DNA of 64,000 bases from Candidatus Latescibacterota bacterium (lineage in GTDB: Bacteria; Latescibacterota; UBA2968), in the NCBI GenBank assembly GCA_965116885.1, contig OZ220741.1, positions 2,720,001 to 2,784,000 on the forward strand, written 5' to 3'. Below, one piece after another: positions 1 to 64,000 of this stretch. A program made the position numbers and the translations under genes. The notes under the pieces are model-generated. The model saw only the letters and a list, made by a program, of their open reading frames with translations, ran no database searches and was not told the origin of the DNA. The first letter of the stretch is position 1, and every line of letters starts with the position of its first letter.

Positions 1-165
1 GCTGCGAAGATGCAATGCGTCGCGCATGATGTACGTGCCGGATAGAATTTCAACCGTGCCTCCGCCGAGTGCGGCGATGTAATCGACTGCTGCTTGCAAA
101 GCGCGGTTGTCATTGCCGATGATGTCGGCGTTTTTTTGTCCGACGGTGATGTGTAAGCCAGTCAT
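1..165 (-). CDS. Right-handed beta-helix / pectate-lyase-superfamily protein, N-terminal part (runs off the window)
   Basis: Manual translation MTGLHITVGQKNADIIGNDNRALQAAVDYIAALGGGTVEILSGTYIMRDALHLRS. ALQAAVD..GGGTV..GTY is the typical beta-helix N-terminus; GGAG RBS upstream. Confidence 0.7.
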   Translation of the reverse strand, partial: MTGLHITVGQKNADIIGNDNRALQAAVDYIAALGGGTVEILSGTYIMRDALHLRS

Positions 166-233
166 GAGAATCTCCGTGGATTAATCGATGCGAATTTCCC
201 GTCCGGTTTCGCCGCTTTCGAGCACGGCTTCCA

Positions 234-1223
234 TCATTTGTTGTACTTGATATCCGTGGCGCAGGGGGCTTCGCAGGTTTTGCCGTCGAGGATGCAGTCG
301 ATAAAGTGCCCCGCAATGCGGTCCCATGCCTGGGTTGCAAGCGGGATATCGACGGCGATGTCGTGTGGGACGCCGTCCTGTGTTTTGTAGATTTTGAGTG
401 GGCGGAATTGCGCGCCTGCTTCGTCGCCAAAGAGTTCGATCTGGAGTTCGTTGGGCTGGTGCGATGCCCAGAAGCTTTCGACCTGGAGACCCGCGCCGTT
501 TTCAAAGCGGATGAATCCGCCGGCATAGTCGTCTGCGGCGTATTGTTCGTAGGTGCTGCGCGGGACTTGTCTAAAGCCCCAATAGCCGCGTCCGCGCGGT
601 CCAAATTTTGCGCCACACACGCCTGTGACGGTGGTGGGTTTGGGCATGCCGAGCAAGTACCACACGGCGTCGAGGACGTGGACGCCCATGTCGCGGAATG
701 CGCCGCCGCCTTTTTGGATGAATCCGAGGTTCCACGCGGGGATGCCGCTGCGGCGCACGCTGCGGGCGCGGGCGTAGTAGAGGTCGCCAAAATAGCCTTC
801 GCGCGCGAGTTTTCCGAGGTATTGGCACTGGTCGGAAAATCGGGTGGAGAGCGACATCATGTTGACGACGCCAGATGCTTCGGCGGCTTCGACGAGTTTT
901 TGCGCTGCCTCCTCAGAGTCCGAGAGCGGTTTGGTGACCATGACGTGTTTGTCGTTTTTGACGGCTTCGAGTGCGATGGGTACATGCCACTGGTTTGGGG
1001 TGCCTACGAATACCGCGTCGATGTCGGGGGCTTTGCACATTTCTTTGTAATCGGTGTAGAATTTTTGTTCGCCGGGCAGTTCGCTGGCAAATTCTTCCAT
1101 TCTTTCGGGGATCAGGTCGCATAGTGCGACGACTTCGCCGCGATCATTTTTCGCAAGGGCGCGGCCATTGGGTTTTCCAATGCCCATACCGACGACGCAT
1201 ACGCGGACTTTTTTTTCTGGCAT
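234..1223 (-). CDS. Gfo/Idh/MocA family oxidoreductase (apparent frameshift near the 3' end; intact end probably at 181)
   Basis: VCVVGMG Rossmann start, GTPNQWH, TKPL, GGGAFRDMGVHVLD. Confidence 0.88.
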   Translation of the reverse strand: MPEKKVRVCVVGMGIGKPNGRALAKNDRGEVVALCDLIPERMEEFASELPGEQKFYTDYKEMCKAPDIDAVFVGTPNQWHVPIALEAVKNDKHVMVTKPLSDSEEAAQKLVEAAEASGVVNMMSLSTRFSDQCQYLGKLAREGYFGDLYYARARSVRRSGIPAWNLGFIQKGGGAFRDMGVHVLDAVWYLLGMPKPTTVTGVCGAKFGPRGRGYWGFRQVPRSTYEQYAADDYAGGFIRFENGAGLQVESFWASHQPNELQIELFGDEAGAQFRPLKIYKTQDGVPHDIAVDIPLATQAWDRIAGHFIDCILDGKTCEAPCATDIKYNK

Positions 1224-1328
1224 GATGCACTCCTGTTGTTAAATTGGGTTGGTTGTGAAAATGCGCCCTGTATTATGCGAAAAAAATAGGGATTTACCAA
1301 CAGGATTTCACGGAAAGGATATGGTGTT

Positions 1329-2453
1329 ATGCTCACTCTGGAAGGTTGTCGCAATCGGCAGCAGCGATTTCGAGCGCGTCTCTCTGAGGAGGGGATCGAT
1401 GCGGTTATTATTTCAGACTATCGGGATATTTATTATTTGACAGGCGCTCTTCTGTCGGCGTATCCATCGTTTTCTTTTCCCGCGCTTTTGTATTTGGAGA
1501 CCGATGGGGGATCGTGGCTGGCGTCAACGACCGATGAAGGGGATGCGGCTGTGGATGAGCGCGTGGTGTACGATTCGCATGTGCTCTATACGATGAATCC
1601 CGATCCGATGCGCTTGCTGAATGCGGCTGTGGCGCAGAAGCTTCGCGATTGTAGGGGTATTTCTCGTTTGGGCTGGCAGCAGGAAGCCACGCCCAAATTA
1701 CTCGCCGATACGGTGGCAGATGCTCTGGGTGGCGAATGGGTGGGGATAGACGATTTGCTGATTGCACAGCAGATGAGAAAGGATGCCGATGAAGTCGCGA
1801 TGTTGCAAAAGGCGATTGATATTAATCTACGGGCTTATGACCGCGTGCAAGAGGTGATTGCGCCGGGTGTAAATGAGCTGGATGTGCTCGCGGCGGGTCA
1901 GCAGGTCGCGCTGAATGCAGCGGGTGAAGTGCTGCACCACGGGGGCGATTATCAATGTGGGCAATTGGGCGGGCTGGCCAGAAATAGGATTATTGAAGAT
2001 GGGGAGTTGTATGTTATTGACGCGCAGACAGAATATCACGGGTACTGGTCCGATTTGTGCCGCACTTTTGCCGTGGGCGATCCCACGGATTTACAGGCGT
2101 CGGTGTACGATCTTTTGAAAGCTATTTTAGAGGATGTTCCCAATCTAGTAGGGCCTGGTGGACGGGGTACCGCACTGTGGCACGCGATTGATGAGGGGAT
2201 CCGCGAGCATCCCCATTTGTCTGACATTGGGCTGATTCATCACGCGGGACACGGCGTGGGGATTCGCGCACACGAACCGCCCGATTTGAACCGGGACCGA
2301 GAGGGTATTTTTGAGGTGGGCACGGTCTTTTCTTGTGAACCGGGTGCGTATAGCGAGGCATTGAACGGGGGCATTCGGTTGGAGAATACGTTTTTGGTGA
2401 CAGAAGATGGGGTGCAGAATTTGACGGATTATCCGCTGGTGTTGAAGAAGTGA
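1329..2453 (+). CDS. Xaa-Pro peptidase family (M24)
   Basis: Creatinase-like N-terminus; IDAQ..GYWSDLCRTF, HHAGHGVG..AHE, EPGAY, GIRLEN metal-ligand motifs. Confidence 0.9.
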   Translation: MLTLEGCRNRQQRFRARLSEEGIDAVIISDYRDIYYLTGALLSAYPSFSFPALLYLETDGGSWLASTTDEGDAAVDERVVYDSHVLYTMNPDPMRLLNAAVAQKLRDCRGISRLGWQQEATPKLLADTVADALGGEWVGIDDLLIAQQMRKDADEVAMLQKAIDINLRAYDRVQEVIAPGVNELDVLAAGQQVALNAAGEVLHHGGDYQCGQLGGLARNRIIEDGELYVIDAQTEYHGYWSDLCRTFAVGDPTDLQASVYDLLKAILEDVPNLVGPGGRGTALWHAIDEGIREHPHLSDIGLIHHAGHGVGIRAHEPPDLNRDREGIFEVGTVFSCEPGAYSEALNGGIRLENTFLVTEDGVQNLTDYPLVLKK

Positions 2454-2486
2454 GATGTGTGAAGTGAGAAGTGTAAAAATTAAGTC

Positions 2487-2510
2487 GTAGGAGCGGCATC
2501 CCTGTCGCGA
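2487..2510 (+). repeat. GTAG-type REP-like palindrome, preceded by degenerate heptamer repeats (2450-2478)
   Basis: gtaggagcggcatccctgtcgcga between convergent genes. Confidence 0.55.
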
Positions 2511-2540
2511 TTGTGTAAAGTGGGAAGTCCACTCAAGCCC

Positions 2541-3530
2541 TCAGAGTGCGATTGCGTTACCCGTATCGGCTGCTTCGCGTGCACGCAAGCATAGGCGTGT
2601 GACTTTTATGGCTTCGTCTGGCCCGATGATGTGGGGTGCTTTGCCCGTGCGTTCACCGTGGAGGTTGACGAGGAAATTCTCTTCGGGTGGCAGGGACAGG
2701 TCGCGTGGTGCTTCGTCCGAGCGAATCAGATGCGTGCGGTCGTCGATGACTTCTATGACGCCTTCTGATCCGGCGATTCGGAGGCGGTCGTCGCCGTGGG
2801 TGGGTGCTGTTGAGGGGCGCAAATAATCGAGGTTGATCATTGCCGTGCCGCCATTGTTCAGGCGGAAGAGCATGCCGCCGTGGTCTTCGCAGCCAGGGTA
2901 GTCGGGATGGGCGAGGTTGCCGTGAAGTGCGGCGACTTGTGTGTATTCACGTCCGGTTGTCCAGCGCGTGTAATCGACAGCGTGGATTGCGACCCAGGGG
3001 ATTGTGCCGCCGTAAGTTTCTCGTTGTTTGAAAAAGTCCGGGCGCGTGCCAAAGCGATAGGATTTTTGCGCGGTTGCCAGAATGGGTTCGCCGATGAGGC
3101 CGTCTTGAACTGCCTGGTGTGCTGCGCGAAATGCGGGGGATAGTCTCAGGCCAAACATGGCGGTGAGGCGAATTCCGCTGTTTTTGACCGCTGTTTCAAG
3201 GGTGTCGAGATCTTTCAGGGTGGTTGCAACGGGTTTTTCACTGACGATGTCGATTCCGCGATTTGCTGCGGCTATTGAGGCTTCGGCGTTAAGGGAATAC
3301 GGACGACAGATGCTGACGAGATCGATTTCTTCGGTGTCGAGCATGTGGCGATAGTCGTCATACAGGCGGGTGTGCGCGGTGAATGCGGTGTGTGCTTTGA
3401 CTTTGGCGAGGGGGTCGGCGGGATGCCCTTTGGCACAGGCGATGAGTTGTGCGTCGGGGATGTGCGCGATGCCGTCGAGTACCATGTTCTGATGTCCATC
3501 GCTGCCGATTTGTGCGATTTTGAGTGGCAT
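2541..3530 (-). CDS. Gfo/Idh/MocA family oxidoreductase
   Basis: LKIAQIG N-terminus, SEKPVA, GGTIPWVAIHAVD. Confidence 0.85.
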   Translation of the reverse strand: MPLKIAQIGSDGHQNMVLDGIAHIPDAQLIACAKGHPADPLAKVKAHTAFTAHTRLYDDYRHMLDTEEIDLVSICRPYSLNAEASIAAANRGIDIVSEKPVATTLKDLDTLETAVKNSGIRLTAMFGLRLSPAFRAAHQAVQDGLIGEPILATAQKSYRFGTRPDFFKQRETYGGTIPWVAIHAVDYTRWTTGREYTQVAALHGNLAHPDYPGCEDHGGMLFRLNNGGTAMINLDYLRPSTAPTHGDDRLRIAGSEGVIEVIDDRTHLIRSDEAPRDLSLPPEENFLVNLHGERTGKAPHIIGPDEAIKVTRLCLRAREAADTGNAIAL

Positions 3531-3589
3531 GGTGTTCTTGCTCCTGTTGTTGAGATTTGGAATGATGGCTTTAATTAACGGAGGAATAA

Positions 3590-5509
3590 ATGCTTTCGCA
3601 AAAGTATTCGGAAGACGTGTTAAAAGATATTTTGATTTCGCGGGATGATTGGCGGCCTTTTCCCACGGCGCTGATGCGCTATGCGTGGGATGCGTTGCCA
3701 GACGCGGTGCGGCAGGCGCAAATTGCGCGGGGGGAAGAACGCTTGAATTTTGAATGGCCCGGTGTGCCTGCGGTGCGGTTTTTGGATTATGCGCGCAATG
3801 GGAATCGCTCGCGGTACGAGAGCTTGAGTTTTGGGCGGCGCACGGCGCTGTCCAATCTGGTTCTGGCAGAGTGCGTGGAGGGTAAAGGCCGATTTTTGGA
3901 TGATATTACCAATGGTATCTGGTGTATTTGCGAGGAGTCTTTTTGGGGCGTGCCCGCGCATATTGGCGTGCAAAAGGCGGGTAGTGGGCTGCCGGATACG
4001 GCTGAGCCGATTGTCGATTTGTTTGCCGCAGAGACGTCGGAATTGCTGGCGTGGACGGTGTATTTGCTGGGCGCGCAACTCGACGCGGTTTCGCCTTTGA
4101 TTGTGCCGCGCATTGCGCGTGAGATGCAATATCGGATTTTGACGCCTTTGTTGGAGCGCGAAGATTTTGGGTGGATGGGGTATTCGGGTGCGCGCGTGAA
4201 CAATTGGAATCCGTGGATTGTGTCGAATTGGTTGACTTCTACTTTGTTGATGGAGACCGATGACGCGCGGCGGGTTGCGTCGGTGTTTAAGGCGATGCAG
4301 ACGGTGGATCATTTTATCGATCCGTATCCAGAGGATGGAGGATGTGACGAGGGGCCGGGCTATTGGGGGCGTGCGGGGGCATCGCTTTACGATTGTTTGG
4401 AGTGGCTTTACAGTGCAACGGGTGGGGCGATTGATGTGTACGATGAGCCGCTCGTTCAGAATATTGGCAAGTTTATCTATCGGGTACAAATTGCGGATCG
4501 ATATTTTATCAATTTTGCCGATGCGTCGCCTGTGGTGATGCCGGCTTTTGCGGTTGTTTATGGCTATGGCAAGCGCATTGGGGATGACGCGATGGTGGCT
4601 CTCGGCGCGTGGTCTGCAAGACAACAGGGCGTTGCCGAGAAGGGTATTTCGGAGTCTTTTGGGAGCATGGGTCGGGCTTTGCCCGCGCTGTTTTCACTGA
4701 ATGAGATTCTCGATGCAGATGCTGCGCCGCCGTTGCCGCGCGATGTATTTTTGGATGAGATTGAGGTGTTTGTCGCACGCGATCAAGGGGGATCGACAGA
4801 TGGATTTTTTGTGGGGGCAAAGGGCGGGCACAATGCCGAGAGTCACAATCACAATGATATCGGGCATGTGGTGGTCTATTTGGATGGCAAACCCGTGCTC
4901 GTGGATGCGGGGGTCGAGACTTATACGGCTAAGACATTTAGCAGTACGCGGTATGATATTTGGACGATGCAATCCCAATATCACACGTTGCCGACGGTGA
5001 ACGGACAGATGCAGATTCCCGGGCGGGTTTATTCCGAGGCGGGGATTGATTATCACTACGATATTGCGGCTCGGGATGTGTCGTATGTGGCGAGTGAGGC
5101 AGATGCGACGTTTACTCTGGATCTGGCGCAGGCCTATCCGCCAGAGGCTCAGATTGATTCCTGGATGAGGACGGTTGTTTTGCGTCGCGGCGAGGGTGTG
5201 ACGATTGCAGATCGATATGCGTTGAAAGCCGTGACGGGTGATGTTGTGATGAATGTGTTGACGGCGTGTGGCGTTGAGGATTGTGGCGATGGCACAATCG
5301 CATTGAACGAGGCAGAGTTGGCGGATGGTCGCGTGTCTGGCGCGGCGCATTTGCACTACGAGGCGGATGTGTTTGACGTGGCGATTGAGGATATTGCGAT
5401 TGAAGACGCGCGATTGAAGACTGTTTGGGGCGATTTGTTGCGAAGAATCACGCTGACGGTTAAGGATCCCGAGCCACAGGGCGGGTGGACGATTCGGGTG
5501 ACGCGGTAG
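3590..5509 (+). CDS. Heparinase II/III-like polysaccharide lyase (no signal peptide seen)
   Basis: NNWNPWI, DGGCDEGPGYW, KGGHNAESHNHNDIG, LVDAG..YT, SQYH motifs; GAGG RBS. Confidence 0.85.
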   Translation: MLSQKYSEDVLKDILISRDDWRPFPTALMRYAWDALPDAVRQAQIARGEERLNFEWPGVPAVRFLDYARNGNRSRYESLSFGRRTALSNLVLAECVEGKGRFLDDITNGIWCICEESFWGVPAHIGVQKAGSGLPDTAEPIVDLFAAETSELLAWTVYLLGAQLDAVSPLIVPRIAREMQYRILTPLLEREDFGWMGYSGARVNNWNPWIVSNWLTSTLLMETDDARRVASVFKAMQTVDHFIDPYPEDGGCDEGPGYWGRAGASLYDCLEWLYSATGGAIDVYDEPLVQNIGKFIYRVQIADRYFINFADASPVVMPAFAVVYGYGKRIGDDAMVALGAWSARQQGVAEKGISESFGSMGRALPALFSLNEILDADAAPPLPRDVFLDEIEVFVARDQGGSTDGFFVGAKGGHNAESHNHNDIGHVVVYLDGKPVLVDAGVETYTAKTFSSTRYDIWTMQSQYHTLPTVNGQMQIPGRVYSEAGIDYHYDIAARDVSYVASEADATFTLDLAQAYPPEAQIDSWMRTVVLRRGEGVTIADRYALKAVTGDVVMNVLTACGVEDCGDGTIALNEAELADGRVSGAAHLHYEADVFDVAIEDIAIEDARLKTVWGDLLRRITLTVKDPEPQGGWTIRVTR

Positions 5510-5510
5510 G

Positions 5511-5550
5511 GCGAATAGACGGAGCGGGGTACAACTGGCCGTCTCTCAGG
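5511..5550 (+). repeat. Dispersed 40-bp repeat with hairpin (near-identical copy at 26567-26606)
   Basis: gcgaatagacggagcggggtacaactggccgtctctcagg vs gcgaatagatggagcggtgtacaactggccgcttctcagg. Confidence 0.8.
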
Positions 5551-5554
5551 CCAA

Positions 5555-5599
5555 AATAAAAAAGGAGCAATGTCATAGGGGCTTGCTCCTTTTTTTATT
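5555..5599. terminator. Bidirectional intrinsic terminator
   Basis: aataaaaaaggagcaa-loop-ttgctcctttttttatt between convergent genes. Confidence 0.85.
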
Positions 5600-6683
5600 C
5601 GATTAAGGCTTCGGAGATGGCGTCGTGAAATTCGGGGCGGAGATGGGCAATTTGGTTGTTCTCGCGGGTGGGGTGTACACGGTTGGTGAGGAGGATGACG
5701 CCGAGGTCTCGTATGGGGTCTCCCCATACGGATGTGCCGGTGAATCCGAGGATGCCGAAGGCTTGTTCGCTAAAGTAACGGCCGCTCGAACTTGCGCCGG
5801 GAGAGACGGTGTCCCAGCCGAGTGCCCAGGTGCTGTTGGGCGCGAGGTTGGCGCGTGTGGTGAATTGTGGAATGCTCCGTTTTGGAAAGATGCCTGTGCC
5901 GAGCCATGCGAGCAGGCATTTCGACAGGTCAGATGCTGTGGAAAACAGGCCAGCGTGGGAGGCGATACCACCCATTGCGGCGGTGTTTTCATCGTGGACT
6001 TCACCGTGTACGAGGTGATCGCGCAAGTCGGAGCCATCTTCCGTGGGCGCAATGCGGTGTTTGAGATGGGGCGGTGGACAGTACAATGTGTCGTTCATTT
6101 TGAGCGGTTCGAATATGTGCTGTTTGGCGAGGTGATCCAGACGATGACCGCCGATGGTTTCGAGGATTTTACCCAGGGTGAGAAAGCCCAGGTCGCTGTA
6201 CACGGTGTCTGTGCCGGGTTCATAAGTTAAGGGGTGTTGGCAGGCTGCGTTGAGCATGGTCTCGCGGGGATCAATCATATTGCGTTGGTTTTCGTACAGG
6301 TGAACATGTGCGGGCAGGCCGCTGCAATGGGCGAGCAGATGCCGAACGGTGACGCGGTCTTTGTTTTTTCCGGTGAATGCGGGGACATAAAATTGCACGG
6401 GTGCGTCGAGGTTGAGGCGATCTTTATCGGTAAATAACATGCAGAGTGTTGTGGTGGCGATGACTTTGGTGACGGAAGCGAGGTCGTAGATGGTATTGAT
6501 TTGTACGGGTGTCGCGTTGGGTTGATAGGTGTGGTGGCCCACAGCCCAGGAGGTGACGATGCCCGTGCGGCGCAGGACGAGGCCGACAGCACCGGGGGTG
6601 GTGCGGGTATGCACATGGCGTTGTAATACTTGACGGGCGCGATCGAGTTTTTGCGAATTAAAACCGATTTGTTCGGGTGTCAT
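5595..6683 (-). CDS. Serine hydrolase, beta-lactamase-related (class C / AmiE-like)
   Basis: YDLASVTK (SxxK), YSDLGF, HGEVHDEN, HAGLFST, LLTNRVHP. Confidence 0.88.
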   Translation of the reverse strand: MTPEQIGFNSQKLDRARQVLQRHVHTRTTPGAVGLVLRRTGIVTSWAVGHHTYQPNATPVQINTIYDLASVTKVIATTTLCMLFTDKDRLNLDAPVQFYVPAFTGKNKDRVTVRHLLAHCSGLPAHVHLYENQRNMIDPRETMLNAACQHPLTYEPGTDTVYSDLGFLTLGKILETIGGHRLDHLAKQHIFEPLKMNDTLYCPPPHLKHRIAPTEDGSDLRDHLVHGEVHDENTAAMGGIASHAGLFSTASDLSKCLLAWLGTGIFPKRSIPQFTTRANLAPNSTWALGWDTVSPGASSSGRYFSEQAFGILGFTGTSVWGDPIRDLGVILLTNRVHPTRENNQIAHLRPEFHDAISEALIE

Positions 6684-6788
6684 TTTTGTCTCTCCAGTTC
6701 CCAGCCTCTTGCACGTGGCATTTCTGTGTCCTATATTGCTAAACTAAGAGACAAAAACAAGGGAAATTTGACAGGGAAAGGTCGTTTT

Positions 6789-7436
6789 ATGAGATATCGA
6801 CATATCTTTGGAGTAGGCGCATTTATCGCTCTGTTTTTTGCGATGTGTATGCCCGCTGAGGGACAGGTGAATGTGGAACGGCTCGAGAGCATTGCGCGAC
6901 ATGTGGCTCGGGCGGTTTTAGCTGAGGGGGATTCTCTAACGGCAGAGCAGGTTGTATGGGTCGAGCGCATGACCGCGCAATTGGCAGAGGATGCGGTGTT
7001 TCTCGACGAGCAAAAACAGCGGTTGGAAGAGGTGCGTCGCGAAAGAGATGCGTCGATTCGGAATATCGCGAGTCAGGTTGCCAAGGGGATTGCTGTTCTG
7101 ATTGCGCTGCTGGTTTTGTGGGGGATTTTCCGTGTTATTAGAAGAGGTGTGAGTGCTGAGTCGGGAAATGATCCTCTGGGGGTGTTGATTGCGATGCGCA
7201 CAGAAGCGCGGGCGCAGAAACTCGGGGAGGCGCTTGTTGAAGAAAATTTGGCGTCGGGCGGAACTGTTGCACCGAGTATCCGTTCAATCTATCGCAGGGA
7301 GGATGGGGTGCGAGAAGCTGCGGAGGCGATGGTTTTTTTGAAGACGACGCGGGCACAATTAAGCGATTTGATTGGTCGCGCAGAGGAATTGGGCGAGGGC
7401 AAGACGCCAGAACTCGTTGTGATACGCGAGGGGTGA
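6789..7436 (+). CDS. Signal peptide + helical region + TM helix + C-terminal CutA-like domain
   Basis: Start reassigned to ATG 6789 (MRYRHIF). C-terminus AQKLGEALVEENLASG..IRSIYRREDGVREAAEAMVFLKTT..TPELVVI matches the CutA pattern. Confidence 0.72.
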   Translation: MRYRHIFGVGAFIALFFAMCMPAEGQVNVERLESIARHVARAVLAEGDSLTAEQVVWVERMTAQLAEDAVFLDEQKQRLEEVRRERDASIRNIASQVAKGIAVLIALLVLWGIFRVIRRGVSAESGNDPLGVLIAMRTEARAQKLGEALVEENLASGGTVAPSIRSIYRREDGVREAAEAMVFLKTTRAQLSDLIGRAEELGEGKTPELVVIREG

Positions 7437-7444
7437 GAGGGTTT

Positions 7445-7548
7445 CACACGAAGACACGAAGACACAAAGATACAAGATGTGAGACGAAAGAGTGTAGGGG
7501 CGGTGTCCCCGTATAAAAGCACTACGGGGCAGGCTCCTGTGCCCACCG
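7445..7548 (+). repeat. Short tandem repeats (cacgaaga-like) followed by a GTAG REP-like element with an internal hairpin
   Basis: cacacgaagacacgaagacacaaagatacaag; gtaggggcggtgtccccgta..tacggggcaggctcctgtgccc. Confidence 0.6.
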
Positions 7549-7567
7549 GTGAGAGGATACTGATAGT

Positions 7568-8236
7568 ATGTTAAGAGTCTGGATCGTTATTCTGTTGGGG
7601 TTTGTTGCGTCCGCAGCGGCAGAGGAAGATAATGCTTCGCGTATTGCGCGCGAGATGGTTCGCTCGCTGTATGGCTCTGAGCGCGTGAAGCCGTTGCCAC
7701 CTGTGGCGAATGCACAGGTGCGCGCTATTGCGAGAAGGTTGGCTGTGGAGTCGGATGGGCGTTTTCAGCACGCGTTTTTTCAGGAGGATCGCGAGCAGGG
7801 CGCGTTTTTCAGCGGGCTGATGAAGCATGTTATTATCGGGGTGATGATTTGTCTGGTGTTTTTTGTGGTGCATACGGTTGTGCGAAAACTCGATGCGGCG
7901 CGGCGTCTGGGGAAAACGGATCGCGATGTCGCAGTTCAAGGTGGGGTGCGAACTGCGCCTTGTATTCTGGCTCTTCCCATGCCATCTGAAGCGGAGGCAA
8001 GTCGCGTTGGGCACGCGCTTGTTGCCGAGCGGTTGGCTGCGCGGGCAGATGTTTTTTCGCAGTATTTTTTATCGCCGGATCGGGATGAAGGTACTGTGCT
8101 GTTTGTGGTGACTGTAAAAGGCCGCTTGAGGTCACTGAAAAAACGGTTGGGAGATTTGTCTATTTCATTTTCCGTGTCGCATGGACACAGATCTTATTTG
8201 ACGTGGATTGCCGATGCGGCTGATGGGAGAGGGTGA
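7568..8236 (+). CDS. Signal peptide + helical region + TM helix + degenerate CutA-like domain
   Basis: PSEAEASRVGHALVAERLAA and C-terminal GHRSYLTWI resemble CutA helix 1 and the terminal YLxW helix. Confidence 0.62.
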   Translation: MLRVWIVILLGFVASAAAEEDNASRIAREMVRSLYGSERVKPLPPVANAQVRAIARRLAVESDGRFQHAFFQEDREQGAFFSGLMKHVIIGVMICLVFFVVHTVVRKLDAARRLGKTDRDVAVQGGVRTAPCILALPMPSEAEASRVGHALVAERLAARADVFSQYFLSPDRDEGTVLFVVTVKGRLRSLKKRLGDLSISFSVSHGHRSYLTWIADAADGRG

Positions 8237-8280
8237 AAGGCGAAAGGTATCCGCAGATGGACGCAGATGGACACAGATGA
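8236..8280 (+). repeat. Decamer tandem repeat element (acgcagatgN)n; inverted copy at 25243-25295
   Basis: aaaggcgaaaggtatccgcagatggacgcagatggacacagatga. Confidence 0.75.
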
Positions 8281-8325
8281 GAGGATGAAGGGCGGGAGGT
8301 ATTCAGGACATTTTGGGGGTTGATC

Positions 8326-9054
8326 ATGCGTGTATTCAGATATGTTCTCTTATTTTTTTTGGCAATAGTTATAATTATTCAATTTGAAACCTGGTTAGAT
8401 ACTTTTTTGCCGGCCGAAATTAGCGACCTGTTCTCAATATTTCTTATGGTTGCTGCTATTTCTATTTTTTGGGGTCGAAAAAATAAATTTCAACGTTGGT
8501 TTGACGACCTGTCGCATCGCATCAATAAAACGTGCGGTCCCCTTTTCCGAAAATTGCGGGTTGCGACCACTGTCATAGGACATATTGTTATTCTGGGATA
8601 TTTGGCTCCCTGGTATTTGCCAGTCTTATTTGGAAGTACGACACCGGGAAATTATATGGGTAAGGCGCGGATCGGACAAGGGGAGGATGAAAAAAGATGG
8701 ACGTGTGTTTATGAATACAAAACACCAAAAGGCGTTTTTGAAGGTCATATTGCCTGGAGCCCACCAGATCCTCCAGAAGATTTAGAGGCTTATTGCAGCA
8801 AACAAATACCCGAATCCATTATCTATTTTCCGCCCAATCCCCAATATCACTATCCCAAGAACAGAAGTCAGCCCATTATGTATAATTATCCAGTAACCCT
8901 GTTCTCTGTTGCGATGCTCGGGGTGAATATCTTTTGGGTTTTTATTCCGCTGTTCAAACAAGGTGCGATTTCAAATGGTGAAGATGTGCGCGAGACGTTT
9001 TGGTGGGCAGTTATCAGTTTAGGATATGTAGGGCTTTATGGCTGGGGTTTCTGA
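8326..9054 (+). CDS. Hypothetical multi-pass membrane protein, AT-richer than its neighbours
   Basis: About five hydrophobic segments around a soluble loop with two Cys; no family recognised. Confidence 0.6.
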   Translation: MRVFRYVLLFFLAIVIIIQFETWLDTFLPAEISDLFSIFLMVAAISIFWGRKNKFQRWFDDLSHRINKTCGPLFRKLRVATTVIGHIVILGYLAPWYLPVLFGSTTPGNYMGKARIGQGEDEKRWTCVYEYKTPKGVFEGHIAWSPPDPPEDLEAYCSKQIPESIIYFPPNPQYHYPKNRSQPIMYNYPVTLFSVAMLGVNIFWVFIPLFKQGAISNGEDVRETFWWAVISLGYVGLYGWGF

Positions 9055-9129
9055 CAATCTCAGGTATTTGGGCTTGTATAAGTTTGAAATTTTGATATTT
9101 TAAAAAAGAAAACGGTCTGGCACTCTTCT

Positions 9130-9236
9130 ATGCGAATTATCTTGGATACCAACATTTTTCTGACCGTGGTATCGAGGAACAATTCGGTATTACGCCTGTC
9201 AGCCCTCAGACCTTTCTACATCTTATTGAGGATTAA
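9130..9236 (+). pseudogene. PIN-family toxin remnant with a large internal deletion
   Basis: MRIILDTNIFL N-terminus joined out of frame to RGIEEQFGITPVSPQTFLHLIED*, directly upstream of an antitoxin. Confidence 0.7.
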
Positions 9237-9241
9237 GAACG

Positions 9242-9478
9242 ATGGGTGCGTTCACTATTCACTTGCCAAATTCACTGCATGACAAAATCGAAGAACTGGC
9301 TAAAGCAGAAGGTTTATCATTTAATCAGTTTATGGTGACTGCTGCTGCTGAAAAAATAGCTGCATTACTTCCAGAGGACTATCTGACTCAAGAGGCGAAA
9401 CAAGGTAAACGGGCGGATTTTGAAAAAGTCTTAAAGGCCGTTCCCCACATTGAACCAGAAGAACAGGACCGGCTCTGA
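9242..9478 (+). CDS. Ribbon-helix-helix (HicB/CopG-like) antitoxin
   Basis: FTIHLPNSLHDKIEELAKAEGLSFNQFMVTAAAEK...VPHIEPEEQDRL. Confidence 0.8.
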   Translation: MGAFTIHLPNSLHDKIEELAKAEGLSFNQFMVTAAAEKIAALLPEDYLTQEAKQGKRADFEKVLKAVPHIEPEEQDRL

Positions 9479-9670
9479 ATATATGCCATATTCCTGGCTT
9501 GTACCATCTGTCTCTTGTCTAAATCAGTATAAGAGCGGTGTATAACTTTAACAGAATCCACCCACACGCAACTTGAGCCTGCGCCATCCTATCTATCCTC
9601 TCATCTTCACCCATCCTGTAATATCTCTGCTTGTCCTAAAACTTTTCAATGTTCATAAAGTAGGAAATCT

Positions 9671-10621
9671 ATGTACATTCCAGAAACTCTATCATCCAAT
9701 CCAAAATGGGCTGAATGGATCGAACGGTTGCCAGATATCGTCGCTGCGTGTGCAAAGCGGTGGAATCTTCGCATTGAAGATCCCATGACAGAAGAGTATG
9801 CCGAGATGTCCTATAGTTATATTGCACCAGCGACGGATGCGAAGGGCACAGAGGTTATTTTGAAAATTGGCTCGCCTGTGCAACTGGCGGAAAACTCGCA
9901 GCAAGAGTGCCACGCGCTACAACTTTGCAATGGTAATGGTACGGTCAAGTTGCTCGATTTTGACGAGGCGTTGGGCGTGCTGATGCTCGAGCGCATCCGT
10001 CCAGGTGTGCCTCTGGGTGTTTGTCCGGATGACGAGGAGAATACGCGCATTGCCGCTCGGCTGATGAAAAAGTTCTGGCAACCCGTTCCGAAAGTTCACA
10101 GTTTTCGACCGACGGCGTATGAGATAGATGGTTTTGACAAGTTGCGCAAAAAATACAATGGCGGCACCGGACCGCTGCCCGAAAAATGGGTTGTGCGCGC
10201 CGAAACGCTTTACGATGAGTTGATGAATACGAGTACAGAAACGGTTGTTCTGCACGGGGATTTGCACCACTGGAATATTTTGAGTGCTGAGCGCGAACCC
10301 TATCTCGTCATTGATCCCAAAGGTTATTTTGGCGATCCGGGTTACGAGGTCGGTGCTTTTTTGGCGAATTATCCCGACGCATCCTGTGATGGATGTGACC
10401 GGGGCGAAATCGATGTTCGCCGCGTGGAGATTATGGCCGAAGAATTGGATATTCCGCACGAGCGTATTATCAAATGGGGTTTGGTTCTGGCTTTAATCTG
10501 GGCGAGATGGAGTGCGGATACGCCCGAGGAGTTCTGGCGTACAAGTATTAATCGCCCAGGCGTTGGATCAGTTGCTTTAGATGATGTGTCATTCCTAACC
10601 ACAAGGAGATTTTATGTCTAA
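9671..10621 (+). CDS. Aminoglycoside/hydroxyurea kinase family (APH(6)-like phosphotransferase)
   Basis: VILKI, LMLERI, LHGDLHHWNIL, VIDPKG..GDPGYE; the C-terminus may be frameshifted. Confidence 0.85.
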   Translation: MYIPETLSSNPKWAEWIERLPDIVAACAKRWNLRIEDPMTEEYAEMSYSYIAPATDAKGTEVILKIGSPVQLAENSQQECHALQLCNGNGTVKLLDFDEALGVLMLERIRPGVPLGVCPDDEENTRIAARLMKKFWQPVPKVHSFRPTAYEIDGFDKLRKKYNGGTGPLPEKWVVRAETLYDELMNTSTETVVLHGDLHHWNILSAEREPYLVIDPKGYFGDPGYEVGAFLANYPDASCDGCDRGEIDVRRVEIMAEELDIPHERIIKWGLVLALIWARWSADTPEEFWRTSINRPGVGSVALDDVSFLTTRRFYV

Positions 10622-12002
10622 CCGTCCAAATATTCTGATGATTATGTCCGATGAGCACGACCCGGCAGTGATGGGGTGTTATGGCGATTCTATTGTGCAA
10701 ACGCCGCATCTGGACCGACTGGCCGAAGAGGGTATTGTGTTTGATGCGGCTTATACGACGTCACCGCTTTGCGCGCCTGCGCGTGCGAGTTTTACGGCGG
10801 TGCAATACGTGAGTCGCTGTGGGGTGTGGACCAATGATTGTCAGTTGCCTTCTGACGATTATCCTTCGCTGCCCCACGCGCTGAATGCGGTGGGTTATGA
10901 ATGCTGGCTGGGGGGCAAGATGCATTTTGCGGGTGCGCATCGCTATGGTTTTCGCGATGTTTATCCCGGTGCGAATCAAGGGGACAGGAGTGGGAAGGGC
11001 GGGAGGCGCGCGTTTGATGATCTGAGTGAGTCGGGTTTCGGTTGGGAAGGGCGGGTGGCGGCTTTTAAGACGAGTGATACATCGCCCGTTTTGGAAAAGG
11101 ACCGCAAGGTGACGGCGGAGTGCAGTGCGTTTTTGCAAAATCGGTCGGCGGATGATAAGCCATTCTTTTTGCTGGCAGGTTATGTGGCACCGCATTTTCC
11201 GTTGACTATTCCAGAAGAATATTACGCGCCTTACAAAGACAGGGTGCCCATGCCCGAGATTCCCGAGGGCTTTTTGGAGACGCTGCCGACCAATTACAAG
11301 CATTTGAGAGCCGGATTTGGCGTGACAAAGGCGACGCCCGAGCAGACGAAGTTGGGACGGGAGCTTTACTGGGGTTTTGTGAATTGGCTGGACGATGAGA
11401 TTGGCAAGTTGCTCGCCGCACTCAATGATTCCGAAGTGGCGGATAATACGATTGTGATTTACTGTACGGATCACGGCGAGAACAAGGGCGATCACGGATT
11501 GTGGTGGAAAAATAATATGTATGAACACGCTTCGCGGACGCCGCTGATCGTGTCCTTTCCTAAACGCTGGGCAGGTGGGCAACGGCGGACGGGTGTGTGT
11601 TCGCTGGTGGATCTGGCGCAGACGATAGCGGAGATCGGTGGGGCGGAACGGTCAGATGACTGGGATGGCGAGTCGCTGCTCAATTATCTGGACGATGGAA
11701 ATAGCGAGTGGCGGGATATTGCGGTGAGCGAATACTACGCCCACAATATTGCGTCGGGTATGATGATGGTTCGGCAGGGTCCGTGGAAGTACGTGTATCA
11801 CGCGCGGTTTGACGAGGTACATGGACCCGAACGCGAGTTGTACAATTTGGAAGAGGATGCCGGGGAATTTAACAATCTGGCAAATGATCCCGCGCAGGCA
11901 GATCGCATCGCACAATTGCACGATTTGTTGGCGAGGGAATTGAGACGTGATCCCGAAGATGCCGAGGCGCAAAGCCGAGCGGATTTGGCGAAGGGGTATT
12001 AG
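10614..12002 (+). CDS. Sulfatase (choline-sulfatase-like)
   Basis: RPNILMIMSDEH, CAPARAS (CxPxR), GKMH, DHGE..GDHGLWWK; AAGGAG RBS. Confidence 0.9.
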   Translation: MSNRPNILMIMSDEHDPAVMGCYGDSIVQTPHLDRLAEEGIVFDAAYTTSPLCAPARASFTAVQYVSRCGVWTNDCQLPSDDYPSLPHALNAVGYECWLGGKMHFAGAHRYGFRDVYPGANQGDRSGKGGRRAFDDLSESGFGWEGRVAAFKTSDTSPVLEKDRKVTAECSAFLQNRSADDKPFFLLAGYVAPHFPLTIPEEYYAPYKDRVPMPEIPEGFLETLPTNYKHLRAGFGVTKATPEQTKLGRELYWGFVNWLDDEIGKLLAALNDSEVADNTIVIYCTDHGENKGDHGLWWKNNMYEHASRTPLIVSFPKRWAGGQRRTGVCSLVDLAQTIAEIGGAERSDDWDGESLLNYLDDGNSEWRDIAVSEYYAHNIASGMMMVRQGPWKYVYHARFDEVHGPERELYNLEEDAGEFNNLANDPAQADRIAQLHDLLARELRRDPEDAEAQSRADLAKGY

Positions 12003-12069
12003 GAATTAGGAATTAAAAATTAAAAATTGGCGTTGGGGTGGCCTTCACACTTCATAACATTACACTTCT

Positions 12070-14172
12070 ATGGATCTATCTTTGTACGAGACGATCTGGC
12101 TGGTCGGCGCGGCGATTGCCGCCGGGTTGCTCTGGGGCATTTTTGTCTCGGCGATAAAGCGAAAAGGTACGCCACTGCCGCTGTTGTTGTTGATTTCGGC
12201 GGGGGCGCTCTGGTACACTGGGGACGCGCTGCGCATTTTGATCGCGCAGGCTGCGCCGGATGCGGGTGCGGTGAATTATGCAGCGCATGTGGCGCGTTTT
12301 GGGCTGGATTTTTTGCCGTCTGCGCTGCTGGGAACAGTGCTGGCTTTTGCGGATGAACACAAGGTGGCGCGTGGGTTGCGGCGGTATCTTATACCTATCA
12401 CTTTTGTGCCGGGGGTGATCATTTTTTTGATTGGCATGTCTCAAGCGCCGATCAAGCGCGTGAGTTTTAGCCTGTATGCTATTGCTATGCTTCTGTTTTC
12501 GGCGTATCTCTGCCGGGGTTTTGCGATGCGGTCGGAGACAGAGGTGCATAGGGTGTTTTGTCGGTTGATGGCGTTTGCGCTGACGGGTATCGCGGTTTTG
12601 ACGGTTTTTGCGTATCCGATTGGGTTGCTTCAAAGTAATGTTGTGGGACCGGTGCTCGCGTTGGTGCTTTTTCTTTCGCCTATCGCGCCGGCGTATATTC
12701 TGGGGTATTTTATTTATCGGTACAGCTTTTTTCAGATTGTGGTGAATCCCGCGTTGTTTTATTCCGCGCTGACGGGTATTGTGTTGACGGTTTATTTGCT
12801 CGTGATTCGGCGCGTTGCAGAGGCGCTTGGGCGTCTGGACAGTGGGTTCAGGGTAGAGGTGGTTGAGGCTATTTTGATTTCGCTGCTGATTTTTCTGTTT
12901 CAGCCGATTAAGAACAGGTTGCAGGGGATAATCAATCGCCTGTTTTTCAGGGCGCGATATGAGTACCAGCATTTGCTGGGTACGTTGAGTCAAACGCTGA
13001 ATGTGCCGCACGCGCTGGAGAGGCGGTTGGAGTCGGTGGTGGATGCCGTTGGAACTGTGTTGAAGGTGCATGCAGTTTCGCTGGTGGTGTTTGAGTACGA
13101 GGATGGGGCGGTGAGTCAGGTGCAGGTGATCGCAAGCAGTGGTTTACCGGGGTTTGAGCCGCCTGTCACACCGTTTGGGGATGGGGACGGGACGCAGATT
13201 GAAGCGGTGGTCGGCTGGTTGTTGACCCATCGCCGTCCGCTGGATGTGGGCGATTTGCACCATCCGGCACTTACTGCAATACTCGCAAAGCAAGGGGTTG
13301 AGCTGTGTATTCCGGTGTTGCAAGAGGAAAAGCCGGTTGGTTTGCTCTGTCTGGGCGAGAAGAAGCGCGGGGGATCTTTTTCGTCTGAAGAATGGGATTT
13401 GCTGGGTACGCTTTGCAATCAGATTGCACTGGCGATTGAAAATACACGTCTGGTGGAGCAACGGTTGCAATTGGAGCGGCAGATGTACGAGGCGGAACGG
13501 CTTTCGGCGTTGGGGTTGCTTTCGGCGAGTATCGCGCACGAGGTGAAGAATCCCCTGAGTTCGATCAAGGCGATTGCGACTGTGTTGCGGGAGGATTTGC
13601 AGGGTGATCAGACAAAGGCGGGCGATTTGTCTGTGGTGTTGCGCGAGATTGATCGGCTAAACCGCGTGGTGGATCGCTTGCTCAGATTTGCTCAGCCCAA
13701 GCAGGACGATGGGGCTCAGGTGTTGGACCTGAAGGCTGTGCTGGAAGATGTGGTGTTGATTTTGTTCCACGAGGCGGAGCGACAGAATGTGGAGATCTGT
13801 TTTGAGGTGGATGACGGTCTCGCGGTGAAGGGCGATCCAGAGGATCTGAAGGAAGTATTTTTCAATTTGATTTTGAACGGTATTCAGGCTGTGGATGGCG
13901 ATCAGATAGAGCGGCGGTTGACGGTGCAGGCGCGGCAATTGCACGGCGGTGTGGAGGTGCGGGTGTCGGATACGGGGCCGGGGATTTCAGCGGAGAATCA
14001 GGATCGCATTTTTGAGCCGTTTTTTACGACAAAGGCTTCGGGCACGGGGTTGGGGCTTGCGATTGTGAAGCGCGATGTGGAGCGGATGGGAGGTGCGATT
14101 GAGGTGGCAAATGCGGATGGGGCAGGGGCGGTGTTTGCGGTTCAACTTCCCGGGGGGGATGATGCAATATAA
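12070..14172 (+). CDS. Multi-TM sensor histidine kinase with GAF domain (PrsK-like architecture)
   Basis: About nine TM helices; LFQPIKNRLQ..INRLFFR; GAF; AHEVKNPL H-box; NLILNG, DTGPG, FFTTK, GTGLGL. Confidence 0.92.
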   Translation: MDLSLYETIWLVGAAIAAGLLWGIFVSAIKRKGTPLPLLLLISAGALWYTGDALRILIAQAAPDAGAVNYAAHVARFGLDFLPSALLGTVLAFADEHKVARGLRRYLIPITFVPGVIIFLIGMSQAPIKRVSFSLYAIAMLLFSAYLCRGFAMRSETEVHRVFCRLMAFALTGIAVLTVFAYPIGLLQSNVVGPVLALVLFLSPIAPAYILGYFIYRYSFFQIVVNPALFYSALTGIVLTVYLLVIRRVAEALGRLDSGFRVEVVEAILISLLIFLFQPIKNRLQGIINRLFFRARYEYQHLLGTLSQTLNVPHALERRLESVVDAVGTVLKVHAVSLVVFEYEDGAVSQVQVIASSGLPGFEPPVTPFGDGDGTQIEAVVGWLLTHRRPLDVGDLHHPALTAILAKQGVELCIPVLQEEKPVGLLCLGEKKRGGSFSSEEWDLLGTLCNQIALAIENTRLVEQRLQLERQMYEAERLSALGLLSASIAHEVKNPLSSIKAIATVLREDLQGDQTKAGDLSVVLREIDRLNRVVDRLLRFAQPKQDDGAQVLDLKAVLEDVVLILFHEAERQNVEICFEVDDGLAVKGDPEDLKEVFFNLILNGIQAVDGDQIERRLTVQARQLHGGVEVRVSDTGPGISAENQDRIFEPFFTTKASGTGLGLAIVKRDVERMGGAIEVANADGAGAVFAVQLPGGDDAI

Positions 14173-15553
14173 AATTCTAATTGTGGATGATGATCCTGCG
14201 GCGCGGTACGGGTTGAAGCGGGCACTCGCGGCGCTGGGGTGTGAGATTGTCGAGGCAGAGGATGGTGCGGCGGCGTTGGCGGCTGTGGCGCAGGACAATC
14301 CCGATTTGTTGATTTGCGATATCCAGATGCCAAAGATGGATGGGTTGGCGCTGGTGAAGCGATTGGCAGATCAGGGGGATGTGCGGCCTGTTATTGTGAT
14401 TACGGCGTATGGGTCGGAGCGGGTTGCTGTGGAGGCGATGAAGGCGGGGGCGTACGATTATTTGAGCAAGCCCTACGATGTGGATGAGTTGCGCTGTTTG
14501 GTGGAGAATGTTCTGGAGACGGTGCGGTTGCGGCGGGAGAATGAGACGCTTCGCAACGAGATTCGGCAGCAGTCGGGATTCGGGTTGCTGATTGGTCGCA
14601 GCCGCGCGATGGAGGGGGTCTATGATTTGATCGGGAAGGTGGCGATGACCGATGCAGGGGTGCTGATTGGCGGGGAGAGCGGTACGGGAAAGGAGTTGGT
14701 CGCGCGGGCGATTCACGAGCAGAGCGGGCGACAGGCGCGGCCTTTTGTCGCGGTGAATGCGGCGGCACTTCCGACGGAGTTGATCGAGAGCGAGTTGTTT
14801 GGGCATGAGAGGGGCGCGTTTACCGGGGCGACTGCGCGGCGGCAGGGGAAGTTTGAGCTTGCGGATGGGGGGACGCTGTTTTTGGACGAGATCGGCGATA
14901 TGCATATCGAGACGCAGGCGAAGTTGTTGCGCGTGCTGGAAGAGAAACAGTTTGAGCGGCTGGGCGGTTCGGAGACGGTGACGGTGGATGTTCGGATTAT
15001 CAGCGCGACGAATAAGGATTTGCCGGTGGAGATAGTGGAAGGGCGGTTTCGGGAGGATCTCTTTTATCGCTTGAAGGTGGTGGATATTTTTTTGCCGCCG
15101 CTGCGGGATCGGCGCGAGGATATTCCGCTGCTTGTTCAACATTTTTTGGCGCGTTTTAATGATCAGCACGGCAAGGCGATGACAGATGTGCCGCCGGATG
15201 TGATGAAGATGCTGATGGTGTATGCCTGGCCGGGCAATATACGGGAGTTGATGCACGCGGTCGAGCGGGCGGTTATTTTTTCGGATGGATCCGAGTTGAA
15301 TCGCGATTTGCTTCCCTATGAGGTTCGGGGCGTTGCGTCTGTGGAGAGCACTGAATCTGCCTGGCGGGATGGGGTGTTTTTTCAGGATGCAAAGCAGGAG
15401 GTTGTGCAGTCTTTTGAGGTTGCGTTTATTCGATCTGCATTGGAATACTACAAGGGCAATATTAGCCGTACAGCACCGGCCATTGGCATGAAACGGCAGG
15501 CGTTGCAACAAAAGTTGAAGGAGCACGGGATCGATCCTGGGATTTATCGTTAG
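14159..15553 (+). CDS. Sigma-54-dependent response regulator (NtrC/PrsR family bEBP)
   Basis: Receiver ILIVDDD..CDIQMP; GESGTGKE; ESELFGHERGAFTGA; LFLDEIGD; WPGNIREL; C-terminal Fis HTH. Start moved to ATG 14159/14162, overlapping the kinase. Confidence 0.95.
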   Translation: MMQYKILIVDDDPAARYGLKRALAALGCEIVEAEDGAAALAAVAQDNPDLLICDIQMPKMDGLALVKRLADQGDVRPVIVITAYGSERVAVEAMKAGAYDYLSKPYDVDELRCLVENVLETVRLRRENETLRNEIRQQSGFGLLIGRSRAMEGVYDLIGKVAMTDAGVLIGGESGTGKELVARAIHEQSGRQARPFVAVNAAALPTELIESELFGHERGAFTGATARRQGKFELADGGTLFLDEIGDMHIETQAKLLRVLEEKQFERLGGSETVTVDVRIISATNKDLPVEIVEGRFREDLFYRLKVVDIFLPPLRDRREDIPLLVQHFLARFNDQHGKAMTDVPPDVMKMLMVYAWPGNIRELMHAVERAVIFSDGSELNRDLLPYEVRGVASVESTESAWRDGVFFQDAKQEVVQSFEVAFIRSALEYYKGNISRTAPAIGMKRQALQQKLKEHGIDPGIYR

Positions 15554-15560
15554 GACGAAT

Positions 15561-15628
15561 ACGGGCGGGCACAGGGGCACCGCCCCTACAACTGAACTAT
15601 GTAGGGACAACCCCCTGTGGTTGTCCTT
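15561..15628. repeat. Inverted pair of GTAG REP-like elements (REPIN/BIME-like)
   Basis: 15561-15590 is the exact reverse complement of 35028-35057; second unit tgtagggacaaccccctgtggttgtcctt at 15600-15628. Confidence 0.8.
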
Positions 15629-15670
15629 GCGTCGATAAACTGCTGATAAAATTTACAATCTATTTAATAG

Positions 15671-15705
15671 ATCCGGAGATACACATTGTGTCTCCGGATT
15701 TTTTT
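15671..15705 (+). terminator. Intrinsic terminator after the two-component operon
   Basis: atccggaga-loop-tctccggat followed by a T tract. Confidence 0.85.
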
Positions 15706-15715
15706 GTGCCTGCTG

Positions 15716-15753
15716 TGCAATACGGGGTTTGCAGGTGCAATATTTAGTTTGCA
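15716..15753. promoter_or_regulatory. Two tandem TGCAA-N8-TTGCA palindromes, putative bEBP enhancer (UAS)
   Basis: tgcaatacggggtttgca (15716-15733) and tgcaatatttagtttgca (15736-15753), 20-bp period, ending 65 bp before the -24 element. Confidence 0.75.
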
Positions 15754-15816
15754 CTGATTGGGCGATTTTTAGGGGGGATAACAAAGAAAATAGCCTTTTT
15801 CAGGGGTAAAATGGTT

Positions 15817-15833
15817 TTGGCACGGGATTTGCA
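15817..15833 (+). promoter_or_regulatory. Sigma-54 (-24/-12) promoter
   Basis: TTGGCACGGGATTTGCA = TGGCAC-N5-TTGC with exact spacing. Confidence 0.9.
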
Positions 15834-15889
15834 TATGACGTGTTGTGACCGAGAAGTTTGAGATGTGAATCTTTTAGAAGGAGGCTGAG

Positions 15890-16537
15890 ATGTCAACGCT
15901 TACATCGACGTTTGCGACCGCGTTTCCGGGTCAGGTGGCCAATTTGATTACTGCGGGCAGAGTGGTTCTGCTGTTTCTGGCGACGGCTTTTGCCGTGTCT
16001 GGAGATGTGATGTTGGCCTGGGTTGCGGTGCCGCTCGCTTTTGTCGCGCTGGTGATGGATTGGCTGGATGGGTATCTCGCGCGGCGATTGGGGTGCGAGA
16101 GCAAGGTCGGGGGCTTGCTGGATATTGTGGGGGATCGGATTGCGGAGAATGTGTGGTGGGTGGTGTTTGCGTGGTTGCATGTCATTCCGCTTTGGGTGCC
16201 GATTGTGGTGCTTAGCAGGGGGTTTGTGACAGATGCGATTCGCAGTTGTGCCCTGACCAAAGGGTTCACGGCGTTTGGCGAGTCAACGATGATGAAGTCG
16301 CGGATTGGGTTCGCGCTGGTTGCCTCGCGCGTGAGCCGAGCGACGTATGGAACGTCCAAGGTGGTCGCGTTTGTGCTGTTGTTCAGCCTGAATGCGGCAC
16401 AGGAGATGTCGGGTTTGGCGCCCGCATTTTTATCCTATCTCGAACTGGTTGCTGTGGCGGCGACGTATCTGACGGTCGCGCTTTGTGTTATTCGGGCGAT
16501 TCCAGTGGTTACGGCTGCCAAACGGGTTGTTGTGTAA
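15890..16537 (+). CDS. CDP-alcohol phosphatidyltransferase
   Basis: ANLITAGR; DWLDGYLARRLGCESKVGGLLDIVGD signature; AGGAGG RBS. Confidence 0.92.
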   Translation: MSTLTSTFATAFPGQVANLITAGRVVLLFLATAFAVSGDVMLAWVAVPLAFVALVMDWLDGYLARRLGCESKVGGLLDIVGDRIAENVWWVVFAWLHVIPLWVPIVVLSRGFVTDAIRSCALTKGFTAFGESTMMKSRIGFALVASRVSRATYGTSKVVAFVLLFSLNAAQEMSGLAPAFLSYLELVAVAATYLTVALCVIRAIPVVTAAKRVVV

Positions 16538-16568
16538 GGTAGTGGTTGAGTTACTACCCCTGACTCCC

Positions 16569-16660
16569 TCTGTGTTCATTCGTGTTCATCTGTGGTTGCA
16601 TTTTGGGGGATGACGGAGCGGGGTTCGTCTATTCGTAGATTCGTCTATTCGTTGATTCGA
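16569..16660. repeat. Decamer (tctgtgttca-like) and octamer (ttcgtcta/ttcgtaga) short tandem repeats
   Basis: tctgtgttcattcgtgttcatctgtggtt; ttcgtctattcgtagattcgtctattcgttgattcg. Confidence 0.6.
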
Positions 16661-16676
16661 TTTTCAGGAGAATGAC

Positions 16677-17681
16677 ATGAAACAGGGAACGCATATTGTA
16701 CTTTGTCTGATAGGGTTTGCCAGTTTGGGTGTGCTTTTGTACCAGCTCAGTACCCCAGAGGTGTGGCAGCATGTTTTGATGATGGGCTGGGGCTATGTGC
16801 CTGTGATCGGTCTGTCGCTAATGGTATTTGTTCATCATGCGTGGATATGGCGGGCGTGCTTTGATCGCGGGGCGAAGAGGCCGCGTTTGAGGCAGTTGCT
16901 GTGGGTGCAGTTGGCTGGCGAGGCGGTGGGCAATGTGGCGCCGGCATCGCAGGTTGGCAAGGAGGTCGGCAAGGCGATTGTGCTGAAAGATAAGATGTGC
17001 GTTTCCCGCGGGGTGTCATCGCTGGTGGTCAATAAGACGGGCGAGATGATTGGTGGGGTGATTTTTGTGATCGGTGGTGTTGTGATAGGTTTGCAGCGGT
17101 TTTCGTGGCCGGCTGAGGTGCGGGGCGCTCTGATCGCTGTTCTGGCGCTGTCTGTCCTGGGGGTAGTTTGGACGGTTTTCAGGCAGCGCCGAAGTCCTTT
17201 TGCGCGGTTTTTGAATTTGATGCTGTGGTTGCGGCTCAGGTTTTTGGAGCGGTTCCGCGATCGCGCAGTGGAGATTGACGAGAATTTGGCGCAGTTTTAT
17301 CGGCTGAATAGGTGGCGTTTGGTGGGGTTGTTGGGCTTACATCTGTTGGGCTGGTTTCTGGGGACGCTGGAGATCTATGTGATTCTTTATGTGCTGGGTG
17401 AACCGATGCCGTTTGTTTGGGTGTATCTGTTCCACGCGCTGATGGTCGTGATTAACGCGGCGTTCTTTTTTGTTCCGCTCGGGATGGGCGTTTTTGAAGG
17501 CGGGCATGTGTTTTTGTTTCATTTGATGGGTTTGGATCCAAAGATGGGTTTGGCTGTGGGCATTGTTCGGCGGATTCGGAGGCTTTTCTGGATGCAGGTG
17601 GGTTTAACGCTGCTGCTGATCGGACCGCGGGGCAAGGGGGCTGATGCGGCGCCGAAAAATGATAGCCTTCAGCAGGTGTAG
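16677..17681 (+). CDS. Lysylphosphatidylglycerol-synthase TM / flippase-like protein (UPF0104)
   Basis: Multi-TM; GEAVGNVAPASQVGKE, FFFVPLGMGVFEGG, GIVRRIR. Confidence 0.82.
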   Translation: MKQGTHIVLCLIGFASLGVLLYQLSTPEVWQHVLMMGWGYVPVIGLSLMVFVHHAWIWRACFDRGAKRPRLRQLLWVQLAGEAVGNVAPASQVGKEVGKAIVLKDKMCVSRGVSSLVVNKTGEMIGGVIFVIGGVVIGLQRFSWPAEVRGALIAVLALSVLGVVWTVFRQRRSPFARFLNLMLWLRLRFLERFRDRAVEIDENLAQFYRLNRWRLVGLLGLHLLGWFLGTLEIYVILYVLGEPMPFVWVYLFHALMVVINAAFFFVPLGMGVFEGGHVFLFHLMGLDPKMGLAVGIVRRIRRLFWMQVGLTLLLIGPRGKGADAAPKNDSLQQV

Positions 17682-17720
17682 ATGTTCATGCACGACAGAC
17701 ATTAAAAAAAGGAGAAAATA

Positions 17721-18248
17721 ATGACACGCTCGATTTCTTATCTGATCTGTGTCCTTTCGATTGTGACCTTCAGTTTTTCAGCTCAGGCGAAAAAGACTGA
17801 TCTCACCAAGAGTTATGGTATTGGTCTTCAGGGCGCGACACCCACATTTGGTGGGATTAGTTTTCGCTATAACGGACTGGCACCCGTATATCTTCAAGCC
17901 GTTGGGCGTTTTATTCTCAATGGTCAGTATAGCGACCATATGTTGGGCGCTGGCGTTTCGTATGCCATATTCGAGCATCAAAGCCGGTGGAACATATCCC
18001 GACTTCATTTCACGCTCGAAGGTGGCTGGCAAGAGAAAAAAGAGGAGGATCTCCGCCAGGAGACTGTCAAAACCACGACGCTGGGAACTGGACTCGCTTT
18101 TGGAGGCGAGATTGTGTTTTCACTTGGGGGGATTCCTCTCGGTTTGAATGTGGAAATCGGTCAGGGGTTTGGTCGGGAAAAAATCGGCTCTCAATCTAAG
18201 GGTCTCGCTGGTGTTTATGCAGGCGGGGGAATACATGCCTATTTTTAG
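17721..18248 (+). CDS. Secreted small outer-membrane beta-barrel-like protein
   Basis: Signal peptide ending AQA, alternating Gly/aromatic strands, C-terminus GGIHAYF. Confidence 0.7.
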   Translation: MTRSISYLICVLSIVTFSFSAQAKKTDLTKSYGIGLQGATPTFGGISFRYNGLAPVYLQAVGRFILNGQYSDHMLGAGVSYAIFEHQSRWNISRLHFTLEGGWQEKKEEDLRQETVKTTTLGTGLAFGGEIVFSLGGIPLGLNVEIGQGFGREKIGSQSKGLAGVYAGGGIHAYF

Positions 18249-19086
18249 GTCTCTTTCTATTGTTATGGTCATGGCAATCCTGATCAATGCGATGGCTCCC
18301 ACGCTCGCGTATGCAGCCACATACCTGCAAGGCGCAGAGGTCAATGCCAATACGCTGATCCGAGATGCCTACGTTGCGGTTACTTATTACGATAGCAAGG
18401 GCAAACAGGAATTGGAGAAGGGGTGGATTTATGCTATTGACGAGACCGCGTTTAAGATTCGGAGCAGAGCAATTTTCGGAAAGAAGACCATTGCTTATGA
18501 CAAAGTCAGGTCAGTGATCATGAGCGACGAATCTACCACACCGACAAAACAAATCAATGAAGTGGATCGGTTTATGAGAAAACGAGAGATAGAGCAAGCA
18601 AAACAAGATAGGGAACAGGCCGCATACATCGGGTTAACTAAATACGATACCAGGGTGCGTGTGCAGGCTCCGTCAATTCAGAAGAGACGGATAATTGGCA
18701 AACTTGTCAAAATGACGCAGGACACACTCGTTATCCAAAGGGGACGCACATTTTTTCAAGTATCCCGTTCTGATATCTCCAATTTCGAAGTGAATATTGG
18801 ACAGCATAGAAACACAGATAAAGGGATGAAATTCGGTATTGCCCTCGGTCTTGCAGTCCTCATTCCAGTCGCGATTGCCGATGCGAGAGAGGGAGGCGAA
18901 TTGCAAGGACTTCCCACATACTTCACCGCAACATACGTCTCTATACCGATATGTATTCTATCCACCCTTATTGGTGCTGCAACAAAATCTGATACCTGGG
19001 TCAAAATGCCGCCTCAACACCTTAACCTGAGTCTTGCCCCCACATCTACAAAAGGGCTACACGCCGCGCTTACGTTTAATTTTTAG
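18235..19086 (+). CDS. Secreted protein: two small beta domains + hydrophobic hairpin + C-terminal beta-signal (paralog of 21551-22642)
   Basis: Start moved to ATG 18235; signal peptide ending AYA; ends AALTFNF. Confidence 0.72.
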   Translation: MPIFRSLSIVMVMAILINAMAPTLAYAATYLQGAEVNANTLIRDAYVAVTYYDSKGKQELEKGWIYAIDETAFKIRSRAIFGKKTIAYDKVRSVIMSDESTTPTKQINEVDRFMRKREIEQAKQDREQAAYIGLTKYDTRVRVQAPSIQKRRIIGKLVKMTQDTLVIQRGRTFFQVSRSDISNFEVNIGQHRNTDKGMKFGIALGLAVLIPVAIADAREGGELQGLPTYFTATYVSIPICILSTLIGAATKSDTWVKMPPQHLNLSLAPTSTKGLHAALTFNF

Positions 19087-19156
19087 TGAGATTCACTTTA
19101 GCCGCAAATTACTCTTAGTGTTGGGGATCACGTCCTTTATTCGACAGGAGAAGTTC

Positions 19157-20068
19157 ATGGCACGAATGGTTGTTATGGTTTTGTTTCTGGGCGCATGTAT
19201 GCCAATGATCTTGCAGGCAGAAGTAGTTCTGGAAGTCAGTGAGATTGACAGTAGCAAGGTCGGCGCGTATGTGGTAATCATTTATGGGGAAGGAGAGAGG
19301 CATCCGGTCTCTGGGAGGTGGGAAAGAATGGCTACTGTGAGAGGATATATCAAGATGATTGATTCAGAACGGTTGATCATCGGCATTCATTCTTGGAAGA
19401 CGGAGATTGAGCGTGACCAAATTCACAAGCTGACCATTGTGGTTTCTGCACAGGAAAGAACGGGAAAGCAGCGTTCCTTGAGAGTACGGTACAGACCAAA
19501 TCTAACGCTTGAAGCCGATTATTTTGGGGGCGTCGATAAAGCGAACACCGGATACTTCATTTTCGGTGAGAGACATCAAAAGGCACTGCCCTGGTCCGCA
19601 TCGGTCTATTTCGGCGATTTCTTTTCAAGTGAAAGAAGTTCACGCATTGGGCTAAGATATGCCTATCGAAAAGTGCATATCTTCCCGGAATCTCCTGACT
19701 TAGAGCATGTAAATCCATATCCTCCAAGTGCCGCTGAGCTTAGACGACGTGTGGAGGGTATCACGGGACAGTTGATTTCGTTATTGCTGGTCACTCAATA
19801 TGCCCTCTATAAGAGTAAATACGCTGCCGTAATGGCCGATCTTGCGTTTGGTTTATCTTTTGAGAAATACTACTACATTCGCGGAGGGGATCCGTTCGGA
19901 CCTGAAGCTACCCGTCCACAGGGTTCGGTAGGTGTCACTCTCTTAATACCTATTCATCCGCATATCGGTGTGCAAGCCACTGCGCGAGCAGACTTATTTT
20001 GGGAGTATTTGGGAAATTATTTTGTGAAGGGGAAGTCCGTGGCGGTTGGACCGTTTTTGAGATTTTAA
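19157..20068 (+). CDS. Secreted protein: small beta domain + probable beta-barrel
   Basis: ATG 19157 with AGGAG; N-terminal domain shared with 20106-20909; ends VGPFLRF. Confidence 0.72.
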   Translation: MARMVVMVLFLGACMPMILQAEVVLEVSEIDSSKVGAYVVIIYGEGERHPVSGRWERMATVRGYIKMIDSERLIIGIHSWKTEIERDQIHKLTIVVSAQERTGKQRSLRVRYRPNLTLEADYFGGVDKANTGYFIFGERHQKALPWSASVYFGDFFSSERSSRIGLRYAYRKVHIFPESPDLEHVNPYPPSAAELRRRVEGITGQLISLLLVTQYALYKSKYAAVMADLAFGLSFEKYYYIRGGDPFGPEATRPQGSVGVTLLIPIHPHIGVQATARADLFWEYLGNYFVKGKSVAVGPFLRF

Positions 20069-20105
20069 GAAGTTCTGTGTTCAAGTATTTTGACAGGCGA
20101 AATTT

Positions 20106-20909
20106 ATGGTACGAATAGCAACAATCATTTTGTTTCTGGGCATGTGTATGCCAGAGGTCTTGCCAGCAGAGATGGTCCTTGAAGCCGGTGAGATTGATAG
20201 CAGTAAGGTTGAAGTCGGTGCCTATGTCGAGGTCATCTATGGAACTGGTAAACGGGATCAAGTCTCAGGGAAGTGGGAGAGGCTGGACACTGTACGGGGA
20301 TATATCAAAGCTGTTGATGCTGAGAGTTTGACTATTGGACGTGGTTTTTGGAAGGAGCAGATAGTCTTTGAGCGCATTCAAAAGCTGACCATTGCAGAGT
20401 CTGACCGTGAAATAGACAGGCTTAAAGAGACGACTGATTCGCCCTCTGTGAGAAAAGAGAATGGGTATTCGCGAATGACCAAAAAGTTGGGCTGCGGTGC
20501 TCTTGCTGGGTTCTTATCCGGCATTGTAGGGACCGGAATCGTTGCAGCGATGGATGACTGCCATTCTCAATCTAAAGATATAGGATGTTTGATTCTACCA
20601 TTTGCAATCGGTGGAGGGATTGGCTGGGTAGTCGGTGTGCCCGTCGGCGTGAGCTTATGTGATCCACATGATCGGTTTACCTATTCATTGGCAGGTAGCC
20701 TGATAGGAAGTACAGTAAGTCTTGCGGTGCTCAAGATGGACGAAAAAATCGCAGAAGACCTCTGGCCGGCCCTTGTTATCAGTCCCCTTATTGGCGCGGC
20801 GATCATGTCCGAGTTGTTCCGCAAACCGTTAGAGGATCGTCGTGTCTCTATCGGTCTGCTGCCCGGTCCCAAAGGTAGGGTATTCGCTGTTGCTACGCTT
20901 CGATTTTGA
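20106..20909 (+). CDS. Secreted protein: small beta domain + Gly-rich hydrophobic helices + C-terminal beta-signal
   Basis: EIDSSKV..GAYV.VIYG..SGKWER..TVRGYIK shared with the previous gene; ends AVATLRF. Confidence 0.72.
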   Translation: MVRIATIILFLGMCMPEVLPAEMVLEAGEIDSSKVEVGAYVEVIYGTGKRDQVSGKWERLDTVRGYIKAVDAESLTIGRGFWKEQIVFERIQKLTIAESDREIDRLKETTDSPSVRKENGYSRMTKKLGCGALAGFLSGIVGTGIVAAMDDCHSQSKDIGCLILPFAIGGGIGWVVGVPVGVSLCDPHDRFTYSLAGSLIGSTVSLAVLKMDEKIAEDLWPALVISPLIGAAIMSELFRKPLEDRRVSIGLLPGPKGRVFAVATLRF

Positions 20910-20994
20910 GTTTGCTGCTGTCTCAAAAGGAAAAATCTATAAAAAAAAGGCGACTCTGATGGACACCTGAAATAATGCCTTAGTATCTCACACT

Positions 20995-21261
20995 TTACAT
21001 ACGCTGTTTGGCGGGGCGTGCAGGTACGCCCATCAACATGCCTTTTGCACTGATGTCTTCGTCAATATCCGGCCAGTGAACGCCCTGACCATCGCCGATA
21101 AATTCATAGTTTTCACGCTGAGTAGGCGTTGCGTCTGCAAGTCGCCAGGACCAGACGAGCGGTACACTGATTGTTCGACCATCCACCAAATCCGCGATGA
21201 TCAATTCCTCAGTGATCTCAATGGCTTTGATGCGCGGTTCCGTATTATTCACAGTGTTCAC
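20995..21261 (-). CDS. DUF2442 family protein (putative antitoxin)
   Basis: LVDGRTISVPLVWSWRL..AT..QRENYE.IGDGQGVHWPDIDEDIS. Confidence 0.88.
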   Translation of the reverse strand: MNTVNNTEPRIKAIEITEELIIADLVDGRTISVPLVWSWRLADATPTQRENYEFIGDGQGVHWPDIDEDISAKGMLMGVPARPAKQRM

Positions 21262-21481
21262 GCCATGCCTCCAAAATTATCACGTAGTTAGATTGGATTA
21301 ACCGCCGGATTTCATTCAGTTCATGAGGGGGGAAACCGTAATTTTTGCACAACGCAATGGGTTCGAGCCAATATTTGCATGTTCTTCTGTCTCGTCTCAC
21401 ATGCACATGTCGAGGTTCATGACAGTCAAAACTATAAAAGAAAAATCGATATGGCCCCTGTATGTTGCTGACCCTTGGCAT
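21245..21481 (-). CDS. DUF4160 family protein (putative toxin partner)
   Basis: GPYRFFFYSFDCHEPRHVHV..CKYWLEP..LEAWREH; overlaps the DUF2442 gene. Confidence 0.88.
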   Translation of the reverse strand: MPRVSNIQGPYRFFFYSFDCHEPRHVHVRRDRRTCKYWLEPIALCKNYGFPPHELNEIRRLIQSNYVIILEAWREHCE

Positions 21482-21550
21482 TATGACCTCCAGCCTGAAT
21501 TAGATTACTCAATATTCAAGGTTATATCAACAAAAAAATAGGAGAATCTC

Positions 21551-22642
21551 ATGTGCACAGAGCACAATGTTCGTCAAGCCATCGCCATCCTGGTCACTAC
21601 AGCCCTCTTGCTCAACGCGATAGCTCCCACGCTCGCGCATGCAGCCACATACTTGCAAGGCGTGGAGGCCAATGCCAATACTTTGGTCCGAGATGCCTAT
21701 GTGCAAGTCACCTATCGCAACCACAACGGTGAGGAAAAAACGGAGAGAGGATGGATTGATGCAGTTGGTGAAACTTCGTTTACAATTCGCAGTGGACATT
21801 GGACCAAGAAAACCATTACATACGCCAAAGTGCTGTCCGTGATTATGAGTGAAGAATCAACCACGCTAAAGCAGATGAATGAGGTGAATCGGTTTATTGG
21901 AGAGAGAAAAAAAGAGGAAGAGTTGAAGGCCATCACGGTCATGTCACGCGGGCAGATTGATCCTGCAAAGATTACGAAGAGATGGTATGCCCATGCCATC
22001 TACATGAGAAAAAAAATAAAAAAAACAGCAACTGGAAAGATTATCCATAAGGACTCAGACCGTATTGTAATCCAAAATAGGGAGGAGTTCTGGAAAAGCT
22101 GGAAAATAGCATACAGCGAGATTGATAGACTCGCTATTGCGAAACATCAACGAGATATTGAAGGATGGATGGTTATGCAATTGCTCCATGAGGGAAATGC
22201 CAAAGTGCGCGCCCGTGTTCCTTCAATTCAAAAGCAATGGATGATTGGTAAGGTTGAAAAAATGACGCAAGACACACTCGTTGTCCGTGGAGAACTTGCA
22301 CTTTATGGACGTAAGGTGCCTCTTTCTTCAATTTCCGATTTTGAAGTGAACATTGGACAGCATAGAAACACGGGGAAAGGCTCTATATTCGGTTTGGCTC
22401 TCGGTCTTGCCGTCCTTGCTCCAGTTGCGATAGCAGACGCGAGAGATGAGGACGAATGGCAAAGATTTGCCACAATCAGGACCGCGACGTTTATATCTCT
22501 ACCTATTTGGGTTCTCTCCACTATCATTGGTGCTACAATAAAAACCGATAAATGGGTCGAGGTGCCGCCTCAACGTCTCAATCTGAGCGTTGCACCCACA
22601 TCTGCAAAAGGACTTCGCGCCGCACTCACGTTTAATTTTTGA
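21551..22642 (+). CDS. Secreted protein: three small beta domains + hydrophobic hairpin + C-terminal beta-signal
   Basis: High DNA similarity to 18235-19086 at both ends; ends RAALTFNF. Confidence 0.75.
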   Translation: MCTEHNVRQAIAILVTTALLLNAIAPTLAHAATYLQGVEANANTLVRDAYVQVTYRNHNGEEKTERGWIDAVGETSFTIRSGHWTKKTITYAKVLSVIMSEESTTLKQMNEVNRFIGERKKEEELKAITVMSRGQIDPAKITKRWYAHAIYMRKKIKKTATGKIIHKDSDRIVIQNREEFWKSWKIAYSEIDRLAIAKHQRDIEGWMVMQLLHEGNAKVRARVPSIQKQWMIGKVEKMTQDTLVVRGELALYGRKVPLSSISDFEVNIGQHRNTGKGSIFGLALGLAVLAPVAIADARDEDEWQRFATIRTATFISLPIWVLSTIIGATIKTDKWVEVPPQRLNLSVAPTSAKGLRAALTFNF

Positions 22643-22651
22643 TTCAAGGAT

Positions 22652-23422
22652 TTATTTTTTTTTTGAATCCAACACGCGGAATCCATATCGCTGAAAGATC
22701 GCAGCCGCTGTGTCTGATTGAAGAAAGTGCATGGCGGCTTTGACTGTTTGTGTGCGCCGTCCTTTTACGATGGCGATTGGATATACAATGGGTGTGCTCA
22801 ATAGGGAATCGGGCAGTGTGGCGATTACCGCGACGCCAGCGCTGATTGTCGCGTCTGTGGCATAGACAATGCCGGCTGCACATTCACCGCGGGCGACCAG
22901 TGTGAGTGCGCCGCGCACGTCCATTGCCGGGGCGATGCGGTTTTTGAGCAGGGTCCACCAACCCAATTTTTTCAGGGCTTCTACAGCGTAGATACCCGCA
23001 GGTACATGAGAGGGGTCGCCCAGGGATAGTTGTCCGTCGAATGCGCCGGGGAAGTCAAAGTCCGCGTGGGGTTCGATATCGAATTTTTCATTTTTGGGGG
23101 AGATGATTACGAGGGCGTTGCCCAGGAGGTTGATTCGGGTATTGGGTTCGAGCAATTTTTCCGTTGCCAAAAAATCCATCCATTTTACATTAGCTGAGAA
23201 ATATATATCCGCAGGCGCACCCAGGGCTATCTGTTTGGCGAGGATCGAAGAACCGGCAAAAGACATTCGCAACGATATGCCCTGTTTTTCTGCGGTTTTG
23301 GAGAGGTCCTGCAGAGCACTTGTCAAGCTGGCTGCAGCATATACGGTCACGGGTTCGGCAAGGGCGATTCCACGCGTTGAGAGGCAAGTTGCGATGAAGA
23401 TGTAGATGAATAGTTTTTTCAT
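22652..23422 (-). CDS. modA: Molybdate ABC transporter substrate-binding protein
   Basis: VYAAASL, FAGSSILAKQI..GAPADIYFSAN, GDPSHVPAGIYA, GIVYATDA, PIVYP. Confidence 0.92.
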   Translation of the reverse strand: MKKLFIYIFIATCLSTRGIALAEPVTVYAAASLTSALQDLSKTAEKQGISLRMSFAGSSILAKQIALGAPADIYFSANVKWMDFLATEKLLEPNTRINLLGNALVIISPKNEKFDIEPHADFDFPGAFDGQLSLGDPSHVPAGIYAVEALKKLGWWTLLKNRIAPAMDVRGALTLVARGECAAGIVYATDATISAGVAVIATLPDSLLSTPIVYPIAIVKGRRTQTVKAAMHFLQSDTAAAIFQRYGFRVLDSKKK

Positions 23423-23439
23423 GAGATAAGGAGAATAGT

Positions 23440-24087
23440 ATGTCCGATTTTTGGATTCAAGATGGCGAGACGATGTTGTTTATTGGCGATAGTATTACGG
23501 ATTGTGGGCGGCGTGCGGCTGAGGCGCCGATGGGCAATGGGTATGTGCGGGCGTTTACAGAGATTGTGACGGCGCAGTTTCCCGAGCGAAAGATCAATTA
23601 TATCAATAGGGGAATTGGTGGTAATCGCGTGACGCATTTGCACGAGCGCTGGCGAGAAGACGTGATTGATCACGCGCCGGATAAGTTGTCGATTAAGATC
23701 GGGATTAATGATTTGCACAGCGTTTTGCGAGAGGCGGAGGATGCGGTTCCGCCCGCGCGATTTGAAGAATTGTACGATGCGATTTTGGATGCGACACAAC
23801 GGGAGATTGGGTGTCCTGTTGTGCTGATTACGCCGTTTTATATTTCCACGGATACATCCGGGGAGACGTTCCAGAGCGAGGTTATGGCGTTGATTCCGGA
23901 GTATATCGGCATTGTGGAGAAGATGAGCGAGAAGTACGGGACAAAGCTGTTGCGTTTGCACGATCTTTTCCAGGCGCATTTGAAATATAGAGGTTCAGAA
24001 ACTTTTTGTCCAGAGCCTGTGCATCCCAATCGGACAGGGCACTTTATTATTGCGGATGCGTTGTTTAAGATGCTGTGTAAAGGGTGA
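23440..24087 (+). CDS. SGNH/GDSL hydrolase
   Basis: FIGDSITD, NRGIGG, IGIND, EPVHPN. Confidence 0.9.
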   Translation: MSDFWIQDGETMLFIGDSITDCGRRAAEAPMGNGYVRAFTEIVTAQFPERKINYINRGIGGNRVTHLHERWREDVIDHAPDKLSIKIGINDLHSVLREAEDAVPPARFEELYDAILDATQREIGCPVVLITPFYISTDTSGETFQSEVMALIPEYIGIVEKMSEKYGTKLLRLHDLFQAHLKYRGSETFCPEPVHPNRTGHFIIADALFKMLCKG

Positions 24088-24134
24088 GACTGAGGGGCAT
24101 ACCATATCGGCTTTCTTCAATTGGAGGCATATCA

Positions 24135-25217
24135 ATGGACAAGCTCAAAATTGCACATATCGGCACGGGGAATCGTGGAACAAACGTGTACCTTCCGCTC
24201 ATCGCTAAGTTGGACGGCCTTGAACTGGTCGCTGTTTGCGATGTAAGCGAAGATTCCGTCGAAGCGCAGGGGGCAAAGTATAGCGTTGCTGCATATACAG
24301 ATACCGCTGAGATGCTGGAAAAAGAGAAGCCGGATATTTGTTCCATCGTTATTACCCCCAGCAATAATCATGTCCCGGGGCTGTTGTGCTCTGAACACGG
24401 CGTGAGTTACTGCACCGAGACGCCGATCGACACAGACCTCGGCTGGGCAGACGAGATGATCGCGTCCGCAAAGCAGCACGGGACGAAGATTGAGGTCAAT
24501 GAAAACTATTATCGCGTGCCATCGGAACGGATTAAACGCGAGATGATTCTGGCGGGTGTATTCGGCAAGATCAACGTTGCATACAACGAATTTCGCGGAC
24601 ACGGGTATCACGGGGTCGGCTTGATTCGCAGTTACGTCGGTTTTGATAACGAACCTCTGCGCGTGTTCGGTGTTCGAAAGAGCTTTGCAGTGCAGGAGCA
24701 CGTCTGGCGGCGAGGTCAGCCGACACGCGACTCAGAGGATTGGCAACAAGGCGTCATCGAATTTGCCGATGGTGCGGTCGGGATATTCCATTTCAGCAGT
24801 TTGTCTTATGGTTCGCCGCTTCGCGGTTTCAACGGTACGAAGTTCTACGCCGAGCGTGGGATGTGCTTCCGCGATGAAGCGGTCATTCTGAATGACACTG
24901 CCGATGAGCAGCGCAAAATCACGATCGCCCGCAAAACCAACGATGTCGATGGGTTTGAGACCCTCGCTGCACTCGTGGCGGATACAACGCCGGAGGTGGT
25001 GTGGGAAAATCCGTTGCAAAATTATCCGCTCAGTGATGGCGAAATTACCGTTGCGTCAGAATTGATGAGTATCGCAAATGCCGTTCGCAACGATACCGAG
25101 CCTGAATATGGGGCTTATAACGGTCGCAAGGACCGGGAGATTGACGTGGCGATGGCGAGATCGTGGGCAAATGATGGTGAGCCTGTGGCGTTCCCATTTG
25201 AATACGAGCGGCGGTAA
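24135..25217 (+). CDS. Gfo/Idh/MocA family oxidoreductase
   Basis: ATG 24135 with GGAGG; KIAHIGTGNRG, ELVAVCD, ETPI. Confidence 0.85.
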   Translation: MDKLKIAHIGTGNRGTNVYLPLIAKLDGLELVAVCDVSEDSVEAQGAKYSVAAYTDTAEMLEKEKPDICSIVITPSNNHVPGLLCSEHGVSYCTETPIDTDLGWADEMIASAKQHGTKIEVNENYYRVPSERIKREMILAGVFGKINVAYNEFRGHGYHGVGLIRSYVGFDNEPLRVFGVRKSFAVQEHVWRRGQPTRDSEDWQQGVIEFADGAVGIFHFSSLSYGSPLRGFNGTKFYAERGMCFRDEAVILNDTADEQRKITIARKTNDVDGFETLAALVADTTPEVVWENPLQNYPLSDGEITVASELMSIANAVRNDTEPEYGAYNGRKDREIDVAMARSWANDGEPVAFPFEYERR

Positions 25218-25242
25218 GCTCTCCAGAGGAACATCACCCTAA

Positions 25243-25295
25243 TCATCTGTACATCTGCGTACATCTGCGTTCATCTGCGGATGCTTTTCGCCTTT
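25243..25295 (-). repeat. Decamer tandem repeat element (copy of 8236-8280); contains the stop codon of the aminotransferase gene
   Basis: Minus strand aaaggcgaaaagcatccgcagaTGAacgcagatgtacgcagatgtacagatga. Confidence 0.75.
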
Positions 25296-26560
25296 AGCTT
25301 TTTCAACCGTTTTGCTGCTTCGCGCAGGCTGTGGAGAGTGCGGCAGAAGGCAAATCGCAAGTATCGGTTGCCTTCATTGCCCGTTGCGTAGAAGTTGTCG
25401 CCTGGTACAGGGGTGACACCGATTTCCTGGGTCATGTACAGGGCGGAATCGGTTGGATTCATGTCGCATAAGGTGGGGACAGAGCGGTAATCGGCAAAGA
25501 GGTAGTAGGAGCCGTCGGGTGGGGTGATTTTGAATCCGGTGGATTGGAGGGCTTTGAGGAGCAGGTTGCGTTTTTGTAAGAATGGTTTGTGAATATTTTT
25601 GAAGATGGCGTCGGGCAACCGCAACAGGTGCTCGGCGCCTTTTTGCAATGGGGTGGGGGCCTGTACGACGAGGGTGTCGTGAACCGCGCGAATCCGCGGG
25701 GTGTGTTGTTCGGGCGATATGACCCAGCCGACGCGCCAGCCGCTGGCGTTGGCGGTTTTGGTGATGGCGTTGACGACGATGGTGCGCTCGGCCATACCGG
25801 CGAGTGTTGCGGGGCAGATGTGGACGCAATCGCCGTAGAGGATGTGTTCGTAGATTTCGTCGGTGATTAAAAATAGGTCGTGTTTGCAGCAGAGGTCTGC
25901 GATGAAGGCGAGCTCTGCTTCGGAGAAGACTTTGCCCGTGGGGTTGTGTGGCGTGTTGAGGATGAGTGCGCGCGCGCGTTTTGCCGCGGTGGCCCATTCG
26001 TCTTTGTCGATTGCCCAGCCATCGCTTTTTTCACGCAGGGTGACATATTCGCAATGCAGCCCGAACAGGCTGGCCTGGTTGGGATACATTTCGTGAAAGG
26101 GTTGTAAGACGATGACGCCATCGCCGGGATTGCACAGGGCGCGAAGTGTTGAAGATAGCCCTTCGGTCGCGCCTGCGGTAACGGTGATTTGCGTTTCGGG
26201 GTTGGGACGAAAGGCGTAGAATCGCCGGGTGTAGTCTGCGATGGCTTCTCGCAGTTCGGGCAATCCGTAGGGAAAGGAATACTGGTTGTAGCGGTCGTGT
26301 TCGGGTTGGAGGATGGCGCAGAGGTCTTTGAGTGAACGGGTATCGTTGCCCGCGTTGCGCGAGAGGAGGTCGCGCAGGGTGAGTGCGTGCAAGTGCTCGG
26401 CGCCTTCATCTGAGCCACCCAGTATGGCGGCGATGCCCGCCCAGGCGAGGTCGTAGAGTACGGGTTCGTCTGTGATCCCCTGAGAGAGGTTCACCGCATT
26501 GTGCTCAAGGGATAGGCGGGTCATGCGCCGGATGACGGATTCTTGTGGGGAAGAGAACAT
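25271..26560 (-). CDS. PLP-dependent aminotransferase class I/II (YbdL-like)
   Basis: VNLSQG, GLPELREAI, NTPHNPTGKV, TDEIYE, ITKT..SGWRVG, LRFAFC; start probably ATG 26560. Confidence 0.88.
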   Translation of the reverse strand: MFSSPQESVIRRMTRLSLEHNAVNLSQGITDEPVLYDLAWAGIAAILGGSDEGAEHLHALTLRDLLSRNAGNDTRSLKDLCAILQPEHDRYNQYSFPYGLPELREAIADYTRRFYAFRPNPETQITVTAGATEGLSSTLRALCNPGDGVIVLQPFHEMYPNQASLFGLHCEYVTLREKSDGWAIDKDEWATAAKRARALILNTPHNPTGKVFSEAELAFIADLCCKHDLFLITDEIYEHILYGDCVHICPATLAGMAERTIVVNAITKTANASGWRVGWVISPEQHTPRIRAVHDTLVVQAPTPLQKGAEHLLRLPDAIFKNIHKPFLQKRNLLLKALQSTGFKITPPDGSYYLFADYRSVPTLCDMNPTDSALYMTQEIGVTPVPGDNFYATGNEGNRYLRFAFCRTLHSLREAAKRLKKLKAKSIRR

Positions 26561-26566
26561 AAGTAA

Positions 26567-26680
26567 GCGAATAGATGGAGCGGTGTACAACTGGCCGCTT
26601 CTCAGGTCAGTTCATAGACGGAACGGGGTACAACTGCGCCAGCAGTTCATCAACGGAACGGAGTACAATTGCATCAATTC
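26567..26680 (+). repeat. Three degenerate tandem units: conserved leader + variable hairpin
   Basis: Units 26571-26613, 26614-26648 and 26649-26680 share at..a.gga.cgg.gtacaa.tg....ca.ttc. Confidence 0.75.
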
Positions 26681-26684
26681 ATAA

Positions 26685-26714
26685 TGTAGGGGCGGTGCCC
26701 CCGTGCCCGCCCGT
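26685..26714 (+). repeat. GTAG REP-like element
   Basis: tgtaggggcggtgcccccgtgcccgcccgt, one mismatch to 35028-35057. Confidence 0.8.
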
Positions 26715-26724
26715 TAGTTGGCCC

Positions 26725-28086
26725 TTATCCCAATAATTTCTGTTCCCATGTTTTTATGTATTCTTCGGGCGATAGGTGGCTGTCCGGCGCGCTTCGATGT
26801 TTGTCGTACATATCTTCTGCTTGTGCTGCTATGACCTCTGGATCTTCGGGGATTTCGCCCTGGTCGCCGTAGGTTTCGATCCAGTTGTCGAGGCGCGCGC
26901 GAAGGTCGTTGAGCGCGTTCTGATGGTCTGGCGATTCTGCGAGGTTTTCGACTTCGTGGGGGTCGGCTTGCAGGTCGTAGAGTTCTTCGTAAGGGCGATA
27001 GGGCGCGAGGAATTTTGCCTGTGCTTCGGTGAGTTTGCCTTCTTTGCCGAGCAGGGGCAGGAGTGTCCAGAGGGGGTATTGCTGGTATTTGTAGCGGTTG
27101 AATTGCATGTAGGGGCGGTCGGGGTGATAGTTGCGTATGTATTTGTAGTTTTTGGTGCGTACGCAGCGGATGCGATCTACTGTGCCGTCACATCGGTCGC
27201 GTGCTGAGAAGACTTCACTGCGGGATTTTGCATCGGGACCCAGGAAGATGTTGCCCTCCATTTCCGGGGGGATGTCTAAGCCCGCGAGCGAGAGCGCGGT
27301 GGGTGCGAGGTCTATGCCGCTGACGAGTTCGTCGCTTACGACGCCTGCGTCGATGTGCCCGGGCCAGCGCACAATGCAGGGTATGCGAATGCCGCCGTCG
27401 TAGAGGAATTGTTTGTCGCGGATATGCGCGCGTCCGTGATCGGCGATGAGGAAGACGATGGTGTTGTCGGCGACCCCTTCGTCTTCGAGGCGCTGGAGCA
27501 CCTGGCCGACTTTGCGGTCAAAGACCTGAGCACTTTCGAGATACATGGCCCAATCTTTTCTGATGAGGGGGTGATCGGGATAATAAGGCGGGATCTCTAC
27601 GGCGTCGGGATCGACGGGGTTTTGCGGGTCGGGCGTGAAGTTGCGATGTGTGTCTGTGATGTTGTTCTGGGCGTAAAAGGGCTGGCCCTCGGCGCGTTGG
27701 GTCCAGTCAATGCCGTCAAAGACGCCGTTGCGCTGGAAGTTGAAGTCGGTTTTGCCGGGTTTGTCAAAGGGCGGTCCCGGGCTGTTGCAGGTGTAATATC
27801 CCGCATCGCGGAAGTAGTCGGTGATGAGGCGAATGTGTTCGGGCAATGGGGTGTCGCGCTTGCTGCGGTGATTGTGCGCGCCAAAGCTGGTTTGATAGCG
27901 GCCGGTGATGATGGCCGATCTGCTCGGGGAACACACCGGGCAGGTGACAAATGCATTTGTAAATAGTGTGCCTTCCGATGCGAGTTTGTCGATGTTGGGT
28001 GTTTGCACGGCTGGCGTGCCATAGCAGGCGAGGTTGGGATAGAGGTCTTCGCCGTAGATCCAGAGGATATTGGGTTTATTGGGCAT
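26725..28086 (-). CDS. Sulfatase (sulfamidase-like)
   Basis: KPNILWIYGED, CSPSRS, GKTD, DHGR, ARDR.D, EELYDL. Confidence 0.9.
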   Translation of the reverse strand: MPNKPNILWIYGEDLYPNLACYGTPAVQTPNIDKLASEGTLFTNAFVTCPVCSPSRSAIITGRYQTSFGAHNHRSKRDTPLPEHIRLITDYFRDAGYYTCNSPGPPFDKPGKTDFNFQRNGVFDGIDWTQRAEGQPFYAQNNITDTHRNFTPDPQNPVDPDAVEIPPYYPDHPLIRKDWAMYLESAQVFDRKVGQVLQRLEDEGVADNTIVFLIADHGRAHIRDKQFLYDGGIRIPCIVRWPGHIDAGVVSDELVSGIDLAPTALSLAGLDIPPEMEGNIFLGPDAKSRSEVFSARDRCDGTVDRIRCVRTKNYKYIRNYHPDRPYMQFNRYKYQQYPLWTLLPLLGKEGKLTEAQAKFLAPYRPYEELYDLQADPHEVENLAESPDHQNALNDLRARLDNWIETYGDQGEIPEDPEVIAAQAEDMYDKHRSAPDSHLSPEEYIKTWEQKLLG

Positions 28087-28130
28087 AGTGAGAGATCTTT
28101 CTGTGTGTGGTTTGAGCTGTCGTGCAATGT

Positions 28131-28159
28131 TGTAGGGGCAGGCCCCTGTGCCTGCCCGT
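28131..28159 (+). repeat. GTAG REP-like element
   Basis: tgtaggggcaggcccctgtgcctgcccgt. Confidence 0.75.
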
Positions 28160-28173
28160 TGGTCTATTCGTCT

Positions 28174-28977
28174 TTATCGCGCGCCGCATGCTTGCAAGGA
28201 TGCTTGCATGTGTCCGCGGGTTTCCGCGCCGATGATGCAACATTGTTCCAGGCTGTGTCCCTGTGCTCTTGTGCCGATGACTTCGAGGTTGACGGGTCCG
28301 TCGTAACCGTTTTCGTGCAGGACGCGGATATAACCGACGAGGTCGATGTCGCCGCGACCATTGGCCTGGTTTGCAGGGTCACCGGGACCGCGCTCGCGGC
28401 CTTTGCAGTCGCGGATGTGGACGTGTTTGACGCGCGAGACAACGGCTGCGATGGCTTCAACTGGATTTTCGTTCGCGCGGTGGATGTGCGAGGGGTCCAT
28501 GTCAATGCCAAAGGCGGGAGATGAGATGGCTTCCATCGCCCGCAGGGTGGTTGGGGTGTTGTAGATGGCTGCACCCACATGGGCTTTGACGCAGAGGGTT
28601 ACGCCGTATGTTTCGGCTCTGTTGGCGAGGTTGCCGAGGGAGTCGATGCTTTGCTGAAAGGTTTCTTCGTCATCCGATTTTCCACCCGGACCGCAATTGA
28701 CTACGGGGATACCGGCTTCGTTTGCAGCTTGAAATGCTTTTTCCATCATTTCAGGATCTTGTCTGGGTTGTTCCATGGCGAGGAGTTCGAGGCCGTATTC
28801 ACGTCCCAGACGTCTGGCTTCCCGGGCTGTTTCGCGCCAGTTGTCGAGGACGAGGTGCTGGCTCATGCCGCCAATTGCCGCAACTTCTATGCCGTCGTAT
28901 CCTGCCATGGCGGTGTACTTAAAAGCGGTTTCCATGTCCCACGCGCCAAAAAGAACAGAGTTGAGTCCGAGTTTCAT
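28174..28977 (-). CDS. Sugar phosphate isomerase/epimerase (xylose-isomerase-like TIM barrel)
   Basis: AGYDGIE, DMDPSH, HVHIRD, GRGDID, GYDGPVNLE. Confidence 0.85.
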   Translation of the reverse strand: MKLGLNSVLFGAWDMETAFKYTAMAGYDGIEVAAIGGMSQHLVLDNWRETAREARRLGREYGLELLAMEQPRQDPEMMEKAFQAANEAGIPVVNCGPGGKSDDEETFQQSIDSLGNLANRAETYGVTLCVKAHVGAAIYNTPTTLRAMEAISSPAFGIDMDPSHIHRANENPVEAIAAVVSRVKHVHIRDCKGRERGPGDPANQANGRGDIDLVGYIRVLHENGYDGPVNLEVIGTRAQGHSLEQCCIIGAETRGHMQASLQACGAR

Positions 28978-28996
28978 GTTTCCTCCTGTAAGGGGT

Positions 28997-30052
28997 TTAT
29001 TGATTCTGCATCGCTGGCAAGTCCGTGCGCGATCCGCGTACGTCTATCGCTTCTCTGGAGAGCCGAGCCTGGGGTGATTCACCATTTAAGATTCGTTCAA
29101 AATCATCGCCGATGACTTCGGCGACTTGCAAGTTCGCGTCTCGCGTGCGCCCGGCAATGTGGGGGGTGTGGACCACATTGTTCCGATTGCGCAATAGATC
29201 GTCTGTGGGCACTGGTTCGTTGTCATATACGTCAAATGCACCGGCGAGTTCGTTGGCGATAATGCGTTCCCGCAATGCGTCCATATCGACGGCATGTGCG
29301 CGGGTGGTGATTACGATTAGGCTGCCTTTGCGCAATCGATAGATGCGTTCCCGCGATAGGATTTTTCTGGCAGATGGCGTTGGCGGTATGGTGACGACGA
29401 CTATCTCGCATTCATCTACAAGGGTGTCCATTTCCACGCCTTCTACGCCGAGTTCATCCAATCGCGATTTTGGAATAAATGGATCGTAGCCCAGCACGCG
29501 CGAGCCGAGGGCGTTGCACCACGATGCCATCCGTCCGCCGATTTGTCCCAGTCCCATGACGCCGACGGTTTTTGTTCCCAATGTGCCGTTGACGAAATCT
29601 GGATTGTCGCAAAATTGCACGTATTCAAAATTCCACAGGCGTTCCCCCGATGCCATGCGCTTGTGCCATTGCGGTATCATGCGCAGGGCATTTAATGTCA
29701 GGGCGAGTGTGATTTCTGCGACAGATGCCGCCCACGCGCGCGTGCCATCAATGATGGGGATGTCGCGTTCAAACATGCCATCGACCGGAAGAGAGCGATG
29801 ACCCCAATTATCCAGGACTCCTCCCACTGCTTTCAATTCGGGCGCGCGTGCCAAACACGCGTCTGTCAACTGTCCGCCGAATAGCGCGATGGCGGATATA
29901 TGCGATAAATCCGTCAATTCCGAAAGAGGTGATCCGCGTTCTACCTGTACCACGCGCACTTCATCTATTTCATTCAGCCGCGCCATCAGTGCCTCTGGCA
30001 CAAACGGCCATGACCGTTCCAGATTTTCTGTCCGAGCAAACAGAATCGCCAT
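28997..30052 (-). CDS. D-isomer-specific 2-hydroxyacid dehydrogenase
   Basis: TVGVMGLGQIG, YDPF, TTRA, DVYDNEP, TPHIAG. Confidence 0.88.
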   Translation of the reverse strand: MAILFARTENLERSWPFVPEALMARLNEIDEVRVVQVERGSPLSELTDLSHISAIALFGGQLTDACLARAPELKAVGGVLDNWGHRSLPVDGMFERDIPIIDGTRAWAASVAEITLALTLNALRMIPQWHKRMASGERLWNFEYVQFCDNPDFVNGTLGTKTVGVMGLGQIGGRMASWCNALGSRVLGYDPFIPKSRLDELGVEGVEMDTLVDECEIVVVTIPPTPSARKILSRERIYRLRKGSLIVITTRAHAVDMDALRERIIANELAGAFDVYDNEPVPTDDLLRNRNNVVHTPHIAGRTRDANLQVAEVIGDDFERILNGESPQARLSREAIDVRGSRTDLPAMQNQ

Positions 30053-30222
30053 TGTCCATCCTTTCTATTGACTATAAAAAATAACATAGAGCGACAAGAT
30101 AATGCGTCTTGCCTGGACAAACAAGAACCAAAAAATGCGGATGTATTGTGGGAGGGGAAGGAGGCGGGGTGAGACGGGAAACGAGTTCGCCCAGCACCGG
30201 GCGAACTCGCAGTTTTCATAGC

Positions 30223-31431
30223 CTACGGCGCGAGCATCAGGGCGATGCCGTGTGGATTGACCAATCCAGTGGTGACGAGGGCTTCGGGACTGGAGCCGTC
30301 GAGGTTGGCACGCCAGATTTTACCGTTATCGACGTTACCGGTGCCAGCATCTACCCAGTACATCTTTGGGGGATCGCTTGTCAGGTCCAGAGCAATATCG
30401 CGCGGAGCGGTGGCCGGGCCAGCGAGTGACTGCCCGCCGAATGTTCTGGTGTTGAGGATATCTTCTGGTTCAGTACCATCTAAATTGGCACGCCGTATTC
30501 TATCCCTGACGATGTCTGTCCAGTACATTTTTCCCGCGGCCACATCCAGAGCAATGCCTCTTGGAACCCGCAAGAAGTTTTCGTAGGTGAGAAGGGTTTC
30601 GACGTTGGAGCCATCGAGGTTGGCGCGCTGGATTTTATCGTCTTGAAGTGGGTTGGGGGCACCCGTGCCGGAGTCTGTCCAGTACATTTTGCCTCCGGCC
30701 ACATCCAGGGCGATGCCCTGTGGATTAACCAATCCAGTAGTGACGAGGGCTTCGGGACTGGAGCCGTCGAGGTTGGCGCGCTGGATTTTACCATTATCGA
30801 CATTGGCCCTGCCAGCATCTACCCAGTACATCTTTGGAGGATCGCTTGTCAGGTCCAGGGCAATGTCGCGCGGGGTGGTGGCCGGACCGGGAAGTGACTG
30901 CCCGCCGATTGTTCTGGTATCTATGACCAGTTCTATGTCAGAACCATCGAAGTTGGCACGCCGGATACTATCTGTGACGGAGTCTGTCCAGTACATTTTT
31001 CCCGCGGCTATATCCAGAGCAATGCCCCTTGGAAGTCGCAATTGGTTTTGGAAGGTGAGGAGGGTTTCAACGTTGGAGCCATCGAGGTTGGCGCGCTGGA
31101 TTTTATCATCCTGTAGAGGGTTGTCGCCACCCGTGCCGGAGTCTGTCCAGTATATTTTGCCCATAGCCTTAGGTGCTTCTTTGCCAAAGCTTCCAGCGAA
31201 TATCAGGAAGTCGCCAAATCCGACCTCGCCGTCGCCATCCAGATCGAATCGGGCTTCATACCTTTCATCGCCCTGACGTGCTCCGAACTTACCGGCAAAG
31301 AGCAAGAAGTCAGTAAAATCGACCTCGCCACTCGCATCAAAGTCCGGATTACCTGATTGTGATCCAATCTTGGCCTGAAGCGGTTGCGTTAGCAGACCGA
31401 TGGATAGGATTGCGAGGATTAATAAACGCAT
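30223..31431 (-). CDS. Secreted protein: EF-hand/dockerin-like domain + six YWTD (LDL-receptor class B) repeats
   Basis: Signal peptide; DFDASGEVDFTDFLLF / DLDGDGEVGFGDFLIF; six K(I/M)YW(T/V)D..RAN(L/F)DG units. Confidence 0.85.
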   Translation of the reverse strand: MRLLILAILSIGLLTQPLQAKIGSQSGNPDFDASGEVDFTDFLLFAGKFGARQGDERYEARFDLDGDGEVGFGDFLIFAGSFGKEAPKAMGKIYWTDSGTGGDNPLQDDKIQRANLDGSNVETLLTFQNQLRLPRGIALDIAAGKMYWTDSVTDSIRRANFDGSDIELVIDTRTIGGQSLPGPATTPRDIALDLTSDPPKMYWVDAGRANVDNGKIQRANLDGSSPEALVTTGLVNPQGIALDVAGGKMYWTDSGTGAPNPLQDDKIQRANLDGSNVETLLTYENFLRVPRGIALDVAAGKMYWTDIVRDRIRRANLDGTEPEDILNTRTFGGQSLAGPATAPRDIALDLTSDPPKMYWVDAGTGNVDNGKIWRANLDGSSPEALVTTGLVNPHGIALMLAP

Positions 31432-31653
31432 GGTTTTCCTCCTGATTGTGGGGGTTTAAGCGCTTTTATTAGCCCTTATAAGGCATGATAACATGAGAGA
31501 CATGGATTTGCCAAATAAAAATAATCATGATGCCCGAACGCGAGAATCTGTCTTTGATTCCCGTGTATTCGGCTGTACATAAATTTTTTGACTTATGCGT
31601 TTTGTATGTTATCATGCGTTTATATAAACCACAACTCATCAGGAGATTTGACT

Positions 31654-32406
31654 ATGAGTAGCAAAGTTGCAATTGTCACTGGCGCGGGCAGCGGGATTGG
31701 CAAACACACGACCCTTGCCTTTTTGGATGCGGGATATTCTGTGACCCTGGCAGGACGACGGGAAGAAACTTTGAATGCCACGGTAAGTGAAGCGGGTGTA
31801 GATGGTTCAAAAACGCTTGTTGTGCCGACAGATGTTGGCGATCCAGCGTCTGTGGCAAATCTTTTTGCACGGACAAAAGAGAAATTTGGACGTCTGGATG
31901 TGCTTTTCAATAATGCGGGTGTGGGCGCGCCTGGCGTCAATCTCGAGGATTTGACTTTTGAGCAATGGCAAACGGTGGTCAATACCAATTTAACGGGTGT
32001 CTTTCTGTGTACTCAGGAGGCGTTTAAGATTATGAAAGACCAGACGCCCCGGGGTGGGCGGATCATCAATAATGGATCGATATCGGCGCATGTTCCCCGT
32101 CCAAATTCTGCGCCTTATACGGCGACCAAACACGCGGTGTCCGGTCTGACCAGATCTGCTTCGCTCGATGGGCGCAAATACGATATCGCCTGCGGGCAAA
32201 TCGATATTGGCAATGCAGCGACCGATATGACCGAGCGCATGAAAGGGGGCGTTCCGCAAGCCAATGGATCTACTCTGGTAGAGCCTACGATGGATGTCAG
32301 GGGCGTCGCACAAGCCGTGCTCAATATGGCGAGTCTTCCATTAGATGCAAATGTTCAGTTTATGACGATTATGGCGACTAAGATGCCTTATATTGGTCGC
32401 GGATAA
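31654..32406 (+). CDS. Short-chain dehydrogenase/reductase
   Basis: ATG 31654 with [22 protein letters not shown]. Confidence 0.92.
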
Positions 32407-32441
32407 AAAAAAGACCGGACGTTTTGTCCGGTCTTTTTTTT
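32405..32441. terminator. Bidirectional intrinsic terminator
   Basis: A8-gaccggac-gtttt-gtccggtc-T8. Confidence 0.92.
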
Positions 32442-32458
32442 GTACTATGGGAGAGGGG

Positions 32459-34945
32459 TTACATCCCCAGCATGTATGAGACTTTTACGAGAACGGCCCG
32501 GTTTCTTTCATTCCATTGTCGCAAGACATCCCGGTCATCCAGGTTATGGTCGTAAGTCACATCAAAGCCCTGGTCATAGACAAAGTAAATATCACTGCCG
32601 GGGCGGAAACGGTAATTCAGCAATACGTTTACACTGGCCTGTTCGCGGTCATTATTCCACTGGGCGAATAGTTTGACATAAAAATCCGTGGAAAATGAAT
32701 AGATCAAGCGGTTGCTCAAGACCTGAATATTGAAGTTGCCCTGGGGCAAGCGCAGCCAGTTGACTTCGTAATCTGTTTCAATCGAAAGTTTTCCCGAAGG
32801 TCTGTAGCTGTTTTCGAGTGAAAGTTTATATCGCTTGCCCGTGTAATAGTTGCCGATTTCAATGTCGAACTCGGGGCGGACTTTCCGCGAGCGGCTCGGA
32901 TAGGGACCGGTTCCGAATTTCGTAAAATTGTATGTGCCGTGTGGAATAATTATATCTGGTCGTTTTTTCGATGGCTTGAACGTGCGCTCGACCACGTCGT
33001 GCGTTCGCGCAAATTCTACCCGATACCAGTCTCCGGCGTTGAATCGCGTGTAAGTAGATACCCGCAAGTCCCAGAATTTGACTTTGTTTATTGGGTCACT
33101 GGGATCTGTAAAGAGCCTGAACCTCGGTCCTGTGGATATATAGCGAATGAGATCCGTGTTGGCGGGTATTCGCGCTCTGAATTGTGCTTCGTATCGCCGG
33201 AGTCTCTTCAATCCCGCGCGGCGGTTGACAAACCCGGCTTTGGGTAGAAAATGCTCTCCAATATCGACGTATTTTAGCGTACTGGAATAAATACCCCCCG
33301 AATAGGTGGCCTGTAAAAATCCCGCAGCCCCTGTCTGGGCGTCTTCAGCAGAATCCCAGGTTTGCGCGTAAAATCCCTGAAAATTGAGGGCATTGGATGG
33401 CGAGAAACTGAAATCAAGGCCGGCAGCGCGGTTGTATTGGTCCCAACCTGAGTCCGGAACAGGGGTTTGTTTGTTCACGACAATGGCACCGATATTTGAT
33501 CGCGCTATCACGTCGTGTTTCAGGCGTAACACCGAGAAATTGCTGCGCTGGACAAATGTATCATCGTGAAGCGTTTTGGAATCCGTCAACACATTCAATG
33601 CGCCAATGCTCGTCTTGCCAGCTTTGCCCGCCAGTTTGCTGCCCAATAGAATGGGTACGGGTTCCCCAGATTCCAGGCCGATTCGCCGGCTGTAAAATAA
33701 AATAGTAGGTGGTCGGCTGTCCCCGCCGCGTCTCGTGGCGGCTTCGCCAAAATCAAAGAGGTTGGATCCCTCCAGGAAGAATTCTCGCTTTTCGGGAAAG
33801 AATTGCGAGAATTGCGTCAGGTTTACTTCCTCTTGGTCCCCTTCAACCTGAGCAAAATCGGTATTATAAGACAGGTCCAGTATCATATTGGGCGTGAGGC
33901 CATACCGCACATCTACACCGGATTCAAAAGTACTTTGTGCAGATGGGTCCTCCGCACGCAAATCTTTTAGCGCGCCGGGCAAAATGTATGGCTTGATCTG
34001 AAATACGCGGCGGGTCTTTAAGGATTTTAGTCCCCTGAGTTCTGCGAGATCTGTTGTGCGATAGCGCTGTGTTGGAGATGTCGATCTTTGTCCGATCATC
34101 AGTGCTGTCGATTCGGTTTTGCGGGCAATAAATCGCGCGAGGTTAATACCCCATACCGCATCATCTTCTTCTTTAAAGCGCAGTTGATCGAATGGAATCG
34201 CCACCTCAACCGACCATCCTTTGTCGTGCCGGTGGCCTTTGGCTTCCCAGATACAATCCCAATCATCGTTGTAGGTGCGGCCTTCTCGCGATAGGATCAG
34301 ATCGCGTTTTGCACCCAGGGAGTTGACGAAGAAGAATGCGCCAGTTTGACGGTCGTTATAAGTGTCCAGAAGTATTTGCACATTGTCATCGCCCCATACT
34401 TCGGAATCGCGTCGCATGTTATTTGCCACGATTTTGTGTGGCTCAGAATCAAAACATTCAAATCCGAAGTAAATTTTTGCCCGGTCGTAAACAATACGGG
34501 CTGTTGTGCGTTCTGTGCTCGGCACCCAGTAGCCCGGGTCGCGCTGTACAAATCCCTCAATGGGTTTTGCATTCTGCCAGGCAGGGTCGTCCAAACGCCC
34601 GTCCATTTTGGGACCTTTATCCACGCGGGTGGCATAAACAGCGCGCGGTGCATCGTCAGAAGTCTGTGTGGTGACAACGCGAATGCGATCCGATACTTTT
34701 ACTGGTGAGCCGTTTTCTTCGACTACGCGCGCTACGAGTACGTCGTCGTCGAGTTTTTTGATGACCTGAAGCGTTGACCCATTGTCCATCTGCAATTGGC
34801 TTCCCAGGGTCGCCGCCCCGTTGAGTCCAGATACATAAGCGAGATCGCCCGTGATTTCTTTGACAATACCGGCTGTGTCATCACTATTAGCCGACGGCGC
34901 GCAAATCGCTATACAGATAAGCCCAAGCAAGCACGCTCTGATCAT
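32459..34945 (-). CDS. CBM9-like + DUF5916 outer-membrane protein
   Basis: Signal peptide; MDGRLDDPAW, GWSVEVAIPFDQLRF, NTDFAQVE.D, FFPEKREFFLEG, FYSRRIG; ends VKVSYMLGM. Confidence 0.82.
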   Translation of the reverse strand: MIRACLLGLICIAICAPSANSDDTAGIVKEITGDLAYVSGLNGAATLGSQLQMDNGSTLQVIKKLDDDVLVARVVEENGSPVKVSDRIRVVTTQTSDDAPRAVYATRVDKGPKMDGRLDDPAWQNAKPIEGFVQRDPGYWVPSTERTTARIVYDRAKIYFGFECFDSEPHKIVANNMRRDSEVWGDDNVQILLDTYNDRQTGAFFFVNSLGAKRDLILSREGRTYNDDWDCIWEAKGHRHDKGWSVEVAIPFDQLRFKEEDDAVWGINLARFIARKTESTALMIGQRSTSPTQRYRTTDLAELRGLKSLKTRRVFQIKPYILPGALKDLRAEDPSAQSTFESGVDVRYGLTPNMILDLSYNTDFAQVEGDQEEVNLTQFSQFFPEKREFFLEGSNLFDFGEAATRRGGDSRPPTILFYSRRIGLESGEPVPILLGSKLAGKAGKTSIGALNVLTDSKTLHDDTFVQRSNFSVLRLKHDVIARSNIGAIVVNKQTPVPDSGWDQYNRAAGLDFSFSPSNALNFQGFYAQTWDSAEDAQTGAAGFLQATYSGGIYSSTLKYVDIGEHFLPKAGFVNRRAGLKRLRRYEAQFRARIPANTDLIRYISTGPRFRLFTDPSDPINKVKFWDLRVSTYTRFNAGDWYRVEFARTHDVVERTFKPSKKRPDIIIPHGTYNFTKFGTGPYPSRSRKVRPEFDIEIGNYYTGKRYKLSLENSYRPSGKLSIETDYEVNWLRLPQGNFNIQVLSNRLIYSFSTDFYVKLFAQWNNDREQASVNVLLNYRFRPGSDIYFVYDQGFDVTYDHNLDDRDVLRQWNERNRAVLVKVSYMLGM

Positions 34946-35027
34946 ATTTTTGCTCCTGGATAGTGTTGGGAGCCGGTGATCGGTGGTTATTATTCAATGC
35001 TTCGCTACGGAGATAGGAATAGAGGTA

Positions 35028-35057
35028 TGTAGGGGCGGTGCCCCTGTGCCCGCCCGT
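35028..35057 (+). repeat. GTAG REP-like element
   Basis: tgtaggggcggtgcccctgtgcccgcccgt. Confidence 0.8.
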
Positions 35058-35158
35058 GCTGAGGCATCTGGCTCCAAGTAAGAACTTACTTACTTATACA
35101 TAATGTAATAAAAAATAAAAATTCCGCATCTTTTTTTCCAGGGGAGCAGGTGGGGAGC

Positions 35159-36601
35159 TCAGTACATATTGTCTTTTGTGGTGATGGGACACCAGCGGGA
35201 GTTAAATAGGGTGTGGAATAATATATCTCGTGCAGCCGGTGTGCCGATTTGTTTCAGCAGATATGCGGCGTAAAAGCGGTTGTAGCGGTTTTCGTCTTCG
35301 AGCATTGTTCCCAGTGCTTCAACTGCAATGTCGCCCGATTCTCCGAATTTTGCGAGGGTGAGGGCTGCGTTGCGACGCACGCGATAGTCTTCATCGCCGA
35401 GTACCTGTGTCAGATCAGAGCGTAGATCTGGGGAAAAATTGCCGATTGCGCCCAGGGCTTCGATTGCATTGCGGCGCACCCACCAGTGATTGTCTTTTAT
35501 CGCGTTTCTCAAAGCGGGCGCAGCAGCAACCGCATTTGATCCGATATGTCCCAATATATTGGCAGCAACCGCTCGTATCCACCAGTGATCGTCTGATAAT
35601 GTTTTTGTCAGGGCGGGGACTGCGGGTTCTCCTATGAATGAGAGGGATAGAGCCGCGCATCCACTCGTGGGATTTGTTCCATGGGCATTGTCCGGTGTTT
35701 TTGCTTCTGTTTCTTCAATTGTCGCGAGTGTTTCTTTTCGCATGGCGGCGATGAGCTCAGGTACGGCTTCTGCGCCGAATTCAGCGAGTTTATACGCTGC
35801 GTCCAATCGGTCACATTCCGATCCGTTCTTTAAGATTGAAATCCAATTTTTTAGATTGCTCTCTGGTGTCTCGCGTTCTTTTTGTGCGTTTCCGCACATC
35901 CAGTTCCATACGTTTTTTGATATGGCTGGATGCTTGTCTTCAATGCCGGGAGACCATACGCGGCTCTGATGATTCCATGTGGGTTTTTGCGGTTCCCGTG
36001 TGCGCGCAAATTGGAATTTCAGCATGTACCGATTTTTATTGCTGATATTTTCGGTTGCGCGGTGCCAGGAATCGAAGTGGATTAGAGCTACGGTGCCCGC
36101 AGGTCCGCAAAATGCGCGGGTTTTTTCTTTTGTTTGTGCGGGATCTACATCGCTGATGGTTTTGTATATTTGCATGCCGGGCAATACGCCCGAAGGTCCC
36201 ATATCCTCAGTTGTGTCTTGTGGAAAATAAAAAGCGAGTAGCCAGTAGAATTTCGGGTGTCGCAAATTGTGATCATATACATAACAGTCTTTGTGCCATC
36301 GCTGTCCGTTTCGTCCCGGGGGATTCAGGTGACAATGTCGATGGGGGTTCAAAATGTATCCCGGTCCGAGCAAGCTGGTGAGTGCCCCTTTTACGTTGGG
36401 GTGTTCAAACACCTGCCCGATTTGCGGTATCCGGGGCAAGATGTTATTGCCGGGATTGCCTTCTTTTTCAAAGACTGTCTCAATTTGATCATAGATATTT
36501 GCGTGGAATGAGGGCGGATAATCCGCGTGGACTGTCAGGCATCCATCCACGATAAATCGCTGTACTTCACCATCATTCAACAACCGCATTGGATCGGCCA
36601 T
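35159..36601 (-). CDS. PhyH-type dioxygenase domain fused to HEAT repeats
   Basis: WHKD...WHRA metal triad; repeats LSDDHWWIRAVAA, DNHWWVRRNA, DEDYRVRRNAA; start ATG 36601 with GAGGAG. Confidence 0.85.
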   Translation of the reverse strand: MADPMRLLNDGEVQRFIVDGCLTVHADYPPSFHANIYDQIETVFEKEGNPGNNILPRIPQIGQVFEHPNVKGALTSLLGPGYILNPHRHCHLNPPGRNGQRWHKDCYVYDHNLRHPKFYWLLAFYFPQDTTEDMGPSGVLPGMQIYKTISDVDPAQTKEKTRAFCGPAGTVALIHFDSWHRATENISNKNRYMLKFQFARTREPQKPTWNHQSRVWSPGIEDKHPAISKNVWNWMCGNAQKERETPESNLKNWISILKNGSECDRLDAAYKLAEFGAEAVPELIAAMRKETLATIEETEAKTPDNAHGTNPTSGCAALSLSFIGEPAVPALTKTLSDDHWWIRAVAANILGHIGSNAVAAAPALRNAIKDNHWWVRRNAIEALGAIGNFSPDLRSDLTQVLGDEDYRVRRNAALTLAKFGESGDIAVEALGTMLEDENRYNRFYAAYLLKQIGTPAARDILFHTLFNSRWCPITTKDNMY

Positions 36602-36612
36602 GGTGGGTCTCC

Positions 36613-37473
36613 TCAACTGAAAATTTCCACAAATTTCGCAACGCTCGTCCTGAATCCATCTTCAAATGTGCCGCCTTTGGGGCGATAGACGCTTTCGTAA
36701 GAGATTGCGCCCGCATATCCGTCGCGTTTGAGCGCGTTTGCAATGGGTTCCAGATATGGTCCCACGTCGCCTTCGCCCAGGGGATAGAATCCAACGGTCG
36801 CACGCGCTATATCGGCTTTTGCGTCTTTGATGTGGATATGGCCGATGTAATCGCGAATTTCATTGTAGGCATCGGGAAAGGGGATGTCTGTACAATACAT
36901 CGTATTGGGAATGTCCCACAGGAGTTTGAGGTGGGAGCTACCCAATTCGTCGATCAACTTTCGCGCCAGAAAGCCCGATGTGATCATGGCATTATTGCCC
37001 GTTTCAACGACGAGTGTCACACCTTCTTCTTCGGCTATTTGGATGGGTACGGCCATTAGTTTTACCAATTTGTCCCATGCACCAGCGGTGACAATCCAGT
37101 CTTCTGCGCCGTTGTATCCAAATAGTATCATTTCTTTTTTACAACTCATAATTCTGACGATATTTGTTCCGAGGGTTTTTGCAAGGGCAATGCACCGCCG
37201 CAATCCCGATACATGATCTTCAAATGCGGCATCTCCTATTTCGGTTTGCAATACGGGCAAGCCGCCAAAGTTGTGCCGCGAGATGCATGAGACTTCCATG
37301 TCGTGCTGATTGAGTAGTGTTTTTATGCGCGCCACTTGCCCGGCGTCGTGATCCCCTACTTCTCGATCCCATACAAACTGGAGTTCTGGATATCTCAGTC
37401 CGTATTCTGCCATGACATTCAACGCGTGTTCAAAATCCCTGCTGATTCCATCTGTAATTACACCGAGTTTCAC
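36613..37473 (-). CDS. Sugar phosphate isomerase/epimerase (TIM barrel)
   Basis: KLGVITDGIS, LVVET, LLWD..N, HIHIKD, GEGDV, SYES. Confidence 0.85.
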   Translation of the reverse strand: MKLGVITDGISRDFEHALNVMAEYGLRYPELQFVWDREVGDHDAGQVARIKTLLNQHDMEVSCISRHNFGGLPVLQTEIGDAAFEDHVSGLRRCIALAKTLGTNIVRIMSCKKEMILFGYNGAEDWIVTAGAWDKLVKLMAVPIQIAEEEGVTLVVETGNNAMITSGFLARKLIDELGSSHLKLLWDIPNTMYCTDIPFPDAYNEIRDYIGHIHIKDAKADIARATVGFYPLGEGDVGPYLEPIANALKRDGYAGAISYESVYRPKGGTFEDGFRTSVAKFVEIFS

Positions 37474-37491
37474 AAGTAAGCTCCTGACTTG

Positions 37492-38379
37492 TCACTTGTC
37501 ACTTGTCACTTCAATATCCAGCATGTTTTCAAAAATTTTGATGATGGCCCAGTTCGCTTCTTCGGGGTTCACGCTGATGCCCGCTTGAAACCACTCCGCT
37601 GCTGATGAGAGTGTGAAGAGGGGCACGCCACATTCGCGCCCCAGTGTTTTTGCGATTCCGAGGTCTTTGTACATTGTGCCAATGCGGCTTTGGCCCGCAA
37701 AATTTCGTTCCATGATGTTTTGTGTTGTGTCCCGGAATAAGAAGCTGCCGACCACACTCGTGTTGATGACTTCGTAGAGGGTTTCGGGTTTTACGCCGGC
37801 TTTTACGCCCAGTGATAGGGTTTCGAAGATGCCCGCATAGGTGACGCCTGTCAAGACGGCCAGACACGCTTTCACGGTTTGTCCGGCTCCGATTTCTTCG
37901 CCGACGTGGTAGATATTTTCTCCGACTGCGTTGAGAACTTCTGTCGCGTCCTCAAAAACCTCTCGCCGTGCTGCTACCATCATTGTCAGTGTGCCAGCCG
38001 CTGCGCCGGGTGCGCCACCGCTTACCGGGGCGTCTATGACGCGAATATTTCTCTCTTTTAGGCATTGTGCGATTTCGATTAACTCTGAACGCAAGATGGT
38101 TGCTGTGCAGATGAATGTCGATCCCGGTTTCATGCTGTTCAACAGACCATTGTTTAAGATCGCTTTAATTTGGTCGCCGTTCATGACCATGACGAATACG
38201 AAGTCCGCACGTTCACCCACTTCGCCTACATTTTTGGCTGCATAAGCCCCTTGTGCGACATAAGGTTCCAATTGTTCGGGGCGCAAATCATATACGACAA
38301 GCTCATGGCCGTTCTTCAAGATGTTTGCAGCCATCCCGCTGCCCATATCTCCGACACCGATCAACCCAACACGCGCCAT
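37492..38379 (-). CDS. NAD(P)-dependent oxidoreductase, 3-hydroxyisobutyrate / L-threonate dehydrogenase family
   Basis: VGLIGVGDMGSGMA, DAPVSGG, GTLTMM, GAGQTVK, KDL; start ATG 38379. Confidence 0.88.
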   Translation of the reverse strand: MARVGLIGVGDMGSGMAANILKNGHELVVYDLRPEQLEPYVAQGAYAAKNVGEVGERADFVFVMVMNGDQIKAILNNGLLNSMKPGSTFICTATILRSELIEIAQCLKERNIRVIDAPVSGGAPGAAAGTLTMMVAARREVFEDATEVLNAVGENIYHVGEEIGAGQTVKACLAVLTGVTYAGIFETLSLGVKAGVKPETLYEVINTSVVGSFLFRDTTQNIMERNFAGQSRIGTMYKDLGIAKTLGRECGVPLFTLSSAAEWFQAGISVNPEEANWAIIKIFENMLDIEVTSDK

Positions 38380-38468
38380 GTTTTTTCCTTTCGCATCTAA
38401 ATTTAGTTTGCTAATTAACAATAAACTACTAAACTCCATTGGTCAAACTTACACTACGGAGGCTTACA

Positions 38469-39347
38469 ATGGACAATATATATCTGAGATGGTGGGGGTG
38501 TGGTGCTTTCGACATTCTCTCGGGGGATGTCAATATCGCCATTGATCCGTATCTTTTCGGTGATAATCTAAATAGTGCCGAACCCATTTACGATTATATT
38601 TTTATTAGCCACGAACATTTTGACCACTGTCATCCCAAAACTCTGACGAAATTGTGCCGGGGGGATCGCTTCAAGAAACTCTTTGTCAATATCGGTTGTA
38701 TGACCCCAAACGAACCTGTTGACGAAAATTATGGCGATGCGGCTTTTTCTCGGGACCTGCCCATTAGCAAGCATATACCCGAGGAAAAAATCCAGGTACT
38801 CTTTCCCAAATATCGCACCGATGACGCGCGCACTTTTCCCGGTCCCTTTGCGTGTGACCTGGGTGCTGTGCAGGTAGAAGCTGTTGAAAGTGGTGAAAAT
38901 GCGCGGCCCGATTTACCTACCTGTGGTTATTTAATCACATATATAGAGAAAGATATTTCGTTCTATCACACCGGAGATCTTCACGCGACCTATCCCGCGC
39001 TCGGCAATCTGAAGGGCCGCGTGGATTATCTCATCCACATGAAAACAGGGCTGAAGAACTGGCCTGTTTTTTCAAGTCTTCTCGATCTCGTGCAGCCCCG
39101 ATTCTTGATTCCAACCCATTATCGAACAGATCGCAAAACCGATCCTATTCCCGAAGGACATTGGCCTCCCGATGTTACGGATGTAAATGCTTTTATCGAG
39201 AGTATCCGCGAGCACGCTGGCGACCGAACCCAAATTTTGCCTTTCACTGCGGGCATCCAGTACGAGATTGAATTGCCCAAGAAAAAAGTTGTGTGGGCGT
39301 GGGATTGGCACAATACATGGACTGTGCCCCCGTGGCGAGAGGGATAG
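38469..39347 (+). CDS. Metallo-beta-lactamase-fold hydrolase (UlaG-like)
   Basis: IDPY, SHEHFDH, YHTGD, IPTHY; ATG 38469 with GGAGG. Confidence 0.85.
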   Translation: MDNIYLRWWGCGAFDILSGDVNIAIDPYLFGDNLNSAEPIYDYIFISHEHFDHCHPKTLTKLCRGDRFKKLFVNIGCMTPNEPVDENYGDAAFSRDLPISKHIPEEKIQVLFPKYRTDDARTFPGPFACDLGAVQVEAVESGENARPDLPTCGYLITYIEKDISFYHTGDLHATYPALGNLKGRVDYLIHMKTGLKNWPVFSSLLDLVQPRFLIPTHYRTDRKTDPIPEGHWPPDVTDVNAFIESIREHAGDRTQILPFTAGIQYEIELPKKKVVWAWDWHNTWTVPPWREG

Positions 39348-39359
39348 ATCTCTGAAATT

Positions 39360-40124
39360 TTACACGCGATCTTTCAACTGATATGCAATCGCGTAAAATG
39401 CCATTGAGTTACCCGTGCGATTTGGCTCGCTGCGATGCCAGGTGTAATTTGTGAAGAAGAGGCCGTCGCCCGGTTTCATTTCGACCAGGACTTCATCGGA
39501 GTAATCGATCTGATTCAGGGGGATGCGGTGGCGCTTAAACGGTTCATGGGTTTCGTCGCCATTCACACGGGATTTTCTGAACATCGGCGGGTCGTCGTAA
39601 TAAGATTCGTGCGGTACGAGTTCCCAGCCGATATGGCTGCGCGGCATGACCGATAATGCGATGGCGTTCTTTCCGACTTCTTGCATCGGGATCCAGCAGT
39701 TGCAACCCAATTCGGGATCGATTTTCCAGTACCACGAGTCCTGGTGAAAATAACTGCATCCACCTTGCTCAGTGTCAATCCATCCGTGTTTAACCCCTAT
39801 CTGATCTGTGAAGAGTTCTACATCGCCGCCCAAAACTCCCGCCATTGCATTCGCCATGTTGCTGTGTTCTGCGACCGTGGTAAATACCTTTTCTTCCAGG
39901 CCCGGACGTTGAATGCCCTTGGGCACTGGTTCGCCTGAAGAGGCGCGATATATTTCGGGATTGAGAACTTGAAATCTGCCCTTTTTCCAATCTGGCGGAT
40001 GATCTACTATTTCCCGTACTCGCGCCCAGGCGTTTGCCATGAGTTCGGCGGGGATCAATCCCTCCACATGGCAGTATCCTTCTTCTCGATACTGTTGGAT
40101 ATGTTGTTCGGTGACGGTGCTCAT
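39360..40124 (-). CDS. Phytanoyl-CoA dioxygenase family protein
   Basis: YREEGY, FHQDS, PGDGLFF..TWHRSEPN. Confidence 0.88.
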   Translation of the reverse strand: MSTVTEQHIQQYREEGYCHVEGLIPAELMANAWARVREIVDHPPDWKKGRFQVLNPEIYRASSGEPVPKGIQRPGLEEKVFTTVAEHSNMANAMAGVLGGDVELFTDQIGVKHGWIDTEQGGCSYFHQDSWYWKIDPELGCNCWIPMQEVGKNAIALSVMPRSHIGWELVPHESYYDDPPMFRKSRVNGDETHEPFKRHRIPLNQIDYSDEVLVEMKPGDGLFFTNYTWHRSEPNRTGNSMAFYAIAYQLKDRV

Positions 40125-40129
40125 TTTTT

Positions 40130-40924
40130 TTACTCGCTTATCCAGTGTCGGAACAGGGGTTTCGCGTTTTCTGGCAATTCCTCGTAAACCTGGCGGGGTA
40201 CTGGTTCCTGGTCGTTGTCGATCAAGCCGGTTTCATCCACCATCATTTTGCGTTCTTCAGATCCCGGCATCAATACGCGCGTGTTCAACCACCAGGGGGC
40301 GTAGCGAACGACAACGGATACCCGGTCCTCTTGCGATTGATTGGGGGCGGTTGCGTGCCATATCCGACTGTCCAGCACGAGGACACTTCCCGCTGGACCC
40401 GTTGCATTCATTTCGGTTGAATAAGGTTCGAGCGGATCTACATCTATATTTCCGGTTGGATTATTCGACCATCGGTGGCTGCCCGGCACGATCAATGTGC
40501 CGCCATTCTCATGGGTAAAAGGAGATAACATCCACAGGGTTGTGAGATGCATTACCGCATCTGGATAAGGTGCAAGCACATGTGAGGCGTTGATCTGATT
40601 AAACGGCCAGTCTGCATGCCATCTGCCCCGTGGATTGCCCGAGCGATTGATGGTCGCTGAGACATAAGACACTTTGACAAAGGAGCCAAAAAGTGCTTCG
40701 AGGATAGCCATCAGCCTTGCGTCTGCGAGATAGGGCGCGAGGGACTGGTCATAGCGTATAAATCCCGGCACGTGTCCGATGCCCTGTTCTGCGGCCTTCG
40801 CTCTGCCGTGTGTCCCGGTCGAATGCCATACGTGATCGCGTATTGCATCTACCTCATCTTCTGGGATTACGCCTTCTATTACGGTCCATCCGTCTCTGCG
40901 GATTCGGTTTAGATCGGTATTCAT
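40130..40924 (-). CDS. Phytanoyl-CoA dioxygenase family protein
   Basis: RDGWTVIE, WHADW, NGGT..VPGSH, IWHAT; start probably ATG 40924. Confidence 0.88.
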   Translation of the reverse strand: MNTDLNRIRRDGWTVIEGVIPEDEVDAIRDHVWHSTGTHGRAKAAEQGIGHVPGFIRYDQSLAPYLADARLMAILEALFGSFVKVSYVSATINRSGNPRGRWHADWPFNQINASHVLAPYPDAVMHLTTLWMLSPFTHENGGTLIVPGSHRWSNNPTGNIDVDPLEPYSTEMNATGPAGSVLVLDSRIWHATAPNQSQEDRVSVVVRYAPWWLNTRVLMPGSEERKMMVDETGLIDNDQEPVPRQVYEELPENAKPLFRHWISE

Positions 40925-40934
40925 TGCGTGTCCC

Positions 40935-42026
40935 TCAAACATCAAATATGATGATCTGCCGGGCGACTCCGCCCGCGATCAGGGCCTTGAACGCGTTGTC
41001 GATGTCATTCAGGGATATATTGTGTGAGATCATTTCGTCGAGTTTGAGATTGCCCATGAGATACATATCTACATACCGCGGCATATCTACGCGAAAGCGA
41101 TTGGATCCCATGCTTGATCCCTGAATTTTGCGCTCGCGCAAAAAGTTGTGTCCTGTAAGTTCAATTTTAACGCCCTGGGGAATCATGCCAATTATCGTGG
41201 CGGTGCCGCCTTCTTCGAGCATGTAAAAACACTGTTCCGCAGTCTGTTTCAATCCCACGGCTTCAAAAGAGTTGGCCACGCCTTTTCCGCCGGTCAGATC
41301 CATTATTTGCTCAACGGGATCGCCATCGTTGGCATTGACCAGGTCTGTTGCACCCAATTCTCGGGCCAGTTGCAGTTTGGAAGAGACGGTATCTACTGCA
41401 ATAATACGCCCTGCGCCACCTATTCGCGCACCCTGTACAGCACTCAGGCCAATGCCACCACATCCGACAACGGCAACTGTGCTGCCCGGTTCTACTTTGG
41501 CGGTATTGAGCGCGGCGCCAACACCGGTTGTTACGCCACATCCGATCAGGGCAGCTTTGTCCAGCGGCATGTCTTCGCGGACTTTGCATACTGCATTTTC
41601 GTGTACCAACAACTGTTCTGCATAAGAGGCGAGGTTTGCAAATTGGAAGAACGCTTGACCATCCTGGGACAGGCGCGGTTTATCTGTCTCTTTGCGCTGT
41701 GTCGATTCTCTGTCTTCACATAGATTTGGACGCCCGGTGGTGCAGTAGCGACAATGTCCGCAAAAGACCGATAGACAGGTGATTACATGGTCGCCGGGTT
41801 TTACATAGGTCACGTCTGGCCCGACTGCCTCTACAATACCCGCTGATTCGTGGCCGAGTACGGCAGGTAGCTCGCAGGTATAATGCCCTTGCTGATAATG
41901 AACATCGCTGTGACAGACCCCCGCGGCGGCGGTGCGAATTAAGACTTCGCGTCCGATTGGGTCGGCAATTGCGACGTCTTCTACACTTATCGGCTGATGT
42001 GCTTCGCGCAAAACAGCAGCTTTCAT
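40935..42026 (-). CDS. Zn-dependent alcohol dehydrogenase (class III-like)
   Basis: GVCHSD, GHE.AG.VE, CGHCRYC..C, GCGVTTG, GCGGIG. Confidence 0.92.
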   Translation of the reverse strand: MKAAVLREAHQPISVEDVAIADPIGREVLIRTAAAGVCHSDVHYQQGHYTCELPAVLGHESAGIVEAVGPDVTYVKPGDHVITCLSVFCGHCRYCTTGRPNLCEDRESTQRKETDKPRLSQDGQAFFQFANLASYAEQLLVHENAVCKVREDMPLDKAALIGCGVTTGVGAALNTAKVEPGSTVAVVGCGGIGLSAVQGARIGGAGRIIAVDTVSSKLQLARELGATDLVNANDGDPVEQIMDLTGGKGVANSFEAVGLKQTAEQCFYMLEEGGTATIIGMIPQGVKIELTGHNFLRERKIQGSSMGSNRFRVDMPRYVDMYLMGNLKLDEMISHNISLNDIDNAFKALIAGGVARQIIIFDV

Positions 42027-42045
42027 GGTGGACCTCCTGTTGTTC

Positions 42046-42130
42046 TGACCCCTCCCCCGGCCCCTCCCCGAAACGGGGAGGGGAGACCTGATCCCCCCTT
42101 CCTCGTAGGAAGGGGGTTAGGGGGTAGGTC
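42046..42130. repeat. GC-rich double-hairpin REP/MITE-like element
   Basis: cccctccccg-aaa-cggggagggg and cccccttcct-cgt-aggaaggggg inside imperfect inverted ends gacccctcccc / gggggtaggtc. Confidence 0.75.
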
Positions 42131-42176
42131 CTGATAAATTTAAAACAGCTCCTATGGAAGCTATGTCATCTCCTGT

Positions 42177-43697
42177 TTATCGTCCTTCTTCTTCCCAGCG
42201 GCGAATTACAATTTTGGGATCGAAGTAGGTGTTGTTCGGATAAAAATCGGGCAGCGATGAGCGATCCCCCTGTATTGCACCTTCCAGATGCAATAGTGCG
42301 AGTGGTAGCGCGGTATCGATATTCGTTTCGCCTTCCCGACTATCTGAGACAATCAGGCCATTTACCTGATATTGCCGCAGCAATTGTTCTCCGAGAGAGG
42401 TGGCGGATTGCAGTAGCGCATTATCGCCTGTTGCCGAGTGGAGTTCTAATAAACCGAATAATGCACAGACGTCGTTTTGTCCTTTGTTTACCCACGCTTC
42501 ATCACTTGCAGGCGATCCACCAGTTCCAAAATCCACAGGCGCGTTTAAGTCACCCCAGCCCATCCCCTGGGCTAAGGAAAAAGCCATTTCTCGAAAACGA
42601 TCAATGCCGGTCAGATGGTATGCCCGCGCGTAAGATAAGAACATCAGTCCATTTGCAGGGACTTTTCTCAGTTTTGTGGGCGGACAATAGCCGATTCCTT
42701 CATTGCTATTTTCTGGATAGAGGCGGGTGCCGTCATTGATTGCGGGATAAAAGCTGTGGTCGTCGATATTATAACAGTGGGTTGCCAGGGCTTCTAAATC
42801 CGCGGTTACCACATCGAGAAATGCTTTGCCTTTTTCACTGCCCAGGATTTCCGCGGCGTTGAGAAAGGTGACGGCGGCTCGTCCGTATCGAACCTGGATC
42901 ACGCCGTTGGTGATAACTGTTACTTCGTTGATATCTGTCCGTTCGCTAAACGGCGGTTTGAACGACTCCCGGACCCGACAGGGGTCGCGGTGATTAAACT
43001 GATATCCCGCCAATCCCACCTCGGGGTGTCGAATTTGATCGTATCGGGAAAGTAGATGTTTTGCCCATCTCAAGGGCGTTTCATCGCCTGAGAGTGCGTG
43101 TAGCATTGCCCCGCTCAGGATTAAATCGCTTCCCGTGTTGACAAAGGAGAGCGCGGTATTTTCCACAATTGGCAATGGGCTTCCTTCAAATTCCACATCC
43201 CACTTTTCTTCCCACGCTTCGTAGATTCCGTGTCGGTTAAAGAGCAAGGTGGGCCAATCCCAGATATGCGCGTGCCAGACGGCTTTGATAAAGCGGCGCA
43301 TGCGTTCGGGATGAACTTTATAGAGGTACGCATAATGCGGATAGACGCACTTCATTTCGTGATTGCCCAGTACTGGCGCGTCTGTTAAGAGATCGTAACT
43401 GGTATGGCCGCCCCAGTAAAATAGGTCGGATTCCGGATCGTGAATTTTATCCAGCGCACAGCCAATCCATTCGTCTGCCCGTCTGTGGTATTTGTCGTTC
43501 CCTGTTAGTGTTCCCAATGCATCCAGCACCCGCAAAAAATTCTGCTGACACGCGAGATTGGACAGCATATTTCCCTCCCATATCAGCGGCTGTGCGGCTG
43601 ATAGGTCGAGTCCGTCTGCCAGTAACGCCCTATCTTTGTGTGTACAGCGCGCAAATACTTCCTGTACGTGTTTATCTACTGCATCGATAAATCCCAT
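42177..43697 (-). CDS. Polysaccharide lyase family 2-like (PelW-like, no signal peptide)
   Basis: LLADG, SNLACQQNFLR, FYWGGH, HEMK..YP.Y, FNRHG, LSFVNTGSDLI. Confidence 0.75.
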   Translation of the reverse strand: MGFIDAVDKHVQEVFARCTHKDRALLADGLDLSAAQPLIWEGNMLSNLACQQNFLRVLDALGTLTGNDKYHRRADEWIGCALDKIHDPESDLFYWGGHTSYDLLTDAPVLGNHEMKCVYPHYAYLYKVHPERMRRFIKAVWHAHIWDWPTLLFNRHGIYEAWEEKWDVEFEGSPLPIVENTALSFVNTGSDLILSGAMLHALSGDETPLRWAKHLLSRYDQIRHPEVGLAGYQFNHRDPCRVRESFKPPFSERTDINEVTVITNGVIQVRYGRAAVTFLNAAEILGSEKGKAFLDVVTADLEALATHCYNIDDHSFYPAINDGTRLYPENSNEGIGYCPPTKLRKVPANGLMFLSYARAYHLTGIDRFREMAFSLAQGMGWGDLNAPVDFGTGGSPASDEAWVNKGQNDVCALFGLLELHSATGDNALLQSATSLGEQLLRQYQVNGLIVSDSREGETNIDTALPLALLHLEGAIQGDRSSLPDFYPNNTYFDPKIVIRRWEEEGR

Positions 43698-43852
43698 GAT
43701 TGTTCTCCTTGTCCCGGTTAAAACAATTATAGCTCCAATAGACGAAATATCAAAGTGCTCTCACATCCGCTCAACAATCGACTTGACATTGTTTATCACA
43801 GCAAGCATAAATACGTCTCACTTTTTATTTACCAACTACTTTTGGAGGTCAC

Positions 43853-44803
43853 ATGTTAAAAGCCGGATTTATCGGAGCTGGGGGACGCAGTCAGGGCGCG
43901 CATTATCCAAATGTTCATCGCCTGGAGCGTGATGTCGAGATGTGCGCGGTTTGCGAACTCGATGAGGAACGCCTGGATCAGGTTGCAAAAAAATACGAGT
44001 TTCCGCAAGTATATACAGATCACAAGAAGATGCTCGATGAAGCCGACCTCGATGTGATCTATTGCGTTATGAATGAAAAATGGATTTTGCAGACGGCTAT
44101 TGATTGTATGAATGCGGGCAAACACATTTTTATTGAAAAACCACCCGGCGCGAATCTCGAAGAGACCGAGCAATTGCTCGAAGCGGCTGTGTCCAATAAT
44201 GTGTTCGCTATGGTTGGGTTTCAGCGGCGTTATACAGCGGTTACGCGCGAGGCCATGCGCCTCGTGGCAGAAAAAGGTCCCGTTTCATCCATTGTTACGA
44301 CATTTAACAAACAGATGCTCGGTGGCGATGGCAAAGAATTTACTTCTACATTGTGGAATGATGTCTGCCATATTGTCGATCTCACGCGCTATATGGCCGG
44401 GAGTGAACCCGTGGAGGTGTCCGCCTATCAGGACAAATTTGGTGGGGAGAGCTATAATAATTACACGGCTCTCATACGCTTTGAGAATAATGCAACGGGT
44501 GTCATTTTGGGCAATCGCGCTTCTGGTGGGCGCGTGCTGCGCTCTGAATTGCACGGCGTGGGTATTGGGTGTTATATGAAGATTCCCCAGGAAATCGAGA
44601 TTCACGAAGACAATCAGGTGCGTACCCTGGGGGGATGGGAGATTGATGGTGGGGAGGAGGAAGATGTCGCCAGTTACGAGGGCGTTTTGACGATGCACCA
44701 GCATTTTGTCGATTGTATCAATAAAAACGAGGTGCCTCACAACGACCTGCGAGATGTTATCCATTCCATCCGTCTGGTGGATCAACTCGAAGCTAAGGAG
44801 TAA
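43853..44803 (+). CDS. Gfo/Idh/MocA family oxidoreductase
   Basis: GFIGAGG, FIEKPP, VGFQRRY, HIVD. Confidence 0.88.
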   Translation: MLKAGFIGAGGRSQGAHYPNVHRLERDVEMCAVCELDEERLDQVAKKYEFPQVYTDHKKMLDEADLDVIYCVMNEKWILQTAIDCMNAGKHIFIEKPPGANLEETEQLLEAAVSNNVFAMVGFQRRYTAVTREAMRLVAEKGPVSSIVTTFNKQMLGGDGKEFTSTLWNDVCHIVDLTRYMAGSEPVEVSAYQDKFGGESYNNYTALIRFENNATGVILGNRASGGRVLRSELHGVGIGCYMKIPQEIEIHEDNQVRTLGGWEIDGGEEEDVASYEGVLTMHQHFVDCINKNEVPHNDLRDVIHSIRLVDQLEAKE

Positions 44804-45786
44804 ATGTGCTCGGGTGAGTCAACGAGTTCGCCCGCAGCCTCTAATACTTCGATGCCCGCATCTTTTTTGTATGCGTTTTCGCTGATGTATCGCCGCCAGG
44901 CTTTTGCACCCGGTACACCGGTAAATAGCCCTATGAGATGTCGCGCTATATGGTGCAAGCGCGTACCGCGTTTGAGTTGGTGGGAAATGTATGGCAAATA
45001 CGCGTGCAAAATTTCATGCCGAGATGGTATTGGGCGTGTTTCGCCAAAAAATCGATGGTCGGCATCGGATAGAAAATAGGGGTTTGAGTAGGCTTCCCGC
45101 CCGATCATCACGCCATCGACATGCGCCAGATGTTCGGCGGCTTCGTCGAGCGATGTAATCCCCCCGTTGATCACGACGTTCAGATCTGGAAAGTCGCGTT
45201 TGATGCGATAGACTATGTCGTAAGACAATGGGGGAATTTCTCTGTTTTCTTTGGGACTCAGACCCTGAAGCCATGCTTTGCGGGCGTGAAACGCAAAGAT
45301 ACGGCATCCCGATTCGGCAACGGTCTGGACAAAATGCACCAGTTCTTCGTAAGAGTCGCGATTGTCAACGCCAATTCGCGTTTTCACGGTTACGGGAATA
45401 TTCACCGCGTCGCGCATTGCGCTTACACCATCGCGCACCCGTTCGGGGTCTTTCATCAAATACGCCCCAAAAAGTCCTGATTGCACGCGGTCGCTCGGGC
45501 ATCCCACATTTAGATTGATCTCATCATATCCCCAGTCTTCACCCACTCTGGCGCACAGTGCGAGGTCGGCGGGGTCGCTTCCGCCCAGTTGCAGTGCTAT
45601 GGGGTGTTCAATCGGATCAAATCCCAATAAACGCGTGCGGTCGCCGTGTATGATTGCGCCGGTGGCAACCATTTCGGTGTATAGCAAAACCCGTTTGGTG
45701 ATCAGGCGCAAAAAATACCGCTCGTGCCGATCTGTACAATCCATCATGGGCGCGATTGAAAATCGCCTGCTATGTCCAATAGCCAT
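44782..45786 (-). CDS. dusA: tRNA-dihydrouridine synthase DusA
   Basis: RFSIAPMMDCTDRH, LYTEMV, LQLGGSDP, NLNVGCPSDRVQSG, HARKAWLQGLSPKENREIPPL. Confidence 0.95.
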   Translation of the reverse strand: MAIGHSRRFSIAPMMDCTDRHERYFLRLITKRVLLYTEMVATGAIIHGDRTRLLGFDPIEHPIALQLGGSDPADLALCARVGEDWGYDEINLNVGCPSDRVQSGLFGAYLMKDPERVRDGVSAMRDAVNIPVTVKTRIGVDNRDSYEELVHFVQTVAESGCRIFAFHARKAWLQGLSPKENREIPPLSYDIVYRIKRDFPDLNVVINGGITSLDEAAEHLAHVDGVMIGREAYSNPYFLSDADHRFFGETRPIPSRHEILHAYLPYISHQLKRGTRLHHIARHLIGLFTGVPGAKAWRRYISENAYKKDAGIEVLEAAGELVDSPEHIYSLASS

Positions 45787-45798
45787 ATAAAAACTCAA

Positions 45799-45838
45799 TA
45801 AAAAAACGAGTCGATCACATGGGCAACCGACTCGTTTT
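45799..45838 (-). terminator. Intrinsic terminator after the hydroxypyruvate reductase gene
   Basis: aaaacgagtcg-loop-cgactcgtttt with a T tract on the minus strand. Confidence 0.7.
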
Positions 45839-45857
45839 GGATTAATACCAGTGTTTG

Positions 45858-47003
45858 TTATGCATAAGCGGAAAGCCCGACTTCACTTGCATTGACAATA
45901 CTGGGGGCTGCCTGCGGCGGGTTGTCGCCGAGGAAGGGCAACACATCGTCCGGGTCTTGCCATGCGCCATATCCATTCAGAACACCAGCCACATTTGAGG
46001 CCGCCAAAGTGGCCATTCCCGAACGGGTCCAGATGGTCGCCGATGCAATATGTGGCACAATGACCACATTGGGCAACTCTTTAAGCCCGGGTTTCATCAG
46101 GGGTTCGTCTTCAAACACATCGAGGCCGACTTTGAAATCGGGATGGGTTTTGCAGTGTTCGACCAGGGCGACTTCGTCAATGACCGGGCCTCGGCTGGCG
46201 TTGATGAGAATCGCATTGTCCTTCATCAGTGAAAGACGCTCGGTATTCATCAAGTGGAAGGTGGTGTCATCCAATAGCGGGTGCAAGCTCACCACGTCTG
46301 CAACCCTCAATACGTCTTCGACCGAGTCCAAACGCCGGCAGGTTACGGGTTCATCGCCCTGAGCTTTTAAGAATTCGCCATAAGCAGCGATGTAATTTTC
46401 CATGTATTCATTGGGATATGGGTCAAAATAGACCACGTTCATCTTGAACCCTTCGGACATCATTTTGGCATACGCACAGCCGATGCGACCAGCGCCGATT
46501 ACGCCGACTGTTTTCCCGGTCATCAATTCACCCAGATAAAGCGTGGGCAACCAGCCGTGATATTTTTCGGCGCGCATAAAAGCATCGGCTTCGATTACCC
46601 GCCGCGCCGCTGAAAAGGTGAGGGAGATGGCCATTTCCGCGGTGGTTTCGGTCAATACGCCCGGGGTATTGCCCACTGGTATGCCGTATTTTGTCGCTAT
46701 GCCAACATCCACATTATTGTATCCCACAGCATAGTTGGAATACGCTTTGCCACCTGCATTCTTGAGGACGGTGAATAGTTCTTCTCCCCACTTTTCCGTC
46801 AACTGTCCGATTACGCCATCGCATTGATCGCCGATTTTGTCTGCGATCTCTTCGACACTCAAAATTTCCGTTGATGTGCCAATCTCTATGCGGCAGTCAG
46901 CGGCCGTGAGAATCTCAAGCCAACGGTCGCCAGGCAATTCTTTGGTTACGACTACGCGCTTGCTGCCCGATTCGTTGTGTGTTCTCCAGTCATTGGTGCT
47001 CAA
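45858..47003 (-). CDS. Hydroxypyruvate reductase / D-glycerate dehydrogenase, plant HPR1-like
   Basis: CDGVIGQLTE.WGE, SNYAVGYNNVDV, GNTPGVLTETTAE, GAGRIG, EGFKMN, VPHIASA; TTG start with AAGGAGG. Confidence 0.9.
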   Translation of the reverse strand: MSTNDWRTHNESGSKRVVVTKELPGDRWLEILTAADCRIEIGTSTEILSVEEIADKIGDQCDGVIGQLTEKWGEELFTVLKNAGGKAYSNYAVGYNNVDVGIATKYGIPVGNTPGVLTETTAEMAISLTFSAARRVIEADAFMRAEKYHGWLPTLYLGELMTGKTVGVIGAGRIGCAYAKMMSEGFKMNVVYFDPYPNEYMENYIAAYGEFLKAQGDEPVTCRRLDSVEDVLRVADVVSLHPLLDDTTFHLMNTERLSLMKDNAILINASRGPVIDEVALVEHCKTHPDFKVGLDVFEDEPLMKPGLKELPNVVIVPHIASATIWTRSGMATLAASNVAGVLNGYGAWQDPDDVLPFLGDNPPQAAPSIVNASEVGLSAYA

Positions 47004-47120
47004 AATACATCCTCCTTATAAGTATGCGTTCTGTTCAGAAAATTGCGAATGTGAAATATAACCAACCAGATCGTTTGTTTCAAGAAAATCTCGTTTTGCG
47101 TTAGAGGCTGGCGGTTGGTA

Positions 47121-50100
47121 CTAAGCGTTTTCGACTATAGGCTCGATATCGAGAACCTCGCGGTCGAGTTTGGGGGGCGTTCCTTTGCCGTTGAGCCAGT
47201 AGTTCGCCATTTCTCTGGCAGCGGCCATTTTGGGCCAGATCACCTCGCGGTAGCCCCGCACATCGTCGGGGAGGCGCAGTGCTTTTACATAAGTATCATA
47301 TCGCTCTGTACTGTCAAAATCAAAATTATCTACGAGATCAATATACCAATCGCGATAGTTTTTTTCTTCGCGATGCCAGGCCGGTAACCTGCGTAAAAAA
47401 CGCGCGCGCTTCATGAGATTGAGCATCCAGTCGCGGGTTTGAATATCGAATTTGATGTCCAGTCCCAGGACGGTGAAATGCGGCCGGGTTAGATGTCTGT
47501 AAGAAATCCGGTCGCCGCGACTGGGATCGACATCATAACGCGTGCGATCGCGGCGGTACTTTTCTTCGCTCGTCAATAGATGAGCCACATAGATTTCGTC
47601 TTTATAGGCCATCACGCGGGCGAGAAAGCGCACGACAGCATCGGTTGCGCGATACTGATGTTGGGCATTATCGCGGTCGTAAATCCTTTTTACGCGGACG
47701 ATATAAGACTGTGCGTATTCGATGCCGCCCCATTGAATGAGATCGTAAACGCCGAGGGCGAATTGCAATTTTGTCGCGTCGGAAAGAGACCAGTCGGCGA
47801 CTGTCTCTGAGAGGACGCGATAGGCCTCGGCCAATTTGTCGCCCCGCGTTTTTGTCAAAATTTCCGCTTTGTCGTCAATGAGGCCCCTGTATGTGGTTAC
47901 GAGTTTGGGCTTGAAAAATGCATCGGGATCCAGCGCGGCTTTGCGCCCCATCTCAAATGCTTTGAGATTGGCTTCGAGTTCATTCGATTTGATATTTTGT
48001 TTCATCGCCCACTGGATATTTTCCAGCGTAAGGGGCAGTGCGCCCCGTTGAAATGCCGCGCCCAACAATATGCTATTGGCATAGATTTTATTGCCCAAAT
48101 ACCGTTCGGATATTTCGCCGAGGTCCATCCCAAAATACGTGTCGGGATTGGTATAACGCCGCAACAGATCCTCCAGATGATCCGTATCAAAATCGTCTCG
48201 TCCTATCATAGACAAAATGGTTTCGCGTTTGCCGGTTTCCACGACGGCTGTGGTGCGCTGAGGGCTGCCCACGCGGCCGGTTCCATTTGGATCTAACCCG
48301 CGCACGGCCTCCAGAATATCCAATCCCAACAGCAAGTCTGCATGCCCGTAGGGCGTCAATTGCGAAATTACCCGCTCGTCTTTGGTAAAACTGACGTGTG
48401 AATACACGCCGCCATTGCGGATAGCCAGTCCTTTTTTGTTGGTGAAGCGCACGGTGTATCCCTGCTTTGCGCCTGCAACGGCGATAATCGCAGAAATGGT
48501 ATTGATGCCCATGCCGCCTACGCCGGCCACATACGCGTACCACGCTGTATCAAAGTCGCGGGATTTGGGTTCGGGAATATCCGATAGATCAATCGACTCG
48601 GTTTGCACCTCGGGCGCGCGTGATCGGTGAATTGTCAGATGTTCAAAAGAGGGACACGTTTTATCGCCATTTGCAACTTCGACTTTTGTACACGCGCCAT
48701 CGGCAACGCACAAAGACAGATCGGTCGCGACCTTTGGACCGTGAAGCGATTCTTCTACGGTCAAGCCGCTACATCCGGTTGCTTGCGTGCATTCCAGACA
48801 ATATTCACAGACCTCTGGCGTGATGTTGATGTGGGTCTCTTCCGACAGAAATCCCTTTTCTCGAACGGTTTGGATCTGCTCTGCGCGCACGCGGCGGTGA
48901 TATGTGATGCCGCACTCTTTGTCGGCTATGACAATTTTGACGCCGTCTTCTATAAGTGCTTGTTCCAGGACATCGCGATACGCCTCCCGATTTTCTGGAT
49001 TCATGCGGGCGACCATCACCGGACCATTTGTGCCGCCCCCCAAACCGCTCACGACCTGTTCGATATCCTGGGCAAAGGTCGGACGTCCCATCAGGTCAAT
49101 ATCTACTCCTGGCGTGGGCTGATGCCCCGTCATTGCCGTGGTTTTATTGTCTAAGATGACATAGGTAATATCTTGCCCGTGTTTGATCGAATCGGAAATC
49201 GCCGCCATTCCACTGTGGAAAAATGTCGAATCGCCCATGAATACGAGTTGTTTGTTGTCGATAAAAGGATCGATACCGGCACCCGTGCCACCACCGAGCC
49301 CCATTCCAGACAAATTGTGCATCAGCCGGTTAAATGGCTCGTATTTCAATAGGGAATAACATCCGATATCTCCGTGAAAAATCAGATCCATCGAATCTGT
49401 GCCGTGCTTGCGCTGCATGTAATCGCCATCTTGAAAATCGTCAATCATCTTGTCCAGCACACTGGCTGAATCTCGGTGCGGGCAGCCCGGGCAAAACGAG
49501 GGTGTGCGAACCGATGCGTTCAGGTCATAAGTTTCTGTCTGAGCCATCAAGGCGACAATAGCATCAATGCGCTCGGTATCTACGGGTACTGTGGGATCGT
49601 CGAGCGATTTCAACACTGGAGCCAGCACACTGAGTGTGATGCTCGGATTCAGGCCACAACTGTCGGGAAAACCGCGTCCATAGGGAAAGCGTTTGCCCCA
49701 TATCCGGAACGCATTTGTTTCGCCGGCTTGATACAGGTTTTGCAAGGCAGTGGCAATTTGTTCTTCCAGAAAGCCGCGTTTTTCTTCTACCACATAAATT
49801 TCATCGACCATATTTGTAAATTCGCGCAAAATTTCCGAATCAATTGGATAGGTAATCCCGTATTTCAAAATGGGAATGCTGCCCCCCAACCCAACCATAT
49901 TGAGCGCGTGTTCCAAATAACAATAGGCCAAACTGCTGGTGACAAAGCCGATCCGCTTTTTGCCAGAGTCTGGCCGATATAAAATTCGATTCAACCCGTA
50001 TTCTTTTGCGAGGGTGAGCAGCCTGGGAAAACGCTGCTCGAGGACCTCCTTTTCTTTTATCACAGTATGTGGCGGAATGATCACCCGATCATCTGGAGAA

Positions 50101-50729
50101 ATCGTCTGTGGATCCAGGCGGCTGGGATGGTTAAATGTTTTTTCGGGAAACTGGTTTGCGTGTACTTCGACCGTGCCCCCGCCATCTGCCTGGTTGGATG
50201 TCACGAGGTAGGCGATATAAAGCCGGGTTTTTTCCGACAACTCAAAGGCGACTTTGATCCAGTCTTTCATTTCCTGAAAGGTGCTGGGTTCGAATATGGG
50301 CATGTACAAATGTTTGGCGATAAAGCGAGAATCCGCGGGTACTTGTGTGCCCTCAGACCACGTATCATCGCCGAATACGGCAACCGCAGCAGCGCCTTCA
50401 CCCGTTCCAGCCATATTGCCCAGTGCCAGCGCGTCTGAAGCGACATGCGCGCCCACGCTTTTCATGACCGCGATGGCGCGAATAGATTCCATCTGCGCCC
50501 CATTGAGACGCGCTGCTCCCAGGGCTTCGTTGTTGGCAATTTGCACCATCACGCCTTTTTCTATCAACAACTCGCGGATGCGCTCTGCTGCATCAAATAC
50601 TTCTGCCACGGGCGAGCCGGGATATCCCGTCATCAATCCCATGCCGCCTTCGAGGCTGCCCTTGACAATCAGTTCATTGCCCGTAAAAATACCCGGGCCT
50701 TTTTCCAGTGTAAATCGAGGATCCATCAA
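47121..50729 (-). CDS. Indolepyruvate:ferredoxin oxidoreductase, fused alpha/beta with C-terminal DUF6537-like domain
   Basis: GYPGSP, EEKR, RTPSFCPGCPH, GDIGCY, GDSTFFHSG, NKTTAMTG.Q, CxxCxxC, GVGGMG, MAYKDE, VRGY. Confidence 0.9.
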   Translation of the reverse strand: MMDPRFTLEKGPGIFTGNELIVKGSLEGGMGLMTGYPGSPVAEVFDAAERIRELLIEKGVMVQIANNEALGAARLNGAQMESIRAIAVMKSVGAHVASDALALGNMAGTGEGAAAVAVFGDDTWSEGTQVPADSRFIAKHLYMPIFEPSTFQEMKDWIKVAFELSEKTRLYIAYLVTSNQADGGGTVEVHANQFPEKTFNHPSRLDPQTISPDDRVIIPPHTVIKEKEVLEQRFPRLLTLAKEYGLNRILYRPDSGKKRIGFVTSSLAYCYLEHALNMVGLGGSIPILKYGITYPIDSEILREFTNMVDEIYVVEEKRGFLEEQIATALQNLYQAGETNAFRIWGKRFPYGRGFPDSCGLNPSITLSVLAPVLKSLDDPTVPVDTERIDAIVALMAQTETYDLNASVRTPSFCPGCPHRDSASVLDKMIDDFQDGDYMQRKHGTDSMDLIFHGDIGCYSLLKYEPFNRLMHNLSGMGLGGGTGAGIDPFIDNKQLVFMGDSTFFHSGMAAISDSIKHGQDITYVILDNKTTAMTGHQPTPGVDIDLMGRPTFAQDIEQVVSGLGGGTNGPVMVARMNPENREAYRDVLEQALIEDGVKIVIADKECGITYHRRVRAEQIQTVREKGFLSEETHINITPEVCEYCLECTQATGCSGLTVEESLHGPKVATDLSLCVADGACTKVEVANGDKTCPSFEHLTIHRSRAPEVQTESIDLSDIPEPKSRDFDTAWYAYVAGVGGMGINTISAIIAVAGAKQGYTVRFTNKKGLAIRNGGVYSHVSFTKDERVISQLTPYGHADLLLGLDILEAVRGLDPNGTGRVGSPQRTTAVVETGKRETILSMIGRDDFDTDHLEDLLRRYTNPDTYFGMDLGEISERYLGNKIYANSILLGAAFQRGALPLTLENIQWAMKQNIKSNELEANLKAFEMGRKAALDPDAFFKPKLVTTYRGLIDDKAEILTKTRGDKLAEAYRVLSETVADWSLSDATKLQFALGVYDLIQWGGIEYAQSYIVRVKRIYDRDNAQHQYRATDAVVRFLARVMAYKDEIYVAHLLTSEEKYRRDRTRYDVDPSRGDRISYRHLTRPHFTVLGLDIKFDIQTRDWMLNLMKRARFLRRLPAWHREEKNYRDWYIDLVDNFDFDSTERYDTYVKALRLPDDVRGYREVIWPKMAAAREMANYWLNGKGTPPKLDREVLDIEPIVENA

Positions 50730-50735
50730 TATCCT

Positions 50736-52109
50736 TTAAAATGCTGTGCTTCGCCATTCGGGATTGTAGATTTCGCCCGACATGGTCGAATGTACCAATT
50801 CGTAAACGCCGGTTCCGCGACGATCAAAAAATTCAAAGAGATACCGTCCCGACTTTTCGTAAATCCAGATATCTATGGCTTTTCCCATAGCTACCGATGT
50901 GGTATAGTCGCGCTCACTGGGCGGACCGTATTTGATATAAACGCGTCCTTGATCCGTATCTGATCCCCGCTTGCCCGGCTGCGATGTAAATGTATCATCG
51001 GAGTATTTCATGCGACTCATATGGTCTTGAAGCCGTTCATTTAAGGGCGTGCCCGGAGTTGGATCCAATTTTTTCCAAAATGCGTGGAGAAATTTCATTT
51101 TCGACGCCTGTGTTGGCAAAGATTCGTACATAGAGAGATCTCTTTCAGACGCAATGTGATGAATGGTTTGAAAATATCGCAATTGCTCCTGTTGCGCTTC
51201 GGTCAATTGTGGGTTTTCATTTTCATCTGAAAGGAGGAAGATTTTGCGTTTGTGCCGCACGTGTTCGCGCGTGCCGCGGTCAAATAACTCGACTTGCAAA
51301 TCGTACGCGCCGCCAGATAGTCCTTCTGTTTCCAGGATTTCTGTTTTTACCACGCTTTCTCCTGGCTTGAGCAATCGCTTTGCAGGATACGATTTGACAA
51401 CGACATCGGCGGTGTCGAGCAAACTGTATCCCAAAACAAATGAATCATTGGATTTGTCGGGCATGACCTTGAAGTTGTAAACCTCAAAGTAGATCTGAAT
51501 CGGCTTACCCGTGCGGAAGAACCGCGTTGTATTGGGCACGACGCGCCATCCATTTTTGACAAAGCGCCCGGCAGCTTCGGCTTTTTTTAATTCTGAAGCG
51601 AATACCACATCGCTTACGACCAACTCTGTGCCCTCAAAACGGCGCACGCGCATATCCCCTTCACAGGTGCCTGAAATATCTCCGTAAATGTCTTCGGCTG
51701 TCAGCGTCATTTTATAGGGACCCGGCGCGATGTCAAGGGCGATGATATCGCGTACCAGTGCGCCATCCTGTTTCAATTCTCGGATATTTGCCACCGAAAC
51801 ATTTCGCGTCCACAATTCTTGTACTGTGGGATTTCCCGCGGAATCTTGCATAGAAAGCTCAAAGTCAATTTGGGATACGTATTTGCCGTCTTCGGGTACA
51901 AACTGCAATTGTCGCGCATCGATCAATGTATAGACTTCCAGACGCGTGAGGTCTTGGGGTCCCCGAAATGCGGCAGTTTCGGCAAAAACGCGCAACTCAC
52001 CCTTTGAGTGCAAAGGCAGATCCCGATATATTGGCGCATCTTCTTGCCCGTATGCAGTTGCCCAAAAACAGGTGGCAACCATTGCTACATACCATTTTAT
52101 GGAACGCAT
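50736..52109 (-). CDS. GWxTD-domain exported protein
   Basis: Signal peptide; FWKKLDPTPGT..NE, GSDTDQGRVYIKYGPP, IWIY. Confidence 0.82.
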   Translation of the reverse strand: MRSIKWYVAMVATCFWATAYGQEDAPIYRDLPLHSKGELRVFAETAAFRGPQDLTRLEVYTLIDARQLQFVPEDGKYVSQIDFELSMQDSAGNPTVQELWTRNVSVANIRELKQDGALVRDIIALDIAPGPYKMTLTAEDIYGDISGTCEGDMRVRRFEGTELVVSDVVFASELKKAEAAGRFVKNGWRVVPNTTRFFRTGKPIQIYFEVYNFKVMPDKSNDSFVLGYSLLDTADVVVKSYPAKRLLKPGESVVKTEILETEGLSGGAYDLQVELFDRGTREHVRHKRKIFLLSDENENPQLTEAQQEQLRYFQTIHHIASERDLSMYESLPTQASKMKFLHAFWKKLDPTPGTPLNERLQDHMSRMKYSDDTFTSQPGKRGSDTDQGRVYIKYGPPSERDYTTSVAMGKAIDIWIYEKSGRYLFEFFDRRGTGVYELVHSTMSGEIYNPEWRSTAF

Positions 52110-52194
52110 AACGATCCTCCAGGTGTATATACAACAATTCCCCGGCTGGAATTTAAGACAGTATAAAGAGTTGAGTGAATGGAATCAAGGGTTA

Positions 52195-53079
52195 TCAAGT
52201 CACTTGATCGGCGGCATGGTAGGAACTGCGCACCAGTGGGCCAGATTCGACATGCCGAAAACCCAGCGTGAGCGCGAATTGTTTGAGATCCAGAAATTCA
52301 TCGGGATGGTAAAAGCGCGCCACAGGTACGTGTTGGGCAGATGGTTGCAGATATTGACCTATTGTGAGAATATCTGTTTTGCAATCTGCGATATCTCGTA
52401 TCGTCTGGCGCACTTCGGTCGGGGTTTCACCTGCGCCGACCATAATACCCGATTTTGTGGGCATGCCGCGCTCCATTGCTTTGGCCCGCTTCAAAAGTGC
52501 CAGCGACCTGTCGTATTTTGCCTGGGGACGCATGGTTTTATACAGGCGCGGTACGGTTTCGACATTGTGATTTAAAATATCTGGTGCTGCTTCTATGACC
52601 ACGCGCAATGCTTGCCAATTGCCTTGAAAATCCGGGATTAAGACTTCGACCTTTGTGTGTCTGCACAACCGCCGAATCGCACATATCGTTTCGGCAAAAA
52701 TGCGTGCGCCTCCGTCCGGGAGTTCATCGCGATTCACAGAGGTGACTACCGCATGCCGCAATCCCATCGTCTGCACGGCTTCGGCGACCCGTTTGGGTTC
52801 TTCGGTATCAAGGCTCTCTGGACGACCGGTTTTCACCGCGCAAAATCCACAACTCCGCGTACACACATCTCCCAAAATCATAAATGTCGCCGTGCCAGAG
52901 TTCCAGCATTCGCCGATATTGGGACAGCGCGCACTTTCGCATACTGTATGGAGATTTAACCCGCGCATTAAGTTTTTCAATGCGCGGTATCCCTCACTTC
53001 CTGGGGCTGGTACGCGAAACCATTCGGGCAGTCGCCTTCGGCGTACAGAAGGTGCTTTTATGTCCATCAAGCCATTCAT
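52195..53079 (-). CDS. lipA: Lipoyl synthase
   Basis: [39 protein letters not shown]. Confidence 0.97.
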
Positions 53080-54455
53080 TGCACCCTCCGCCCGGTCAGT
53101 GTGCGCAGGGTCGTTTGGGTAATTTCGACATCGGTTAGCGCATTGTCTGCGATGCCCTCTCGGGGAAATACGACCGTCTTGAAACCATCGGATTTTCCCA
53201 CGGCCAAACCCTCGCCTTTGCGGGCATCTCCTTGTACCAGGACCTCAAGAGTACGACCGATATAAGTCGCATTGATTTCTTCAGAAATGCGATTTTGTTG
53301 TGCAATAATGGTTTCGAGCCTTTGCACTTTTTCCTCTTCTGATACCGTATCGGGCATCTCGCGGAAGGCAACTGTGCCTTTTCGCGCGGAATACTTAAAC
53401 ATAAATGCAGAATCATAACGCACCTGCGCCATCAATGTCAACGTGGCCTCGAAGTCGGTTTGTGTTTCGCCGGAAAAGCCAGCGATAATATCCGTACTCA
53501 AACACAGATCTGGCATTGCGTTGCGCAAATCATCGACCAGAGCGAGATAGTCTTCGATTGTATAGCTGCGTTTCATCGCTTTTAGAACGCGGTTTGACCC
53601 GGACTGCACGGGCAAATGAATAAAGCGACAAATTTTTTTTTCACGCGCCATCGTTTCTATGAATTTTTCAGAGAAATCACTCGGATGAGGCGAGGTAAAG
53701 CGAATGCGGGAAATGCCGTCTATGCGCGCAATCATCGAAAGCAGATCGGCAAAATCGCAGGTGTCATCGCGATAAGAATTGACGGTTTGACCCAATAAGG
53801 TGACTTCTCGAAAACCCGCATCGGCGGCGGCACGAGCTTGTCTGACAATTTCGCGTGCTGGCACGCTACGCTCTCTGCCGCGCACATAGGGCACAATGCA
53901 GAACGTGCAAAACTTATCGCATCCGCGCATAATGGTGATCCAGGCATTGCTGCCCTCTTCGCGCAAGGGATCGATATCCATATAGTATTCGCCGCGATCC
54001 AAACGCACATCCAGAGCCGAATCGCCACGCGCTTCGGCAATGAGTTCAGGTAGTCGCCGATACGAATCTGGCCCCACGACGAGATCGACATAGGGCGCGT
54101 CGTTCATCAGGGATTCAGAAACATGCTTGGCCATGCACCCTGATACCCCCATAATCAGGTCTGGACGCAGATACTTCAGTCTGCGCAATTGTCCCAATCT
54201 ACCCCTTATTCGCTCTTCGGCGTGTTCGCGTATCGCGCAGGTATTCAGCACAATGACATCGGCATCTTCTGGACGACGGGCAGAGGTATAACCCGATTGC
54301 TTTAAAATGCCCAGCATCAGTTCCGTATCCGATACATTCATCTGGCAACCGTACGTCTCGATAAAAACCTTTTGCCCAGACATGGGCGCGACAGGTATAT
54401 CGGGCTCGGTTTGTACGGCGCGACCATTTAATTCGATATTGAGCAATGCGCTCAC
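53076..54455 (-). CDS. miaB: tRNA-2-methylthio-N6-dimethylallyladenosine synthase
   Basis: [42 protein letters not shown] domain. Confidence 0.96.
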
Positions 54456-55579
54456 GTTCGTTTCCTTTTTATTTTTTTTCTTGCCAAACGCATCTCTTCA
54501 ATTACTTCTGCATCGCGTTCACACATCAGTGCTTTGTCGAGTGCCCGTCTCGCCCGCGCACCTCCAATTTTGCCCAGTGCCCAGGCCGCGTGTTGTCGGA
54601 CGAGCGGCTCGTCATCTTTCAGGGCATCTGTTAGGGCGGGAACTTCAGACTTGCTTCCCACATTGCCCAGTGCTACGGCAACATTTCGCAATAATCCACG
54701 CCGTTTGGCGCGTTTGATCGGGCTGTTTTTGAATCGCTTTGAAAAAGTCTCTTGATCCATGTCCAGCAAGTCGGTCAGCGCGGGCGCATTCAAACCCTCG
54801 CGCGCCTGAAAAGCATTTTCAGAAGTCGGTTTTGCGTGTTTGAGATTCCAGGGACATACTTCCTGACAGATATCACATCCAAAGACCCAGTTGCCCACAT
54901 CCGATCTCAAATCCCGCGGGATAGCGCCTTTCAATTCAATAGTCAAATAGGAAATACACCGCCGCGAATCCACGACATAAGGTTCTGGAATAGCATCTGT
55001 TGGACACGCATCCAAGCACTGTGTACAGGTGCCGCAGTGATCGGGTTGCGGGCGATCGATTTCGAGATCGAGATTTAGAATAATCTCACCCAAAAAAAAA
55101 TAGGACCCGCGGCTTTTATCAATCAAGCAGGTGTGTTTACCAAACCAGCCCAGTCCGGCTCGGGCGGCGAAATCGCGCTCCAGTACAGGCCCGGTATCGA
55201 CATAGACCCGCCCCTCAGCAGAGGGCTCTATTTTTTGGATTTCGGCCAGTAATTCAAATAAGCGATCTTTCATGACGGTGTGATAATCATCGCCACGGGC
55301 ATAGCGCGCAATCTGCCCTTCGGGTGTACCACTGTTATCAGACCCATCGGAATGGGGCTGATAATTGAGACCCACGCACAGTACTGATTTTGCGTCTGGA
55401 AGGATTTGACGAATATCTGACCGCCGATCCAGATTGCGTGCCAAATACCCCATTTCGCCTGCGTAGCCCATCCCCAACCACTTTTGATAAAATGCCCAGT
55501 GTTGCGGGGGATCTGCGGATGCAATCCCTACGGGATTAAATCCCAAACGCTGCGCCGCGTCCTTAATCCGATGGGTCAT
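54452..55579 (-). CDS. queG: Epoxyqueuosine reductase
   Basis: IARYARGDDYH, VDTGPVLER, CGTCTQCLDACPT, CISYLTIE, GCDICQEVCPWN, HEAT tail; start ATG 55579. Confidence 0.95.
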   Translation of the reverse strand: MTHRIKDAAQRLGFNPVGIASADPPQHWAFYQKWLGMGYAGEMGYLARNLDRRSDIRQILPDAKSVLCVGLNYQPHSDGSDNSGTPEGQIARYARGDDYHTVMKDRLFELLAEIQKIEPSAEGRVYVDTGPVLERDFAARAGLGWFGKHTCLIDKSRGSYFFLGEIILNLDLEIDRPQPDHCGTCTQCLDACPTDAIPEPYVVDSRRCISYLTIELKGAIPRDLRSDVGNWVFGCDICQEVCPWNLKHAKPTSENAFQAREGLNAPALTDLLDMDQETFSKRFKNSPIKRAKRRGLLRNVAVALGNVGSKSEVPALTDALKDDEPLVRQHAAWALGKIGGARARRALDKALMCERDAEVIEEMRLARKKIKRKRT

Positions 55580-55633
55580 GCAGGTACTCCAAAAATAGAG
55601 GGCAGGACACAACAATGCCCTGCCCCGCGATTC

Positions 55634-56008
55634 TCAGGTCTGCCGAGCCAGTTTGCCAAGTGCATTGTGAACTGCATCTACCGCCAGATCAGCGGCGTGT
55701 TTTCGCGTCGGGGGCAAGCCGTCAAGCGCGGTCTCGATATCGGCACGAGCGATTTTGCAAGCTTGAGGGGGCGTTTTGCCAATCACCCATTCCGTGAGCA
55801 CAGATCCCGAAGCAATGGTTGCTGCACATCCCTGCGCGCGGAAAAGAGCGCGGTCAATAATGCCGTCTTTGATGGCAAGATGCAGGGATAGGGTCGCACC
55901 CGAAGCTGGGTTTTCTGCAAATCCAATTGCATCGGGGGTGTCCAATGCGCCGACATTTCTGGGATGTTCAAAGTGATCCCGCACAACCCTGGAATAACCG
56001 TCAGACAT
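55634..56008 (-). CDS. IscU/NifU-N-like scaffold protein with degenerate Fe-S ligands
   Basis: YS.VVRDHFEHPRNVG, FRAQGCAATIASGS, LDGLPP; start ATG 56008. Confidence 0.82.
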   Translation of the reverse strand: MSDGYSRVVRDHFEHPRNVGALDTPDAIGFAENPASGATLSLHLAIKDGIIDRALFRAQGCAATIASGSVLTEWVIGKTPPQACKIARADIETALDGLPPTRKHAADLAVDAVHNALGKLARQT

Positions 56009-56012
56009 GGGA

Positions 56013-57701
56013 TTACGCGCTGGCCTGTGAAGAAGCTCCCGAGCGGTAATTGCTATTGCGCCCGCGTCGCCCGTAGCGTCGTCCTCGACTGCGCGGGATG
56101 CGTTTGCCCGAGCGGCCCGCCCAATCTGTGGCAATTGTTTGTCTAATTACCGTGATCTGAACCTCGCCCGGATAGGTCATTTCCTCGCGAATGCGCTCGG
56201 CAATTGCAAAGGACAGATCTTTGGCCTGTTCGTCGTTCACGTGCCCGGCATTGACCAGCACGCGCACTTCGCGTCCAGCATTGATGGCATAAGCATCGCG
56301 CACACCATCGAAAGATTGCGCCACCTCCTCTAAATCGCGCACCCGTTTGATATACCCTTCGGCATCGTCGCGCCGAGCGCCGGGCCGCGATGAAGAAATC
56401 GCATCGGCTGCTTTGACCAAAAACGAAAGCGGGGTGATAGCTTCTGCCTCGCCATGGTGATAAAAAATGCCGTTGATAACTTCCTTGCCCTCGCCGTATT
56501 TGCCAGCCAGATGCGCACCAATATCGGTGTGTTTTCCTTCGAGTTCCTGGTCCACGGCTTTGCCGATATCGTGCAATAGCCCACATCGCCGCGCGAGTTT
56601 TTCATCCATGCCCAATTCTGCTGCCATTGCACCGGCCAGAAAAGCCACTTCTTTAGAATGTCCCAAAACGCTTTGCCCATAACTCGTGCGGTACTTGAGC
56701 TTCCCGACCAGTTTGACCAGTTCTGGATGCAATGATTCAATACCCAATTCGCGCACTGCCTGACGGCCTTCTTCGGCAATGAGTGAGTAGATCTTTTTTT
56801 CGCAGTTGGCAACAACCGATTCAACGCGGCTTGGATTGATGCGGCCGTCGCGCACCAATTGCTCCATAGACAGGCGTGCCACATCGCGCTTGACCGGATC
56901 AAAGCTGGATAAGACAACCGCCTCGGGTGTATCGTTTACAATGACTTTCACACCGGTGGCGGCTTCAAAAGCAATGATATTGCGTCCCTCTTTGCCGACG
57001 ATGCGCCCCTTGATATGATCATCGGGCAATGTGACAACCGATATGGATGACTGTACGGTTTGATCTGTGGAACAGCGTTCTATTGCCTGTGCCAGAATTT
57101 TCTTCGCATCGCGGTCGGCTCGTTCCCTGGCGTGATCGATAATTTCTCGGCCGATATTTGCGGCTGTCTGCTGCAGTGAATTTCGAATGTTTTCGAGTAG
57201 CATCTCGCGGGCGCGATCGGCATTCATGCCCGAAATGCGCTCCAATTGCGCCCGTTGCTGATCGAGAATATCGGTCAGTTCCAACTCTCGTTTCTCCAAA
57301 CGGACGGCTTTTTGATTTCCCTCTTGTTCCCGCCGGGTTAAAGTTTTTTCGCGTTGGCTTGCGACCTCAGCCTGTTTTGTGAGGCGGGCCTCTTGTTCGT
57401 GTAATTCATCGTTCCGGCGATCTAAAGCACGCTGTTTTCCATCAAACGACTTTTCAATTTCGGCCTTCTCTTCATACCAGCTATTTTTAATTTCTAAAAA
57501 AGCAGCCTTGCGATCCCGGTCTTCGTTTTTCGCGAGTTTGATTGCGCGTTTCTCTGCCTGTTGCTCAATATCTCGCATTTTTCGATCTCTAATGCGGGTG
57601 CCAACAAGCCACCCGATTCCAAACGTAATAAGGGCAATGGCAACTGCCAGATAGATGATAATGTTCGTTGCCATTGAAGCTCCCTGAAATAGCATGTCCA
57701 T
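56013..57701 (-). CDS. rny: Ribonuclease Y
   Basis: N-terminal TM, coiled coil, KH (KGRIVGKEGRNI), RTSYGQ, LLHDIGK, AGREVRV, YPGEVQITVIR. Confidence 0.96.
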   Translation of the reverse strand: MDMLFQGASMATNIIIYLAVAIALITFGIGWLVGTRIRDRKMRDIEQQAEKRAIKLAKNEDRDRKAAFLEIKNSWYEEKAEIEKSFDGKQRALDRRNDELHEQEARLTKQAEVASQREKTLTRREQEGNQKAVRLEKRELELTDILDQQRAQLERISGMNADRAREMLLENIRNSLQQTAANIGREIIDHARERADRDAKKILAQAIERCSTDQTVQSSISVVTLPDDHIKGRIVGKEGRNIIAFEAATGVKVIVNDTPEAVVLSSFDPVKRDVARLSMEQLVRDGRINPSRVESVVANCEKKIYSLIAEEGRQAVRELGIESLHPELVKLVGKLKYRTSYGQSVLGHSKEVAFLAGAMAAELGMDEKLARRCGLLHDIGKAVDQELEGKHTDIGAHLAGKYGEGKEVINGIFYHHGEAEAITPLSFLVKAADAISSSRPGARRDDAEGYIKRVRDLEEVAQSFDGVRDAYAINAGREVRVLVNAGHVNDEQAKDLSFAIAERIREEMTYPGEVQITVIRQTIATDWAGRSGKRIPRSRGRRYGRRGRNSNYRSGASSQASA

Positions 57702-57921
57702 TGGAGCCTCCTGTCAAAATTCAAATCCGGTTTTATATCCATAACGCAGGTGCATTTGAAGATGTCTCCAAAAAGCTTTTGCACAAACTGCGCCGATGCG
57801 TTATACGCATCGCAAAGAAAAAAAAGTTTAAAAAAAATAGACGTCATGCGTTTTTATTCCTCAGAAGCTGGCTTAAAGCGATAAAGGGATTATGTAGTGT
57901 CCCAAATATTTTAAAGGACCC

Positions 57922-57954
57922 AAAAGGGAGGAATCGCGAGACGACCCCTCCCTT
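57922..57954 (-). terminator. Intrinsic terminator after the sod-prx-iscA unit
   Basis: Minus strand aagggaggggtcg-loop-cgattcctccctttt. Confidence 0.7.
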
Positions 57955-57984
57955 CTGCACATTGGCATTTCTGCAAAGCGATGT

Positions 57985-58311
57985 TCAAACGCTGAACGAT
58001 TCTCCACATCCACACTGATTTGTGGCATTGGGATTGTTAAATCGAAATCCCGTCCCCATCAGGCCATCGTCGTAGTCCAATTCAGTGCCTGTCAAAAAGA
58101 GCGCACTTTTCATATCGACAAAAACTCGAATGCCAAAGGCTTCAATTACGCTGTCATCTGTGCGGGCTGTCTCATCGAAATCGAGCTGATATTGAAGGCC
58201 AGAACATCCGCCGCCGATCACTTTCAAGCGCAAACCATGATCTTCGGGACGTCCGTCTCGGTCCATGAGTTCTTTTATTTTGCCCGCTGCATTTTCTGTG
58301 ACGCAAACCAT
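57985..58311 (-). CDS. A-type Fe-S carrier (IscA/ErpA/HesB)
   Basis: GGGCSGLQY, FNNPNA..CGCGESF; start ATG 58311 with GGAGG. Confidence 0.93.
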   Translation of the reverse strand: MVCVTENAAGKIKELMDRDGRPEDHGLRLKVIGGGCSGLQYQLDFDETARTDDSVIEAFGIRVFVDMKSALFLTGTELDYDDGLMGTGFRFNNPNATNQCGCGESFSV

Positions 58312-58321
58312 AATGCCTCCA

Positions 58322-58801
58322 TTAGCCCAATGCTTGCAGACACGCTTTGATCGCATCAAAATCCGGCAACTCGGTTGGATCGTCGGACACAGAAGCAAAG
58401 CGCACCACACCGCTTTTATCTACGACAAAAGCCGAACGCTTTGCCACGCCCTTAAATCCAATCAAATCCTCGAATTGCGATCCATAAGCCGCGCTGACTT
58501 CTTTGTTGAAATCGCTGAGCAGGGGAACGGTAATCTCGTTTTCTTTTGCCCATGCTTCCTGGGCAAAGGGACTATCTACACTGATGCCCAAAACCTGTGC
58601 ATCGAGTGCGTCGTAATCGGCCAAACCACCGCTGACCGAGCACATTTCATCGGTACAGACGCCGGTATAAGCGAGTGGGAAAAACAAAATTACGACGTTT
58701 TTTTGATCTCTGTAATCGCTCAGAGAAATATCGTTCATATCGTCGCCAGATTTTGATTTCAGCGCAAAATCTGGTGCCTGGTCACCTACAGTAATACCCA
58801 T
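58322..58801 (-). CDS. Peroxiredoxin (AhpE-like)
   Basis: APDF, FFPLAYTGVCTDE, GISVDS, LLSDFN, RSAFVVD. Confidence 0.9.
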   Translation of the reverse strand: MGITVGDQAPDFALKSKSGDDMNDISLSDYRDQKNVVILFFPLAYTGVCTDEMCSVSGGLADYDALDAQVLGISVDSPFAQEAWAKENEITVPLLSDFNKEVSAAYGSQFEDLIGFKGVAKRSAFVVDKSGVVRFASVSDDPTELPDFDAIKACLQALG

Positions 58802-58823
58802 TTCTCATATCCTTTGGAAAAAC

Positions 58824-59435
58824 TTATAGCGCAGCTTCGTAACGGCGGTTGACTTCGTCCCAGTTAATTGTATTGGTCCAGGCTTCAATATAATCGGGAC
58901 GCAAATTCTGATACTTGAGATAATAAGCGTGTTCCCATACATCGAGGCCGAGAATGGGCGTTCCGTCACCTGTCATGATCGGATTATCTTGATTGGCAGT
59001 GCTCAAAATATTGAGTTTGCCGTCTTTGACCACAAGCCAGGCCCACCCACTTCCAAAGCGCGTTGTTGCAGCGGTGACAAATTGTTCCTTTGCAGCTTCC
59101 ACACCGCCCAAATCGGACCCAATAGCGCTGGCGACTGCGCCTGTTGGCCCACCACCGCCATTGGGGGTCATGATCGTCCAGAACAAACTGTGGTTGGCAT
59201 GGCCTCCGCCATTGTTTTGAACAGCCGTGCGGATATCGTCTGGTACGCTGTCCAGGTTACTGATCAAGCTTTCGATAGACTGATTTGCCAAATCATCATG
59301 CCCTTCAAGTGCGGCATTGAGATTGGTCACATAGGCATTGTGGTGCTTGGAGTGGTGAATTTCCATCGTCCGCGCGTCAATGTGTGGCTCGAGTGCATCA
59401 TAAGCATAGGGCAAGTCGGGCAATTCATATGCCAT
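58824..59435 (-). CDS. sodA: Mn/Fe superoxide dismutase (Mn-type residues)
   Basis: [35 protein letters not shown]. Confidence 0.93.
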
Positions 59436-59604
59436 TTTGAAACTCCTTTTTTAGAGATGAATACTTTAGAAATGAATTGTGATACCATTTCCGAGTTTGA
59501 ACTCAAAATATAATGAACTCCCCTGAAGGCGTCAAGTCCTTATACAAGCCATTTATTTTATATAACATAAATACTTACAATAACTTGATATACACACAGG
59601 GAAA

Positions 59605-60459
59605 TCATTTGATGTGAACCAGTGCGTTGTCTATCAGGCGTGCATTGCCGAAACGCACAGCCACGGCCAGCAAAATGGAATCTTTTAGCTCGGCAACGGG
59701 CGTGAGGTCTTTTGCATCTACGGCTTCGATATAGTCGATTTCTGCACTGCGCTGTGGTTCAATGACATCGCGCATGGCTTCAATGACCCTTTGGGTACGC
59801 CTTTCGCCCTGATCAATCATTTTTTGCCCCACCATCAATGCGCGGTATAGCGCGGGGGCTTGCCCCCGTTCTTCAGCACTTAAATAAGCATTTCTCGAAC
59901 TCATCGCCAATCCGTCCGCTTCGCGCACTGTGGGGGCCATCTGTATCTCCACATCCAGGTTGAGATCGCGCACCAGGCGTTGAATGACTATTGTTTGTTG
60001 GGCATCTTTTTGTCCAAAGACAGCTACATGGGGTTTTACGGCTGCAAATAGTTTGGTGACGATTGTTGTCACACCTTCAAAATGCCCCGGACGACTTGCG
60101 CCACAAAGTCTTTCGGTCAACTTGGCCACGCGCACCGATGTCGCAAAATCTCCGGGATATATTTCTTTTTTCTCGGGCAGGTATGCGAGATGCACGCCGT
60201 GCTGGTTGAGCAATTTCAGGTCCCGATCTATGTCTTTTGGATAGGCTGCGAGATCTTCGGCGGGACCAAATTGCAGCGGGTTGACAAAAATGCTCACCAC
60301 AACCCGATCTGTCACTTTTAATGCCTGGCGCACGAGGCTGAGATGTCCTTCGTGCAGATATCCCATTGTGGGTACAAGCCCGATGCGCAGGCCCGCCTGT
60401 CGGATACGGTCTGCTGCACAGTGCATCTCGCGGACGGTTTTGATAATTTTTACGGGCAT
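59605..60459 (-). CDS. panC: Pantoate-beta-alanine ligase
   Basis: VPTMGYLHEGH, FVNPLQF, RPGHF.GV, FGQKD.QQ, AMSSRN, RLIDN. Confidence 0.97.
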   Translation of the reverse strand: MPVKIIKTVREMHCAADRIRQAGLRIGLVPTMGYLHEGHLSLVRQALKVTDRVVVSIFVNPLQFGPAEDLAAYPKDIDRDLKLLNQHGVHLAYLPEKKEIYPGDFATSVRVAKLTERLCGASRPGHFEGVTTIVTKLFAAVKPHVAVFGQKDAQQTIVIQRLVRDLNLDVEIQMAPTVREADGLAMSSRNAYLSAEERGQAPALYRALMVGQKMIDQGERRTQRVIEAMRDVIEPQRSAEIDYIEAVDAKDLTPVAELKDSILLAVAVRFGNARLIDNALVHIK

Positions 60460-61292
60460 TATTCGTCTATCCGCGCTCTAAATCGGCGCAGTTCAGCGCT
60501 CGTTATTTTGAAACGGTGTTTGTCTTCTGGAAATCGACGCGACTTGATATCTGCGACATAGTCTGCAAATGCCTGATGCATCTCCCCTTTGAGGTCAGTG
60601 TATGTTTTGACAAACCGATAATGGCTTTTGTAAACGCCCAGCATATCGTGTGCAACCAGCACCTGTCCATCACATACGCGTCCGGCACCAATTCCGATGG
60701 TTGGCATGGACATCCGTTTGGTCACGACTTCGGCAATGCGCTCGGGCACACATTCTAAAACTACGGCAAGGGCACCGGCAGAGGCCAGTGCATCGGCATC
60801 TTTTAAGACGTCGAGTGCTTCTTCGGCGCGGTCTCCAAACACGGGACGCTTACCCGTGCGCGTTTGGGGCGTGTAGCCCACATGCCCAACCACGGGAATG
60901 CCCTCGGCGACGAGTGCCTCGACCTGGGTCGTTATATTGCGCCCTCCTTCGAGTTTAACCACTTCGGTGCCAGCAGAAACCAATTGTCGCGCATTTTCTA
61001 ATGCTTGCTCTGGCGTTTCGTAAGCTCGATAGGGCAAATCTGCCATCAACAGGGCACTCACCACTCCGCGCCGCACCGCGCGCGTGTGGTGGAGCATATC
61101 ATCCATTGTCACCTGCTGAGGGCTTTTATACCCCAACACATTGACGCCAACCGAGTCTCCCACAAAGATGACATCGACACCCGCAGCATCCTGAAAAACA
61201 GCCGTTGGATGATCGTAACAGGTCAACATCGCAATGGGTTCGCCTCGTTGTTTCATCAGCGAGAGGGTTTCTGGTTGTATCCGCGATCCCAT
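60459..61292 (-). CDS. panB: 3-methyl-2-oxobutanoate hydroxymethyltransferase
   Basis: MLTCYD, VGDS, VKLEGG, GHVGYTPQ, TIGIGAG..DGQVLV. Confidence 0.95.
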   Translation of the reverse strand: MGSRIQPETLSLMKQRGEPIAMLTCYDHPTAVFQDAAGVDVIFVGDSVGVNVLGYKSPQQVTMDDMLHHTRAVRRGVVSALLMADLPYRAYETPEQALENARQLVSAGTEVVKLEGGRNITTQVEALVAEGIPVVGHVGYTPQTRTGKRPVFGDRAEEALDVLKDADALASAGALAVVLECVPERIAEVVTKRMSMPTIGIGAGRVCDGQVLVAHDMLGVYKSHYRFVKTYTDLKGEMHQAFADYVADIKSRRFPEDKHRFKITSAELRRFRARIDE

Positions 61293-61295
61293 AAG

Positions 61296-61949
61296 TCAGG
61301 TCCGCCTTGTGTTGTCAGTTTCCATATGCGCTGGTCGATAATAACGGGTTCCAGATGGAGGCGATTTAATTTGTGCCAGTAAATCCTCCAGGTGTTCTGG
61401 GCGGTTTTCAAAATCGATCTCCGATACATTAACTGCGAGTAGCGGTGTTACCGAATAATGAAAGAAAAACTGGTTATAAGCTTCCAGTAACTTCGAGACG
61501 TATGCTTTTGTTATCTCTCTTTCATATCCGCGTTCATGGAGTCTTATACCCCGCATCAGATGATTGACTGTGGTTTGCAAATAAATCACCAGATCTGGAC
61601 GGGGAAGTTTTTCGCTCAATGTTTCGGACAGCCGTTCATAGAGGGCAAATTCCGTATCATTGAGTGTCACATTGGCGTAGATGCGATCTTTTTCAAAAAT
61701 AAAATTGCTGACCACAGCTTCTTCAAACAAATCCATCTGGTGTAGTTCTTGTTGTTGTCGATAGCGGCTCAGCATAAAAAAGACCTGGGTTTGAAAGCCA
61801 TATTGATCAGGGGCCTCGTAGAACAAAGGCAAAAAGGGATTTTCTTCGGGTTCTTCGAGCATCAGACGGGCATTTAGACGACGCCTCAAAAGGCGAGCCA
61901 AACGCCTTTTGCCCACACCTGTTACGCCTTCAATAGCTATATATCGCAA
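61296..61949 (-). CDS. Deoxynucleoside kinase family
   Basis: YIAIEG..GVGK, ENPFL..FY, FQTQVFF..SR, KDRIYA, PDLVIYLQ. Confidence 0.88.
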   Translation of the reverse strand: MRYIAIEGVTGVGKRRLARLLRRRLNARLMLEEPEENPFLPLFYEAPDQYGFQTQVFFMLSRYRQQQELHQMDLFEEAVVSNFIFEKDRIYANVTLNDTEFALYERLSETLSEKLPRPDLVIYLQTTVNHLMRGIRLHERGYEREITKAYVSKLLEAYNQFFFHYSVTPLLAVNVSEIDFENRPEHLEDLLAQIKSPPSGTRYYRPAHMETDNTRRT

Positions 61950-61966
61950 CGCTAAATCCCCCGACC

Positions 61967-62470
61967 TTATTTTTTTCTTATCAAATTGAGACCTTCAATT
62001 TTTCGCACGGGCAAATCCATGCCCAGGGAGTCGGTCAAAAATTGAATCGATTGATCTAAAACGGGATGTTTGAGATCGGGTTTGAGGTCGCAAAGCGGTA
62101 TCAGGACGAATGCGCGCTCGTGCAAGTGTGGGTGTGGCACCTGCAAGCCCGGCTGGTTGATGACGTTGTCGCCGTAAAATAAAATATCGAGGTCCAGGGT
62201 GCGCGGTCCCCACCGCGTCTGGCGCACGCGACCAAATCCGCGCTCAATTGCCAGTAGGCAATTCAATAAACTTCGCGCGGAGAAACTGGTATGGATTTGC
62301 AGAACTGCGTTGAGAAAATACGGCTGGTCGGCCACTCCGATTGGGGCGGTTTCATAGACTGCAGAGGCAGCGACAACGGCGATTTCGGGTTTTGCATCTA
62401 TCATACCCGTCGCGTCCTGGAGCGTTTTTTCCCGATTTCCCAAATTCGCGCCAATGCCAATGTAGGTCAC
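61967..62470 (-). CDS. folK: 2-amino-4-hydroxy-6-hydroxymethyldihydropteridine diphosphokinase
   Basis: IGIGANLG, YETAP, FLNAV, RWGPRTLDLDIL, PHP.LHERAFVL. Confidence 0.96.
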   Translation of the reverse strand: MTYIGIGANLGNREKTLQDATGMIDAKPEIAVVAASAVYETAPIGVADQPYFLNAVLQIHTSFSARSLLNCLLAIERGFGRVRQTRWGPRTLDLDILFYGDNVINQPGLQVPHPHLHERAFVLIPLCDLKPDLKHPVLDQSIQFLTDSLGMDLPVRKIEGLNLIRKK

Positions 62471-62826
62471 GTTTCGCGCCTCACTTCAACTTCAACGCCA
62501 TCGAAATTGACGGGAACCGGTGGATTGGGTTTGCGCACTCGCACGAGAAGTTTTGTCAGTCCCAATTCCGACTGCAAAACGTCAGCAATGCGGTCTGCCA
62601 GGGCTTCGACAAGGCCGAATCGCTCGCCTATCACCACTTGCTCGACTATTTTACAGACGCGCGGATAATCTACGGCCTGAGGTGTATTATTGCGTGCAAA
62701 TCCTCTGAAATCGCCATAGATTTCTACGTCAACTTCAAATTTTTGACCGAGTTTGGCCTCTTCTTCAAACAGGCCATGGTAGCCGTAAAAAGCCATATTT
62801 TTTATTCTCAGTACGTCTTTTGTCAT
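62467..62826 (-). CDS. folB: Dihydroneopterin aldolase
   Basis: FYGYHG..EE..LGQKF.VD, VDY, LVEALA, RKP..P; start ATG 62826. Confidence 0.93.
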   Translation of the reverse strand: MTKDVLRIKNMAFYGYHGLFEEEAKLGQKFEVDVEIYGDFRGFARNNTPQAVDYPRVCKIVEQVVIGERFGLVEALADRIADVLQSELGLTKLLVRVRKPNPPVPVNFDGVEVEVRRET

Positions 62827-62852
62827 GGTGCTAATATTTACAATTCCATTTG

Positions 62853-63830
62853 TTAAGTCAAGGAGTTTGCTGTAAATGGCAAGTTGACTACTTCGGCCTC
62901 TGATCCGTCGTCCAAAATTACGCGTTGTCCTGCCTCGTGATAGCCCCGGCGGATGATGGCAAGGGCGATCACGCGATTGAGGCGGAGCGATTTTACGCAT
63001 GTGGTTACTCGTCCGACGATTTTATCGTTGACTGTGATATTGCCACAAACAGGCGTGTTGCCGATTAGGCCCGTTAGATAGCGGCGGGGGCGTCCTCGAA
63101 AGTGCATTTTGGCGATTACTTCTTGCCCAATGTAGCAGCCCTTGTCAAAATCGACTGCGTGATTTAAACCAGCTTCGAGGGGCACGACTGACTCATCGAT
63201 TTCAGTGCCATAACGGGGAATACCGGCTTCGACCCGCAATATTTCTTCTACTTGCCATTCGATTGGCGTTCCTCCCGCTGTAACGAGTGCCTGTTGCAAT
63301 GAGTCGTTTTGGGCAATGCGGAGATCTATGCCCGGTTCGCCCGTGTATGACCGCGCTGTGACCCAAATTGGGGTGCCGTCAAATTCGCGTACAACCGTGT
63401 GGTGTTCGGGGAGGTCAGCAGGTACGCGCCCAACAACCCGACCGACCAACTCATAGGCCGCGGGGCCCTGTACCCCAAAAATGGACCAGGCGTCGGATTC
63501 GTCCGATAGCGCGACATCATCGGCGATCAGATAGCGGTCCAGAGTTTCAATTAACTTTGTCGCAAGTCCCGGTTCTGTTTCCATATAGATACAATCTTGT
63601 AGGCGATGGACCCAAATATCTAATAGCGTTTGTCCTCTCGCCGATGTGACTGCGGCATAATTGCCTTCATTTTCGGCGAGGGATTCAACGGTATTGGTCA
63701 CCATGCCGTGCAAAAATCTCAGACAATCTGCGCCTTCTGCACGCACTTTGCCCCGCTTACTGCGGTTGAATACGCCCGCGTTTTCTCGAACGGCACGGTA
63801 CTGTGTTTCCATATCTAGATGTGATGACAT
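62853..63830 (-). CDS. ygfZ: YgfZ/GcvT-like folate-binding protein
   Basis: FLHGMVTN, LRVEAGIP, DKGCYIGQE signature. Confidence 0.85.
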   Translation of the reverse strand: MSSHLDMETQYRAVRENAGVFNRSKRGKVRAEGADCLRFLHGMVTNTVESLAENEGNYAAVTSARGQTLLDIWVHRLQDCIYMETEPGLATKLIETLDRYLIADDVALSDESDAWSIFGVQGPAAYELVGRVVGRVPADLPEHHTVVREFDGTPIWVTARSYTGEPGIDLRIAQNDSLQQALVTAGGTPIEWQVEEILRVEAGIPRYGTEIDESVVPLEAGLNHAVDFDKGCYIGQEVIAKMHFRGRPRRYLTGLIGNTPVCGNITVNDKIVGRVTTCVKSLRLNRVIALAIIRRGYHEAGQRVILDDGSEAEVVNLPFTANSLT

Positions 63831-63929
63831 ATACTCTATCCTCCTATTGCCTAATCAGGGTAATATCTATATACTTTGAAAACGCCGTTTTTGTCAAAGG
63901 ATTCTTATTCTCATCAAAAGGAGATTCAG

Positions 63930-64000
63930 GTGAAAGCTATTCGCATATCGCAATACGGTGGTGCAGAAGTTTTGAGTTTTGAAGATATTGATGTAGCAGA
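63930..64000 (+). CDS. Quinone oxidoreductase (MDR family), N-terminal fragment
   Basis: GTG start after AAGGAG; MKAIRISQYGGAEVLSFEDIDVA. Confidence 0.7.
   Translation, partial: MKAIRISQYGGAEVLSFEDIDVA

Follow-up and report, generated by a model that had tools for sequence, protein, structure and literature searches.

Membrane-anchored CutA1 paralogues with reciprocal residue losses at the cutA locus of a Candidatus Latescibacterota bacterium

Two genes in the window, by which we mean the whole 64,000-nucleotide stretch of contig OZ220741.1 analyzed here, encode proteins (P1 and P2) in which a likely signal peptide, an exported region, and a predicted transmembrane (TM) helix precede a C-terminal CutA1 domain, and the conserved residues of CutA have been lost from the two domains in opposite directions. 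At the conserved locus where relatives carry soluble cutA, this pair has taken its place. Every domain of life has conserved CutA, the function of which is still under debate. The reading that we favor, at roughly even odds (a probability of about 0.5), is that the pair represents an ancient paralogue operon with an anchor captured from FliF, which replaces soluble CutA and acts as an interdependent, mixed, membrane-tethered CutA oligomer. The first-pass annotation of this DNA had singled out the two genes for their architecture and complementary losses; the observations added here are the replacement of cutA, the co-retention of both genes in three families, the table of losses of constant direction, a fused form, the phylogeny, the purifying selection on both genes, and the FliF-like anchor.

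The gene boundaries assigned initially proved correct (Table 1). Hydropathy analysis identified two hydrophobic segments per protein, namely residues 5-25 and 92-121 of P1 and residues 1-19 and 78-111 of P2. The first of these has the appearance of a signal peptide, which in relatives ends in AQA, AWA, or ASA followed by Q or E. Both are predicted to be type I single-pass inner-membrane proteins, in which a probably cleaved signal peptide would be followed by a periplasmic helix-loop-helix of about 70 amino acids, the TM helix, and a cytoplasmic, PII-like CutA1 domain. In the AF2 model of P1, helices were found at residues 29-45 and 52-121 (pLDDT about 50-74), and model confidence was low in the exported regions of both proteins (pLDDT 36-74). 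An end-to-end alignment of P1 with P2 spans residues 25-201 with 22% identity (E 0.002). A Pfam scan of the exported regions returned no family match and no recognizable sensor domain, and a search of the own genome for paralogues of the N-terminal modules gave nothing at E <= 1 above chance-level matches. Overall, hydropathy, Pfam, family profiles, AF2, and Foldseek agree with the order of parts first read from these genes, namely, signal peptide, helical exported region, one TM helix, and CutA-like C terminus.

Table 1. Coordinates in the window of the gene pair, its parts, and the neighboring gene
Feature	Position	Strand	Description or basis
Gene 1 (P1, 215 aa)	6789..7436	+	Signal peptide, helical region in the periplasm, TM helix, cytoplasmic CutA1 domain truncated at its C terminus (predicted topology)
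P1 residues 1-24, likely cleavable signal peptide (…MPAEG/Q)	6789..6860	+	Hydropathy; putative cleavage site
P1 residues 25-97, exported helical region (helix, DSLTAEQ loop, long helix)	6861..7079	+	AF2; dN/dS 0.19
P1 residues 73-126, juxtamembrane helix and TM helix, with homology to FliF TM2	7005..7166	+	Sequence matches to FliF
P1 residues 129-213, CutA1 domain (b1-a1-b2-b3-a2-b4), without C-terminal helix	7173..7427	+	Pfam, AF2, Foldseek, alignment
Spacer, variable; short tandem motifs (~7445-7480), dispersed REP-like palindrome (7495-7510)	7437..7567	.	Locus comparison, genome count
Gene 2 (P2, 222 aa)	7568..8236	+	Signal peptide, periplasmic region, TM helix, cytoplasmic CutA1 domain with shortened hairpin and intact C-terminal helix (predicted topology)
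P2 residues 1-18, likely signal peptide (…ASAAA/EE)	7568..7621	+	Hydropathy, alignment; putative cleavage site
P2 residues 19-84, exported region, highly conserved in the genus (LYG.E.V.PLPP..NAQVR…FQHAFF)	7622..7819	+	Invariant alignment columns; dN/dS 0.20
P2 residues 85-106, TM helix, then RK..RR on the cytoplasmic side	7820..7885	+	Hydropathy, AF2
P2 residues 131-219, CutA1 domain (b1-a1, short b2/b3, a2, b4, a3)	7958..8224	+	Pfam, family profile, AF2, Foldseek, alignment
Beta-lactamase-family serine hydrolase gene, divergently transcribed	5595..6683	-	Pfam PF00144, 198.5 bits

The CutA/PII fold proposed for both C termini is supported by Pfam, by profile matches to structure 1nza, and by Foldseek. 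P1 matched Pfam family PF03091 (CutA1) with 49.7 bits (gathering cut-off 22.4; profile positions 3-83 of 99), whereas P2 scored 22.1 bits over profile positions 3-98, marginally below the cut-off; a precomputed PF03091 match exists for about one third of the close P2 relatives. The family profiles of P1 and P2 retrieved the CutA1 structure 1nza with E-values of 1.6e-13 and 1e-5, respectively. Among the top Foldseek matches listed, the AF2 model of P1 superimposed on CutA1 crystal structures with an rmsd of 1.2-2.5 A over 87-94 columns (TMt 0.72-0.80), TMt values for P2 were 0.62-0.75, and the best matches of both were exclusively CutA1 or CutA-derived designs. An ESM Atlas search with P2 gave no usable match. 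The AF2 models reproduce the ferredoxin-like b1-a1-b2-b3-a2-b4(-b5)-a3 fold, with a3 missing from P1 and b2/b3 short in P2. Neither protein is a typical CutA: against the NCBIfam equivalogs NF041095 and NF007930, P1 scored 27.9 and 30 bits (cut-offs 120 and 145), and P2 reached 14.7 bits against the NCBIfam CutA equivalog, likewise below cut-off. Soluble single-domain CutA proteins comprise about 100-115 aa, whereas P1 and P2 have 215 and 222 aa and two hydrophobic segments each. Of the full set of conserved cleft and core residues (C39, S48, Y50, W52, E61, K67, H84, Y86, P89-E90, G99, Y103, L104, and W106 in E. coli numbering), each protein holds about half.

Which half is held differs between the two, and a residue-by-residue alignment to E. 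coli CutA agrees with the motif losses initially reported. P1 retains S48/Y50 (SIYR), E61, K67/T68, and P89-E90, that is, the SIY hairpin and the PE motif, and has lost the cysteine of the AAC motif (C39, replaced by Gly), H84/Y86 of the HPY motif (here GEGK), and all positions from about 98 on, including G99, Y103, L104, and W106 of the YLxW helix; Arg occupies the position of W52. In P2, two deletions remove 5-6 residues of the beta2-beta3 hairpin and the 7 residues from H83 to E90, and with them the hairpin motif and HPYxxPE; Arg is found at C39, and G99, Y103, L104, and W106 are retained (GHRSYLTWI). This reciprocal split was examined in 13 domains of the gene-1 type and 13 of the gene-2 type, drawn from three families, and in 8 canonical domains. 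All 8 canonical domains keep A38, C39, S48, Y50, E61, G99, L104, and W106. The gene-1 type keeps S48, Y50, and E61 in 13/13 domains, A38 and C39 in 0/13, G99 and L104 in 1/13 each, and W106 in 3/13, whereas the gene-2 type keeps A38 and G99 in 13/13, L104 and W106 in 10/13 each, C39 and E61 in 4/13 each, S48 in 3/13, and Y50 in 0/13. The former type thus retains the hairpin residues (S48, Y50, E61, and K67) and the P89-E90 loop and loses A38/C39 and the G99/Y103/L104/W106 helix; the latter retains A38, G99, Y103, L104, and W106 and loses the hairpin motif and the H..Y..PE loop. The direction of loss is constant across the three families, and the idea of complementary losses is upheld.

The further suggestion that the two proteins together rebuild the ligand pocket did not hold in full. 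In the own genus, C39 and H84/Y86 are gone from P1 and P2 alike, so the canonical pocket cannot be fully rebuilt, and since P1 in addition has Arg in place of W52, even the interface between the two proteins would not be the canonical cleft. The reported His2Cys ligands of Cu(II) are also missing from both. To judge from these residues, the ligand of P1/P2 may differ from that of canonical CutA, or binding may have been lost.

Given such truncation and deletions, duplicates in decay, with at least one of the two genes a pseudogene, or an annotation artefact might be suspected. The P2 score just below the CutA1 threshold and the shortness of P1 relative to CutA would be in line with decay, which we nevertheless regard as very improbable: the open reading frames are intact and of constant length in all genus genomes searched, truncation and deletions are common to several genera, dN/dS amounts to 0.19 (gene 1) and 0.245 (gene 2), and contigs from four metatranscriptome libraries cover both genes. 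P1 had also been suspected of being full length in relatives and cut short here by the repeat at about 7445. This is ruled out, since the stop position of gene 1 is identical in 15/15 same-genus loci, including the 4 with a 4-nt spacer, and the 22 closest full-coverage database relatives of P1 measure 215-219 aa. Of two apparent P1 relatives in Acidobacteriota (L062 and L063), L062 was discarded as a pattern artefact in a 644-aa open reading frame, which by eye resembles a peptidase with a PDZ domain. Across the 15 genus loci the spacer varies from 4 to 174 nt (4 nt in 4/15). As a whole, the spacer at 7437-7567 is unique in its genome; its palindrome (7495-7510) occurs in 85 copies there, and the reversed control in 0. 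A scan of the spacer revealed neither a promoter-like nor a terminator-like site, the lone terminator-like site lying inside gene 2, and one 870-nt RNA-library contig covers the end of gene 1 and the whole of gene 2, although such a contig does not prove a single transcript and may stem from DNA carry-over. An operon is the best explanation for the two genes.

The pair is linked by its locus to soluble cutA in related bacteria. The canonical cutA of sister genera, which encodes 104-114 aa, shares with the pair its beta-lactamase-family neighbor (L023-L027), and this gene adjoins the pair in 13/14 pair loci. The own genome, a single contig that is 98% complete, has no CutA1 matches besides P1 and P2, and no extra canonical CutA was found at E <= 1e-5 in the genomes carrying the pair. 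In 20/21 genomes of the genus, the two genes lie side by side with the same orientation, which, together with the dN/dS values, bears out the expectation of synteny and purifying selection. In the exception, G010, both are intact about 3.4 Mb apart, and co-transcription is therefore not obligatory. Pairs were also found in genera g4, g5, and g9 of the same family, g10 and g11 of a second, and g12 of a third, and both types are co-retained in 13/13 Latescibacterota MAGs checked from three families. In G077, a 331-aa open reading frame joins an anchor, a CutA domain of the gene-1 type, and another CutA domain, and an anchored CutA of the gene-2 type comes next; the fusion recurs on other contigs with 90% identity. 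In the phylogeny, the gene-1-type domains form one clade (support 96/91) and the gene-2-type domains another (91/94), support that convergent degeneration could have inflated. The pair is an old duplication, and its members are ancient paralogues. A single clade of all anchored CutA domains was not rejected by the AU test (p = 0.219), which does not demonstrate a single origin, and the correlation between gene-1 and gene-2 distances (r = 0.93) reflects shared ancestry only.

The anchor of P1 has a recognizable source. FliF, the flagellar MS-ring protein (PF01514 and PF08345), matched it in BLASTP with 45% identity over 69 aa (E 1e-7); the FliF of G023 matched it with 50% identity (E 1.2e-4 genome-wide), and the P1 of G023 itself matched its own FliF with 58% identity over 53 aa (E 7e-15). 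What is shared is about 55 aa, comprising the juxtamembrane helix and TM2, with 45-59% identity and the same out-to-in orientation, whereas P1 and P2 lack the ring-building domains (no match to PF01514 or PF08345) and the FliG-binding tail. TM2 of FliF is the probable source from which the TM helix sequence was captured. Neither FliF nor FlhA was found in the own genome or in the genus.

Whether the anchor does more than tether bears on the possibility of a transmembrane sensor, in which a signal would pass between the periplasmic helix-loop-helix and the cytoplasmic CutA cleft, in either direction, along a continuous helix and the TM segment. Constraint on the periplasmic regions equals that on the CutA domains (dN/dS 0.19-0.20, within 0.15-0.28 for the periplasmic, TM, and CutA parts), and in the AF2 models one unbroken helix passes from the periplasm through the membrane to about 8 residues short of beta1 (residues 52-121 of P1 and 75-116 of P2); furthermore, PII-like proteins are described as signal transducers (PMC12685090). 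We nonetheless consider a sensor unlikely. The exported regions contain no recognizable sensor domain, unrelated small proteins carry the same anchor as a plain tether, and the pair has no conserved output partner (kinase, transporter, or transcription factor) beside it, the beta-lactamase-family gene being its sole conserved neighbor. Homology of the P1 exported region to periplasmic LTxxQ proteins (CpxP, ZraP, and Metal_resist) beyond the motif itself was not supported by profile comparisons: none of 10 P1 N-terminal regions matched PF13801 or PF07813 at E <= 5, hhalign gave insignificant probabilities of 0.3% for E. coli CpxP and 1.4% for ZraP, and the distant relative P0141 has a PF13801 match below threshold (19.5 bits vs 29.2).

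The favored reading of a mixed oligomer draws on what is described for canonical CutA. This protein is reported to be a homotrimer (PMC4620440; PMC12685090) held together by intertwined edge strands (PMC4620440), whose conserved residues line the clefts between subunits, E59, E61, and E90 mattering for function (PMC12685090). Because the conserved residues lie in these clefts, we propose that the CutA domains of P1 and P2 assemble as a mixed oligomer at the cytoplasmic membrane face; only the interface between a gene-1 and a gene-2 subunit would have both cleft walls, and neither protein would work by itself. The assignment of the two residue sets to opposite walls is tentative, drawing on the published cleft statement and on the general PII architecture, and a trimer cannot hold P1 and P2 in a 1:1 ratio. 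The likely task would be the poorly defined one of CutA itself, small-molecule binding, here tethered to the membrane; binding of pteridines and Cu(II) was reported in 2025 for the E. coli and Synechococcus proteins (PMC12685090).

Alternatively, P1 and P2 may form two independent membrane-tethered homo-oligomers, the reciprocal loss then reflecting functional divergence toward different ligands or partners instead of interdependence. This would accord with the homotrimeric state of canonical CutA, with the unlinked yet intact genes of G010, and with the strong divergence of the exported regions and the low overall identity of the two proteins. It is, however, rather unlikely, since neither type was found without the other among the 13 genomes examined at the locus level, the direction of loss is the same in three families, and two CutA domains are fused in the G077 open reading frame; moreover, as intertwined edge strands hold CutA trimers together, homotrimers may be impaired where the whole C-terminal helix (P1) or the hairpin tip (P2) is missing. 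An extension of the mixed-oligomer reading, an obligate heteromeric, membrane-spanning PII-like receptor with a composite cleft made from half-sites and coupled via the FliF-derived TM helix to a pair of periplasmic helix-loop-helices, is as doubtful as the sensor.

A comparison with known systems sets the pair apart. With CutA1 (PF03091; E. coli 1NAQ, Thermus thermophilus 1NZA, and Synechococcus 6GDU-6GDX) it shares sequence homology, the ferredoxin-like PII-type fold, and, with the soluble cutA of sister genera, the locus; it differs in an N-terminal extension of about 125 residues, which holds the signal peptide, the exported helices, and the TM helix, and in being two paralogues instead of one, each with half of the conserved residue set. 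GlnK-AmtB and SbtB-SbtA, in which soluble PII-family homotrimers dock reversibly on a transporter, likewise place a PII-like trimeric small-molecule sensor at the cytoplasmic membrane face, whereas the P1/P2 domains would be covalently tethered, are paralogous and half-degenerate, and have no evident transporter partner. Fusions of CutA to COX15/CtaA exist (P0179 and P0181, from precomputed Pfam domains) and also join CutA to a membrane protein, but this is a polytopic heme A synthase with neither a paralogue pair nor reciprocal loss. Mammalian CUTA is described as routed to the secretory pathway (PMC12685090); its eukaryotic targeting and unrelated architecture, again with no paralogue pair or reciprocal loss, distinguish it. 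A literature search, with part of its queries poorly specific, turned up no report of membrane-anchored CutA pairs in bacteria, in keeping with the earlier remark that no such architecture had been described.

The replacement of soluble CutA by a membrane-tethered pair means that CutA acts at the inner membrane in the pair-bearing lineage. The reciprocal loss splits the conserved residues of the family into two separable groups and predicts which of them form each cleft wall. The reuse of FliF TM2 as a portable anchor is an unusual module capture, which persists in a genus in which FliF and FlhA were not detected. If the receptor reading were true, the pair would, as a one-component device, connect a small molecule in the cytoplasm (a pteridine or a metal) with the periplasm. 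If the favored reading is true, reciprocal loss of half-sites would here have turned a homo-oligomer into an obligate hetero-oligomer, a clean case in which sister genera still show intermediate stages and another genus has a fused form.

The C-terminal domains of P1 and P2, the products of two adjacent genes on the same strand (see the feature table), are CutA1 domains. Against Pfam CutA1, P1 scored 49.7 bits (cut-off 22.4), over profile positions 3-83 of 99 only, and P2 scored 22.1 bits, marginally below the cut-off, over positions 3-98. The P1-family profile matched the solved CutA1 chain 1nza with an E of 1.6e-13 (query 134-215 aligned to chain residues 5-86 of 103), and the P2-family profile with an E of 1e-5 (chain 4-100, one 6-residue and one 7-residue deletion). 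Foldseek searches of the PDB with AF2 models of both proteins returned CutA1 structures and CutA-derived designs as top matches, in line with the CutA likeness proposed in the first-pass annotation. The NCBIfam CutA equivalog models were far from reached (28-30 bits against cut-offs of 120-145). Mean pLDDT was 68 for P1 and 65.5 for P2, with 84-93 in the best-predicted CutA-core blocks; the modelled order is b1-a1-b2-b3-a2-b4 in P1 and b1-a1, short b2, short b3, a2, b4, a3 in P2. Each protein has two hydrophobic stretches (5-25 and 92-121 in P1; 1-19 and 78-111 in P2). The first is preceded by a short basic N-terminus and its end resembles a signal-peptidase site, this stretch ending in AQA, AWA or ASA and then Q/E in relatives; basic residues come after the second (RVIRRG in P1, RKLDAARR in P2). 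These features point to type I as the simplest topology, in which about 70 residues would be exported, followed by one TM helix and a cytoplasmic C-terminal domain.

Features of the window at and around the paired genes, with further copies of the palindrome
Feature	Position	Strand	Remarks
Heparinase II/III-like gene	3590-5509	+	639 aa; match at C-terminus
Beta-lactamase-family gene	5595-6683	-	PF00144, 198.5 bits; divergent neighbour of P1
Gene 1	6789-7436	+	ORF; P1, 215 aa
Tandem motifs, ~10 nt	7445-7480		motifs here and at 8242-8308: CACGAAGACA…, ATGGACGCAG…
Palindromic motif	7495-7510		TAGGGGCGGTGCCCC(T/C)
Gene 2	7568-8236	+	ORF; P2, 222 aa
Tandem motifs, ~10 nt	8242-8308		see 7445-7480
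Multi-hydrophobic ORF	8320-9054	+	244 aa; directly 3' of gene 2; no Pfam family
Small ORF	9242-9478	+	78 aa; HicB / ribbon-helix-helix matches; possible antitoxin
Phosphotransferase gene	9671-10621	+	APH(6)/hydroxyurea-kinase-like; PF04655, 124 bits
Palindromic motif	~15573	-	
Palindromic motif	~26687	+	
Palindromic motif	~35030	+	

Alignment of P1 and P2 with E. coli CutA (from NC_000913.3, whose residue numbers are used here) bore out the complementary pattern of kept and lost motifs described earlier. P1 keeps S48/Y50 (SIYR), E61, K67/T68 and P89-E90, carries Gly at C39, Arg at W52 and GEGK for H83-Y86, and ends at about residue 98, so that G99, Y103, L104 and W106 are missing. These last four residues are kept in P2, which has Arg at C39 and lacks S48-Y51 and H83-E90. 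Among relatives, residue loss is reciprocal between domains of the P1 kind (gene-1 type) and the P2 kind (gene-2 type), always in the same direction.

Conserved CutA residues in canonical and anchored domains (E. coli numbering)
Residue	Canonical (n=8)	Gene-1 type (n=13)	Gene-2 type (n=13)
A38	8/8	0/13	13/13
C39	8/8	0/13	4/13
S48	8/8	13/13	3/13
Y50	8/8	13/13	0/13
W52	8/8	5/13	0/13
E61	8/8	13/13	4/13
K67	8/8	10/13	4/13
G99	8/8	1/13	13/13
Y103	8/8	1/13	8/13 (plus H4, F1)
L104	8/8	1/13	10/13
W106	8/8	3/13	10/13

In a tree of 38 CutA domains, the gene-1 type (n=13) and the gene-2 type (n=13) each formed a single clade, with support of 96/91 and 91/94, respectively. Their branching relative to canonical CutAs was not settled by this tree, and a single clade of all anchored domains was not rejected (AU test, p-AU 0.219). 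One old duplication probably lies behind the two types. Degeneration is furthest advanced in the window's genus and in genera g4 and g9; in early-stage pairs (g10, g11 and g5) the domains are still almost complete and end in a basic-aromatic tail (PWWKR). This tail was also seen in the less degenerate anchored CutAs P0149, P0153, P0167 and P0144 (database proteins) and L065 and L067 (relatives' loci); the window's P1 and P2 have lost it, P2 instead ending in a conserved WIADAADGRG. At L068:3325-4985, the related genome G077 has a fused ORF of 331 aa, in which an anchor and a gene-1-type CutA are joined to another CutA that is near-canonical (two CutA1 stretches, 177 bits in total); an anchored gene-2-type CutA follows, so that the two genes encode three different CutA domains between them, and the fused ORF recurs on other contigs at 90% identity. 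Other public CutA1 fusions (P0178, P0179, P0181 and P0182; precomputed Pfam) combine CutA1 with COX15/CtaA (heme A synthase), hexapeptide repeats or NUDIX.

Of the 14 pair loci, 13 have the beta-lactamase-family gene next to the pair, and this gene also adjoins ordinary cutA genes of 104-114 aa in sister genera (same and next family). Besides the pair, the window's own genome (one contig, 98% complete) contains no CutA1 match. Together, the shared neighbour and this absence indicate that the pair occupies the cutA locus and substitutes for cutA. A phylum-wide search of 168 genomes identified tandem anchored pairs in the window's genus, g4 and g9, and in a second family (g10 and g11), confirming that the pair is syntenic in relatives. 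The g5 genes sit on two different short contigs (adjacency not assessable), g12 of a third family has a fused form, and g13 has one anchored copy only. No extra canonical CutA was found at E <= 1e-5 in genomes with anchored copies. Among the loci compared, the 244-aa ORF adjoins the pair in one close relative only (L029).

Purifying selection on both genes was also confirmed: across 16 genomes of the window's genus, dN/dS (Nei-Gojobori) was 0.19 for P1 (periplasmic part 0.19, TM 0.15, CutA 0.17) and 0.245 for P2 (0.20, 0.28 and 0.21, respectively). Contigs of four metatranscriptome libraries, labelled sponge (three) and coral (one), cover both genes at 90-99% likeness, DNA carry-over being possible. 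One 870-nt contig extends from the end of P1 through the whole of P2, such contigs being no proof of a single transcript. Most DNA data sets holding the pair are labelled sponge metagenome.

That P1 was shortened by the repeat at about 7445, a concern of the first-pass annotation, is ruled out: its stop is at an identical position in 15 same-genus loci, where the spacer to P2 ranges from 4 nt (four loci) to 174 nt, and the 22 full-coverage database relatives closest to P1 measure 215-219 aa. The window's spacer holds short tandem motifs and one palindrome copy (TAGGGGCGGTGNCCCC); motifs similar to the ~10-nt tandem motifs, which flank both genes, fill the variable spacer of relatives. Many unrelated RNA-library contigs produce a summed depth of up to 2467 at 8242-8308, which is therefore a dispersed repeat. 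The genome carries 85 copies of the palindrome (38 forward, 47 reverse; reversed-pattern control 0), including a tandem array of 4 copies with 34-nt spacing outside the window (G000:C1:2186104-2186221). Metatranscriptome contigs pile up at it, and its strand seems to flip with position along the chromosome.

The anchor of P1 is FliF-like. Residues 394-451 of FliF from the related genome G023 (512 aa, PF01514 and PF08345 domains) share 58-59% identity with P1 of that genome (E 5.5e-11 genome-wide, 7e-15 pairwise), and the window's P1 shares 45-50% with this FliF. With it as query, FliF was detected in g2-g5 and a single genome of g7; the 21 genomes from the window's genus gave a match to P1 itself only (17 of 21 at E <= 0.001), and the window's own genome has no match to PF01514 (FliF) or PF00771 (FlhA). 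The lack of FliF in this genus, next to its presence in the sister genera g2-g5, suggests that flagella were lost and a FliF-derived anchor was retained in P1. With a profile of P1 N-terminal regions, no more than 42 representatives were retrieved out of 1.84 billion; the 31 scanned comprise 16 with CutA1, 7 that are FliF or FliF fragments and 8 with no family, 4 of these last 8 being built from a signal peptide, an exported part rich in beta structure, this anchor and a short coiled coil in the cytoplasm. Since it is found in CutA1, FliF and family-less proteins, the anchor is a portable module in this lineage. Small anchored proteins without CutA or Pfam family (L044:2651-3232, minus strand, in the related genome G021; P0156, P0157, P0160 and P0164) have the layout signal peptide, beta-rich exported part, FliF-like TM anchor and cytoplasmic coiled coil; the G021 protein has an integrase-like ORF nearby.

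CutA trimers are described as held together by intertwined edge strands (PMC4620440). The clefts between subunits are described as lined by conserved residues, and mutation of E59/E61/E90 as weakening function (PMC12685090). In the anchored CutAs, the conserved residues are sorted into two sets that are never missing together in one genome. These sets may correspond to two walls of one cleft, gene 1 providing the hairpin and P-E loop wall and gene 2 the A38/C-terminal-helix wall; the functional unit would then be a putative mixed P1/P2 oligomer, tethered under the membrane. We consider the odds of this reading about even (roughly 0.5); against it, C39 and H84/Y86 are absent from both proteins and the genes are apart in one genome. 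The constrained exported regions and the unbroken helices of the models leave room for transmembrane signalling by the pair, as first proposed, but no output partner is conserved next to it across the loci compared. Literature searches found no description of membrane-anchored bacterial CutA pairs, and public annotation lists P1 as CutA and P2 as hypothetical. P1 and P2 represent a variant architecture within the known CutA family, and the pair is a useful handle on the debated function of CutA.
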